The position numbers and the translations under genes are program-made. Under the pieces are notes generated by a model. That model was not told where the DNA came from. It was given only the letters and a program-made list of their open reading frames with translations, and ran no database searches. DNA of 62,515 nucleotides, filler included, from Choristocarpus tenellus KU-1152 (lineage: Eukaryota > Protista > Phaeophyceae), in assembly GCA_964200185.2 (NCBI GenBank). It is 12 parts of 12 records of this genome, joined end to end, with 100 filler letters (N's around TTAATTAATTAA, not from the genome) between each part and the next. Parts side by side here need not be neighbours in the genome. Positions count along the whole stretch, not along the records: positions 8,398 to 12,447 come from CAXNAD020016476.1; 11 more parts are not named here. One strand, written 5' to 3'. Position 1 is the stretch's first letter, and each line of letters begins with the position of its first letter. Shown piece by piece: positions 1 through 62,515 of this stretch.

Positions 1-333
1 GGAAACGGCAATGGTGGGGTTTTGTGTGAGATGGTAACGCTTGTTGCCTCTTTTGGTGGTTGCAAAGAAAACAAAAAAAACAATTTAGGGTCCTGAGTGG
101 CAAGGGGCATCACACATGTCTCTGATGGGCAACAAAAAGAAAACAATTGGCCTGATGTTCAACAACAACAAAAAAAAACTTGAACAGCAGACCACTGAAA
201 GAAATAATATTAATAGGGAGAGGAGGGGGGGGGGGGGGGGGGGAAGAGAGGATTATAGGAGAAATAGAGAGTTTTGTTCGCCCTCTCAAGCTTGTTCTCA
301 ANNNNNNNNNNACGAGAAGAGGAGAGGAAGAAA

Positions 334-378
<45 letters not shown>

Positions 379-414
379 GAGAGGTTCTCAGGATACATCG
401 AGATTCTTGCTGAC

Positions 415-525
415 CTTCTCAAGCTTGTTCTCAAGCTTCTTGTTAACGTACTCCTTGAGCGGCTCAGTCATGTCAACATTGTTTCCAGTGACAAGGATAG
501 TTGTCTTGGATGCACTCATCACCGC
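415..525 (-). CDS. PSRP1: Internal exon of a plastid ribosome hibernation factor (PSRP1/HPF, sigma54-modulation/S30EA family), probably nucleus-encoded and plastid-targeted
   Basis: The exon is bounded by a CAG acceptor (526-528) and a GTCAG donor. It encodes AVMSASKTTILVTGNNVDMTEPLKEYVNKKLENKLEK, which matches the HPF/PSRP1 N-terminal motif (I.VTG.N...T..L..YV..KL..L.K). The leading AVMSA resembles the end of a transit peptide. Other exons were not identified. Confidence 0.8.
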
Positions 526-3500
526 CTGGTTAAGAGGAGAAAGTGTGTCACCAATATATATATACAGAAGCGCAACACACAGAAGCACAGAATTGTAGGG
601 ACGGGGGCGGTAAAAGAAGGGGGTAAGGCTCATTCAGGCTCTTTTTTTAAGTTTTAAAAATAGAAAAATTGAATCTCGAATCAAGGCACCGTTTCAACAG
701 TACACAGAAGACCCTACCTACCATTAGAAGAAACGGCCTACCAAGCAGTGACAAGAAAAGAAAAAAAAAGGGGTCGAATCTTCGATAAAACATATCATTC
801 AAGAAAAATCAACCCTTATACTTCAAAAACGTTTTCACATTCTACATGTATTTGACCAAATCACTAGCGAATCAAAAAGGTTTAGTTAGTGAGTGAATAC
901 CATGGGATGGGTAAAATCTTTAAAAAAAAACTACTCCAATCGATTGGAATTAAATATTCTTCAAGAACAAAGTGCAGATTCAGCAGAACAAACGGGTTGC
1001 AAACACGCAACAAAAGAGCCATTCAAATCGAACCCCTCGACTTTCAAGATCGATTACCGTTGATCCAACTGAATCGGGGTACAATTAATTCACAGCACCA
1101 CAGTACATGTCTCAAAACTTGACATATCATAGAAATCGTGTCCGTAGTTTTCATTTTATATGCTGCCATACCTGTCACAAATTATACTCAAGATTCCACA
1201 CTATCCAACACATTGCTGTTGTATCACACCTAAAATAAAAAAATATATAGTAGTGTCCGTTACTAACACCGAAAAAAAGTCTTCACCACTGGCCTGGGGA
1301 CACCTGCCCCGTTGTAATGCCTTCCACATTGTCCATCTTGTAGATCCATCTCGAAACCCCAACTCCACAACAGCCATGACATCACACCACAATGTACACC
1401 ATATAACTAGTGATCCACTGTAACTACTACCTCCAACATGAATAAATGCATTACATATGCAGATATGTTTTTCTGCCAACCAAGAACCACAAGCACAAAA
1501 ACCACACAAAAAAAATTAACTTACTACGCAGCATATCATAATAAAAAAACATACAACTAGTCCAGGATACTAGAACATAGCAGCATCAAAAGCACAAACC
1601 AAACCAATGAGCTGCACTTCTTCCATAAAGATATCAACTTGTAGACCGCTTTCTTGAATACACAGTAACACATTCTCACCACTGAAATTCTGAAACTGCT
1701 CACTACTCTACCACCCCCCTCAATGGGCAAAGAATATCATCTCTCTATGGACAGCTGCATGTTTCTACCCTTTCCAAATCTAAGCACTGACATAACAAAA
1801 CACAACGACACGTACCTACGTACAAAATACAACAAGGTTCTTTCAGTTGGGGATTCCAAGAAGACAACCATGGAGAAAGGACAGGGATAAGACCCCTTAA
1901 AAAGACCCTTTCATGATCGATCAAAGCTACAGTTACTGCATAGTGGCAACAAAAACACACTTCAACCCCAACTCATCACAAAAAACAACTGAGCATACTT
2001 GTATAGATAGTATCTGTACCCTCACATCAGTAGTTCAGGAGGAGGTACATGTATGTTTACAAGGACCACACAAAGATGAACGCAGGGGGCTATTCGTCTG
2101 TTTTCTGAACTGAGACACAAATTTACACATTAATCTAAATGCATGGTATAGGCAGCTTCACCCCACAGGCAAGAGGCCCCAACTAGGTGGGAACTCCCAC
2201 AAGGAACAAAAAAAGAAAAAATATGGTGGACTGGGGACAAGACACCTTCCCCAGAAATATCTTTCCCTCTGTCGCAAACAAATCCTAACCATCTGCATTC
2301 CACACAATGCCAAAAAGTGTTCCCAGAGTTTTTTCCTTTCTCTCCCTCATGATGAATTTGTAGGGTGGTAACAGATTTTTTTTTAAGTTGCACAAACAAA
2401 AGAGGTCGTATAGAGAACTAAGAGTAAAACAAAACAAAGACATCCACGACAGCAGAAGTTCAACTTGGCCTCCTGCAAATTGATCCCAAAACAAAATGAG
2501 CGTAACAGTGGTTCGGATTATGTCTCATCTGTTTTCTTCCTTGCTTCCTGACTAGCATACAACAATCGTACACAGTACTTGCACACCCATTTGGAAACAC
2601 ATAGATGCTTCTGAAAGGGATTTCCTGGGGCCAGGTAGGCACTAAACTTTACAATGATGCATTACACGGGGAGAAGAGCAAAAAAAGGGTCAGCACAAAA
2701 ATCGATGCATTTAACCAATTACACTCCCTCTTGCGATCTTATGTATAGTGATGAGATATATATATACAAGTCTGGACAGTTACAATAAAGCTTCTCAGGG
2801 TACAACGGGTGGGGAGTTAGCTGAGACAGTCCAGCTTTTCCTGTCTGCATCGGTTGTCTATCGTGTTTTGGTACCTTCAAGGACTGGACGAGTTTGTGAC
2901 CCTCCCGGGGTCCGGAAACGAGAGCTCCCCATTCACCACTGACTCGCGAACGGGTCGGAAAAACCTTCGATGTTGCAAAATGGAAACCTGAGGATAGAGT
3001 GAAGGAAGTGGAATGGGTCATAACGAGTTGTTAGACGTTTTCGTCATTGACGCAGAATTTGAGGGGAAGGCCTTCGAGGATGAAGGGCCAACGTATTGTG
3101 TTTTCTACACCCTCAACTATGCAGAGATACATAGAGGGGGGCCTATGTGCGGATGGGATCCGGGCAATGAGAACAGGGTGAAGAGGGTTAATGGGGCCTA
3201 TTAGCATGGGCGATAGAACACAGCAAACGGGGAGCATGGGATGTCGACTAGCGAAAGAGAAAAAATGGAGATTACTCTAGATATAGCCCTGACGAAGGAT
3301 TGAAACTCTCCCTGGTTTAAAGAAAACATGGTTTCGGATTGATCTACTCTAAGCGTGAATGGATCAGATTGAAGCAAAGTGCTTGAAGAATAGGACGAGG
3401 TGACCAAAGAGAAGTTTGCAACTGTCGCAAAGAAAGATCACTCAAGTAGACAAGCGCAACACGTTTCAGTGTGCATCCGTGAGAGCTCGAAGGGAAGGAG

Positions 3501-4193
3501 GATGGAACCCAAAACTACCAGCCATTCTAACATAGACTAACTGCAACGATAGGCCCACAGGATCAATTTAGAACCGCTCTATCTTCTTGTCCGTCGCACA
3601 GGGTAATGCGTTTATTCTAGGTAGGACTTAAGGGAAGATGCCTGCAAGGAGCCCCGTATACTCACCCCGAGCGATGCCCACAGCGGAGAGTGCTACAGCA
3701 AGTATACATGCACTGCCCCCTTTCATGATCTATTTTGCGTTCTTTGGTAAATATCAATCTGAAAGACCAATCCAGAGTCTGCGCTGCGACTTGACCGCTC
3801 AACCAACCACGTCTTCACCCACGATTAGAAGCTTTGATTACTCAACAGTGATCTATCTCAGATCTTGATTCAGCTAAAGGGTCGTGTCCGGGTGGTTGCC
3901 TCAAGGCTTGACTGGTGTGCAAGATGAGTGGGGAACCATCACCTACTTCAATGCGGCGCGCGCTCATTCTCCGCGAGATTGTTCAACACTACTAGAAAAC
4001 ATTGAAACCACCATTCATCGTGAAGATTTTATCTTATTATCACAGTGATGAGACAACAATTGAAATATTATTGATATTCTCTGTATAGTCAAATTCGCAT
4101 GTGAAATATTGTCAATATTGTACAAATGATGGCCATCTTACACCTCATACGATTTGTACAACACTGCCAACTGAAACATGGGATATAATTGAC

Positions 4194-4451
4194 GAGTGAA
4201 AGTATCTTAGAGGGTACGAGTTTTGCCCTGTTTGTTCATTTAGGGCTTGGCTTCCCATGAGTTCTTTTATGACATTTTCATACTCCAAATTGTTTCAGAG
4301 TAGGTAAAATGTACACGTTATGAAAAGGTGTGTCCGAAACAAGGATGTTGACACATACTAACAAAAACAAAGCCAAAATTACATCAAAATCACAACATTG
4401 GATTTTGGTCCCCAAATGGACGCGGCCCTACCCTCTAAGATACTTTGATTC
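4194..4451. mobile_element. MITE family A, full copy (Sola2-like non-autonomous DNA transposon)
   Basis: Terminal inverted repeats GAGTGAAAGTATCTTAGAGGGTA / TACCCTCTAAGATACTTTGATTC, with a perfect 4-bp target duplication TGAC on both sides. Three more copies occur in the window. The superfamily is inferred from the GAG..(C)TC ends plus the 4-bp TSD. Confidence 0.88.
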
Positions 4452-5068
4452 TGACGCCAAAGGAAAGAACCTTCAGCAGTAGGATTGATAAACAGATCGG
4501 ATGGATCGAATAAGACATGGGCTGGAGCATTGATGCGTTTTTTGGGTACTTCAGAGACAAAGAAGGGAAATTGTGCTTTCAACCACAACAATATATTAAG
4601 GGTATCATCAATATATTCCCACATTTGTTTTTTAGGTCGTCCTGGAATTCAATTGAAGGTAACCTCCATCATCCATGCTCTTGACATACCATGGCAGGGA
4701 AGACGTTTTGCTCAGAGAACAGAGCAAATATTTTCAACAGTTTTGACATCTTGCTTCCCCGTAAGTCCATTATTTTTTCCAGATTGTTTCATTGAGTTCA
4801 TATATCGCATTGTGTGTTTGTCCGAGGTAACAAGGTAGGCACTATTTAGAATAAAATTGGACCTGTACAGTACTACCACAAAGCCTTCGCAAGGTGAGAG
4901 TTACCGATCAGACACTTTACAGTAAGAGAGGCATTGGAGGCAACCATACGGGCACACAGTGGTACGGAAACAGGACTGAAGAAGAAGCAAGCAGTAAGAA
5001 AAACTCTTGTGTGGGAAATGCTGTTGAGAGGGTGGACTGAGTGAGGAAAGAGTATTGTGGTGGGGTTG

Positions 5069-5248
5069 GGCTCAAAGTATGTGGGGGGGTGGCGGCTGTC
5101 CATTTGGGATCAATTTTTCCCGTGTCGCAAATTTTGGGTGATTTGGTTGCATTGGTCGGATGGAATATGTAAGTGCACTTCTCCTGGTTATATCCCAAAT
5201 GGGCACCCTAGTGTAGACCCCCCCCCTCCCCCCCAGATACCTTGGGTC
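5069..5248. mobile_element. MITE family B, full copy
   Basis: TIRs GGCTCAAAGTAT(G)TGGGGGG / CCCCCAGATACCTTGGGTC. The internal sequence is shared with copies at 8408-8587, 29293-29362 and 45785-45955. Confidence 0.85.
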
Positions 5249-5380
5249 TTGAAATTTACCGTCATCCTCTCGAAATGTTCGCCACTAGTAACAGCTTGGT
5301 ACATCCCAACATTTGCTTAACACGGTGCTGATATTGCCTCTTTTAACGACCAACACCAGCTACACCTTAGTCTCCACAAA

Positions 5381-5845
5381 ATGGCAAACAGGGTAGAAGT
5401 CAGATTCAGAGCGTCCAAGATTGACCAAAGGAGTCAAGGGGCAGTGATTGCCCGCACTACAGAGATATAGGTTAAACAGAAAAGAAGGATATAACGGGCA
5501 GGGTAAGGGAGGGAGGAGCTGTGGAAACATTCAACAAGCTCATGCTTAATGATGAAAACTTACAACTAAACAGTCCAATCATGGCGTATAGGGATAGAGA
5601 CAGGGTTAAAGTGTGGATGAGAGAGCAAGCCACCATAGCCCTCAGACCATGCGAACTGGAGCCAAATGAATATGATACTCTCAGGAAGGTTAGGAAGGGC
5701 AACCCAGTAAACAATGGTAGATGTAGGGAGGGTTAGCATACTCCAAGCAGGTCAATGGAAATCGGATTTTTTCAAAGTGTGCATTAGAAAGAAAAGAGAA
5801 GAAGCAGAACCATGGCTAGGGGATATGGTCAGCCAAGCCACCACG
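5381..5845 (+). mobile_element. Degenerate tyrosine recombinase of a DIRS/Ngaro-type (YR) retrotransposon
   Basis: Frameshifted pieces read ANRVEVRFRASKIDQRSQGAVIAR, GGAVETF..L....SPIMAY..VWMREQATIALR, a reconstructable HSGRLGGAT (catalytic HxxR box) and ILQAGQWKSDFFKVCIR (the GRWxS..F..Y box). Stops and frameshifts occur throughout. Confidence 0.75.
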
Positions 5846-6488
5846 GAAACGTCAGCCCTGTTGAGCAGAGTCACTACATCCTCCCTAATCCTACTTCAGT
5901 GTTGAAGATGGTCGGAAGTGTGGTAATATCTGGTAGTGAGTAGCACAAGGAAGTTTGTGAAGTAGTAATGCTCAATTCCTGCAAAGAAATTTTTCCCAGT
6001 TTTTCGCACGCGGAAAGGGGCCTCATTTCACTGGGAAAATTAAGTGTGGGCAGAGGGGCAAACTGTAAACGACTGCTAACAAACATCAGTCACTAAGGGT
6101 ACGGAATGCAATACTTTAATATCCCCAAGGCATACTCACCTACCCATATGTTACAGTCGAATAGCGCAAGTATTTCTTCCCGCGCAATAACCAGTGCGAG
6201 CAGTGTATGCACATGTGGAACCCCAGAAGGGGGAACCCCGATTTGCTAAAAGTTGCAGAGTAAGGTCTACAGCTTAGGAATATATGCAGCGGTTCTCAGA
6301 TGCATTTCAATGTCTGTAAACTGAAATAAAATTAAATGTTAAATGATGACAAGAGGCCCCAAACGACTCAGGTCTCCAAAATGACTCACTCTTAACTGAT
6401 ACCAATTCTCATATGCATGCTTATTGGCTTATAAGAGTAGACTTATCTGCTGACCTGATATTCATCATCCTCGTTGGACCTTCTGACT

Positions 6489-6743
6489 GAATAAAGTATC
6501 TTAGAGGGTAGGAGTTTTTCCCTGTTTGTCCATTTGGGGCTTGGCTTCCCACTTTTTTTAATATCATATTACCTGCTCCGAAATGTTTCAAAGTAGGTAA
6601 AATGTATGTTATGAAAAGGTGTGTCTGGAACAAGGATATTGACACTTCCTATCAAACACGATAGCCAAAATTACATCAAAGGTTCAACATTTGACTTTGA
6701 CCGCCAAATGGACGCGGCTCCGCTCTCCAAGAGACTTTGACTC
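6489..6743. mobile_element. MITE family A copy
   Basis: Colinear with 4194-4451. Ends are AAAGTATCTTAGAGGGTA / AAGAGACTTTGACTC, with ACTG on both flanks. Confidence 0.85.
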
Positions 6744-8297
6744 ACTGTCGGAGTATCCCAGGAGTCCTGTACAAGCATCAGCATCATCTATAGGCCTGTG
6801 GATCGGAGCTATACATCCCGTGGAGGTGAGCTTTGGAGCCGTGCTGTAACATATATGGCACTGGATACAAACAAGGGCAAGTACTTGTAGACTATGTACT
6901 CCGAGTACACAGTTAATCTGTCATCTGTGGGTAACAATTCTGGCAAAGTGAAGAGATCGCGTAGGTTGCTATTTATGCAATTGAGGGCATGGTGGCGACT
7001 ACACAAAGGCAGGTACTTAGTATGACAATAACATAGGTATGTACTATGATCACAGTCAATTGTCACCGGTTGCAATTACTAATGTTTCGAAGTACTAGTA
7101 CTAAAATAATTTTAAATATCATTCACATTAGTCTGAGGGTCCCAGGCTCGTGTTCGAAAGTTAGTCAGAAGAAGGCAATACACACTCCTTGACCATACAG
7201 GCACATAAAAGAGGAAAAGGAGATGAGGTGAAAAAAAAAAGGAGGAAAAAGAAAGGACAAAGGAACTAGTTCTGGTGTATCTCTACAAGGGTGACGAAGA
7301 GAACCCAGGTAAAATGCACTATAATCAACAAAACCCACAAAATGTTAGCCAGGGCAGTTCCATAAACGCTGAAAAAACATCCCTTATCACATGTCACACG
7401 AAGGGGAAAAAAAGGAAAGGACAGAGAGGAACGCATCAAAATCACCACAAAGAAGAGAAATGCAATGAAACGGGAGTTTGACATTCTCTAGATACATGTA
7501 AATAGATCTAAAAGCTCATTTTGACATTTTTCACAACTTACACAACGTGGGGCGAACAAGTAGTGAACTTTTCCCAAGTCATACTCACAGAAATTGAACA
7601 GTACAACATGTTCTAAACAGGGCTAGGTCAAGGCCTGGTTTGGTTTACTTGATGGCCCTGGTCTGGTCCAATTAAGACATATTTTACCTGAGCTGGTTCA
7701 CAACGCAACGCGATATGTTACAGGCGAATAGCGCGAGCGTTTCTTCTTGTATTGATTGTATTCAACGAAGTGCAAGCATCTGTTACACGCGGATAGCGCG
7801 AGCATTTTATCCTCATGTTTCAGGATGTACGAGCATTTATGACAGATGTATAGTGCGAAGATTGTTTCTCGCGTTCTAACAAGTACGAAATATATACGAT
7901 ATTAGTAACACATAGGTAGCCTTACTGGATAAATTATTATTTTGAGAAGATACAGAGTAAGATTCGGAATACCTACGTAACATTACAGAGGAAAATGTCA
8001 AAGTCACCAAGAAGTTCAAGAATAGAGGATTATGATTGGAGTGCCTATAGAGTAGTTGATAGAAGACCGACGAAATTGGGTGGATGATGAAAATAAGAAG
8101 GGAGCTTCTTAGTGGTAACACACTTTTATACCTCGCTTATGCCCCAGTCCTTTTTATCTTTTGAACGAAACATTGAGTCAAGCTTTGAGCTAAGCAATGA
8201 GTGGAGTGTCAAGAGAAAGGGCTATCTGCTACAAACCGTTGTAAAAGGCAACGCCCTCGTAGCGTCGTTTTAAGGTCGTTGGATTTGAGTTGTACAT

Positions 8298-8397
8298 NNN
8301 NNNNNNNNNNNNNNNNNNNNNNNNNNNNNNNNNNNNNNNNNTTAATTAATTAANNNNNNNNNNNNNNNNNNNNNNNNNNNNNNNNNNNNNNNNNNNN
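8298..8397. other. Artificial contig-joining spacer (one of 11)
   Basis: 44 N + TTAATTAATTAA (stops in all six frames) + 44 N. Identical spacers lie at 12448-12547, 16347-16446, 20453-20552, 26266-26365, 29363-29462, 32453-32552, 36938-37037, 45956-46055, 50314-50413 and 53601-53700. Confidence 0.98.
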
Positions 8398-8407
8398 TTC
8401 CAGAGCA

Positions 8408-8633
8408 CACCCAAATTATTTGGGTGGGGCGGGGCGGTGTCTACACCAGAGTGTCCATTTGGACCAAGACCAGGAAAAGTGCACTTTCTTTATCCATCCA
8501 ACACATTGAACCAAAACACCCAAATTCGTGACATGAAAAAAATGCCCCCAAATGGACAGCCGCCATCCCCCCCAGATACTTTGAGCCAGGTTCAAAACGG
8601 ATGCCGGCACCCGTCCCCCAGATACTTTGACGC
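8408..8633 (-). mobile_element. Composite MITE: inverted family B copy plus a 44-bp terminus of related family C, in an intron of the MLKL-like gene
   Basis: The family B body (8408-8587) is followed by a second terminus CCGGCACCCGTCCCCCAGATACTTTGACGC (8590-8633) that matches the left end of the element at 28089. The 4-bp duplication AGCA flanks the whole composite (8404-8407 and 8634-8637). Confidence 0.8.
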
Positions 8634-8923
8634 AGCATACACATCACAACGACGTCTCGACCTGATCACCTCAAGGACACAAATCAAGGCATAGATGAAG
8701 AGAACACCAGGACAAACAAATACAATTTTACGCAAAGAGTAAATTGATTGGTACTATTCGAAGAGGACACTACAGAAAATCTTACGAAGCTAGTATTAGC
8801 TAATAACACACCCAAAGCTACAGAGATACCAAATGATGCTTATGCAAATGCAAAAAGTTCGGAATACTCTATTCAACCAATGTTGGACTTTATGGCAGAA
8901 CAAAGTAAGACTGGCGCTCTCAC

Positions 8924-11730
8924 CTTTGCCTTCATTCTACCGTCCAGAAGGATGCTGTATGTTGTCAAGCCCCGGTGAGCCAGTCCCCGTGCGTGAAGAA
9001 ACTTCATGCCTTTGGCAACATCCTCAATGATCGTCTTAGACGTTGTATCAAGTGGCAGCCCACCCACTTTTCGGTCTTGTAGTTGCGCACGCAATCTCCC
9101 TCCCTCCATGTACTCCGTCACCATCACCAGCTTCTCAGGAAGTCTAGACGAAATGATCCCGTATAAAAATACGACGTTGGGCGATGCGGCTTTGCTCAAG
9201 CGCTCCACCTCATCAATGACGGTCCTGCGAAATTCTTCAGCAGAATCACCATCCCCATCGGCTTCAGAATACAGCAGGTCAAACGTCTTCGCCACAGCCT
9301 TGATAGAGCAATACTTCACCAGCTCCAACTTGGACAAACGACGCACGTCTTCGTTCAGCCTCTCCACGAAGATGACATGAGCCTCATCGATCTCAGTAAT
9401 TTTAAGCTTCTCTACCCTCTTTACCAATTTTTTTCTTCTACTACTATCCGTTATTTTCTCCTCGGAGGGCAATGGCAGCTCCTCATCCTTCAACACCTTA
9501 TCACATATGTCCCCTAACATATCACCCATTTCTTTCTGCCGCTTGTTGGCATGAGCACTCTGTCGGAGCGAAAAGGCATACAGAGCGCTCTGTACGCCGT
9601 CCAATGAAAGGGAGCAGTTGTCCATCAGCAGAAGGCACATATGTAGCAGCAGTCAAGAGAGTAGTGAGGGAACTATGCAAAAGGCAACATTCTGACCAAT
9701 AGAAAACATTCTGTATCAAAAACAAGCCAATAACGTATCTTTTGGCAAGCAACCTGCCCAACCCCAAAAATAATTTGAATATCTTGATGTAATTTGGCAA
9801 AAACAAGCAAGTTCAACCACTACTAATTACTAAGGGCTGAAAAGCCTGTACACAATATGCGGAATCCTACCCTTTTGTCAACCCAAGCAGAACATGCCTG
9901 ACCTGGTGATTGGGCAATCTTTCTCAGTTCATCAATTCAGTGGAGGGTTTGGTGCTCACTTGCATTGTCTCCTGTGTTGTGTTTATGTCTCTGATAGCCT
10001 GATCACTTTTTTTTGTCCATTTTTTAGATGCAAAAAACCTTGAAAATTGGTTCATACCACAGTACCACTTAACCACCTACACAGGTAAGAAGATTAAGAG
10101 GGGCATGGGATCTCATGGGTGCATCCTGCCAATTTGGACATAACTTCAAGCAAAGTCGGACTTTGTTCTGTATATGTGCATGTATTCTACACAAATATAT
10201 GTGTGCTCATATTAATAGTAGGTGACCAAGCGTAATGGTAGATTGATCCTGAGTAATGCTATTGTCCAAACATACCTTCTGCAAGAACACAGTATGAAAC
10301 AGTTGTACATGGCACTGCAGAAGAAGCCTAGCACCCTGTAACACAGCCTTTGAAATAATAAAATACTCCAACAGTACACTATAGGGACTCTTCTACTGTC
10401 AATATCTAGAAAAGCTCTCAGCTCCACTATACAAACACATAATGTCAAATAGGCAGGGCTTCCAAGGCAAGCCATCCTATCTTAGAGGGGTGGTCGTTGG
10501 GTATTGGGGTTCCTGCAAATGGCGCTCTGTTGCATGTTCTTCTAGCTCCCTGGACGGCAATTTCGCGAATATTTTGTGGACAAAACTTCGTCCTTCTTTC
10601 TACATCCACAGCCTCCTAATGTTGGCCAGCTGCACTTCGGTGTCAAGCAAAAGGTTGAAAAAACCCAAATGCTTCAAAGAGCCTAGCACAGCCCCCCTCT
10701 GATATTGGACGGTCAAACCCTAGGCGAGAAAAAGCAATAACTCTTCCCTGTCCAAGTCCAGACATGCTCAAGGCCTTACTGGGTCCGCATAAAAATCGAA
10801 TGTCTCTAAAACATATCACATCCAAGTACCACAACCAGAGCTCATGTAATGCAGTGATGTACAGTAGACTCGACTACGGTTAGAGTGATCGCATACACGT
10901 AAAAGACAGTAAAAACGCGACAGAATCACTCACCTTGTTTGCCGAATCTAGTGCTTCTTCCAGGGGCCTCATAGCACCTGTTAGGTTCTCGTGCTCCTCC
11001 TCAGCTTCCTGCGAAAAGTTCATCAGATGCGGTAAAGTTTCACGTCGAAGCGTACTGAACAAAATATAAGGAATACATAGACGTCGAACGTCCAACTGGC
11101 ACTACCTAAGAATATGGCTTGCATGATTTCGAGTCTATAACTTATCTAATAGTCTTAGCCTCAGCGTATGACTCAACCATCATGCACACAGCGTAGGACG
11201 TTAACTTGAGGAAGAATAAAAGTTGGCCTGGATTTGGTATCGCACACAGAATTCAATTTTTCTCCACATATTCGAGGCTCTATCAAAAGCAGAAATGGAG
11301 TAGCACTTCTGCACACGCTAATTACAACACCACAAGAAGGGTCCAGAGACGCCTAATTCGATTAATAGAATACTAATGGAGTGAGAACCTAAGTCTTTGA
11401 AAAATATAGTTCCAACACCAGGCCACCATCAGTTGAATTTGGAGTCACGAATGATCGTACAACATAGCCCACCTTGTCCAGTATTTCCTTAATTTCTTGT
11501 ATGGTACCAAGCAATGATTTCACCGTATTACGGATGATCTTCACACCGACTTGGCTTCCCTGGTAGGCATCCGCATATTGGAAAAGCTCTCGCACAACTT
11601 TTCCAATATTCTCAATGATAGGTAACCCCGACTCGGCCAGCAAATTAACCACCGTGTCAACTCCCTCCTCTGTAACTTCTCTTGCAACTTCTACCCATGT
11701 TTGGGTTGGATGAGACGGAGATTCTGTCAT
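8924..11730 (-). CDS. MLKL-like protein: N-terminal four-helix-bundle (MLKL_NTD/HeLo-like) domain, brace, and TKL-type pseudokinase; 3' end missing (contig ends)
   Basis: Four GT-AG exons, all phase 0: 11473-11730 (ATG), 10934-11008, 9960-10076, 8924-9589, giving 372 aa with no stops. The N-terminus includes ENLTGAMRPLEEALDSANKVVKWYCGMNQFSRFFAS. The kinase has AVAK, an alphaC Glu, SPNVVFLYG and VTEYMEGG, but no Gly-rich loop, and HRGLTTYS replaces HRDLKxxN. Confidence 0.85.
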
Positions 11731-11919
11731 GAAGAGTGTCTTGTTCGATGTACACCACTCTGTCCTTGGAATGAAGTCTTGAAGAGCAGATTTTTCTTGT
11801 GTGAGAACCATCCAGGAAAGGGCTAATATGGTATGAACTACTGTACTTGTTTTTTCCTTATTGCAAGAAGTGTGTGGATATAATAGAGGTATAAGAGAAA
11901 ACGGGATATAAGAGAGGGT

Positions 11920-12447
11920 AAATTGCCCTATCTCCACTTTTTAACCTGTAACAAGGGTTTCAACTACTTCAACAGGTTTCGCTGAAAGCCGTATCAAAGG
12001 TTAACCAAAATATAACAAAATATGTTCCTGCCCCGAGGCTGGAAAGGGGGACACCAACATTAGGGGTCATTAGAGTATCCAAGCTTTTCCACATGATCTC
12101 AGGCCTTTTGCTGGCAAATGATGGAAAGTTCTCGAGGGAGGAAAGGTTTGCCCGGGTAGCTTCAGGGAACATCCAAGAGCTAGTCACATGACTACTAGAA
12201 AGATCCCAGAGGACAAATAGACGCAGGGAGGCCCCTGGAGAGGACCCCAAGTCCCACCAGGAACGCGCTGTAGCTCTGGGTCACCAACATGGAGGAATAT
12301 CCAAGGGAGCGAGTGTACTCCTAGCACAACCCAGGGCCCCAGGGACGGAGGAGACTTTCAGTGTACTGGTCCCTAAACACCCGAGCGAGAACCAGGACGA
12401 GCTAAGGCAGGCCATCACGGATGCAAGACACAGGGTACAAGGGAATG
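11920..12447 (+). mobile_element. Degenerate CRE/SLACS-like non-LTR retrotransposon ORF fragment (region preceding the RT)
   Basis: Translation with one stop: ...RVSKLFHMISGLLL...SREERFARVASGNIQEL...ERAVALGHQHGGISKGASVLLAQPRAPGTEETFSVLVPKHPSE. This resembles the G.IS.A...L.A.P.APG.EET...L..KHP motif found upstream of CRE-clade reverse transcriptases. Truncated by the contig end. Confidence 0.6.
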
Positions 12448-12789
12448 NNNNNNNNNNNNNNNNNNNNNNNNNNNNNNNNNNNNNNNNNNNNTTAATTAAT
12501 TAANNNNNNNNNNNNNNNNNNNNNNNNNNNNNNNNNNNNNNNNNNNNAAAAAAAAAAAAAAAAAGGCACAACAAAACTGCCTAGAGTAGAGACAAATCAC
12601 CACAGAGACATCAGCTCAGAGAGGGATTTAAAAAAAAAAAAAAAAAAAAAACTCCTCTCCCCCACCGACCTCTCCCACACACACACACACACATATCCCA
12701 CGCACTGCCTGCCGTCACAACAGACTTTAGTACAATGAAGACCACCCTTCAAAGACCACCCTTCAAAGACCACCCTTTCATTCCCACAC

Positions 12790-15431
12790 CTTTCCAGAGT
12801 GGCCAACTCCCTTAGCACCCTGAGCTGCCGAGGCAAGAACTGCTCCCCGAGGCATGGCCCGGTAGGTACTCTCCCTGTCACTCCCAGAGTGTTCGTCGCC
12901 CATAGACAACGTCGATGAAGACCGATCTTGGACCGTTCCCGAACTGTAAGACGTGTCGACAGCCCCGGGACTAGAAGAAGAAGGACCTCCCTGCGCTCCA
13001 GAGCTAGAGGACTCGCCCCCCTGAGTCGTGTCCGCCGCCGAACCAGGCAGCTGTTAGAGAAAGAAAAAAAGAAAAAGAAGTTCAAAACAAAACAAAAAAA
13101 TTTCAAGGGGCACTAAAAAAAATAGAAAAGCGTGTATATATAAACACCCTCTCAAAAATACAACAGCGGCAGAACGAGGACTTGCAGGGGACCAGACAAC
13201 GGAAAAGCCTTCCAACCTCCAGCACAACATTTTCCAAGACTCAAAACTACAAGCGCTTGTAGACGCCAGTGGACAGCCATCACGAACATAGGAGTAAGGA
13301 TACACAGAAGGTTCAGAAAATAATACCACAAAAAAACAAGAAAAAAAACAATTACCCACCCCCCACCCCCCACCGAATTCGCCTTGGCCCCCCGGGGTAC
13401 TACACCCCCCCCTCATTGACACCCACCCCTCGTGATCTTGATTGTTTCGGGGAGTCCTCCCAAAGAACCTCAACATCAGCCCCCACTTCTTCCTCTGTAT
13501 CATCCCCATCAGAGTCAAGCGGGCGGTTGATGAAGTGCTTTATGGGAGACTCCTGTAGATCACCGTTCGTTCATTCGTTATCATTGAAAAATATTATCTC
13601 GGTTGAAAAAAATAAATAACAGTATCAGATGAAAATATATATATATATATATAAAAAGTGGGAGAGTGTACAAACACCGGAAGGCGTGCAGTGTGGTAAA
13701 CACAAAGGCGGGGGGGGGCAGGGAAGAAGCGCAATAACGCCTGCCTGTGCTCGCATGCACACACTGTGCGCAGTCTCTGTGTACATCTTATGGTCGGATT
13801 GAACCTCATCCCAATGGGGGAACAGGCTGCAATACAACACAAGAGAGAGTAGGAGACAATGTGATCGATTGTGCACGCGTGAATAAAATAAAACCTGGAA
13901 CTTCCTAGAATATTCTTGAAGGAAGGAAGGAAGGAAGGAAGGAGCCTCATTGCCAACCGGAACGCAGCAAGGAACTCGTCTCAAGAGCAAAGAAAAAAAA
14001 AGGAAAAACCAAACCAAACAAAAATTAATAATAATAATAATAATAATAACATGATCATACGTAGGCCACATCACACACGCCCATCAGTTACATTAAAAAA
14101 TAAATTACTAAAAAACAAAAAAATCCCGTTAGTAAAAAAAAAACATAAAAACAAATCACACCTGAGAAACAGACACCACAGAGGCACCACAACAAGAGGA
14201 ATGCATTGACACCCCTAGCTAGCACCTTGCGCCATTCATACCTTATTTTGTCACCCTCACTTCACCAAGAACTTTCAAAAGGCAGCACAGATCGAAACCA
14301 CTATAGCAGTGGTACCAAACAATATTAGAAGGGTAGTACAAACGTACCTCTTCAGCATCGAAACAGAGCCCAAAGAAGCAAAAAAAAGCCTCCATATAAA
14401 CTAAAGAACATACCCCCACCATCTCACTCATCCCACAAGTCCCTCAAAAATACCCCGATGATGAGCTCTGATTTCACCAAACCACTACATAGGGGAAAAC
14501 ATATATATATATATATATATATATATCATAAAATAAAATATAGTAACTTTTTCGGCTCCCAACTTTTTCCTACCCCATATATATATATTTTTTTTAATGA
14601 ACCGAATTGAGCTCTCATTTCTCTCCTACACAGAATGTGAACAGTAGTACAAACACAAAAAGAGAAAAAGAAAACATGCACCACACACACACATAGAGAT
14701 AATTTTCTACCTTCCATTAACAGTAAAAACTTCAAACCCTATGTATTAAAAAAATATGAAAAGGCACACCTCAGTTCAACATACACTCCATCCTCTTTTT
14801 CTTAACGTTCTACCTTCCATGAAACAGTAAAAAACTCCAAACCCTATGTTTTAAAATATATATATGAAAAGGTACACACCTCAGTTCAACACACACCCCA
14901 TTCTCTTTTTATTAATTTTCTACCTTCCATACAATATTAACAGCACAAAACCTCAACCCTATCTTTAAAAAAGGTACACCTCAGTTGGACCCACATTCCA
15001 TTCTCCCCCTCTTCTTTTCTCCCACTCTCTTCTCTTCTCTTCTCTTCTCTTACCATTGAACCAGGATACGCAGGATACTGATGCTGCTTTTCAAAATTTT
15101 TAAGCTCCAGGTCACTCATCGGGTCGCCTCCTTCCTTGGCCACGTACGGACCACCTCCCTCTACTCTGTCGTTACCCATACCCTCTGGCCCAGGGGGAGT
15201 CTTAGAGCCTTGCTGGTGGAAGAAGTATATGCAGGCTGCTAGAGGGCATATGCACACCCCCAGAATAAGCCCGTACATCAGCCATGCCCACCAAGGCCAG
15301 AACTGAAGCTCGTCCCACCCCAGGAAATCCTTGAAGTCACTCCTTCAGTTTTTGTGAGATAGAGGAAGGCGTGGCGTGGTTCGGAACGTGGTCAGGTTGG
15401 GATGGTAGAGCGAATCTCGCAAGGGGAGGAG

Positions 15432-15462
<31 letters not shown>

Positions 15463-16173
15463 ACGGTTACTTGCGTGCGCGGAGGGGGAGAAAAAAAAAA
15501 AAAAAAAAACACACCAAAAAAAAAAAAAAAAACANNNNNNNNGGGGGGGGAGGGGGGGGAAGGAATCTTTCATTCGTTCCAGGGAAAAGAGAAAAAAACA
15601 AAAAATCACACCATTAACAACAACAAAAAATTCAAAACAAAAAAAATAAAAACTCTTCGTGAACAGATAAGAGTTCGACGCGACGGTCCTTGCAGACTAC
15701 GATCAAGAAGGCCCTCCGGCGAGTTCAACAGCCCGCTACAACATCTCGCCTTCAAACAAGAGAACTAGCAAAAACAAAAGCACAATGGGGAAGCGGCCTA
15801 TCTCAATCCATCCAGCCTATTATTTACTATCCCGGAGGGCACCATCTCATTTTTTTTAAACGTTAAAAAAAAAAAACATGAACCGTGCACTCAAAATACA
15901 CTTGACATCACTCGATATCAGCAGGAAAAAGAACACAACCCCCTCACCCTAAAAAACAACCCTGCGAAAATCACTAGAGAGGAGATAGCAAACTCACGTG
16001 AAGCCTCCAGAAGAGGATGAAGAGGGCTGGTTCTCGTCAAAGACAACAACAAATCCCAGCTCGACGTATTGTAAGTCGGAAGGATCCACAATAGTAGCAC
16101 CCCCGCTCTCTGTTGTAATAGACAAAGCCATATCCAACTTGAACTCCTCGGTATTGAGCTTGACGAAATCCAC
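12790..16173 (-). CDS. Partial multi-exon membrane protein of unknown family (extracellular segment, Trp-rich TM helix, Ser/Gly/acidic cytoplasmic tail)
   Basis: Phase-consistent exons: 15998-16173, 15054-15342 (WPWWAWLMYGLILGVCICPLAACIYFF, a TM helix), 14348-14400, about 13745-13826, 13427-13552, 12790-13050. Both ends are outside the contig. Confidence 0.65.
14701..15020. repeat. Intronic tandem repeat, three degenerate copies of a roughly 105-110 bp unit
   Basis: The unit TTCTACCTTCCAT..CAAACCCTAT..AAAAGG(T)ACACCTCAGTT..CCATTCTC recurs at about 14705, 14808 and 14918. Confidence 0.8.
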
Positions 16174-17904
16174 CTCAGAAAAAGAAAAAAAGAAAAAGAA
16201 ATCACCGGGAAGAAAAAATACATCATTTTTTTTGTGTTAACAAAAAGAATCCAATCGTACGGTTAAGGGAGTGGAGGGGGGGGGGGGGGGGGGGGGGAGA
16301 GGGGGGGGGGGGGGGAGAAGGGGGGGGGGGGGGGAGAGAGACACCGNNNNNNNNNNNNNNNNNNNNNNNNNNNNNNNNNNNNNNNNNNNNTTAATTAATT
16401 AANNNNNNNNNNNNNNNNNNNNNNNNNNNNNNNNNNNNNNNNNNNNCAATAAATAAAGGAACACTAACAACCAGTGCAGTGCACCAATCAACAGTCAGTA
16501 CAAGCTGGTAGATGTGTATCATATCAACAAGGAACAAATGAGTAGCCTATGTTTTAACAGCACCCATCTCATTACCCTAGTACGAAGCTTTGTCATCCAT
16601 TCACCAGCAACTGATGGAGTCGTCGTAATGATAGTAGTAGTGCCCAAAGACCAAGGATGAAACCGCGTGTTCTACTCCTCTGTGTCAGGATATGGCTATC
16701 TCCCTTCTGAGGCAGTTTCATTCATTTTGCTTTGATCCAAAAAACACCTACTATTATCATTGTACAGTCTATCATGACCCACTTGTAGTTGTTAAGATCA
16801 GATCGATGTATGGAACGTTTGAAGGTAATAACCTACCAGAAAACGATGCCAGGCATCTCTGGAAACACAAGTAGTCTAGTGTGAGCAATTTGCATCATTA
16901 TTATTTTGTGCATCACCACCGTGGATTCTAAAGTATCTCTCTGTACACAGCATTATGCCTGTGTCATGAAATAATAACTCCTGCTTCTCCTGGGATCGAG
17001 ATCTACTCGAAAGCAAGGGTTTATCGTTGTAATACTTAATAGTTATCTAAGTGAAGAAGCGGTTGTGTTGTTGTTGGTCGGATTAGTGATTTCGACTATC
17101 TGTGAGGTAGCCTCCGTGTCGGTTCCATGTCAAAGGGTCATTCCTAAGCCCTAACCAACAACAAACGTGGATGCATATAATATCAAAATCGTGTTCTCAG
17201 TTGCTTGTGGTGTGTATAAAGTCTGGCGTTTTGGGGGTTTGAACCCGTGAGATGTTTACAGGAAACGTTTTCTACAACCAATCACAAGTCACAAAATGTA
17301 ATTTGAACGGTTTGACCCCCATCCCCGCCAAACTTACTTTCACCTAAATCTTGCGTCAATTTTTCAATTGCACGTGTCGATGTGGACTCGGGATGATTGC
17401 CTTGTGCTATCTCCTCTATCGCTATACCACAAAGTCGCTGAAACCAAAGACCTATGTTTTAATCTCAAGCCAGGTCCAGCACAAGGTTTGAGGTAGGAAA
17501 CAGAGAGACGAAATTACTTGTAGGAATGTTGAACCCAATATGAATGAAAGAGGAGGGCACGAGCAGAAGAAGTACCATGAGTCGTTTAGTGCAACAATTT
17601 ATACTGTTGGATGAGGACAATTAAACGATTCAGTATGCAGTACCTATTTCTAAAACCAAGGGCCAGGATAGTCCCCAGTCTAGGGAGTGGTGTGCATAAC
17701 ACCGTCCTTAACCACCATGACCAAAGTTTCTGTTTTAACCTTATACATGGGTGGGGAGATCTTCCAACCACTCCTCCAAGAGTGACCAATATAATAGGAA
17801 GGGATACACAACATAGAATTAAAGATTGTGATATTGTTGCATAGTTAGTTGTCGTTTCCAACATACCTTTCCTAACTATATAATGTACTATCATATAACC
17901 ATAT

Positions 17905-18161
17905 GAGTGAAATTATCTTAGAGGGTACGAGTTTTGCCCTGTTTGTCCATTTGAGGCTTGGTTTCGCACGGGTTTTAATGACATTTTCCTACTCCAAAAT
18001 GGTCCAGAGGAGGTAAAATGTGTACGTTATGAAAAGGTTTGTCTGGAACAAGGATATTGACACTTCCTAACAAACACCAATGCCAAAATTACACTAAAAT
18101 CGCAACATTGGATTTTGGCCCCCAAATGGACGCGGTTCTACCCTCTGAGATAGTTTGACTC
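17905..18161. mobile_element. MITE family A copy
   Basis: TIRs GAGTGAAATTATCTTAGAGGGTA / TACCCTCTGAGATAGTTTGACTC. Flanks ATAT/TTAT give a 4-bp TSD with one mismatch. Confidence 0.87.
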
Positions 18162-19088
18162 TTATGGCAACAGAAGCTCTTTGTAGTTGTGATATTATCC
18201 ATACCTCAACTCCTCTGTTATAGGCGATACAACTTGATGGCGGTTTCATAAACGCCATTATGATCTTAAGTCCTATAGATCATTTATAGTTTGTACTTCT
18301 TGACTATTTGTTTAATTTTAGTCAATGTGTTGACCATTGAGGTATATGTGCCGTTGAAAGTTTCTTTTTATACGATGATGAGACGATATATTTGAAGTGA
18401 ATAATCGAAGTAAGAGATACTGCATGATTGACGACTTGTGCATCATGGAGCCTTCTACGAGCATCATGGTCCACACGTATTCCTATGGATTGGAGCTGCA
18501 TATCCCATCATGGTAAGTCTGTGTAGCGATTTTTAACACATCATATTTGTCCAAAATGTTAGGTGAAGAGTGAGTCAATGAAAGGTTTATTCCAGGGGAA
18601 GGAGAGGAAACTATCTTAAATCAACAACTGGAACTTAAGTATGTAAAGGCCCTTTGAGCAAGTGTAAAAAACATGAAAATCATAATAAAACATGAGGAAA
18701 AGGAAAAAACAGAACTCGTCCATTACGCGTTTTACCCTTGAGTGTGATGTTCCACAAGAAATGTATACACTTAGTATATCCTCTTCAAAGCGAAACACTG
18801 TATGCATGAATATACTGTGATGTGCACACATGCGGGATCTAAGCCTCCACGTTCGGGGGTAGTAGGCATGCTTACGGGGTGGTACTTGTTGTAAGGAAGT
18901 GTTTATGGCTTATGGCATCTATGTAGACATTGTTATGCGTTTGTTGCATCCAATACAGGAAAAGTCTCAGATGTATGTTCACTCAACAATATTTTCAAGG
19001 CTCCCACTAACAAGTGATGCACCACTAAACATTCGAGCTACTCCTCTCGCTACCTTCTTCTGCCACCCTCAATCATCTTTTTTTTTAG

Positions 19089-20438
19089 TATGTATTCCCT
19101 GACTTCTTCTCTGAAGAATACCACAAGGAAGTTACCACACGAGTGAGGAACACGGACGGGTTGATTCTCATCAACTTCCTCTCCACTCCTGTCTTCAATG
19201 ACATAGTGCAACATGCACCTGGCCAAGAGCTTGACCTGCGCTCCAAGAAGCTTGTGGAGGACCTTAGGGCGTATATGCAAGCTGTCCTTTATGAGTTATA
19301 CAACGAAGCCCTTGGTCAGTTCCCTGGGCTCCTTCATGGGGTGAACAACTTGATCCCAGAACTAATGGACACGAAGGAACATCTTGCCAAGCAAGTGGTT
19401 GCAAACATTTGCCAAGCAGAGTTGGGATGGTTCTGGACTCAGGATACGTCGTACTCAAGTACTATGAGGAAGTCACAAAAGAGGTCAAGCATGTGCAGGA
19501 CAATGTCTTGATAGTCGGCAGTACGACCGATAAGAGTAAGGATGCCAGAATGAAACGCTGCTATGATTGCCAAAGATGCCATGATGATTGCCAAAGATGC
19601 TATGGATGCCGAACAAGTAAGGATGCCAGAATGCAACGCTCCTGTGATTGCCAAATATGCTATGATGAATGCCGAATATGCCGTGATTGCCAAACATACT
19701 CGAATTCTTCATCAACAGCTGAGAGTGCCAAGAACACCACGGCACAAGCAGTGGGCAGTATCCCACAGAAATTTGTGCAGCAACTAGTTGATTCAGGCGC
19801 TACAACAAAGGACAGTACTGTCCAACTCATACAGGTCAGCATATTCCCCAATAGTGTGAAGTGCATGAAGTTCCGCTTGCAGTTCCTCATATAGTTCTGT
19901 ATTGTGTTGAACGTCCCCGCTCAATCAGTCCTGAACGATTCATGTACCCCATCTTCTCATCCCCTTCTTTGCCAGTTTCCCTCTCGCCACAACCTCCACT
20001 TATGCCTGCCTGCACACATACATGATACTAAAGATCTTGCGGAATATGATACTTGCAGTAGTATGAAACTCAAGTCCTTGGATTAAGAAATGTGTCATAT
20101 AATCAGAATACTAACACAGTGGATGGTGGTAAAGGTTTCGGCATCAACAAAATGAGCGTGACCCAATCTCTTTGCTCCTCTCCAACCCTGTACAGATGAA
20201 CTTGTATGCGTACTCTGAGATCGTGTGCAGGCGAATATTTGACGTAGTACCTAAGGAGATCAATCAGTTTCTCGTGAGTGATATCTGCGAGTGCCTTGTT
20301 GGGTGGGCCTATGAGATGGTTGATGATCAAGACCTGGAGGTGTGGTTAGAGGAGAAGTCCACATGCAGAAGCGCAAGGATAGAGAATGCCAAGGTCATGC
20401 AGTTTGAGGAGGGCTTAAAGGTCCTCCTGTTCGATTAG
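19089..20438 (+). pseudogene. Mx/DRP4-like dynamin-related GTPase, stalk and GED exons; one frameshift (pseudogene or assembly indel)
   Basis: Exon 19089-19834 reads VFPDFFSEEY..GLILINFLSTPVFNDIV...ELGWFWTQDTSY (dynamin/Mx middle domain), with a 1-nt deletion at about 19466. Exon 20196-20438 reads MNLYAYSEIVCRRIFDVVPKEINQFLV...WLEE...FEEGLKVL (GTPase effector domain). GTPase-domain exons were not found in this contig. Confidence 0.75.
19535..19696 (+). repeat. 81-bp coding tandem duplication encoding two 6-Cys units
   Basis: Units start with AGTAAGGATGCCAGAATG at 19535 and 19616. They encode SKDARMKRCYDCQRCHDDCQRCYGCRT and SKDARMQRSCDCQICYDECRICRDCQT. Confidence 0.9.
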
Positions 20439-20552
20439 ACTCTTCCAACTCTNNNNNNNNNNNNNNNNNNNNNNNNNNNNNNNNNNNNNNNNNNNNTTAA
20501 TTAATTAANNNNNNNNNNNNNNNNNNNNNNNNNNNNNNNNNNNNNNNNNNNN

Positions 20553-20918
20553 AGGAGATGGTGAAGGCCATTAAGAAACAGTATGAGGAGCATTATGAAA
20601 CCACACTTGAGAGGGCTTGGCAGCTCCTTTTTGTGGTGTACAATCAAGTACTTAGATACAAAGGGGGGAATGACTTCAGTGTGGAACACATGGGGGTAAG
20701 GAAGAGGCAGTTGTCTGGTGAGCTTGAAAACACACCGAAGGTAGACATGGGGGCCTTTTCTGTGGCTGAAAAAATTATGATGGATGGGGAGTAATAATAA
20801 TAAAAGAGCTGAGCCTAACCAGAAATTTGTCAAAGACTCGAAATCTTCTTTCAGAAATGAATTTCATCATCTTCAAAAGATATGGAAAACGCAACACAGA
20901 CTTATGGCACGGAGGTAG
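20553..20918 (+). mobile_element. 3' end of a Tc1/mariner element (plant/stramenopile-type mariner): transposase C-terminus and right TIR
   Basis: The ORF ending at 20794, EMVKAIKKQYEEHYETTLERAWQLLFVVYNQVLRYKGGNDFSVEH, matches the mariner C-terminal GGN.F/Y..H motif. The element ends AGACTTATGGCACGGAGGTAG followed by TA (20919-20920). Confidence 0.8.
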
Positions 20919-21152
20919 TATTTGAGATATTCCAGGTATTCCATTTCTTCACATGCTTACATGTCGTGTGCTGGTGTTTCTACTCCCTGTGAAGTCGTAC
21001 CTCTTTGAGATGACCTCCGATTACGAAAGGGACTTTTGTGTTGGATTCCTTGGAATATTTTACATCAAAAACTAAATTTCAAAGAATTCTACTAAATATT
21101 CTGTTCTGAAGTGGTTCCGAAAGAATGGAAGACTGAATGGAGTATATTCTTA

Positions 21153-21936
21153 CTCCCACTTTCCCATATGTCTGTCTCGTTATGGTTTTTTTGTGAATAA
21201 CTTTTTCAAATCTGAGAATTAGAAACTAAATAGTATCGTTCAATAGCCAACAACATAGACTTAGGCACAGATATCTTCAAGATATTGTTTCAGTTTGAAA
21301 TGGTTGATAAACCACCCTCCAAACACAAACGTTTTCTTTCGGAAATGGAAGATTTAGCAAAAGCAACAAAACCTGCCAAAAATGGCTGGAAATGACGATT
21401 AATCTGCCATAACGTCTCAACGAGACCTTCGATAAAGACGTGGTTAGTTACGTTGGATTTCTTCGCGGTTCTTGAATTAAATTATTTACTCGTCCCTCTC
21501 ATTTTCTTCTGAGGGCATTCTGGATCCTTGATCCCCATTGATAGAGACGCGTGCAATGTGACCACAACTTGGTGGATTGAGGGAGAGAGTGAGAGTGACG
21601 AGTAATCAATTTAATACAAAAACGCCTAGGAATCCGACGCAACTAACCGCATCTTCATCAGAGGTCTCATTGAGACGTTATGACCGAATAACCATCATTT
21701 CCAAACATTTTTTGCTGGTATTTTTGTTTTGCTAAATCTGCCGTTTCCCCTTAAAAGGAGTTTGTGTTCAGGGGTGGTTTATCAACCATTTCGAAAGGAA
21801 AAAATATTCTGAAGATATCTATGTGCAAGGTGAGGTTGTTGGCTTTCAAACAAAATTATTTGTTATATTGATTCTCACATTAGAGATAGTTATTTTTTAA
21901 AAGCCTTAATGGCCCAGACCTATAGGACAGAGGAAG
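21153..21936. mobile_element. Stowaway-like foldback element (about 340-350 bp inverted arms, about 80 bp loop, TA target duplication)
   Basis: The arms at about 21153-21505 and 21583-21936 are reverse complements; for example TGGTTGATAAACCACCC pairs with GGGTGGTTTATCAACCA, and AGATATCTTCA pairs with TGAAGATATCT. The ends CTCCCACTTTCCCATATGTCTG / CAGACCTATAGGACAGAGGAAG are flanked by TA on both sides. Confidence 0.88.
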
Positions 21937-22542
21937 TATGTTGCATGCATGCTGTTCATTTCTTTTTTGTAGACTAGACTCAATTTAGGATAATTTCTTC
22001 CAGTATGAGGGGGGTCCAGTAACTCAGACACCATGTTGTGCCTTGGCCACAAAACATGCATGATGTAGGAATGGTAGGAATATCCAATACAATTGGTTAC
22101 GATAATAATCAATGATACAAGGGAGATCAGACCTTGCTGGGTCAAATCCTGTCATCACATTCACACATGCGGACACACAACATGTTCAACAAACTTATTT
22201 GCCTTCTACTAGGAGTACATGCTTAACCATTTTGGCTATTTTTCTTCTTCCCTAGTATTCACGTGTGTCAAGTAGTGTGTGCCTTCTCCTGACAAACTTA
22301 CGGTCATGGGTCTGGGACCCCTCAGATTAATGTGAAGAACAAAAATGATAATGTTCATAGTATTTATACTGATCCCCTTCTAGTCCCAGGTCTAGCCATA
22401 GACGAAGTGCTGCAACATTGCTGCACTCAGCTCTACTCTCTTTCTTATGTTCTCTAGATGCTACTTATCTTCAAGCCTCGGTTTTGTATGTGATCACATA
22501 TCTAATATCTGAATCTCTACCGCTATCCATTGTCTTGAGCAG

Positions 22543-24304
22543 GTTTGGCGACTGAGATTGCATCACCTTGTAACTCCAGAGCTAGAGGCGGCTATGCAAG
22601 CTGCATTGCTGTTGCTGCAGGTAAGGACCTAGCACCCAGTGTAATAGGCACAGTGAAGGCGAGAAGTAGTGCGCAGTGGGGCACTAGAATAGTCGAAGCT
22701 TCATTGTGCAGATGACATTGAACATGTTTTCTAATTACATGCTCATAGCTGAGTATGGAGGTCAGGCTAAGGTCGTAGGGAAGATGATTCTTGCAATTAT
22801 CAATCGCCCGTTAGCCTCCATGCTATCATTGTCCAAACCCTAGGATTTCCATTTTCTCCGCCTGCACTTTCCTGAACTCCACCTCTAAGCTTTCCAAATT
22901 CCTTATTTTTCACCTCCACACAATCTCTCTGACCCATCCACATTATGTAATAAGATACTGGCTTACTCAAGGGTCTCCTTCGCCTTGACCTCTCCTAAGC
23001 TCACTCCAATATATTTCTAGTAAATGTGAACAATGATCAACCCCATCGCCTCTGCACTGTCCATACACCCCAAATGCTGCATAGGGCCTCGCTTCTGCAA
23101 ATGTAGCTCTTCTGTGCAATGTGACACAGGCAATGGCATGCATCCATGCTTCCCGTGGTGACACAGCTAAAGCAGTGGAAGTGTGTACCCAGGGGCTTGA
23201 CTTGGATAGAACTATTGGAGACGGAGGATCAGCTACAGGGGGGGGAGGAACCAAAACTAAAGGTGGTGGTGGGGAAAAGGATGTCAAGGCCACTCAGGGC
23301 AGTGAGAACTCAAGTGGACATATCACAGGTCGTCCCACAGTTGCTGAGCTCAAGGGATTGGTTGAATTTCGGACAACTTGCCAGATAGAGAGAGGGGGGC
23401 TGGGAACAGTGTTAGTGGAAGGAAGACCTTTATTCCAGGCAAGAGGGCAAAGTTTGGAATGGGTGAAGGTACATTAAGTATTTGTAGCCAAGCAAGGGGC
23501 TAGGGTATCCACTCTCCCATTTGTTCATTCCCTAATCTTAAAGCTTGCTTTCAAAAATAGAAACGTAACTCTTGTAGATATGTATTTATATTTACTGTAC
23601 TTTTTATCTCCCTTCCCCAATATCTCAATGTACTCCATGTTATCATCTTCACTGGTCGACCACCATCTGTATTCATCATGTTTGAGTCTATGAACCTCTC
23701 TCTGTTCTGTCTCGAATTAAATGTACATAAAAAAAATTATACTCCATACCTCGAATTGCTACTATATACTCCGGAGTACTAAGTAGCATAATCTCAATCA
23801 TGAGCGCTGATCAAGCTCTGTGCTTCCTTAATCCTCCCAACCTCATGGGCCATACGTATTAAATATAATACTCTGAGTACATCAATATTTGAACGCCCTG
23901 CAAGGATTTACTACATTAAATCATCAGACAGACTTTCCCCAAACTCCCTCCATACCGCCTCTACTCTGGGATCAATATAATCCTCGCCTCTAAAACACAT
24001 CTGATAATGCTCTAATCATGCTTCCATGTCTTGCACGTCCTCTGCCTGGTCTACCACACCCATATATTGGATAGGCTTTATCACTCCTGACCTGTGCATT
24101 CTCTGACCGAGCTACAGCCTCCGAAAAGTTGGATTACCTTACCAGGGCCCATGGTGTCTTGAGGACCTATACGGAAAGCATCACTGATGTAGCCATGAAG
24201 GCAGCTGAAGAAGTGGGCCTGGGGGTAGGAAAGAAAGTGGGGATAGCTGACGAGGTAGAGGATGCCAGGAGTAGAAGTAGACAGGATATGTTCCGGATCA
24301 TTAG
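22543..24304 (+). CDS. Internal exons of a large alpha-helical/TPR-like protein, family not established
   Basis: Exons 22543-22620 (VWRLRLHHLVTPELEAAMQAALLLLQ), 23085-23468 (..MACIHASRGDTAKAVEVCTQGL.., TPR-like) and 24075 to about 24304 join in phase 0 with GT-AG ends and an open frame. Confidence 0.6.
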
Positions 24305-26550
24305 GTGAGATAACGACATTCCTGAGGAGGTTCTTTCTATTCCAATAATCCATGAGTCTAAAGAAAAGGTTAGTTCAGTTAGGTGTGTACTAGAGATAGA
24401 TGATCGTGTTATTTTACCTTTAAAGGCACAGAATAGGGTTTTAGTTACATTGGCTGGCGTTTTACTTTCTTGGGCTGTACCTTGTTTAGATGTAAAGGTT
24501 GATTATTGTCCTGGTAGATTAAATCAAATTTGTCTTTTGAAAACGTAAGGCAGTTTTTACGGCCAATGCAGCGAAATTTGCGGAGTCAATCATGATTTGA
24601 GCACTTTACAACGAAATGAGACCAGCATTTGACAAGAAAGCGTTCTGGGGCACGTAACTCTTGGTGTGGGCAGTCTGCAACCATGTTTAAAGTACACTCT
24701 CAAGGCCAACTCGTGACTATTGAATGTTATGTGTTGTATTGGCTTGGTGCAGCCATCTTGGCAAACAGTGGCATCAATCAGAGGACTTCATATCAGCCCT
24801 CAAAATATGGAAAAACTAACAATATATGTAAGTATACTGAACATCGAAGTTTGGGAATTTCTTTTGTGATCACTGCAATCACTGGAAAAGACCAAACTGA
24901 TTACCTAACTATTTAATCATATGAAGTACCTAGGATAATGGAGCTGCTGTCTACAATGTATTTTGGTATATGGAAAATGTATTGTTTGATGGAATAGTGG
25001 ACCAAGATATGTGATTATTGTGCTAGGTTTGGCAAATAATATATGATAGACCAATTGGAGCACTAGTTGATGAACATTGTCCTAACCAATAGCCAAGCTT
25101 CAGAAGAAGCACAAAGTGGGGTTTGTAGAAGTCTCTTAACAACTAGAACGGAAAAGATGGCAAAGTTCATACTTTGAACTTGTATAAAAATGTACGCATG
25201 CATGCACACACGCACACACGCACACACACATCAGGATATACCATGCAAAATATGGTTCCTTGATCGAAGATATGAAAGTGATGAACCAAAGCAAATGAGA
25301 AGTACCCAGATTTTAGCCATTTTTAATTTTAAGCTATCATTCTTTCATCTTTTGCAGTTCACCTTTATTTCTATGGATGAAGTGCTACGATTGATTTGAA
25401 ATCAATGTATTCTCTGCTGTTTGAATTTTTCTGTAGAATTCAGAAAATGTCCACGCGTATTTGTACAAAGACCAGATTTTATGCATACTTGCCAGCATCC
25501 GTAAAATGCTACCCCGGGTACCTCTTGTTTACCTTGAATCAACATGAAAGAGGTATACTTCGAAGTATTTTCGACATTTTATCAGTACCTTGACTTCAAA
25601 TATAGTTGTAGGTTTGGTATGGCATCATTAGCTGGCCAGAATCTGGTGGGATACCTACAACCAGACTGTCCTGCCATGCCTGTGATCAAGAGATATCTAC
25701 TTGTATGCATGGGATATCACAGACGATGCGAGTCGAAATGAAATTCCAAGTTTTTCAGAGTTTGCAAGTGTTCCAGAGAAGCGTCAACTCGTTGCACCAA
25801 AAAGGGGTTATATTAGCAATAACGAAGTGGTGCTGTGTACATATTCACATCTTCAACACTTCAGACTACCATTGTTGCCAAATTCCACAACTATGCTCCT
25901 CTGTCGCTTATACTCCCCTTCATGCTGTTGCTTTGCAAGAAGATTGGAGTTTGCAGCAAAGGAATTTTGAATGCTTCTTTCCAACTTGACCAATTGCCCA
26001 TTTCTAGATCTACTCTACCCCAATTCCAAGGCAGCTCCTGTGCTACATGAACTCAAAAGAAAAATACTTTCTGCCTCCCCCTTCCACCAAGTCGAAACCA
26101 TTATGTATAGCCTCAACTCTCACCATTCTGCCAACCTCATAATATACCAGTCCCAACCGCAGTGGTGCATCCTATCCTGACACAACACATATTCTCATCA
26201 TCAATCAAAGCCACACAGCTGAACCAATTCCATTCTAGAGTAACAGGCTCAAAGTATCTGGGGGGNNNNNNNNNNNNNNNNNNNNNNNNNNNNNNNNNNN
26301 NNNNNNNNNTTAATTAATTAANNNNNNNNNNNNNNNNNNNNNNNNNNNNNNNNNNNNNNNNNNNNCCCCCAAGATACTTTGACCCGTGTGTGTGTCATAC
26401 ATTTTACACGTGTGGGGATATCGGCTTGATAGGCCAAGCAGGGTCTGACAGATTCCAGGGAGTAGTACTATGTCTAGTTGGTAGGATTTTATTAACCAAA
26501 TCGGATAACAATAAAGGTGAAAACTGAGAGCAAGGGCATCTAGTGGTATG

Positions 26551-26575
26551 GTTAGGATTAGGGTTAGGGTTAGGG
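26551..26575 (+). repeat. Short interstitial telomere-like (TTAGGG)n run
   Basis: GTTAGGATTAGGGTTAGGGTTAGGG. Shorter runs also occur near 31605, 52255 and 55853. Confidence 0.6.
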
Positions 26576-27169
26576 TTTATAGCCGTGTTCAAATTATTAG
26601 TATGGGTAGGGAAATTACGGATCACTGGGAAAATCAGCGACATTTAAAGGTATTACATGAGCACACATTGGTTGAGAGCGTAGGCAAAGATGGTTATGTT
26701 GGCATAGGCGATGGTCTTGTGAGTAATGCATGACTTGAGAAATGCTGTAGTTATACTATCAGGATAGCTGAGAAGTATATCAAAGCATTTGGCGTAAAAA
26801 TCATGAAAAGCAGATATGCCGGATGTATTTGATGCAATCTGGTCATGATGGCATTTAAACTCTAAATAATATATACCGCTGCATATAACTGTGTGGTACT
26901 GACCTACCAGGCCTGGTTCATTTGAAGCATTAAATTTTTGAGCTCACTCAGGACCGTTACTTCTTTAATTCTCTACACAAGCTGACATATATTCAATCCA
27001 TCTCTTCGTCCACAACCTTCTCCTCCTCTTCATTATCCTCTTCTGTATCCTCCTCGATACATTCACAAGGGGGATGTCACCCTCAGCCCCAGGGGGAGCA
27101 ACGGGGTTCTCTTCCCTCAGCTCACTCTCTTCAACCTCCTCAACTGTCTTCATCTTGACGTCTTCATCT

Positions 27170-28088
27170 GGCTAAACTTGGCACCTTGGCCGGGTAAATC
27201 TTGTGCCCCTATTCATGTGATTATTGATATACAGAAAGCGTGTACTACTCTGTCAATCGTGATCTCCTGTGGGTTGTGCTGACCAAATTCGGAAATATCT
27301 GAGAAATAATTTATGTCGTTCACCAATTCCATGTTGGAATGAGGATATGCGCTCGCATCGATGGTGTGAGTGCACCAACTGGTCCGAGGTTGGACAGGTG
27401 CTTCGGCAGGAATGTGCTCTTGCTTGCATCCTCTTCAATACCTTCTCACTGCAGTGCCAACTTTAGAAGTTAAAGAGTTCGTATCTAGTTTCACCCATCT
27501 CAAGCATCTTAATCTCCAAGAAAGCCACAAACAAGTAGATCAGAGAAGGACAGCCCTTGAGCGAGTCTTCTGAGAAACGCTTCATGCTGACGATGCAGCT
27601 TCGTCTCCAAGACCTAAAGGAGGATTGACGAGGATGATAGCAGTGACTGTGAAGGCGGTCAGATCATTCGGTCTCTGACTATGTCAGCACTGAAAACGGA
27701 GACCACCACGTGTCTACCACCTCCTGACCAGGCTGTAGATATCATGCATATTAAGACACTGGAGCAGACTATAGGCACAGTGAGATAAATCTGTTTACTT
27801 TGGGGGCACTATCATTGACAAAGCTATTATCACTGTTACGATCTGCCGGAGGATCCCGAAAGCTTGAAATTCCTTTTGTAAATACAGCAAAGTGCTTTGT
27901 GACAAGGCCTCAGGTATATCACTCGAGCTTAAGATTTGAATTGCTGATGGCTGAAGTGCTAGAAGTTCTTTTGAAGAGAGATATTGTTTATGACATGACA
28001 CTCCGCCAGGCCCATTGCTTGAAGCTTCGTTCACATCACCATATATTTAACCTAAGATCGAATGAACAAATCCTATATCTCTTTAGTG
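27170..28088 (+). mobile_element. Degenerate LINE (RTE/CR1-like) reverse transcriptase
   Basis: Frameshifted RT motifs appear in order: IDIQKA.YSVNRDLLWVVL, HQFHVGMR, EVGQVLRQECALACILFN, LHADDA (YADD box), FGL.MSALKTE, and LLMAEVLEVLL...TLRQAH..LRSHHH. It is interrupted at 28089 by a TIR element. Confidence 0.88.
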
Positions 28089-29292
28089 GGGTCAAAGTTT
28101 CTGGGGGGGGGTGCCGGTGTCCGTTTTTCACCCTTTTTTCGATTTTCACTTTTTGGTGTGATTTGGTCGCACATGTCGGATTTGAAATGTCAGCTAAAAA
28201 AAGAAGACTGTTCGTTAGGTTCCTTTCTGTCCTTGCGTGCGCAAGAGGAATGGGAATATATTTCACCATTTATTTGGGTTTGATTGGGAGTTTCGACGTT
28301 TGCATGTGTCGGATTTCAAGTTTGTTCAAACAGTATTGTTGGTTTATGTATGTTGGTCGTGCAATTACAATGAAGAATAAGAGATAACCCATTGGTTGTT
28401 TCAGGGCTGGTTATCGGTTTGTTTGGTTGCATGAGTGGGATTTGGTTTGCACATAAAGAGGGCTGTCGGTTAGGGTGTGTGTTCCCACTGTTAGCATGAG
28501 GAATTGAAAAGAAGACTATGGACTGTTGCGAGGTTGGAATTTTCGTTTAATTGCTTGCATGAGTCGTGTCTGGTATGTTCACAAAGAGGACTGTCAGTTA
28601 GGGGCTGTTCTCTTGGTGTGTGCACGAGGAACCAAAACATATATCATGTAATGTTTTAAATATAGTACGTTGTTTATTTGCGTGCATGTGTCGGATTTAG
28701 TATGTACACAAACGTGATTATCGCTCAGTGTGTTAGTGTTGAAGTTGTTGGTATGAAGGAAGGGAAAAGGGTCAGGTTTTGTTTTCGGTTTAGTGTACTG
28801 TATCTTTCATGTAATGTGTGGACAGATTCTGGAGGTGTATAAGAATGGTAATTGGTCAAGGTCTATTGTCGTATGTTTCTCTGAAAACATTTCAAGATAC
28901 ACTTCTAGAGGTCCTGGGTTGGTGTTGTGCTTAGGAGCATCGTGCGTGGGCGTCGGTATGTGTTCCTCCAAGATTTGAAGGAGGACGAGATTGGTTCTAG
29001 TTTGTCGACACTTGGACAAAGCATGAGATGGTGGATAGAGTATTGAGAAGCAGGGGGAAGGTGCGTTGTAGTGTTCAAGGAATAATTGGCGGCTTTGAAA
29101 AGGACAACGTATCCATCGCAGGCCTTGGCGAATTGTTTGGAAACTTAGTTGTAAAGATGGAGAAGAGTTGTTTGATTAATGTTTAATTTTTTTGTCGTCT
29201 AAACCTTGTATTGGACACGCTCTTTTAAACAAATAATAACACAGGTCTAATCCTCAAGATGAGCATGATATATATGATACGCTGACGACTCT
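28089..29292. mobile_element. Larger TIR element (family C), left end with an internal array of roughly 130-bp degenerate repeats; right boundary uncertain
   Basis: It begins GGGTCAAAGTTTCTGGGGGGGGGTGCCGGTGTCCGTTTT, the same terminus type as families A and B. The motif TGCATG(T/A)GTCGGATTT...GACTGT(T)CGTTAGG...GAGGAA recurs at about 28165, 28300, 28425, 28555 and 28683. Confidence 0.6.
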
Positions 29293-29362
29293 GGCTCAAA
29301 GTATCTGGGAGGGGGTGGCGGCTCTCCATTTGGGGTCAATTTTTTCATGTCGCGATTTTTAG
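29293..29362. mobile_element. MITE family B, left part, truncated by contig end
   Basis: GGCTCAAAGTATCTGGGAGGGGGTGGCGGCTCTCCATTTGGGG. Bare termini of the same type sit at contig edges 26246-26265, 26366-26385, 29463-29490 and 32434-32452. Confidence 0.85.
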
Positions 29363-31919
29363 NNNNNNNNNNNNNNNNNNNNNNNNNNNNNNNNNNNNNN
29401 NNNNNNTTAATTAATTAANNNNNNNNNNNNNNNNNNNNNNNNNNNNNNNNNNNNNNNNNNNNGCCCCCGCCCCCTCAGATACTTTGAGCCATACCTCCCT
29501 ATTTCTTCCATCTGTAATTGTACCAAGTATTATGGGGTATTGTAGGGACTTGCGATCTGTTATTTTCTTCTGAACACAGATTTCGTGAAAAACAGGAGTA
29601 TCGCAGTTAGTATGTAATGGGAGTTGTAAACCAAGAAGGTTTGGCGTGTTTGGGGCTACAATCGGTGCACCTCTCTCACTGGTGAACAGCGATTATCGTC
29701 TGGGTCGTCATCCATTGTGCATGGCGTGTGACCTGCAAGCGGCATAGTCGTGAGGAACTAGGCCTTTCCAAGTGGTGTGGTGAGGGGCCCCACCACGGAG
29801 GCTATAATAGAAATATTGCGGGCGTTATATCCTGTACGTTACAAACAGGAACATTTTGGAGGCGTGCGCGCGCACACGGATACGCGCGGAATATATGCGA
29901 CTGATCAGTGAAAAAAAAATTTTGGGGGGGTTTTATTTGAGGTTAATTGGATGTGACCCATTGCATTTGATGCTGGTTTGCGACTCCAATGCTCGTGGTA
30001 ATAATCTGTTTGAAGGTTGTGGTCAAATTTTTGCGTTAGAGTAGCGCTCACGCACAAGAGGCCAACACAAGCCAACACAACAGAAATGCAATTAATTGCC
30101 TCTAACGGAACACGACATCACAGCCAGAAGGACAATAAATAAAAAAAGATCATTAGCGTGTGTAGCATGGAGTTCCTTTTTTTTGTCTCTCTTTTTTGTT
30201 TGTTTGTTGTTGTTGTTGTTGTTCAAAGAGGTTTACCTCTGGGCGGTACGGTGATACTACTACAGTTGCAGTACGTGTTAGAACATCTGCAAGGCGTGTT
30301 CTTTGTAGTAGAATACGATCTGGAAGTTAGGGTAGGGTAGGGTAGAGTGGAAAGCACACATGATCACCACAGTAATGTTTGGGGAATCGGAAGGCTGTGC
30401 ACAGTTTTCTGACGTCTACACAACTACCAACAACCCAGCAGAGATTTCCGACGGTGGGGGTTACTGCTTAGACCAGGCGCGGGCATTTTTTCCATACCTT
30501 GGGGAATGTTGTGCTTTTGTAACAAGGTGTTCTCTTGTAACATTTTGCCAACTGTAATTCACGGAAGATGTTGTGCATGATTTGGACTGGAGGTGTTATG
30601 GGGGCCCAACACAGTGTTTGTTGTCCTTTTCGTTTTATTTTATTTTATTTTATTTTTTTATTTAAAGGATGATGGTGTTATTATGCTGCGATACTCTCTG
30701 TTTGTGAAGAAGTGAATGAAATATAATGCAGCTGCAAGTGCACTTCCATGTTTGATGGGGGATATCTGTATTGGATTTTGGATTATTTTCACAACACCGA
30801 TGGGTGGAACCAAGGAAAATTGTTCTAGATTTTCCGTCACACACCATCGTCATTGTTATTACTATTTTGCAGAAATTGGAATAGAAACACACCTCGACAG
30901 AACAGAACGCTGAAGGACATTGACTAGGGTCCGTCGAGTCTGTCATTAGTTAGTGTTAGGGTTTCCTTTTTCATTCCCAGTTATAGTTGAAGACAGCAGC
31001 AGAGACAGACACTCGTGTTGTTTCCTCTGATGATGTTCCCGAGGGTGCAGAGGTGCTTGCTGTTGCTCCCACTGTGGCGAAGCATCTTGACCTCTGTTGT
31101 GCCAGCGGTTTCACTGTTCCGACCGGTGAACCCAACATGGTTTGTCACTGGTAGCAATACCACTGATGGCAACGAGCCCTCTCTTGTAATGTTGGGGGCT
31201 GTCAGGACGGCAATCAATCCCTTCCTTCCCTTACACCTCCAGATGGATTCGTGAAGTCATGGATTGTCGGCGAAGGAGGCGACCTGTTGACTGATGTATG
31301 ACTGGGTGGGGTGTACGAGTGGATGAGATACCCAGTAGGTATTGAGACCTCTATTTATTTTTTTTCAGTTTTTTTTTTTTAATTTTTTAAATTTTTTTTT
31401 CACGAGCATGAGGTTTCACAGGGCTGAGGGTGCCATAGGGACTCTACTCGGTTGAGTTTTTTTCTCTAGAATGGCAACACTTCCCCTGCTGTGAATAGGT
31501 TTGAGGGGAATGGAGTCGTGCAATTCACGGCCTCATGACTGTGGTTGGTTCTGTGGAGGAAACGCGAGCGGGGGTGGTGGTTGCGCAATCCTCCAAGGTG
31601 CTTCCCTAACCCTAACAGTGAACTCGGTGATAGAACAAGCCAGTTTCTAGAACATGCAGAGAGAGGTTACCGTAGTGGTGGCCTGCACCTGCTGCTGAGG
31701 TAGAGCATGGGGTTGTGCATGATGGGGGGCAGCGTGAATCGGTGTCTCACAGTGTCTGACAAGAGGGACTCGATGGACCTGGCAAACAAGGAGGCAGTGC
31801 TCTTAAGAGAGGTGGTGGTGCTCTCGAGGACGGAGGCGAAGCAGGCGGTGCTTGATGGCCTTAGAGGTCCACATCAGTTATGGGCTGTGCGGGAGAGTAC
31901 TACTGCACATCGAGATCCC

Positions 31920-31958
31920 TCAAGTGATTCAAGTGATTCAAGTGATTCAAGTGATTCA
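31920..31958. repeat. 9-bp tandem repeat (TCAAGTGAT)x4
   Basis: Directly visible. A (TTATG)n microsatellite lies nearby at about 32271-32296. Confidence 0.9.
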
Positions 31959-33210
31959 AAAATGATTAGCCCTTCGCTACACCCGAGTTTGTCTTTGACA
32001 ACGAAAGAGATGGTTTGTAAGAGCAGCGTGCGTCACAAGGGTGCCAGGTGGGGCTTGCCTGGCTCAGCGAGTGGATCAGCGAGGACGGTTGACGGAGGGG
32101 AGGGACCGGTTCTGGTTTGTACCGTGGTGGTGCCTGAGCACAGCAGTTAATGACTTTGTTTTATTGCGAGATGGCTCTGACTGCTGTAGTTGAGAGCTTA
32201 GCATGTTTGCACCATGCAACGTGATACCAGCAGCGGCGGCGGCGGCGGCGGTAGTAGTGTTCATAGCGTGTTATGTTATGTTATGTTATGTTATGTTACA
32301 GCAAAAAGTCAGCAACACTTGGAGAGCGTTAGGTACTAAAACTAACGCAATTTTGTCTCGTAACACGATGTTATCCCATCACATTTAGTGTTATGATATA
32401 ACGTGTGTGTGTGTGTGTGTTTTGCATCGGAGAGACCCAAAGTATCTGGGGGNNNNNNNNNNNNNNNNNNNNNNNNNNNNNNNNNNNNNNNNNNNNTTAA
32501 TTAATTAANNNNNNNNNNNNNNNNNNNNNNNNNNNNNNNNNNNNNNNNNNNNAAGAACCCCCCTTCATCATCCCCTTCATACCATGCCTTTGAGCTAGAA
32601 GACATCTACCCCGCCCAAACTTGACCTCCCCTCCCACCCTAAGATCCAAGTCGGTCGTGAGCAAGCGACAGGGAAGGTGGGCGGGAAAGCTTGCTCGGGG
32701 GTCCTCTTGATCTAGCCCTCCTCGTCTTGTCCCCCAGCCTTAGGTTTCCTCATTCGATTCAATGCTGTTCATTCCTTCTCCCCTTGTGCCTCCGTCTGCC
32801 ACCTATTTTCTTAACTACTCAATCTTTAACTCTTCGTTCCCTCCTTAATACTTATATTTCTTTACTATCCCCTTCCTTGCCTTGTGCCCCCAACCAACCA
32901 GAATTCCTCCCGCCCACAAAACTCAGATTACTTCATAAACGTTCCCTTGGTATAGTGGTACCAGTATCTTCGCCCTTTGGGGTTGTCCTGTCATTACTTT
33001 TGATGTAGAGATCGGATTTAAAAAATAAAAGCATGTTTGTGATGCCCGTCACAATGCTGTCCAGAGTACGGGCTTCGTTTTTTTTTCCCCGCGAAGAAAG
33101 AGGGGTCATATTGGGGTTCGAACCATGGATTGCAAGTCACCAAGAGTGGCAACAGATATACATACTATTACTTGATAAACGTATAGGGTTTTAACAGGAA
33201 AAAAGCCTCC

Positions 33211-34085
33211 CTACCCTTTCTTCTTGTGGACCCACTCTTTGACGTCGGGAAGGATGTCCCCATCGAGGACCAGAACGAAACGCCTCTCATCACGCCCTTG
33301 CTCCGACACCTTGATGTGGCCCTTAGTTTAATAGTCTCTGACCTGACCATTGCCTATCCTGCTGCCATGTTGAGCACCGTTTGACAGTCGTTTCCACCGT
33401 TCTTACACAGGTACAGGATTCGCAATGTTAGAGCCTTTGCTATCACATTTCCTCGTTGAGCACCGGAAATGGGCTACCTTCTTTCGGGATTCAGAGCCCT
33501 TGTAGCCCAACCCTAACATCTTCTTTCTCGTTTCCTAAGCCACTCCGGCTCGCACAGCTTCCAAAGAGACAGGCCCTGCCTCAACTGTCGACTACTAATA
33601 TATTCTACACCTGGGTATTTGCTTAGTGGTTTCGTGAGCGCAATGGCACGCAGTTGCACTGCTCTCTTCCTCAATCTTCCCTTCAGCTGGCCACTATGTC
33701 TCTTTCGCCCGCCATGACCAGGCTTCCCCACAGACTTTGTCACTGTACCACCTGGTGATGGATTCGCCGCTCTCTTCCTGTTTTCCTGAGGTGGCAAAGA
33801 CGGCAAAGCACTTCTCCGGCGTGGTTGAAGACCCAACCATGTTCGTGTGGTAATGCTTTCAATGCATCTTCTCTCAGCGTCAGTGTCGTGACTACATGAT
33901 CCATTTCGCAATTTGATCGTGCTGCTGCGCCATCCACACTACTCGCACTTCTCGTCACCTAACATTGCACTGAGTGTCACACGGTACTTGATTTTCCTAG
34001 GCCTCTCGACAGAGAAGGTGCCGAGGGTAGATCCAAGTGCCAGAGTGGCCTCGGCGACTCTCCTTGTCTCACCGTCGCGGCTCAT
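33211..34085 (-). pseudogene. Decayed intronless Zn-binding HNH endonuclease-like gene
   Basis: From the ATG at 34085: MSRDGET...LGDEKCE*CGW, then after a frameshift EMDHVV...VFNHAGEVLCRLCHLRKTGRERR (the CxxC..DH..N..LCxxCHxxKT signature). A basic, frameshifted C-terminal region ends VLDGDILPDVKEWVHKKKG*. Confidence 0.6.
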
Positions 34086-37000
34086 GTTGCTGTGTAAGTC
34101 ACGTGTGTGTGTCCTCACAGAAAGTGCGCGAAGGCGTTAAAAAGATGTCTGGAAATCTTGATTTTTTTTTCGGGAACACCACAGCAGTCAAAGTTGGACA
34201 GGGACTTGCCCCGGACCAGTTTTCTGCAAAGAGTTCAGCCAACCACTTCATTTTTGTTGATTTTCAAGTCGTGACAAAATTGTGGCAGAGATATTCCCCC
34301 CGCTTTTTTTTCCATTATTTGATTCGGACAAAGCTCCTGTTCCCCAAAGTTTCAACAAAGTCCACTAAACCCTTCAAAAGCTCTTGTCATACCCTTTCAT
34401 TTGATACATATATTGTTGTGATGTTTCCGTGAACAAATTCAAGATTGCCACAGAGGGCGAAGCTACTGGTACCACCTTCGAGAGAAATTGTATAATATTC
34501 TATTATACTAGGTCATAAGTCGTATTGATCTTCACGAACAGAATGTCCCATGTTTTCGCAAAATACATGAAGGAAATATGACCTTTGGTTGTTGAAAAGG
34601 TTTTTTTTTCAGTATGTAGCAATAGTAGTGACAAGATGCTGCAATTATCTCAACACCCCCGCCCCCCGGAATCCCCTCATGTTTGTTTTTGGCTGTTACG
34701 GGCTTGCAGGCGTTTCCATTGCTGCTCTCAGATGCTGTGACCATGGTGCAGGCCATGGTTCTTCAGTGGAAGGTGGGAATAAGTTGTCACTTTTGCCAGA
34801 CATTTGCATGGACAGTAGCTTGCTATCATTCCGCTTCAGGGTGTGAGTTTGAGAATGTCAGCAATTAGTTGATGAAGTAGTCACAGATTCCTCCCTTTTT
34901 TTTTTGTTCAAGTCTTTGAAAAGAGCTACAATATGGAAATGAGGTCCTGTGGCGTCTTGAGTAATGTTTCGATCTAAATCTTGCACTTTGTACTATGTAC
35001 TCGTTTGAAGTAACATTGTAGTAGAATGAATACGTAAATATGCAGGGTGAAAGAAGACCGATAATGCAACGTTTACAGTGGCAGGGTGCGACAAGGTCTG
35101 CACTCACAACCAACAAGATTGACAAGGAATTGGAATGAGGTGCTTGTAAATAGAACTAAGATTTCCTTGTGCAGTCAGGCAGGAAGTCCTGAGCCCTTAA
35201 ATTTGTTGCCTCTGTAAAGTTCACTGTCCTTCGTCGGGCGTACTCTTGGTATACTATTCAGGAACAATCGATAACTGGCAGCATGGGAGTGGTGGGAGGG
35301 AACAGGGTCCGAAAACAGCTCTTGAAACGCCTGTCCAAGATACATTCAGTCCTCACCTGTGGCACTGTTGAATCCATGGGAAATGAGGAGGATACACCTC
35401 GACAGTCTGGAGGGGGCATAAGAAGTACTGGAGGAGCGACTTCAATAGGATGATAACCCCATAGTGCTGGGACAACGAAATAGTAGTAATTGTTTTGGTG
35501 GTGTGATATCGTATGCCTTCAGACTGCTTCCGAAAACCTCCACATGCCCGATGTTGGTTGGACATATCGTGATCTTGTTGCATTCCACCTTGTTGAATGT
35601 TGTCGACTAGATTGCATACATAGCACATAAGAGTTGGTTGTCATGTAACAACAGCTCGAGTGCATTTAGATCAAGTATATATCTTAGCCTAAAGATTATT
35701 ATATTTTTTTGTATGAATCTACTGTGTAAAAGCACCAATTGTATCTGGTCATTGTCGCTCCAAGAGGAGGCGACTTATATTGCTTACATATTGCAATTAA
35801 TGTTCGTATTATTTACGGGATCTCATGTCTTGTCAAGCAACACGGAGTGATATCATTGTTCCCAGGATGGCCTTACATTGTACAACTTGCTCTGTTGGGT
35901 AAAACACTACTTCAAAGGATGCACCATGTGAGTGCTGTGTGTGCATTGTTCGTAATGAGTACCACCCATACAGTATAGACTCCATATTGGTAGATTGTTG
36001 TGTTAGACACTCTGCTAAGATGTACTTTGTACGTTATGATGCATCAGGTCTTTTTGTGATTCGACCTCTATTAATTGTGAGTCGTGTTATTATCCATCGC
36101 TTTACGTGGGTCAGAGGCACTACACGGTACACTACTGCAAGCACTATGACAACCCAACTGTTGTTGCACTATGACAAATTGCACTGCATCCATTCATGCC
36201 CTTCTTCTTGCAAGGTGTTGGGTTTAGCCATCCAACATCGATCCATTCTCCTTCAAATCTTGTGCTGGACCTGCCTCGGCCACCTCACTCTGTATTCAAG
36301 CCTTGCCACCTCTTTGTGGGATTTCTGGTGTTGTATTGTGTATTGGTATACCTCACAGGACAGCATAATAGGTAGGTGTACAATCCATAGTGGTTGCAAG
36401 GAACGTGGACATAGGATAATCGAAAACACATTTTTGACCAGAGAGAGGAACTGTATCTATTGGGTTCAACAACACAGATCTTTCTTAACCACTGACCTAT
36501 ACTACAAGGATGCTCTATTGCATACGCTTGATGATTGTGAAAATATACATGTTAAATATATTAAGTAGCAATAACGGAAGACAGAATGGGTAACTAATAG
36601 TCTAGATGTGTTGCTCATGAAAAGTCTACATTATAGGATGTACTGATACACCTTTAGTGCTTCAACCCCTCCTGCTTGATCCTTATTCATGGTCAGTCGG
36701 ACGACATTGGCCCTCTGTGTGCTTGTATCCAGTGTACCTACTGCATCTTCTCAGCATCTGTTCCAAAACACTCACTTGCCTTGTCTATTCCCCTGAGAAT
36801 CTAGGTATTATGCCTATGCCTTGATTGAGCGCCATGAAAGCACGTTATGGTCATACCATTTCGGTTCTTCAGATAACAGAGGATTTTCAAAATTGGGGAT
36901 GGAGCGGGACTATGAGGATGGTTGTTTTGCGAAAACGNNNNNNNNNNNNNNNNNNNNNNNNNNNNNNNNNNNNNNNNNNNNTTAATTAATTAANNNNNNN

Positions 37001-37865
37001 NNNNNNNNNNNNNNNNNNNNNNNNNNNNNNNNNNNNNCCACGCAATTGCGCCCCAGCTGCAATCATTTACCAAAACATAGGTGGAAAGGGGGGTGGGGAG
37101 GGAGGGGTGGGGGGCAAGGTTAAATGATAATCGGGGTATCATGGGTGAAAGAAGAGGATCGTGGGATTGATATCTGTGAGGTCAAGGGGTTTGTTCAAAA
37201 AGACTGACTCAGTAGTCTATGCCAAAGAATATTAGCCTTGTGAATTGAAAGCATTTATGAGCATAACTTACATTGACCCCAAAAAATTCGATGCACTCGA
37301 TCGTTATCAAAGCGTGCACTGCACACACGAGGTGAGGCGAGTTTACATACTGTCAAGAATAACAAAAAGCAAAAAACAAAAAAATCCCCTCGATTTCAGT
37401 CTTGACTTGTCGCAACATAGTAGAATGATGGAAATTAAATTGTTACAATTCACAACAATGAGGGATATATACCATCAAGTGGGGGAGACATTTCCTGAGG
37501 GGAAGCGCATTTATTGCCCCTTGCACTCAGTACTCTACCTCTCGATGGCAGCGGTTGCTCAAGGAAATGAACGACAACTATTTTCCCAGGATAATCCCTT
37601 CAGTGATAAAGAGACTATTGCATATTGTTGTCCTGCAGCAAGTGAGCCCCAACAGCTCCTGTCCCAAGCATACACTATATTTTCCACAAGCTGAGACACA
37701 AACTAGTTGTGAAATTGCACCCCTGATGGTTGCCCCTTCCCCTCCTTGCAATTTCTATGAACTAGAAGCAATTCCATCTCAGCTCTCCTTTGAGTCAGAC
37801 ACAGCTATTGTAAGTAAGTTTACACTAGTAGTACAGACCCCACCTAGAAACATCATTTCACAAAC

Positions 37866-40800
37866 CTTGTGTGCCGTATACACAAGAACCAGTGATGGAG
37901 CTGGTAGAATTTTGGGAATCGCACAACCTTTACTGCTTGATGATGCTCCTCCAGTACCCTGTTGCTGTCTACCAGCATGTCCATCGCCCTGTCTTCCCCC
38001 AATGCCTCCCAGCCTCTGTCCGTTTGGGCCACGACGAACAAAGCTGCTATATTCCATGTCGGAGCAATATTCCAAGGAATTGGAAGGATGTTACATGCAG
38101 TGCCCACAGGGGGAGCATCCAGGGTGGGTATGGGGAGTTGGTACATATACTAGGGGGATGGCATGGGGCACTGAATAGATTGCAATCAAAACAATGCACC
38201 TGGTTAGTAGTAGCGGGGGACTGCAGAGTGATTATGCGGATACCCTCAGCAAATGTTATGATAATCTGGTAGGGGTCAGGTAAAAGAGTGCCGCATGCAT
38301 AGATCTTAAAAGCACATTGAACTACTCCGTACTGGGTACAAGAAATATTCTCCTCCTTGCTACAACAATATATATAAGACACCTAACTGTACCTGGAACC
38401 ACCCTGAAACATCATCCTCCCTAAGACATTAACATGAAGAGGTCTACCAGATGATTTTCTCAACCTAAAAAATAATCAGTATTGTGGACAATTTAATCCA
38501 AAAAGGTACCCTACCTTGCTTGGGGGTGCTTTCCCTGCCCTGGATGCACGCCCTGCACCCCTCCAAATCCTTCATCAGTGAAGGTCCCTGTCAGGTCCCA
38601 TACCTGTACTCTACCAGCAGTATCTCCACTAACAACAATCTCCCTTGCGACATTCATTTCTCCCCCTTGACTGCTGGCACTACGTGTCTGAGCACCCATC
38701 ACTATTCTAGCATGAGCAAGGCAAAGCACAGGCTTCCCCTGAGGAGTAGCTACTCGCCAAGCCTCCGTCATCACACCAGAACCAGCTGCACCCCCTACCA
38801 ACAGGCCAGAGATGCGCCCATCTGAGTCCCCACATACGACAACGTGGGGAGAGATTCTCACAGGGCCAGCAGCAGAGGCAGTGATTGCATTTCTCCACTG
38901 TTTGGCTGTGGTCGACGGTAAGGTCCTTCCTGAGGACTGATACTTGGGTGAAGGCAGGCAGGAGCAGCGGCAGGAAGGAGGAACGGGAAGCAGGAGCAGT
39001 AGATGAAGATTTGAAAGGGTAGTAGGGCAGGCCACCACAGTGGAGGTGATGACTGCGCGAACTTGGCCAAGAGTTCGGGTAAGTACAGCTGTTCATAGTC
39101 AGAGTAAAATTGGATTTCCTCACCAAACGTTCTGGATCATCAGCAGACGCAGCAGCAATCTTACTGCTTCCAGTATCTTCTGCCTCAGTTGCTGCACCGA
39201 AGTGCCTGGAGCATGAGCTCGTGGGTTGGGATATTAATTGCTGACAATGACCACATCTTGGTCGGGGGGATAGAGTTGATGAGCTGGAGTTGCCATCATT
39301 CTCAAAGGAACCCTTGGGCAACAAGGGGAAGGCGCACAATGCCAAGGCCCGACGATGCTGCTCAGAACCAGGGGGTGGCATGGCAGTGAGGACCCAGTGG
39401 ACCTGTATCAGAGGGGTGGGAGAAGGGGGGTTCAGCTGAAGCTGTTTATGTGAGAGGTGTGTAAATGAAAGACATTGCTTGGTGATAAAGGAAGGACCAG
39501 GTTGTTCTAAGATCAAGTAGCACTTGCAATGATGGTGACTAACCATTTTCTCGCTAAATTTAGTCAAGAAAAACTGCTCCAAATATGCATTCTGTGGTAC
39601 AGTATTTACTGAAAATACCAGTTCAAGTCTGAACCTATACGAACCAAAATGCTACAGAAATGAAGGCCCAGTTGATGCAGTTACACACTAAGCAAATCCT
39701 CAACCACACACAGAATCATAACCTTGAAAAAACTCAGAATGGGGCAATGAACAAATCCTATTGCCTATAGCATCACACATCTGCTACATGGCATTGGCCA
39801 CATGTAGTGCCCATTACTGTTTCACCTCAGGCAATATCACAACTCCTTGTATTCCACCCCTCTCCCTGCACTCCACCCAGCACCGTACTTCCAGCTTGCC
39901 ACCGGCAGAAATGATCAGCCCTTCCCTTTCCTCTTGTTCCTCACTCTCACTCCTCCCTCCTCTTTGACGTACCGAAACCACAGCAAGTGCTCGGACACAA
40001 GACTCATGGGGTGGCAGGTGCTGGGCCAAAGTAACAAATGGTGCCCTGTGTTGGTCCCCAGTCACCTCACTCTTTGTCATGACCTTGGCGCTTTCCCTGG
40101 TTCCATCCTTGTCAACAGTCCTATCCCTGTCCCTGGTCACACTGCTTCGCTTTCTGTTATCGACATCTACATTTCCTTCTTCACTGCGCATCCCACTCTC
40201 CACATTGATGTCACTTCTGCGTGACGATCTGCACTGATGCTTTGGTTTTCTTTCCCCTATCTTATCCAGGGGGCTCCCTTTACAGTGATGCAGAGGCTCA
40301 GTGACACCCTTCTCCATGGTATGCCCGCTCATGGACACAGCAATGCTCTCACCCTCACAACCTACTGACGAGAAGTCCTCTTCAATCTTCCCCTTAGTGT
40401 CAACCTCCTTGTCATTGTTGCAACCTGATACATGGGAACTGGCCCTCGACAACCTCCTGTCCTCGGGTTCCTTCCATCCTTGGTTGTTGGTTTCTGTTTG
40501 GAGCTGGTTATTGATGTGAACCTTGAGCACCTTGACTGAGCCGTCCTCACCACCTGGCCGAAGGGTGAGTCACGGGGATATGTGGGAAACTTCTGAGATG
40601 CTTGAACCTTGCTTTCTTTATGGATCAGCACCCCAAAAGTCAAGGTATTCGGTGCATTTTCAAGAGGAAAAATAAGATTCCTGTCTCCAAGCACACTGTT
40701 TGAAGCTTTGTCACACCTCAACCAAAAGACAACACACACACCAATAAAAGTAAAAAATTGGGTTCAACTTCTCAACGTTTCCAAGCTATACCTTGAGTAC

Positions 40801-43800
40801 GTTGGTCTCATTTCTTGATATTAAACAATGAAAAATAAGCATCTGCAGATGACAGAGTTAGAGCTCTTCTTAATCTGAAATGTGAAACATTTAAAGCTCT
40901 AGGGTTGGAATAATATTATGACACTTGGTCAATCAAACATTCGGCTTGTACTGGGCACAAGACAAGAGTTTGCCAACCCATGGTTACAGCACCTTCAGTG
41001 CTATGCTAAGGCAGCACATGGAAGGGGGTTTGTTCCTGTGTGTGTTCATTGTTAGGTACTTCACTATTCTGTTGGTTTCAAATGTTTCAGTAAAAAGGTT
41101 CCCTAGGTGGCATCGCATATCCACAATACTAACACCAATGTAGGTGCAGTGTGGTGGTGGCGCTGCTGAAGGTTAGCAGCCCCTACCTGCAATGTTGGTT
41201 GCTGTGTATTTCCTTGGCTCTGCCATTCATCATACAAACTATGTAGCACACCAATGGTCTTGATACACCATTTCAAGGAGGGGGAAAGTAGGCTTCTAAT
41301 AGTCTGCTCCACTCTGCTCAAGTGCCCCCTGTGTGGTTAACAATGACGAATCTCACCTGTGAGTAGCCTCAGTCCTTTTGACACTTCCCTTCCCTCAGCT
41401 ATCGTTGATCCATATATCTCCTGAACTCCCCTGACTATATTCCTGTTGTTTCTAGTGCCTCCAGTACATCTATGTCCAACCAAAAACCGTACTGTGTTGA
41501 CATGGTGGCTGTGGAAAACGTGGCCAAGGTCTACCATAAGGAGATGATTACTGCGTACATTCTGCTCCTTACAGGACATCCCACTTCCACTTCCAGCCTC
41601 TCCTGCATTCTTACCAGAATCCATTACACATGTCTTTTCTTCCAGCCTTGGGACATCACCAAGCTCGGTTCCTTCCCCAATGCTAGCCCCACACCTGCTC
41701 CAAGATCCTTCCCCAACCCCTGGTCCACTCCTAGAACTTACTTCACCCCTAGTCCGCACTCTTCCTCTAGCAGAACGCGCCTTCATCAATGCACTTGAGT
41801 TTTTGGTCACTAAGCTTGAGTGGTACCATAGTCCATGGCAACTTCGGGATACGTTTTCTTGCCCATACCGGTGCTCTTTGACTGAAGGAGTAGCACTTGT
41901 TGGAGCTGAAGAAAATACTGCAGTGTGCTGAAATAAAGGATGTGCTGGGTGGTAGGATTCACATAGTCTGGTATCAAGGAAGGACAACTGAGGGGTCCAT
42001 TCCAGGTGCAGATCCTGTGTAACATTTCTCCCTCCACATTCCAACTGCATCCCATTAGAGGGGTCGGGGAAGAATTGGGTTAAAGGGTACAAGTGAAGTT
42101 AGCAGTAGCAAATATGATTTGGAATAAGGATATGAGGGAAGGGATTGACCTGAACGTGGCCACTGTGCGTCAACCATTAACTATAGACAAAAAACCAAGC
42201 ACACAGTATAATGTACTGCATGGTGACATGGTCTTCATCTTCATCCTTCATCATCACCTTAATTGACGTCCACCATCGTATCCCTCACCTGGTCGCAATC
42301 ACGCGCAGGTTGTCAACAAGTTTCTCCCCTTCCACATCACTACCCACGGTTGACTAAGCACATCCTATATTCACAGAGCTTACCTCAAGCAATTGTCGCT
42401 CTTGAATAACGTCCCACAATATCATTCTTGATGAGGATTGCCCACAAACCGTAAGACCTCTTGTTCCAACTTCATCCTCAGGCCCCTGGAATTTTTTCCA
42501 GCATCTCCCATCCACCCACATGCCTGAGATTGAGGCAATCGGGGTGCAAGGGTAGCAGGAAATTCTGGAGAGGAAAACAGGCAGTTCTTGGTGCTCTGGG
42601 TCTTGGGCAGGATATGTGATAAGATACTGATTGATGATTCCGTCGTGCCCAGCTGATAGGAGGTAACGCCAGACCAAGGCGAGGCAGGACACCTGTGATT
42701 TCTCCGTTGGGAAGGGAGCGAAGGAAGTGAAATAGGTTTTCTTTTGATGCTCCATCTATGCTCTTGATTTGGAAAAGAGTAAAGATTAATTAGATCACGC
42801 ACCACTGATGACACTTTCCCAAATCGATTACAAGTCCTCCAGTCCAAAACACTTCATCGCCAACCCTGTTCATGCCACATGCATTGACACAGAGTGTTCC
42901 CAATATGTAGTCACCCCTTGCAAAGACCGACCTTTCTTTTCACTCCAAACTACATACCTTCGATTGAACCCTCTGGTCCCTATTCCTTTGTACACCCAAC
43001 AATCGTGTTGTACGGAGCAACCTCACCAGTGAAACTTCCCACCTGATCTTTGGCATGCTGATGCCTCAACACCACACATGGACTGACTGCTCCTTTCACT
43101 CGAAGAGGGCTCATTTTTCCTTTGCCCTTGCACACCCTAGGCTGTCTCCCTTCCCCTCTGCTTATCTCCAGCCCCTGCCCCCCCTGAAAGGCATACAAGT
43201 TCCCCTTGGAATCACCACAGAACATTATGGATTCCCAGTGACACATGTATTCGGTTTTCATCATCTTCTTGACTTCTGGTGAGTGAGATCCAGTTCCCAT
43301 GCTTGCGCCTGCCCTGACTTCCTCTCCATCCTCTACTATATCTCCATTTCCTCCTGACCTCGCCCTCACATAAAACTCTCCTCCGACTTCCGCATCTTCC
43401 TCCAGTAACTCTGTACCTGTGCCCTCCTGTCTGCCTACCTTTGAATCCAGCCACATCCCTGACCCTGGTCTTGTACCCTCAGGCACTGACATTGGGAACA
43501 CATGATCTGAACAGCAAGGGCGCCATAAATGGGCCATTTCATCAATGACAAAGCTTGAGATGAAGGCACCAGGAACCCCTGTTTGGCAGGCCTGTGATTG
43601 TGTGAGGTGATCGAGACCAGATGTGAAGTAGAGGGTATGGTGAACTCCTTGTTACCTGTTTCTCCTATTCTTATACATTTCTTACACTCCTGCTTTCTTT
43701 GAAGTAATAGAGCATGCAAGGGACTACCTTGGGGCGGGGGTAGTGAAAACAGGATGTATCTACACAGGGTGTATCCATGACGGAGACATCTGATCTATCA

Positions 43801-45600
43801 AGGGCACTAGCAGCTATCTGGGTTTTGCTGGACAGTTTGTAATGCAGCCGAATAATCTTGGTCAAACAAATCAAGGTTGAAGACTTTGTTGAGAAAGAGG
43901 GTTAAGTCAGTTGGGAATAGGGGGTAAATGCTGGTTACCAATAGAGTAGAAGAACGCACTGCTTGTTTCATACAGAATGAGAAGAAGGGAATAGTGTCAT
44001 TCTCTCCTAGGATCCTTCGTTAATGCCACTTTATCCATAACAATAGTTCTACACAAAAATAGATCTACTTCCAGGGTACTTCGATGCACCAAACATACAT
44101 CAAATGATACATAAGTAGTATTTGATACTTGTTCACCTACCAATAAGCATATCCTGTGAAGATTGAGGTCAGGCAACACTATGACAGTGAATCATTTCGG
44201 GTTGCTGTATCCAGAGTACTCAGCTATTCTCACCATCTTCAATTCAACTGACGGGCAGTTGCAATGTATCCCTTCTGCAAGCACTCTGCCAGTAGTCCCT
44301 TTCCCCTCTGGAGTCACCGTGGTAGTGATATTCTGCTGCATTTCACATGCTCTCCCCCAATGCAGATGCAATCTCCACCAGGCAAGAACTCCATCTGCAC
44401 CAACTGATACAAGCACAGAATCATGGCTTCCATCATCCGTGGACCCACCTAATCGAAGGCGAGACGTCTGCAGGGCAGATTTGACATGAGGGTAAAGATA
44501 CCCCTCCCTTGCTTCCGTACACCAAAGGTGTATGATCCGAAGTCCATGTCCTTTCCAGTGCAACAAAACCTCCCATCCTAAATCCTGTTGTTCTTCCTCA
44601 TTAATCTTGCCCATATCCATCACATGTTGAAACCTCATATTATCACAACCCGGAGTGGATACATGGGCCTTACATTGAGTTGATCTGGGGGTTAAGATGG
44701 CTAGAGATCCGTCATCCCACCCTGTTGCCACAGCAATCTTTTTTATGACCTCTGCTTTGCTAAGGTCATGGGCATCATGGCCCCCATCACATTCCACCAT
44801 GGCTATAGCAGCAACTTTGCCATGATCTTCACCTGATTGCCCTCCCGACTCAACCTCTCCTTCCCAAATTGGTCCGGCTGTCCTGAATCCCATCCCTTCG
44901 ACTCCACTCTCCCCTTCTCTCCCGGGCTCTACCCTCCTTCTCTGTTCTTTCCTCTCTCCTGCGTGTTCAGTCCCACACAACCTTTCTACACAAACTATCT
45001 CCTCCCATGTGCCTGAAGCTAGGTCAACCCACCAGACGCCACCATCACCAAGGAGCACTGATGCAGCTCTGCCCCTGTCCCCCAGGCACACTTGACGCAC
45101 AACAGTTTGCCGTCCTGCACTCCCAAATATCTGCCTGCCTCCTCTGTTCAGCATACTTGCCCCAACATCTGTTCCCTCTCCCCTCGACACTGCTGCCTCT
45201 GATCCCATCTCCACTTCTTCTCCACTTCCTCTACTTTCTGCCTCGACCCTCAATTCTTTTCCTGTCAAAGTTCCTGCTCCTTCATACCCCACAACTGGCA
45301 CCTTAACCACTTCCTTCCCCCCTGCCACAACCTTTGCCCCAGTCCCAACCTCAATACTCTTGCCTTGAGCAAAACCTTTTCCCACATCTTGGCTGATGGG
45401 CAATGACAGGACCCTGGGTTCTTGACTCTTTCCTGGTGTGGCCTCGATCTTGTAACCATTGTCACCCAGTGAGGATTCATCTGTTGATAGGGGGGGGTCA
45501 AAGTGGTGATTTTTGCTGGTTAAGGGGAAGGTGTGCGGAGGGCGGTGATGGTAGCAATGGCGGATCTGTGGCGTCTCAAAGGAATGTCTTTCTGTGTCAT
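37866..45600 (-). CDS. WDR6: WDR6/Trm734-like WD40-repeat protein (partner of the tRNA 2'-O-methyltransferase), internal part
   Basis: Exons 44234-45600 and 43043 to about 43650, then phase-consistent exons 42384-42692, 41357-42044, 39826-40553, 39124-39402, 38515-38942 and 37866-38046. Ordered WDR6-type motifs: CGDSKGNL, H.KDQV, SAGHDG, ECGGR, FHSHHVNTVRF, TGGEDGSVK, HESCVRALA, ISAGGK, CGDSDG, SGDTAGRVQVWDLT. Confidence 0.8.
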
Positions 45601-45784
45601 CTGAGTTAGCAGGAACTAGGGAGGGATGGAAGCATGGAGGGAGGATGGAGTTGGACAGGAGGTTAGAGGTGTGTGGGTGTGAAGGAGAAGGGGAGTAAGG
45701 GGAGTAATACATTGATAGTGTGGAGGGGAGCATGGGTGTGGCTGTGTGGGATAGGGCAACAAAAAAGCACAAGGAGTACAAACT

Positions 45785-45955
45785 GACTCAAAGTATCTGG
45801 GGGGGGATGGTGACTGTTGATTTGGGGTAAATTTTCTTTATGTCGCGATTTTTGTGTGATTTGGTTGCATACATCGGATGGATAATGTAAGTGCTCTTTT
45901 CCTGGTCATGGTCCAAATGGACACCCTGGTGTAGACCCCCCCCCCCCCCCCCCCC
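45785..45955. mobile_element. MITE family B copy, truncated by contig end
   Basis: GACTCAAAGTATCTGGGGGG...CCAAATGGACACCCTGGTGTAGACCCCC, colinear with 5069-5248. Confidence 0.87.
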
Positions 45956-46465
45956 NNNNNNNNNNNNNNNNNNNNNNNNNNNNNNNNNNNNNNNNNNNNT
46001 TAATTAATTAANNNNNNNNNNNNNNNNNNNNNNNNNNNNNNNNNNNNNNNNNNNNGGGCTCTATTGCTAGCCCCAGTAGGCACGTTGCATGCATAAGTTA
46101 CATCTCCACCCCCGCATAGATATCCAAGCCTATGTTCTGTCTGCTGGTCAACATACTCTAGACAAAAACACCCCCAACACTTAGTAAAGAGGGGAATGAA
46201 ACTCAACTAGCAGCAAAAGGGCAGTATGAGAAGGGACAGGACACGCTTCAACAGAATAGCAAGATGCGCCCTCTCAAAAACAAAAGATTGTCTTGTTTCA
46301 CACATGCAGAGGTCTAAAAGAAACATAAAGAATGCTACACTCCAATACCTTCACATTGTGGATATAGAGGAGGGGGGGGGGGGCTCAAAATGACACTACA
46401 TCAAATTTCACCATTAATAAAGTGAGGAGGTTCATGTGCATGCTGTCTGGCCCAACTACACTCAC

Positions 46466-48418
46466 GCTAAATGGTGGTTGACCCATCTCAGCAGCAACAC
46501 CTCCACAGGCAGCTCAGCAAAGGCATCCTCATCCTCATCCTCTGCCATAAGGTGAATCAGATCCGGGGAGTGCTGTTTGCATCGGGGGGCACATAAATAG
46601 GGGGGGAGGGTTAGGGGGTTGCAGAAGGTATGCCCAAAAACGTTAGATTACGGGGTACGGATATACTTCGGCACAATCAATCATTTGGATTGAAAGAGAT
46701 ACAAAAAGAACCCGCAGCACAGCCAATCAAACCCAACCCCTGTCACAGTGTGTCTTGTCTGTGCTGGCAGGAGGAGTATCGTGCCTGCATCTGTGTTTGT
46801 GCAACCCAATATATGTTCAAAGGCTTGTATGGGTCTATCCTGTGTGAGTGACCTTGTATACCCACACTGTTGCTCATCTCACTATATATCCATTGAACCC
46901 AGAATTTTCCACTACTCGTTACTTTGAGAGAGGGGGGAGGGTGACGAGGTGAGAGCACATGGAATTGAACATGCAATTCTCACACCTTGAGATTGAACTG
47001 TGACAGTAGGTGGAGTCTGATAAGCTGCCACAACATACTGAGGCAGTGGCTTGATCGTTGCAGGATGAAATCCTCCGCACCCATATTGGTGAGGGACACA
47101 CCAGCAGCCTTTGCGGCATTGAGTGCCACATTGAGGTTCTCTGTGGCTCTGTATATGCTCAGTTCCCCCCCGTCTGTGACTACATTGATCCTTGCATGTT
47201 CTATGGATGAGAACAAAAAGAGGAGACAGTGTTTGCCAAATACATTTTTCAGATCAGCAGCAGGCAAGAAAAAGGAAGGCGGTGAGCACTCTCGAGCCCT
47301 ACAGATCTCAAGGGATGCGGTAGGAAGGTATGTAGAAATGTGAAAGGTCCCACACCAACAAAAAAAATGAAAGGCGTGATTTGTCTCCAAGATCGATCCA
47401 GGTCTCAATCAGATTTTGGTATCAAGACGGAAGGAATAAGGGATCATTAAAAGTCTGGAGCAAGGGAAATATTCCCAGAACAAAAATATCTACAGCAACT
47501 TTACTTTTGAACTTTCCCCTCCCTGTTTCCTATTACTCTGTAAGCCTTATTCGCTCTCCTTCGAGAGGTCGCATCGATTCATGCTTCATCTGTACTCGGG
47601 ACTCACCTATGGTGTCTGGAGCAGCCAGGTAGACAAGACGACACAACAGTATGCCATCCGCACACTTCTGGAATAGGTCTTCCCCATTCCGGTTGAGAGG
47701 GAGGAGGTGCTTCAAGAAAGGGTCCTTGGACAGGTGGAGGTTGATATGATTCGCGTAGGCTATCTGACATGGGCAATGGACAACAAAGTCAGCTAAGGAA
47801 CCAGATCATGTAGGAGGGTAAATAGGAAGAAACAGGGTTATCAAGGATTGACAATCCCGTTTGAGCACAAGGGAATCGGAAGGAGGGAAGAACATGAAAA
47901 AACTGTATGGGAGGCCTGAGACTTAGACAAGGAAAAGGGACGGCATCGGAAATGTAGCTCACCTTCTCATTTTCTTCGTATGTTGTGAAGGAACTTCCTT
48001 GCCTCTTCACGGTTGATAATGCCTTCATCGAGGAAGTCTTATTTGCAATTATATCAAGGAGAGGGGGGGGGGCAAAAGAATCATTGTCGTTCTCTCCATC
48101 TTTCGTTGACTGGCCACGCTTCACGAGTGCCTGATTCGTAACATTGTCTCTCAAGTGTGCAGACAACAGTTTCCTGTGTGTACGCTGAACGGGCGTCCCT
48201 GGTGGTGCGTGGGACAACCCGACCCTAACGGTGTCCAGCTCGACCACAGAGGAAGGATCGCTTTTAAGCGATCCACCCTTCGAAAGAGGAGATACCATGC
48301 CCGCGTCCTTGCATTCGGCTATGTCTCTTCCTCCTGATCCACCACTACTTTCAATTCCACTATCCTCCTTAGACTGCTTCTTTTTGCTCTTCCAAGCCGA
48401 GTTTGTCTTCCACCGCAT
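46466..48418 (-). CDS. Fimbrin/plastin-like actin-bundling protein (calponin-homology domains), 5' part
   Basis: Exons 47963-48418 (ATG), 47607-47763, 46986-47200 and 46466-46572 are phase-consistent. Motifs: EENEKIAYANHINLHL.KDP, LF..CADGILLC.LV..A.PDTI, ENLNVALNAAKA.G...NMGAED, LWQLIR..LL, LPVEVLLLRWVNHHL. Confidence 0.9.
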
Positions 48419-49103
48419 GACTTGCAGGGAGCGATAGTGGCGTCACAACAAATTAAACCAACGGTCAATGTATTGCGACCTGTGAACAGCATAAACCTCC
48501 AGGATTGTATCAGGTCTGATATTTGGGGCTCCTTGACACGAGTCGCTCACAGAAGAATTGGAAGTCCTCTAAAGGTGATTACGTTTGTCCTTGAAGCGTG
48601 GTGTTATTACAGATCAGCAGTCACTGGTGTCATTCCAGTGAAAGTCCACTTGCATACAAAATTTGATAGACATTACCTATGTTGTTCAAAAACCCTATTT
48701 CATTCAATATGACTACAATAAAAGAATTTTGGTTTATTGAATGATTGATTGGCTACAAACACTACAATCAAACGTTGGATGTTTGATGCAGTACACAATA
48801 CATACTGGATCGAATCCGATCGGGATGATCGGATCACTTGATATTCACCATTGTTTCAGCAGTCTTAAGGGAATGTTTATTTTTGTATCTTGAAGTAGAT
48901 AACATGACATAGAAATATCCCGTAGGTACATGAAAAACCTTGTATCTCCTTGACTGTGTGACGCATTGTATCTTTTTTTTTTCTCATCAGTATTTTGAAA
49001 CGAAACGAAGTAGGATCTCATTTTGATGAAAAAGGTGCGAAGTGGTTTGGTGTGGTTCCTACCTGTAGTGTCACGTTAAAGTATTGCCTCCATGGCCATT
49101 TCC

Positions 49104-50143
49104 ATGAATGTGGACGCTCAAAGCGAATCTTCGGGTCGATCGGGTCGATCGGTTCGATCGGTTCGATCGGGAAGCTCGAAAAGTAAGTACAGGGTGGTCT
49201 CACGAGGGAGTAGTGTGGACGAGACCTTGTTTGGCACCAAGAGTTGTGGCGAGAGAGGCCAATCCAAAACGGGAAGAAAGCTACTGGTCGGTCAGGTGGG
49301 TACCAAGTGAAAGCGGTCAGGTGGGCCTGTGACTTCAGTACGATATTATCAAGAATGATTTCTGCTTTCAAGCCATGGTGGATTTGCTGTTTTTCTTTCG
49401 TTTCAGCAAATTGATCCTATTATCACGTTCGTGGGTAAGCAATCATCATAGAATGACTCAGAGACCCTACAGTGTGCCTGTTTGATAAATAAAACACTCC
49501 CTAGTCTCTGCTATTTAACTTGGAGTTCCATATTTGCATAGGACCCCCAGGTGTATACTTGACCCACCTGTGGCCTAGTTTTATGTCTAGTCTCCAGTCT
49601 CAAACCTTCCACTCCCCATCTCTATCTTTCCGTCTCTGTGAGGTAGGTCCCCACGAACGCCACAATAATAACGGAGGAAGAACTGGCTGACATCAGGTCA
49701 CGGGCTTTGATAAAGTCAGCGGCTGATGAAGAGGCAGACAGGGTAGTGAGAGAAAAGACAATGGAGGTGAGATAAGAACTGGGATCGTGCACGAGAGGAG
49801 CAACCAAATAGGAATATTTTCCCACCGAAATGTCATGCACCTTCCACAGAATTGGGGAATATGGTAGAAGATGTGCGGTTCATAAAACGTCAGCCTTGTG
49901 TATCAGACAGTAGTTTAATGGAAAACTGAGCACAATAGTCACTGGTCTATTGGAGGAACTCCCATTCCTCAGTACTGGAGGAACTCCCATTTCTCTGTAC
50001 AAGAAGTGCTCATAGTCCGTCACCGAACCGAATATCGGCATTCCATCCTATAGGAGCGGCAAAGGGCAGCACGAGCACGCAAACAACGGATGCTGGAGAT
50101 GGAAGAGCAGGCAAAGCAGAAGGCAAAGAAGAGTGATATAGAG
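49104..50143 (+). CDS. CFAP45: Cilia- and flagella-associated protein 45 (CCDC19), 5' part
   Basis: Exons 49104 (or 49092) to 49295, 49647-49766 and 50054-50143, all phase 0. It has the N-terminal SKYRVVSRGSSVDETLFG motif and the coiled coil ARARKQRMLEME...KKSDIE. Confidence 0.82.
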
Positions 50144-50246
50144 GTATGTTACAGTTTAATTTGTCCTTGTTCTCCATGCTGAAGCCTTACTACGAAAAGG
50201 TTTTGTTGCCTTTTCTACCCCAACAATCTCACGTTTCTACTCACGT

Positions 50247-50313
50247 GAGTGAAACTATCTTAGAGGGTACGAATTTTTCCCTGTTTGTCCATTTGTGGGG
50301 CTTGGCTTCCCAT
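50247..50313. mobile_element. MITE family A, left part, in a CFAP45 intron and truncated by contig end
   Basis: GAGTGAAACTATCTTAGAGGGTACGAATTTTTCCCTGTTTGTCCATTTG. Confidence 0.85.
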
Positions 50314-51601
50314 NNNNNNNNNNNNNNNNNNNNNNNNNNNNNNNNNNNNNNNNNNNNTTAATTAATTAANNNNNNNNNNNNNNNNNNNNNNNNNNNNNNN
50401 NNNNNNNNNNNNNGGGGAATCTAGTACGGGCTTGCAAAACTTTTCTGGGCAGGCCCCGGGGCAACTGGGGGGGGGGGGGGGGAGGGGGTTTTCCTAGCTG
50501 AGGGAGATGAGGCGTTTCACATCTATGCAGTGGAGTGGACTGAGGACCGTTTGAGGCAAGGGGATATTGAGACTCTGGGGGGGAGGGGGCAGACATGTTA
50601 GTTGAGTTACTTGGGGAGAGGTGTAGAGTATGTATATGTGATTCTGTATGATTTGCTTGTCCATTGGTATTAGTAGTAGTAATGCGTTCTATGAAATGGT
50701 TGTTGAGTAAGTTGGTATTAATTTTGATAGTTTAGCTTAGTAATGGTTCAATGTAGTAGTTGCTTTGTGGGCACGTATGGATAGGTGAGAAGATTTGCAA
50801 TGCCATTTTTTATAGCTTTTTTCTTGTACAGTTGAGGTTCAATATACATTTTTTAATTACTTGTGTACGTATATCTTTGAAAATAATAAAAAATATGTTT
50901 GTGTATTTTTGTAGGTAGATTATTGCATGGAACACGTCACATCTCATGTATGTGTGTATCATGTTAGTACAGCTGTGTGAGGTTAGGTTGATACAGGTGC
51001 TTGGACTGCATCCCTTCTGCTGTTTCAATTCATTTCCCTCTTGGGAGGGTGCCTAATGTGTGATTTAGTGTTTGAGTATGTGTGTATTTTTATTATTTTT
51101 TATTATTTTTATTTGTCTTTGATAGGGCTATTCGTACTTACCAGGTTTTGTAACTGTATGTATTTTTTTAATCTAATGTGTGTTTTATTTTTTGTCTTTA
51201 TGTTTTTATTTCTGGAGGGACTATGGGAAATTAATAATAATTCCTAGTTTATTGTGGAAGGTGGTGCAGGTTTTTATTATTGTTATTTTGTTTTTATTAA
51301 TGTTATCTCTCTATTGCATATATACCACTATGCATTGCACATACATTTTGGAGTATCTCATAGGAATGTTATGTGTGTGTGCCTATATGTTAACAAGTGT
51401 GTATTGTGTCTATGTATTCCCAGTGCATTATTATTGTTATTATTATTATTAGTATTATTAGTATTTTACAGAGTGTTAAGAGTCAATTTCGCATGTGAGT
51501 GGATAGTGGTAGTGTCTCTTCTCTTACGAATATTTTACAATAATTTTAAGGCGTTTTTGTTTGGTGCGTTTGGTGCGTATATCTTATCCCTCTTCTGCCA
51601 G

Positions 51602-53530
51602 GTGGTATGCAGACGGAGTACAGTACTGTGAGCGGAATCGAGCTGATGCTCTAAACCAAGGCGCATCAGACTGGCCCTTCCATCAGGTCAGACATCCAAC
51701 CATTTCCATTACTATTACTACTACTATTACTACTACTTCTATTTATAACGCTCCCCAAACGATCTCCTCACAAACTTTATTTGTCATTTTCCACCCTGTC
51801 CCCCCACCCACCTTTTCATCACTCTTTACTCCCCCGCCCCCGCCCCCCCAAACTTCATATTGAATGTGTATGTGTATATACCCTTCAACTTGCGTTGTGA
51901 ATGTGTATGTGTATATTGAAAATACACTGCAGGACATGATCCTGACCCTGGGTGTAGCTGTGGGCCGAGACCTTTTTGGTTCTGAGGTGTTGGTGAGGTC
52001 ATCGGACCTCCCATCATGGCTATTGGCCTCTGATGTGAACGCATTGGGCTATGAGGGATTGTGGTGGGCTGAGGCACTTGGTGTGGGGGAGGGGGCTGGG
52101 GGTGTTACTGATGATGAGGGATTGTATTCGTTGTATGAGAGGGAGGGCGTTTTGGCATTTTCAGATGAATTTGATGGTGAGGGGCCAAGACTGGAGTACT
52201 GGTGGAGGCATGAAGAGGTGAGGGAGGAGAGGGGGGGGAAGATGTTAGGTAATAGGTTAGGGTTAGGGTTAGAGATCTGTCGTAGAAGGTCATGAGGGAG
52301 GAGGGGGGAGGAGGATGAGAGCAGGCTAACATGTGGGTTTAGTTGACTTGATTGTTCCATGTTTATTTTATGTTAATCTGTTTATTTGTTGCAAGATCAA
52401 GAGTATGTGTACAGTGTATTGATGTGGTGGTAAGTATATTAAAAAAAAATGTTGTTACTTGAAATGCCCTTGGACCCTCTTGGATTGTTTATTGTTAATT
52501 TTTTTTGTTTATTGCTTATTGTTTTAGGGCTGTAGAATTGCTTCTCGTTAGCGTCGTTACTATTTTTCCATATATTATTTTTGTTACTAGTATTTTGTGT
52601 ATGTTACTTTGTTTTTGAATAGTTTTGTGATGTTTTTTTTTCTACAAGCGGGTAGTGTGTCTTGTGGTTTATCTCTGAGAGTAGAGTGGCAGCATTATTA
52701 TTGTCGATCGTATTAATAATAATAATAATAATACTATAACAATAGGTTGTACAGTTAATACTATGTAGTACGTTGTGTGGCGTATTAACTGAATCAATTT
52801 CAAAGGTTTCCCTTCCTGAACTAAACACAGTTCTTGGTACCCCTAGCTTCAGTTCACTATTCCTTTTATATTTTCCTACGCCTTGTTCAGTTCTTGTATC
52901 CTATTTTTTTTTTCCAATAAAGAGTCAGAAAAAATATGCATAGATCTTTTTTACTGGAACAAAAGTATAATGATTATTGTGATAGTCAGCATTGCAAATA
53001 GTGCTACTTCATGTTCTGTCTTTGGTGCGAGACAAGTTCCCATGGATACAAAAAAAAAGAAGTGTAACTGTGACTGTAACTGAAACATACGACAGTCTGT
53101 TCTGCTGAAAAAAAAGTCAGGTAGAATAAATATAATAATGATGATATAAAACAAATATTATTTTTTTTAATGATTGTAGTACTATTAATACAATGGTATG
53201 ATGATAAATGTGGCCATGTCTTTTGCTGCAGTTCTTTAGAGGATCTTTTGTGGATTATGTTCCTGGTCGGACTCCAATTCCCTAACCTTGACTAAGAAAC
53301 CCTAACCTGGATATCCATGATGTAAGGCCTGCCCGCATACAATGCACCCACGATAGTCATACCTGTTCCTTGTCTGTGTGAAGGGCAACGGCTGTGAGAT
53401 TGGCATATGTGGTTTTGGGAATAAAGAGGCACAATGGTACCGAAAGGAGAATGCCTTTGCAAGGGATGGAAACCTTGTTATTGTTGCCAAGGCTGAGCAG
53501 TTTGAAGACAACATTTTCACCTCTGCTAAG
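51602..53530 (+). CDS. Glycoside hydrolase family 16 (laminarinase/beta-1,3-glucanase-like) protein with at least two tandem GH16 modules, internal part
   Basis: Exon 51602-51686 reads WYADG...WPFHQ. Exon 51933-52217 reads DMILTLGVAVG...LAFSDEFDG...WRHEE. Exon 53384-53530 reads GNGCEIGICGFGNKEAQWY..EN...DGNLVIVA..E.....TSAK. The end of one GH16 domain runs into the start of another. Confidence 0.85.
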
Positions 53531-56500
53531 GTATGGAAGCCTTCCAACATACTAGGAACTCTTGCTTTTGTTACAGTGGTCTTACTATCTCCCGTCACTC
53601 NNNNNNNNNNNNNNNNNNNNNNNNNNNNNNNNNNNNNNNNNNNNTTAATTAATTAANNNNNNNNNNNNNNNNNNNNNNNNNNNNNNNNNNNNNNNNNNNN
53701 ATTGGCCCACACCCCCCCTGTTTCTATCCCCCCCCCCCCATCAAATATTTTAGCTGGCACCGACAGTCAAGGCGACACTGGCACTTGCTGGAGCATTAAA
53801 TGGATGGCAGTACGGTCTCCTTCGTTCTGTGACACCTCTTGCTGATAGTGAAGAGGCTGTAGACTGGAAAGTTGACTCAGAAATTGAAGCCTTTCAGAAA
53901 TCGGTAGTATCAACAGCATCTGTTGATGTGTCGACTGGACCCACTGTTGCTTCCGAAGGCGAAATTGGAGATGCTGTGGAGGTGGCAGGGGAGCTAACTA
54001 GCACATTGGTCGAGAAAGAGCTGGTGGAAGGATGAGGAGTTGATTGTGTCTGTGCAACATGTCAGGCGTTTTTTTGTGGTCAGCGACTGGGTGGAATGAT
54101 ACAGGGGGGTGCTGGTACTCCCATAGCTCAAAAGCTAATGGAACACACTGCTGATCAGTGCAGTTTACTTGATTTTTTATTGATAACATACATAGTTAGG
54201 TGTTTAGAAGAAGTATGACCATGTTGGAGACTCAGGCCTTCGTTAAAATAGTGATGATCGTTTTTCAAGGATGGTGTGTGCTGAGGGCAGGAGGCACGAA
54301 ATGGGAGCACAGGGAAGTTTCAAAGTTTTTGCATGTATTTCAAGCCAAGCGATCCTACTGTTAATAGGTACAGCTCTACACTAAATTGTTCATCTCAACT
54401 GGACAGGCTGGAGGGGTGAATTGCAGATATTCTATTTTTTTCCTCAACAGTTGCGTTGAAGGCATGTTGCAGTACAAACTATTATTTTTTTGGTGCAAAT
54501 TATGCTTGTATTGGCAAGTCCTGTACCTTGTAACGGGTAAGTGGGAGTACTAAAGCTCTAGTGAATATCATCAGAGCAGATAGTTGTTGCAGTCAGGTTA
54601 GACTGTGTTCTCACAACCCTGTAATTAGCACATGTATTTGATGGGAAGAGTACCTTGGTCAAGTAATATTGGGTTGTCCACATAGAGATTTGAGAAGCAT
54701 CTGCATGAGCAATTCTGACCCTTGTCGAGGGTGTCTTGGTTGATGTCAAGAGGCTCGATCGAAGGGTATTGTGTCCTATGCTGTCAATAGTATGAGCACT
54801 ATGTCGAGTGGAGAATCTTGACTAAAGGGTTCAGAGCACCCAAAGTTTGAAGCTTCGGTCTTGAGGAGCCTTGTAAGAGAGTGATTGATGTTGCAGTTTG
54901 AAGGCTGTCATAATACCAAGTTTAGTTCCCTCACAGTCTGTTCTTGTTTATGAATCACATGAATGAGATCGCATTGGTACAGATGATTCTCATGGAGTGT
55001 GTTTGTGCTTCATTTAGCAAATGTAGATTGTGATGCGTGTGAAGGGACATGAACGAGGTGTGGCTTGAGGCTTCATTGTGTATTGCAGTAGCACCTTCCA
55101 GAATACTGCACTTTCTTTGTTACGAACGCGGAATGAGACTTGTGAGCTATAGCTGGTGACATCCCAATTTTTTTGGGGGGGTAGTATCATCAGCTAATTT
55201 GTAACTTGTGAGTTCTGACTTGAGGCCCTACAGGCTTGTACTTTCTCCTTCCAGCACTACTTCGAACAGGTTGAAGGGTGGGATAAATACTGTACCGGGA
55301 TTTTTTTTTATTTCAGCCTTGCAGCGGGCGGCATAGAATAGGTATATAGTAGACGTACGTCGGATTTTATGACCTCCATAATAAATAGTGAGAACCTTGT
55401 ATCATCTTCAAGATTTATAGCCTGCCTTGCAAATTGTGTGATCTGGTGCTGAACGGAGGAAGAACTTTCTTTTGGTGACCTGTGCCAGTTCAATACATTT
55501 TAATGGTCTCCCACTGAATTGTCCACCACGATGTCTTGCCAATCCCTCCTGAGGCAGTAGGGATGAAAAGATTAGGTTCGCTTCTTCATTGCGCATCTAT
55601 TTTCGCACCACACACCCCTCCCCATTCCACACACACACACATCATGTACAAAAGATGACCTAAAGTACCAAACCTCACATGAAGAGGATTCAAACACAAT
55701 ATGACTTCAGGCAAGATTGATGCCATTCTTGGAAATCCTGTACACTTGTTTGTACAATATAATGTGCCCTCGTTTGTAAGGTGACCTGTCAAGCTGGCAA
55801 CTACTATACTGAGCTGAAGTAAACGAGAGGTACCCAGTTTTTCGACCCTGCCCCTAACCCTAATCCATTTTTTCAATCTTCTGCAATCCACCCATATTTC
55901 CATGGATGAAGTGCCAAGTTTGACTCGAGAGGGTTTATTTCTCTTTTGTTTGAACTTTTCGACATAATTCGGAAAAAATCCTGCTCACACTGGACAAAAC
56001 CCAAAAATTTCCACATATTTGCCAACATCTTTAGAGTTCAACTCTGGGTACCTCACTTACTTTGACTCAGCATTGATAGTGTACCTGTCTGCCGTCCTTG
56101 CTTGTCACCTGCCCCTTACTTGGAACACTAATCAAAGTAAGGTTTATTGACTTGGGAAAGTCTCACCCAAACCGAGTACATCATATTCCGTAAGTCGTCA
56201 TTTTTGATAATCAAATGAGTGTATTGTGTATGTAAGGCATGCAGGACGCCCACCTGTTCTCTTCTTGGGCAGAGGATTTGGTTGGATGCAAACAACCAAC
56301 AACAAAGTGGTGACAGAAGCAGAGGGCACAACCATTTAAATATGTGCTGGTCAATGACGAAATGGACTTAGGATATCGTGATCAATGGGCGTCCTACGCA
56401 AAGGAATTACTGGTAATTCCATTTAGGGAGGGGCGAGTGTAAGTAGGAAAGTGCAGACTTGACAATTTTGCTGCAGTATAGGGCAAACCTCACTTGAGCA

Positions 56501-57379
56501 AGGTCAGCAAGGATTTTGGACACATAAATCAATCTGGTTGAGGCTGTGAACCTAAGTACACAACAAACTGATGTGACCCCTATTTTGCAGACCAAGGAAT
56601 GCACAGTTTTTGGTATTGTTACGACTACTTCAGAGTACGTCATGTGAACACTCTTGCTTAGACACAAGGCCTTGAACTGAACCATCCTACATTGTTAGTG
56701 GATCTATTTTGACCCTTTTGGTAATTTAGGGCCTTCAAAAACTTTTGTCTCGACATCTAATTTCCATGCCTGACATGCAGCTAACCCCTCCTAGGAGGCT
56801 GTTTTGACTGTAGAACACAAGACTTGCGATCGTCCAATTGAATGTGAAATCGCCCTCCAGAGTGCTAAATGCATATCCATCAGAAAGTAGTCCCAGGGGC
56901 CCCAATACTTAGCGAGGTCTGCTGACACAAGAGATTGGACTGTGCATACAGCTCTTAGCTGCGACACTAACAATACATCGATTCTTAGGGCTAGCACCAT
57001 CAACAATTGAGAGGGGTGAAATTGTTTATCATAGAAATGAAAAGTCTTGAGCTGGCGCCCTTTTTATGGTTTGGAAAAGAATAACATATAACATTATTAT
57101 CTATGCCCCCAATCACCACAGCAGGTTGGAGGCTTGGGGACCCTACCATCTATAATTAACAATCCAAGTACTGCAGTTTAAGTACACAACAATGCTTGCC
57201 AAGTTCTACAGGAGTCTAGGTCTAGAGGGGAGCAAGGAACAGGTGGTCAACCTATTACTAGTCTCTACATCAAAATAAAGGTGTGCCTTGTTCTTGATGT
57301 CTTCATCTCTCTCCATGTTCCTGGTTGTAAAAAGGTGGAGGCGTGTATTGAAAGGCATCACTACACTGATTCGTCATAT

Positions 57380-59221
57380 TTACTCAGAGAGAAACCGTAT
57401 AGGATAGTCTGTGCCCTCCCACTCTAAAAACAATCCAGAGACCTCATCCTCGTCCTTTGTTACCAAATCAGGTGCTAAGCACAGCTCACTGTTGCCCTTG
57501 AAATTGATTCGAGTGCCTGCATCCCCACTCCCAGAACTATCTATCGCAGGTCTTGTCTTACCCATGTAACTCGGGTTTTCTGGCTTTGCCAGTATTTGCT
57601 CACCAAGCTTCACTGCAAGCTGTGATCGTACAAGACCATATCCCTCATTTGGCAGACAGCATGCCCTTTCTTTTCTACAACTGCCCACTGTTCCCCAGAG
57701 CGTGGGGTGGTACATACGTCCACTCCTTTGCGAGACCCGTAGGCTCGCAGGATTCCAAGGAGTCAAAAGTCCTCCAGAAGACACAAGGCAGTGTGAGGTT
57801 GTGATTGTGTGTGTACCAGCACTATTTCCCAGTTTGGCCTTGACGTTCTTTTGGTTTGATGCGGTTGCAATGAGATCATTGAAAACTATCGGGACGTCCA
57901 ATGGTAGGACGAAGTTGAGCTCACGGCCTGGGGAGAGCAAAATATGGCAGTGGGAATATCGTTCCTTAATTATGCAGGAATGAGTGCCAATGGCTAGACA
58001 AACACAATGTAGTACAGTGCAATGGAGGCTGAGCCAGAATCTGGTTGTTGCAAGATGGAGGGGTGACTCCAGATGTTTCCCAAGGGGTAAAGATTTGAAT
58101 GAATTACCTTCTGCTTGAGTCACCCAATACACTCTCTGCCCCGGCCCTGAACTAGGACCATCACAATATATTCATACCCTCCCAGTGAGGTAGGTCGAGA
58201 AAACGGCGTTTCCTACAGTGAGTGGATCTCTACTCGAGGATGATTATTTGCTGCACAGCAATGTTTCTTATCCTACTGCCTTTTTCGAGCACAGAAAGCA
58301 ACGTTTGTAGAGCGAGAACATCTCAATTCGAGGACTAATAAATGCTTCAATCCCAAAAACAAACATGCATCATCACCATTGCATTCTCTACGGTCACTTT
58401 TGCGAAGACGTAGCCACCTTACCGCAGGGAGAGACGAACGGATAGGAGGGATGTCGTGTCGGAACGAGGTTATTTGGCTTCAGTCTCTTGAAGAAGCCAG
58501 AGAGGAACTGCACGGTGTCAACGTTGTGAACGTAATGGAGAAAAAGACAATCAGCGCCAAGGACAAGCATGCGGCTGGTCATGGACTATTAATGCAACAC
58601 CGCCTTCTTTTCGTCGGAATTCTCGACTTTCAATCGTGATATGCAATCGGGACTGAAAAAGCACGATCACCTTCCCACTCCCTATTTCCACTCACATACT
58701 CACATACTCACATTTTCGTCTTTCAAGGAGGATGTCATATTTTTCGGTGTTGTTTCTTCCAAGAATAGGCGACCTTGAAGATCGATGCTGTAGAAATACT
58801 TTTCGAAAAGGGAGAGAGAGGGATGTCATCAAAAAACCCTGCCTTGTCCAGTATACCACAACGCACCCATATCTTGTTTGGCATTCTAGATTGACCCTCG
58901 GCAAAGGGGTGGTTCGGCAAAAAAAGTGCCAGTGGCAACCGACCCTGAAGAACACGGACCCTACCTACGATCATTTCAAAAAGAAAACGAAGAAATGTCG
59001 GTGATGGTTGCTTTACATCATCTACCATCTACCCACCCTACCCTTTCTTGCTTCACCTCTCTTTTCGGGATCTCTTGCTTACAGTAATCTGGGTTATTTT
59101 TCTGTCCAATGCAATCAAAGATGACATTTTCCCCGGGTAATGTGGAGAATAAAGTATCCACACATCTAGGGCGGAACTTGAGACGGGTGGAGAGGAGGCA
59201 CCCTGACCCAACCAGTCTCAT
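57380..59221 (-). CDS. C8orf82: C8orf82 / UPF0598 (DUF4505) family protein
   Basis: Exons: about 59042-59221 (ATG, transit-peptide-like), 58712 to about 58798 (YFYSIDLQGRLFLEE..KN.TS.LKD), 58423-58507 (FL..FFKRLKPN..YPFVSPCG), 57380-57927 (RELNFV...DVPIVF...GRMYHP...GLVRSQLA). The first-exon boundaries are least certain. Confidence 0.85.
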
Positions 59222-59747
59222 GTTGGCGATTTGAAGGTTGTTAGGGTTTGGAATATGGAACGTTTTAAAACTGAGGAGGGATGTCTAATACAACTATCAT
59301 TATATATATATCGAACTATAGTTTGTACTATTCAAAATATTTATTCAAGTTTGAATATATATTTTTGTTTTTGTAAATGCGGTGGAATTAGGTGGAATTA
59401 TTTTTGGAGAATACCCTGCTACATGAATGCACCCTTGTCCCACTTTCAGTTTACTGGACTCGATAGTTGATGGCAGGTGCAACGAGTACGCATCCTCTCC
59501 CCAGGCTTTAACGAGAATATACGTGGGTGCTGAATTAGTGCTTTAATCGACAAGAATGCATCCCAGTGAAAAGGATAAGGGTTGTGTTTCGCTCGAGTTG
59601 GGATCAATCCCAACTCTCGGAGAATCAAGAATACACAACGTCCCTACCCTGTCCATCCCAGTCCACTTGGGCACGCCAACACTGTCATCCCCATCAACTT
59701 CTATTAATATTATCGTAGATAATCAGGGCTACGAGACGCAGGCGAGG

Positions 59748-62333
59748 ATGGTACTTGTGTGTAGAGATAAAAGTAACTGGTCTAGACCTGAAGCTTGCAC
59801 TTGCTGCACCTCACACACTTGATTCAACCACGGGCTGACTCCCCACGACATCCCTCCCGTTTCCTCTTCTCTCGGTGCTTCACAATATCCTAGGAGAGAA
59901 GACCGGATGAGTGGGTAGAGGCGAAGGACACGATAGGGACGAGGTTTTTATGGTTCGCAGCGATTCTTCAAATCATTAGCGCTGGTACAGGGTTGACTTT
60001 CTTGTTGTCTGCACATTCTGACCAGGTGAGCGAACGTCGTCACATTCTTATAGCCTTGTATGGGCAAAGCGACTTGATATATCACTTGCTCACGTCTTCT
60101 TTATCCCTAATAAGTTGGTGGCATCCTCTATTGTGTTCCAAAGTGGTCGACGCGATTCCCATCTCTCGGTTCGTTTGCAGATGTCCTGGAATATGGGGTG
60201 CTGGGGCGTGTGGACGGAACGCGGGGATACAACGGGACTGGATTGGATTCAGTTCGATTCAGATATAGGTTGGCGATTTTATAGCAAGGACGGCGAAACC
60301 GGGGCACTGGAGGACATAAGTCGATATGCGTGGGCGATGGGGAATCTGGTGTCATTCGTGCATACCCTTGTGCTCATAGTTTCCTTTGGTTTTCTGATTT
60401 TTATTTGCGCAACGCTACGTTCAATCTCCGGAAGGGGCAAGAGGGTAACGGAGGTGGGGGAAGTTGGCAGTCAAACTGGAATCTCGAACTTCACTAATCA
60501 CCTCAAGCTCGCCAAGGTTTCCCACCGCTGGGTGTCACTCATGGGGAAGTGGATGGTCATAACTGGTACCTTCTGCCTTGTCGTGGGTTGCATTGGATTT
60601 TATCTGGCCATCTCATGGGACTTTACTAATGAAATGGAGGTGAGACAAACCGGCATAAAGTTCTACTTGTGAAAGCTACGATGGAATCTTGGTTGGCCTC
60701 TGTTCTCTGTCGAGATATTTCTGGATTGATTGCGAATCTGGCTACACAAGACTAGGTCTGACGGCAACATCAACGCGGCAGCGTAATCACTAGTGTGCAG
60801 ATGCCCATGCTACACTGAAGATTCTGTTTGCAATACTGTATACTCTTAAATTTATGGAATACATTTTCCCAATTTTTAGTAGGATATGAATTTGGCATTT
60901 CCCAGTAGAGACCCCCTCGTTCCACAGTAATGCCTGACGTGTGAACTATCCCAGACAAACGAGCTTATCTGCAAGCTTGTCACTCATATAGTCACAGCAG
61001 CTGTGATCAATTTTGGCAATGTGATATATTTCGTCAAGAGTTTTGCCTGGATTCTGCCGTTCTTTGTGCCAGAAACCTGAATTTACAACCTGCTAAACAC
61101 CTTGTATGTAGGTCCTCTTGGCTTGTTGATGGGCCAGTTCCACCATTGTGCTTGTCTTGTCCAGTCTGATGCCCACACTCTTTGACAAGACGAACCATGA
61201 AGAGGAGAGATATAACCACGTAACAACCCCACCTTCCAAAATCGCTTTCTGAAAGGTCAGAAACTATCATCTACCAACAACTTACATCTCCGTTAAAGGT
61301 TCATTGTAATGTTGACCGTGAGCAGTAGCAGATAAACCCCTTCCTCCCCTTAACACTTCATGAATCTCTGCAAGAAAGTGATGGAGAAGTTTGCCACCTA
61401 TTCCTTGTCAAATGTTTCACGCTTATGCTGCTACACTGCTTGACCACAACAGTGCAGTGGGATGGGTGATAGAGGGGAAATACAATTTATGCTTTGTTTG
61501 TAGATGTATTACGATGCATTACATTGTAGTCTTCACCAACAAAAACTTTGCACCAGAGGAAAATATTTTAGATCACCTGGGCCTTGAAAAAATTCGACCT
61601 TTTTAAACCAAGGAACATGTTCCATGGAAATGTAGTTGAGTGCTATCCCTAAACCTATGTTATATGTGTGTATGTATATACATACATCATCCCGATGAAC
61701 CCCATTAGTAAAGTAAAAGAACCCTATGAAAGGGTATGTTCTGTACTAGGTACAGGCATATTGGAGGAGGCGGATGTTTTTATTGTCCATATTTTCCGAG
61801 CCTGCATCATATGTGTGAGGTGTTTGCTGTCATAGTCCCAAATAATAGAGCTTATACTGGGAGCACTGTGATCCACCATGTACTCCAGGGTCTTCTCTGG
61901 CCCACCTCACAGTGCGTTAACCTTCTGAATGACAACCAACCTCTCCTGTGCTGCAAGAGGCGACTCATTTCGTTTTGAGTTCTGATTATTTGTCTGCTAG
62001 TTCCGAGAAGTTGTTGCTCTTCAACTTCTCGGAGTGTGTGTGAAATACATCTTCTCCCATTTTCACTTGCTCTCCAAAAGGCTGTTATCAGGTCTAGTGG
62101 CACAAGTATCACCTGCTCTGATGCCGTGATATGGCCTCTCTATGGCTATATTACCAACATCATTGCTGTTGTGGTATTGCTTGGGGGTGGAGTCATTATT
62201 CGCCGTGAAGCCTTGCTGTCCAGCCGAGAGCTTGAAGAAGCCGTTCAGATGTGGAAACAGGATACTAAAGAGATCATGGAGATGTATGCCAGGACCAAGA
62301 TGGTAGAAAATATGACCACCCTGGATTTCACAG
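59748..62333 (+). CDS. Four-pass membrane protein with claudin/PMP22-like topology; 3' end missing
   Basis: A putative ATG-only exon at 59748-59750, then 59894-60025 (TM1), 60181-60639 (Trp-rich loop, TM2, TM3) and 62081-62333 (WPLYGY, TM4, charged tail). Internal junctions are phase 0 with GT-AG ends. Confidence 0.65.
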
Positions 62334-62515
62334 GTAAGGGCAACAATGATGTTGTCCCCCCACCCTCAAAACAAAAAAAATGTAGCTGCACAACCTGCCC
62401 AAACCTAGAGCCTTCATTCTCCCTGACTCGTTTACCAATGACACCGAGAAAGTCCGTGTCATCCCCCCCCCCTTCCCCCCCATCTCCCCCAAATGACCTG
62501 CTTCATTATGCACTC

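Follow-up and report, generated by a model that had tools for sequence, protein, structure and literature searches.

The gene on the minus strand at positions 8924 to 11730 of the window (the whole stretch of Choristocarpus tenellus DNA that was analysed, 62,515 nucleotides with filler) is a real, expressed, nuclear gene from an ochrophyte-type (photosynthetic stramenopile) alga. The best explanation overall, to which we give about an even chance, is that it originated within the ochrophyte TKL clade of kinases and encodes a soluble MLKL_N-like helical bundle joined to a degenerate kinase. A sequence-only reading had taken it for an MLKL-like executioner, with a four-helix bundle and a pseudokinase.

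The gene structure proposed in that reading, four phase-0 exons and an intact frame of 372 aa, is borne out by translation and by transcript contigs. Four GT..AG exons, all in phase 0, give an open 372-codon frame with no stop, and contigs of the public run X3 carry the joints 9589/9960, 10076/10934 and 11008/11473, all of them CT..AC on the plus strand. The exons and introns are the following.

11473..11730, minus strand: exon 1 (E1), 86 aa, with the ATG at 11730; from translation, with the joint 11008/11473 in X3.
11009..11472, minus strand: intron 1, 464 nt, GT..AG; the X3 joint skips 464 nt.
10934..11008, minus strand: exon 2 (E2), 25 aa with a net charge of -6, EAEEEHENLTGAMRPLEEALDSANK; X3 joints on both sides.
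10077..10933, minus strand: intron 2, 857 nt, GT..AG; the X3 joint skips 857 nt.
9960..10076, minus strand: exon 3 (E3), 39 aa with a net charge of +4; joints in X3.
9590..9959, minus strand: intron 3, 370 nt, GT..AG; the X3 joint skips 370 nt.
8924..9589, minus strand: exon 4 (E4), 222 aa, with a Pfam kinase match and a 666-nt X3 contig.
8398..8923, minus strand: start of intron 4, with the donor GT at 8923-8922 and a loose end at 8924 in X3.

Since the depth of X3 over the exons (about 1100-3100) is far above that over the introns (about 45-105), this run can be regarded as transcript-like, and because its contigs hold all three joints, E1, E2, E3 and E4 are joined in RNA as had been proposed. 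Exon 4 is matched exactly over 8924-9589 by the single 666-nt contig, at a depth of 1982. Upstream of about 11772 the depth of X3 drops from 220 to 10 with no joint further upstream, and the transcript appears to begin just upstream of exon 1. The sequence strings quoted in the earlier reading are all present, one of them (ENLTGAM...RFFAS) crossing the E2/E3 junction. A viral origin was considered and rejected, as viral scans gave no relative, and an Rfam search returned nothing relevant.

At the other end of the gene, a donor (GTGAGA) directly follows exon 4 after 8924, and the X3 contig continues past this position into 195 letters that are absent from the part of the window spanning 8398-12447, the first 30 of them reading ISDFALSHMS. 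A next exon within 8398-8923 was rejected, no DFA or DFG frame being found there downstream of exon 4; one 'SDFA' match elsewhere in the part falls in an out-of-frame, stop-rich stretch. Positions 8398-8667 are a high-copy repeat with a depth of 10^4, and high-copy repeats, as judged from read depth, flank the gene on both sides.

In exon 4 the helical domain comes to its end, and an acidic/Pro linker, a basic juxta-kinase helix and a kinase N-lobe follow, the last extending to just past the catalytic loop. Residues 118-220 of this exon match Pfam PK_Tyr_Ser-Thr PF07714 with an E-value of 5.7e-15 and PF00069 with 4.6e-13, and 259 kinase sequences were retrieved from PDB at E<=1e-3; we classify the kinase part as a TKL-type domain of the protein kinase superfamily. 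The motifs of the domain and of the helix before it are as follows.

9380..9442, minus strand: juxta-kinase basic helix plus EIDE motif, SRRKKLVKRVEKLKITEIDEA, from alignment A1 and BLASTP to the Tetraparma protein P0026.
9329..9364, minus strand: degenerate Gly-rich loop region, ERLNEDVRRLSK, without any glycine, where the relatives have LGKGGFGEV (alignment A1).
9287..9298, minus strand: AVAK, with the beta3 Lys kept (E4 K101).
9209-9211, minus strand: alphaC Glu, E127 of E4, kept.
8954..8977, minus strand: catalytic loop HRGLTTYS, with Asp replaced by Gly (codon 8969-8971), Lys by Thr and Asn by Ser.

Both K101 and E127 are invariant columns in alignment A1. In the relatives' HSPs the last catalytic-loop position is N in 235/267 cases, and HRD or HGD is found in most. 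Comparison with these relatives confirmed the earlier description of a kept AVAK, a missing Gly-rich loop and an HRGLTTYS catalytic loop, and the X3 contig beyond 8924 supplied the DFG status that the description had left to be recovered: the position reads DFA, so the DFx Asp is kept. A kinase counts as a pseudokinase by motif once any of the Gly-rich loop, VAIK Lys, HRD Asp, catalytic-loop Asn or DFG Asp is lost, and here the Gly-rich loop, the Asn and the HRD+2 Lys are lost in both alleles; we regard the domain as degenerate and pseudokinase-like. A single-sequence AF2 model of exon 4 had a pLDDT of 46 and was unusable.

The loss of the catalytic Asp, which the sequence-only reading had also put forward, is allele-specific: Gly is found in the window, X2 and X3, and Asp in X1, so that we are dealing with an allele difference and not with a fixed loss. 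The sole X1 contig over 8681-9086 differs at 7 sites and has the catalytic loop HRDLTTYS, whereas X2 and X3 agree with the window (HRG) over the tract concerned.

8960..9004, minus strand: polymorphic tract, with 7 substitutions in run X1, giving K196Q, G202E, L203M and G207D plus 2 synonymous changes.

Because the 3.3 kb around it, introns included, are otherwise identical between the samples, the variable tract looks like a conversion or a kept haplotype and not like general decay; none of the three samples breaks the frame. In nucleotides, the tract has 5 non-synonymous versus 2 synonymous changes, for a local ratio near 0.8 by our own estimate. A diverged paralogue as the source of the X1 variant was rejected, given that the flanking intron and exon sequences are identical; the variant may come from a very recent duplicate.

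In a quick IQ-TREE phylogeny, the kinase domain fell into a clade of 30 rows with Tetraparma, the ENA metagenome protein P0138 and brown-algal kinases, with an SH-aLRT support of 93 and on a long query branch of 1.72, and we place it in an ochrophyte TKL clade that includes brown-algal receptor kinases. Ochrophyte TKLs score 60-82 bits against the kinase part versus 29 bits (E 5e-6) for MLKL chains, and the PDB search ranks MLKL chains such as 4btf and 4m68 below TYK2, RIPK1, ULK2, LIMK, Eph, DDR1 and CTR1. Judged by these comparisons the domain is not orthologous to that of MLKL, and the kinase phylogeny, a step that the earlier reading had proposed, supports a stramenopile TKL placement and not MLKL orthology. 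The best relative is Tetraparma gracilis GMI51802.1 (P0026), with 34% identity, and P0138 (448 aa) has 35% identity over the kinase core. These two proteins rank among the nearest single-domain kinase relatives and share the juxta-kinase motif AR[ED]KRA...EID[ED]; their kinase motifs are intact, unlike those of the present gene, and their N-termini have no detectable sequence similarity to exons 1-3. A metagenome scan yielded a single kinase relative, at 33%. No orthologue was found among 1.8 billion cluster representatives, and word-indexed protein searches with E4, and with E1 inside its 182-aa ORF, gave no homologue.

The brown-algal receptor kinase/TKL family (bioRxiv 10.1101/2024.02.19.579948, PMC3268121), with members from Scytosiphon, Choristocarpus and Ectocarpus spp. 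such as Ectocarpus CBJ29593.1 (P0110, recorded as 'hypothetical leucine rich repeat kinase'), falls in the same clade at the same SH-aLRT of 93. Its members have in common with this gene a juxta-kinase helix with an EIPE/EIDE motif (A1), as well as a pre-kinase domain that is helical, comparable in length and weakly similar to exons 3 and 1. However, their identity to this gene is only about 30-40%, they keep LGKGGFGEV, HGD/HRD...N and DFG where this gene does not, and several have an LRR ectodomain and a TM segment, neither of which is present in the four exons. The charged brace-like linker of the sequence-only reading does exist as a charged linker, but part of it belongs to the juxta-kinase helix that the clade as a whole shares. 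A search of E1-E4 for an extracellular LRR or beta-propeller plus a TM segment found none, and since the exons contain no hydrophobic segment (maximum 18-aa Kyte-Doolittle mean of 0.96), the protein is predicted to be soluble.

The helical character claimed for the N-terminus is upheld by the E1 model and by the helical moment. E1 is predicted to consist of an acidic helix at aa 12-32, a strongly amphipathic helix at aa 37-55 and a helix at aa 60-86 expected to run into E2. The single-sequence AF2 model (pLDDT 71) has helices at 12-17, 21-32, 37-55 and 60-85, the helical moment reaches 0.67 at aa 37-54, and the N-terminal 35 aa are acidic. In structure comparisons (Foldseek, VIA, atlas) this model retrieved generic helical bundles only (alpha-catenin, vinculin, talin), at noise-level Z, and a search of the ESM Atlas with exon 1 did not rise above noise (score 0.79). 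Exon-by-exon Pfam searches at E<=10 returned kinase matches only, with MLKL_N (PF22215), RPW8, HeLo and Rx_N absent; the profile check suggested by the earlier reading thus gave no match for any exon taken singly, short exons having little power against Pfam profiles. Nor was any MLKL chain found by exon-by-exon phmmer against PDB, or any match when E1-E3 were run by blastp and phmmer against a set of 166 proteins. In Smith-Waterman alignments assessed by shuffling, the N-termini of P0138, P0043, P0026 and P0119 gave no significant score, except for E3 with P0119 (p 0.016).

More can be learned from the relatives. The pre-kinase domain is conserved among the brown-algal clade members (alignment A3) and matches Pfam MLKL_N with E-values of 1.3e-5 and 1.7e-5, both at 25 bits and over positions 25-127 of the 142 in the profile, and of 0.019; the best of these matches reaches 25.2 bits against a Pfam cut-off of 27 and is thus below the gathering score. 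The N-terminus of P0138, with about 190 aa before the juxta-kinase motif as in this gene, looks MLKL_N/RPW8-like: it obtains an ESM-Atlas feature score of 0.90, sharing 191 features with MLKL_N clusters, has 9/10 of its best family matches in the same family or clan, and matches an RPW8 structure with a TM of 0.54 and, weakly, Pfam MLKL_N at 0.028. Neither this N-terminus nor that of P0026 could be linked to A3 by hhalign, P0138 and A3 showing no mutual detection; a homologous-protein search with the P0138 N-terminus found only itself, and the A3 profile against PDB found no MLKL chain. The best N-terminal match of our gene to the brown-algal pre-kinase profile is that of E3, whose residues 2-27 align to A3 99-124, in the register and as far from the kinase as would be expected. 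By hhalign this match has a P of 0.022 and is weak, as 1.8% of natural decoys score equally well; in an ungapped diagonal scan it scores 22.0, the next best diagonal scoring -6. The best E1 match to A3 is not colinear with it, and nothing further is gained from E2 or from the first part of E4. The aligned segment includes the following stretch, a candidate membrane-interface loop.

10008..10070, minus strand: basic/aromatic stretch KWYCGMNQFSRFFASKKWTKK, E3 aa 3-23, the segment that the sequence-only reading aligned to the MLKL alpha3-alpha4 loop.

That by-eye register on human MLKL is weakly supported in that E3 takes the same register on the relatives' MLKL_N-like profile, but no direct MLKL_N match accompanies it. 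For the MLKL-type N-domain as such, the near-threshold domain of the relatives speaks in favor and the exons, which on their own match none of the profiles, against. On balance we find it somewhat probable that the N-domain is homologous to MLKL_N, and the architecture plausibly MLKL-like.

Vertebrate MLKL consists of a four-helix bundle, a brace and a pseudokinase. The same order is seen here, with a helical N-domain, a helical/charged linker and a degenerate kinase-like domain that keeps the beta3 Lys, and a basic/aromatic stretch stands at the place corresponding to the alpha3-alpha4 loop in the by-eye register; on the other hand, this gene has an extra acidic N-terminal helix, and MLKL has motif variants of its own whereas here they are DFA and HRG/HRD. 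The HeLo/HELL proteins of fungi are helical bundles that serve as membrane-acting outputs, in which they resemble the proposed N-domain. Their activity requires the extreme N-terminus to form a hydrophobic, TM-prone helix, whereas here the N-terminus is acidic and has no TM-like window; the gene also lacks an amyloid motif and a HeLo/HELL match in Pfam. A superfamily uniting fungal HeLo/HELL (HET-S, HELLP) with MLKL_N and RPW8 has been proposed (PMC10197012). Plant MLKL-like proteins, namely Arabidopsis MLKL1-3 (bioRxiv 10.1101/681015) and wheat Pm13 (PMC10951266), have been implicated in immunity and are similar to this gene in combining a non-animal MLKL_N/HeLo-like bundle, a brace and a TKL-type kinase-like domain. 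They differ in lineage and kinase clade, and no sequence-level link between them and this gene was found; among the Atlas look-alikes of the sister protein P0138, however, are plant clusters of MLKL_N and RPW8.

Under our preferred explanation the protein would have four parts, a helical region of some 185 aa, a short acidic/Pro linker, a basic juxta-kinase helix and a degenerate TKL kinase. Its ancestor would have belonged to the clade in which an MLKL_N-like helical domain lies directly upstream of the kinase, and this copy, with no ectodomain or TM segment in the exons seen, has come to lack the Gly-rich loop together with the HRD-Lys and the Asn, as well as the Asp in one allele. The dead or near-dead kinase domain may then act as a regulated switch or receiver, for instance by being phosphorylated by active paralogues, and the N-terminal bundle may be the output module, which would oligomerise or dock on membranes via KWYCGMNQFSRFFASKKWTKK. 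We infer such a switch mechanism for the pseudokinase domain, and that the gene is MLKL-like by parallel descent from an MLKL_N-kinase ancestor and not as an orthologue of animal MLKL. A role in cell death is unlikely. Quite unlikely, too, is the most far-reaching version, an MLKL-type module of the ochrophytes' own in which receptor and executioner are fused in the brown-algal receptor kinases, the present gene being a soluble, pseudokinase-gated form that permeabilises membranes in anti-pathogen cell death and whose HRD/HRG haplotypes are kept by selection.

It could also be that the N-terminal part forms a helical bundle or coiled coil of a generic kind, unrelated to MLKL_N, and that the protein is a pseudokinase scaffold or decoy which modulates paralogous TKL/receptor kinases and has no membrane output. 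We consider this somewhat unlikely. The exon-wise tests for MLKL_N, RPW8 and HeLo, all negative, the E1 model with its matches to alpha-catenin, vinculin and talin only, the non-significant pairwise alignments with the relatives' N-termini and the out-of-register E1 profile match would all fit such a bundle, but the short exons were underpowered against Pfam profiles, the E3 match is unique and sits at the expected register and distance from the kinase, and relatives of the same clade hold an MLKL_N-like domain at the same place.

The two other explanations concern the kinase. That the gene is a truncated receptor/TKL kinase copy, young and either decaying or drifting neutrally, still transcribed but under little constraint, would agree with its long branch and several lost catalytic motifs, with a polymorphic catalytic Asp and the 5 non-synonymous versus 2 synonymous changes in the sole variable tract, with the failure to find an orthologue in public protein sets and with the high-copy repeats on both sides. 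It is nevertheless decidedly improbable, given a 372-codon frame that stays open over four exons and is intact in all three samples, canonical splice sites that are used, high X3 depth, retention of the beta3 Lys, alphaC Glu and DFx Asp, and 3.3 kb otherwise identical between samples, introns included. If the protein were instead an unusual kinase that is still active, at the least when encoded by the HRD allele, it would have to rely on the Lys, Glu, HRD-Asp and DFA-Asp while lacking a canonical Gly-rich loop and the Asn; the nucleotide-loop region has zero glycines, both alleles carry other residues in place of the HRD+2 Lys and the metal-binding Asn, and the allele expressed in X3 is HRG, which make this very improbable even though X1 has HRD, K101 and E127 are kept along with the DFx Asp, and most clade members look active.

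In animals, plants and fungi, immune cell death is carried out or governed by bundles of the MLKL_N/HeLo/RPW8 type that are coupled to kinase-like switches, and the literature searched contained no functional description of such systems in photosynthetic stramenopiles. If the N-domain is of MLKL_N type, brown algae and their relatives would be an independent case of the 'bundle + pseudokinase' design, derived from the algae's own receptor-kinase clade, provided with a natural HRD/HRG allele pair and cheap to examine by simple expression assays. If it is a generic helical bundle, the gene would be an ordinary lineage-specific pseudokinase. Separately, the near-threshold MLKL_N-like domain of the brown-algal receptor kinases lies between the membrane and the kinase, and may be the more general lead.

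The piece at 8398-12447 carries a single gene, on the minus strand, with the following exons.

11730..11473, minus strand, exon 1, 86 aa, ATG at 11730
11008..10934, minus strand, exon 2, 25 aa
10076..9960, minus strand, exon 3, 39 aa
9589..8924, minus strand, exon 4, 222 aa

Read on the minus strand, these exons yield 372 stop-free codons, with introns of 370-857 nt that are all GT..AG, junctions that are all phase 0 and a GC content of ~45%, so that the intact 372-aa frame proposed by the sequence-only reading is confirmed; exon 3, which that reading had found missing from the ORF track, is present and is listed as an ORF only with a lower length cut-off. Another donor, GTGAGA, lies directly after the end of exon 4. 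Three public sequencing runs of the same organism and from the same study, here called X1, X2 and X3, all cover the gene stretch. X1 and X2 were read as DNA-like because their coverage is even over exons and introns. In X3, contig depth is ~1100-3100 over exons versus ~45-105 over introns, and contigs join 9589 to 9960, 10076 to 10934 and 11008 to 11473, each joint being CT..AC on the plus strand; each of the proposed junctions is therefore spliced in RNA. Since X3 depth drops from 220 to 10 upstream of ~11772 and no joint among the X3 contigs leads farther upstream, exon 1 with the ATG at 11730 is probably the first coding exon; the sole upstream ATG within 170 nt of its start is at 11811. 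At the other end, one X3 contig extends past 8924 into 195 letters matching nothing in the piece, whose first 30 translate on the coding strand as ISDFALSHMS, and no exon with this reading was found in 8398-8923. The gene thus extends beyond the piece, and this transcript contig recovers the state of its DFG motif, which is DFA.

Alignment with relatives bears out the kinase motifs first noticed by eye. Where relatives have the Gly-rich loop LGKGGFGEV the gene has LNEDVRRLSK, without glycine; the beta3 Lys is kept (AVAK, AAK in relatives), as is the alphaC Glu (E127 of exon 4, present in relatives), and the catalytic loop is HRGLTTYS in place of HGDLKSAN or HRDLKxxN, with DFA in place of DFG. 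By motif criteria, the gene product is a pseudokinase. Part of the supposed brace-like linker (SRRKKLVKRVEKLKITEIDEA) is a juxta-kinase helix with an EIPE/EIDE motif, which is common to the whole clade of relatives.

In Pfam, PK_Tyr_Ser-Thr (E 5.7e-15) and Pkinase both cover aa 118-220 of exon 4. The best PDB sequences are TYK2 pseudokinase/kinase, RIPK1, ULK2, LIMK, Eph receptors, DDR1 and CTR1, MLKL reaching only E 5e-6 and 29 bits. No orthologue of the gene turned up when 1.84 billion cluster representatives were scanned in full with HMMER, the best matches being 28-43% identical and mostly confined to the kinase part, and word-indexed protein searches were blank. Brown algae, metagenomes and a bolidophyte supply the nearest kinases, in keeping with a stramenopile alga as source. 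Matches reaching into the region just upstream of the kinase are from ochrophytes, and relatives covering this edge comprise Tetraparma gracilis GMI51802.1, Choristocarpus, Scytosiphon and Ectocarpus proteins (including the Ectocarpus 'hypothetical leucine rich repeat kinase' CBJ29593.1), and the metagenome proteins P0138 and P0019. An IQ-TREE analysis of 71 kinase segments placed the gene inside a 30-row clade (SH-aLRT 93) together with P0138 plus Tetraparma and the brown-algal proteins, on a long end branch (1.72) and with the order among the clade's three groups not fixed. As judged from these comparisons, the kinase domain is not orthologous to that of MLKL, and by orthology the gene therefore falls outside the MLKL family. 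P0138 itself groups with the Tetraparma protein at 41% identity; it starts with MGIFKK, its kinase is a TKL with intact motifs, and its C-terminus after DFG is apparently frame-shifted or truncated.

Within this clade, the region ahead of the kinase can be compared with MLKL_N, the Pfam family for the MLKL N-terminal four-helix bundle. P0138, of 448 aa, has ~190 aa ahead of the shared juxta-kinase motif, as does the gene. This N-terminus resembles an Atlas cluster with Pfam MLKL_N (feature score 0.90, 191 shared features) and further clusters with MLKL_N, RPW8 and MCAfunc from oomycetes and plants, with nine of the ten best family matches in one family or clan; its structure matches an RPW8.2 cluster with TM 0.54/0.50 over 130 residues, and Pfam MLKL_N is hit weakly (E 0.028, profile 3-111 of 142). 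In the brown-algal clade members, the ~155 aa immediately ahead of the kinase form a conserved domain (blastp 1e-8 to 1e-70; alignments A2 and A3). When the rows of A3 were scanned singly against Pfam, MLKL_N was the top family in three of seven, two of these (P0161 and P0077) being near-identical sequences, with E 1.3e-5 and 1.7e-5; their scores of 25.2 and 24.8 bits fall short of the cut-off of 27, and the matches span profile 25-127 of 142. The Ectocarpus LRR kinase matches MLKL_N at E 0.019, and the same pre-kinase domain of a Scytosiphon promiscuus protein (P0119, CAM9774536.1; aa 316-373) weakly matches Rx_N (E 0.03), the coiled-coil domain of plant NLRs. The relatives' MLKL_N matches are sub-threshold yet coherent, and come from two separate branches of the clade. 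The A3 profile found no MLKL chain in PDB, and in a comparison of P0138 with A3 neither detected the other.

For the gene itself, exons were searched singly, and results on its N-terminal domain are exon-wise. At E<=10, Pfam gave no family for exons 2 and 3 and chance-level matches alone for exon 1; no single exon matched an MLKL chain in PDB, no single N-terminal exon matched the fetched relatives' proteins, and an ESM-Atlas search with exon 1 reached a feature score of 0.79, counted as no match. The single-sequence fold of exon 4 (pLDDT 46) was unusable. Exons 1 and 2 are acidic (net charge -5 and -6) and exon 3 is basic (+4), with many aromatic residues (KWYCGMNQFSRFFASKKWTKK); aa 37-54 of exon 1 are strongly amphipathic (moment 0.67), and transmembrane-like hydrophobicity is reached nowhere in exons 1-4. 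The assignment of the N-terminus to the MLKL_N type finds no direct match; exons 3 and 1 show a weak likeness to the relatives' domain. Exon 3 aa 2-27 (IKTYQSKNKLSRLFMSTLFKRRQEEL) align to A3 profile positions 99-124 (VKWYCGMNQFSRFFASKKWTKKSDQA), with a P of 0.022 in hhalign and 1.5 bits in hmmsearch, a score that 1.8% of 12,693 natural 39-aa decoy windows also reach; the ungapped diagonal scores 22.0, the next best -6. By our arithmetic, A3 99-124 correspond roughly to MLKL_N profile 71-96, the region that the earlier by-eye reading had placed on the MLKL alpha3-alpha4 loop, so that the register is the same in three independent alignments. On the diagonal fixed by exon 3, a banded alignment was equalled by 2.7% of decoys for exon 1, 18% for exon 2 and 83% for the start of exon 4. 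Without that restriction, exon 1 aa 16-69 fit A3 66-115 better, at 7.2 bits (E 2.2e-4 in a single comparison), a score reached by 0.07% of decoys. This fit is out of register with the exon 3 match and may stem from helix-loop units repeated within the domain, or only from shared amphipathic patterns. Exon 1 aa 37-69 (…LFQYADAYQGSQ…) and exon 3 aa 1-23 (…VVKWYCGMNQ…), at 11566-11622 and 10008-10076, both resemble A3 ~83-115, and two such units hint at an internal repeat in the N-domain. Through this chain of weak links and short pieces, the balance leans slightly towards homology of the N-domain with the clade's MLKL_N-like domain. It is less likely that the N-terminus is a helical domain of generic type and the protein a scaffold pseudokinase; the blank single-exon searches are compatible with this, and the register of exon 3 speaks against it.

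The only X1 contig over 8681-9086 has seven differences from the window, all inside 8960-9004, which translate to K196Q, G202E, L203M and G207D, with two changes synonymous; of the six codons hit, four change residue, including HRG to HRD, and the X1 copy reads AHRDLTTYS. X2 and X3 are identical to the window over this tract, and so are the remaining X1 contigs over 8568-11919, introns included. The claimed loss of the catalytic Asp therefore holds in the window, X2 and X3 but not in X1, and is a difference between individuals or very recent copies, not a fixed feature. Because the seven changes are packed into 45 nt within an otherwise identical 3.3 kb (~3.35 kb compared), they suggest a conversion tract, with an unseen paralogue as donor, or a long-kept haplotype, which the contigs do not separate. 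Retention of HRD in close orthologues, together with dN/dS near 1, had been taken beforehand as a mark of a decaying gene, and the X1 copy fits this in part; decay is nevertheless not demonstrated by it, since X1, X2 and X3 all keep an intact frame and RNA shows the HRG allele. The local non-synonymous to synonymous ratio, ~0.8 by our estimate, involves very few sites and carries little weight. As further alternatives, we consider a young decaying copy improbable, and an atypical active kinase, at least as the HRD allele, more improbable still; both versions have the Thr-Thr-Tyr-Ser tail and lack the Gly-rich loop. In addition, an intron-containing X3 contig differs from the window at two positions in intron 4, 8861 and 8884 (G>A, T>C), so at least three genotypes can be distinguished among the three runs.

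The gene product is best explained as a soluble member of the ochrophyte TKL/receptor-kinase clade that retains the helical domain ahead of the kinase and the juxta-kinase helix typical of this clade, but has neither ectodomain nor transmembrane segment. In this picture, its kinase domain has degenerated along a fast-evolving branch and is now probably that of a pseudokinase. If the protein resembles the MLKL proteins of animals and plants, the kinase-like domain may be a regulated switch and the N-terminal bundle its output, the basic and aromatic stretch of exon 3 being a plausible membrane contact. What survives of the MLKL proposal is that the product may work like MLKL-like proteins and share their type of N-domain.

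In the library searched, no paper connects MLKL with ochrophytes, brown algae and diatoms included, and the Phaeoexplorer preprint on brown-algal genomes, which covers the receptor-kinase family, says nothing of MLKL or cell death. Since Pfam MLKL_N is already annotated in oomycete and fungal protein clusters and MLKL homologues were noted in Glomeromycotina (PMC8778642), the kind is already known, and the gene would add a new member to it from a lineage not yet represented.

In brown-algal receptor kinases, the MLKL_N-like domain of ~155 aa lies between transmembrane segment and kinase (aa 507-662 in the Ectocarpus protein CBJ29593.1, or P0110; aa 689-842 in P0161; aa 583-735 in P0077). The Ectocarpus protein has LRRs at 128-241, a transmembrane segment at ~310-339 and the kinase at 708-972. 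Such a fusion of receptor and MLKL_N-like module would merit separate study.

The flanks of the gene, 8398-8667 and 11890-12447, are high-copy repeats, with a summed contig depth of 10^3 to 7x10^4 versus ~40 in the gene (X1) and many loose contig ends at 8585-8591 and 11890. At 8569 and 8615, the flank contains a direct repeat of 21 nt (CCCCCAGATACTTTGA...).
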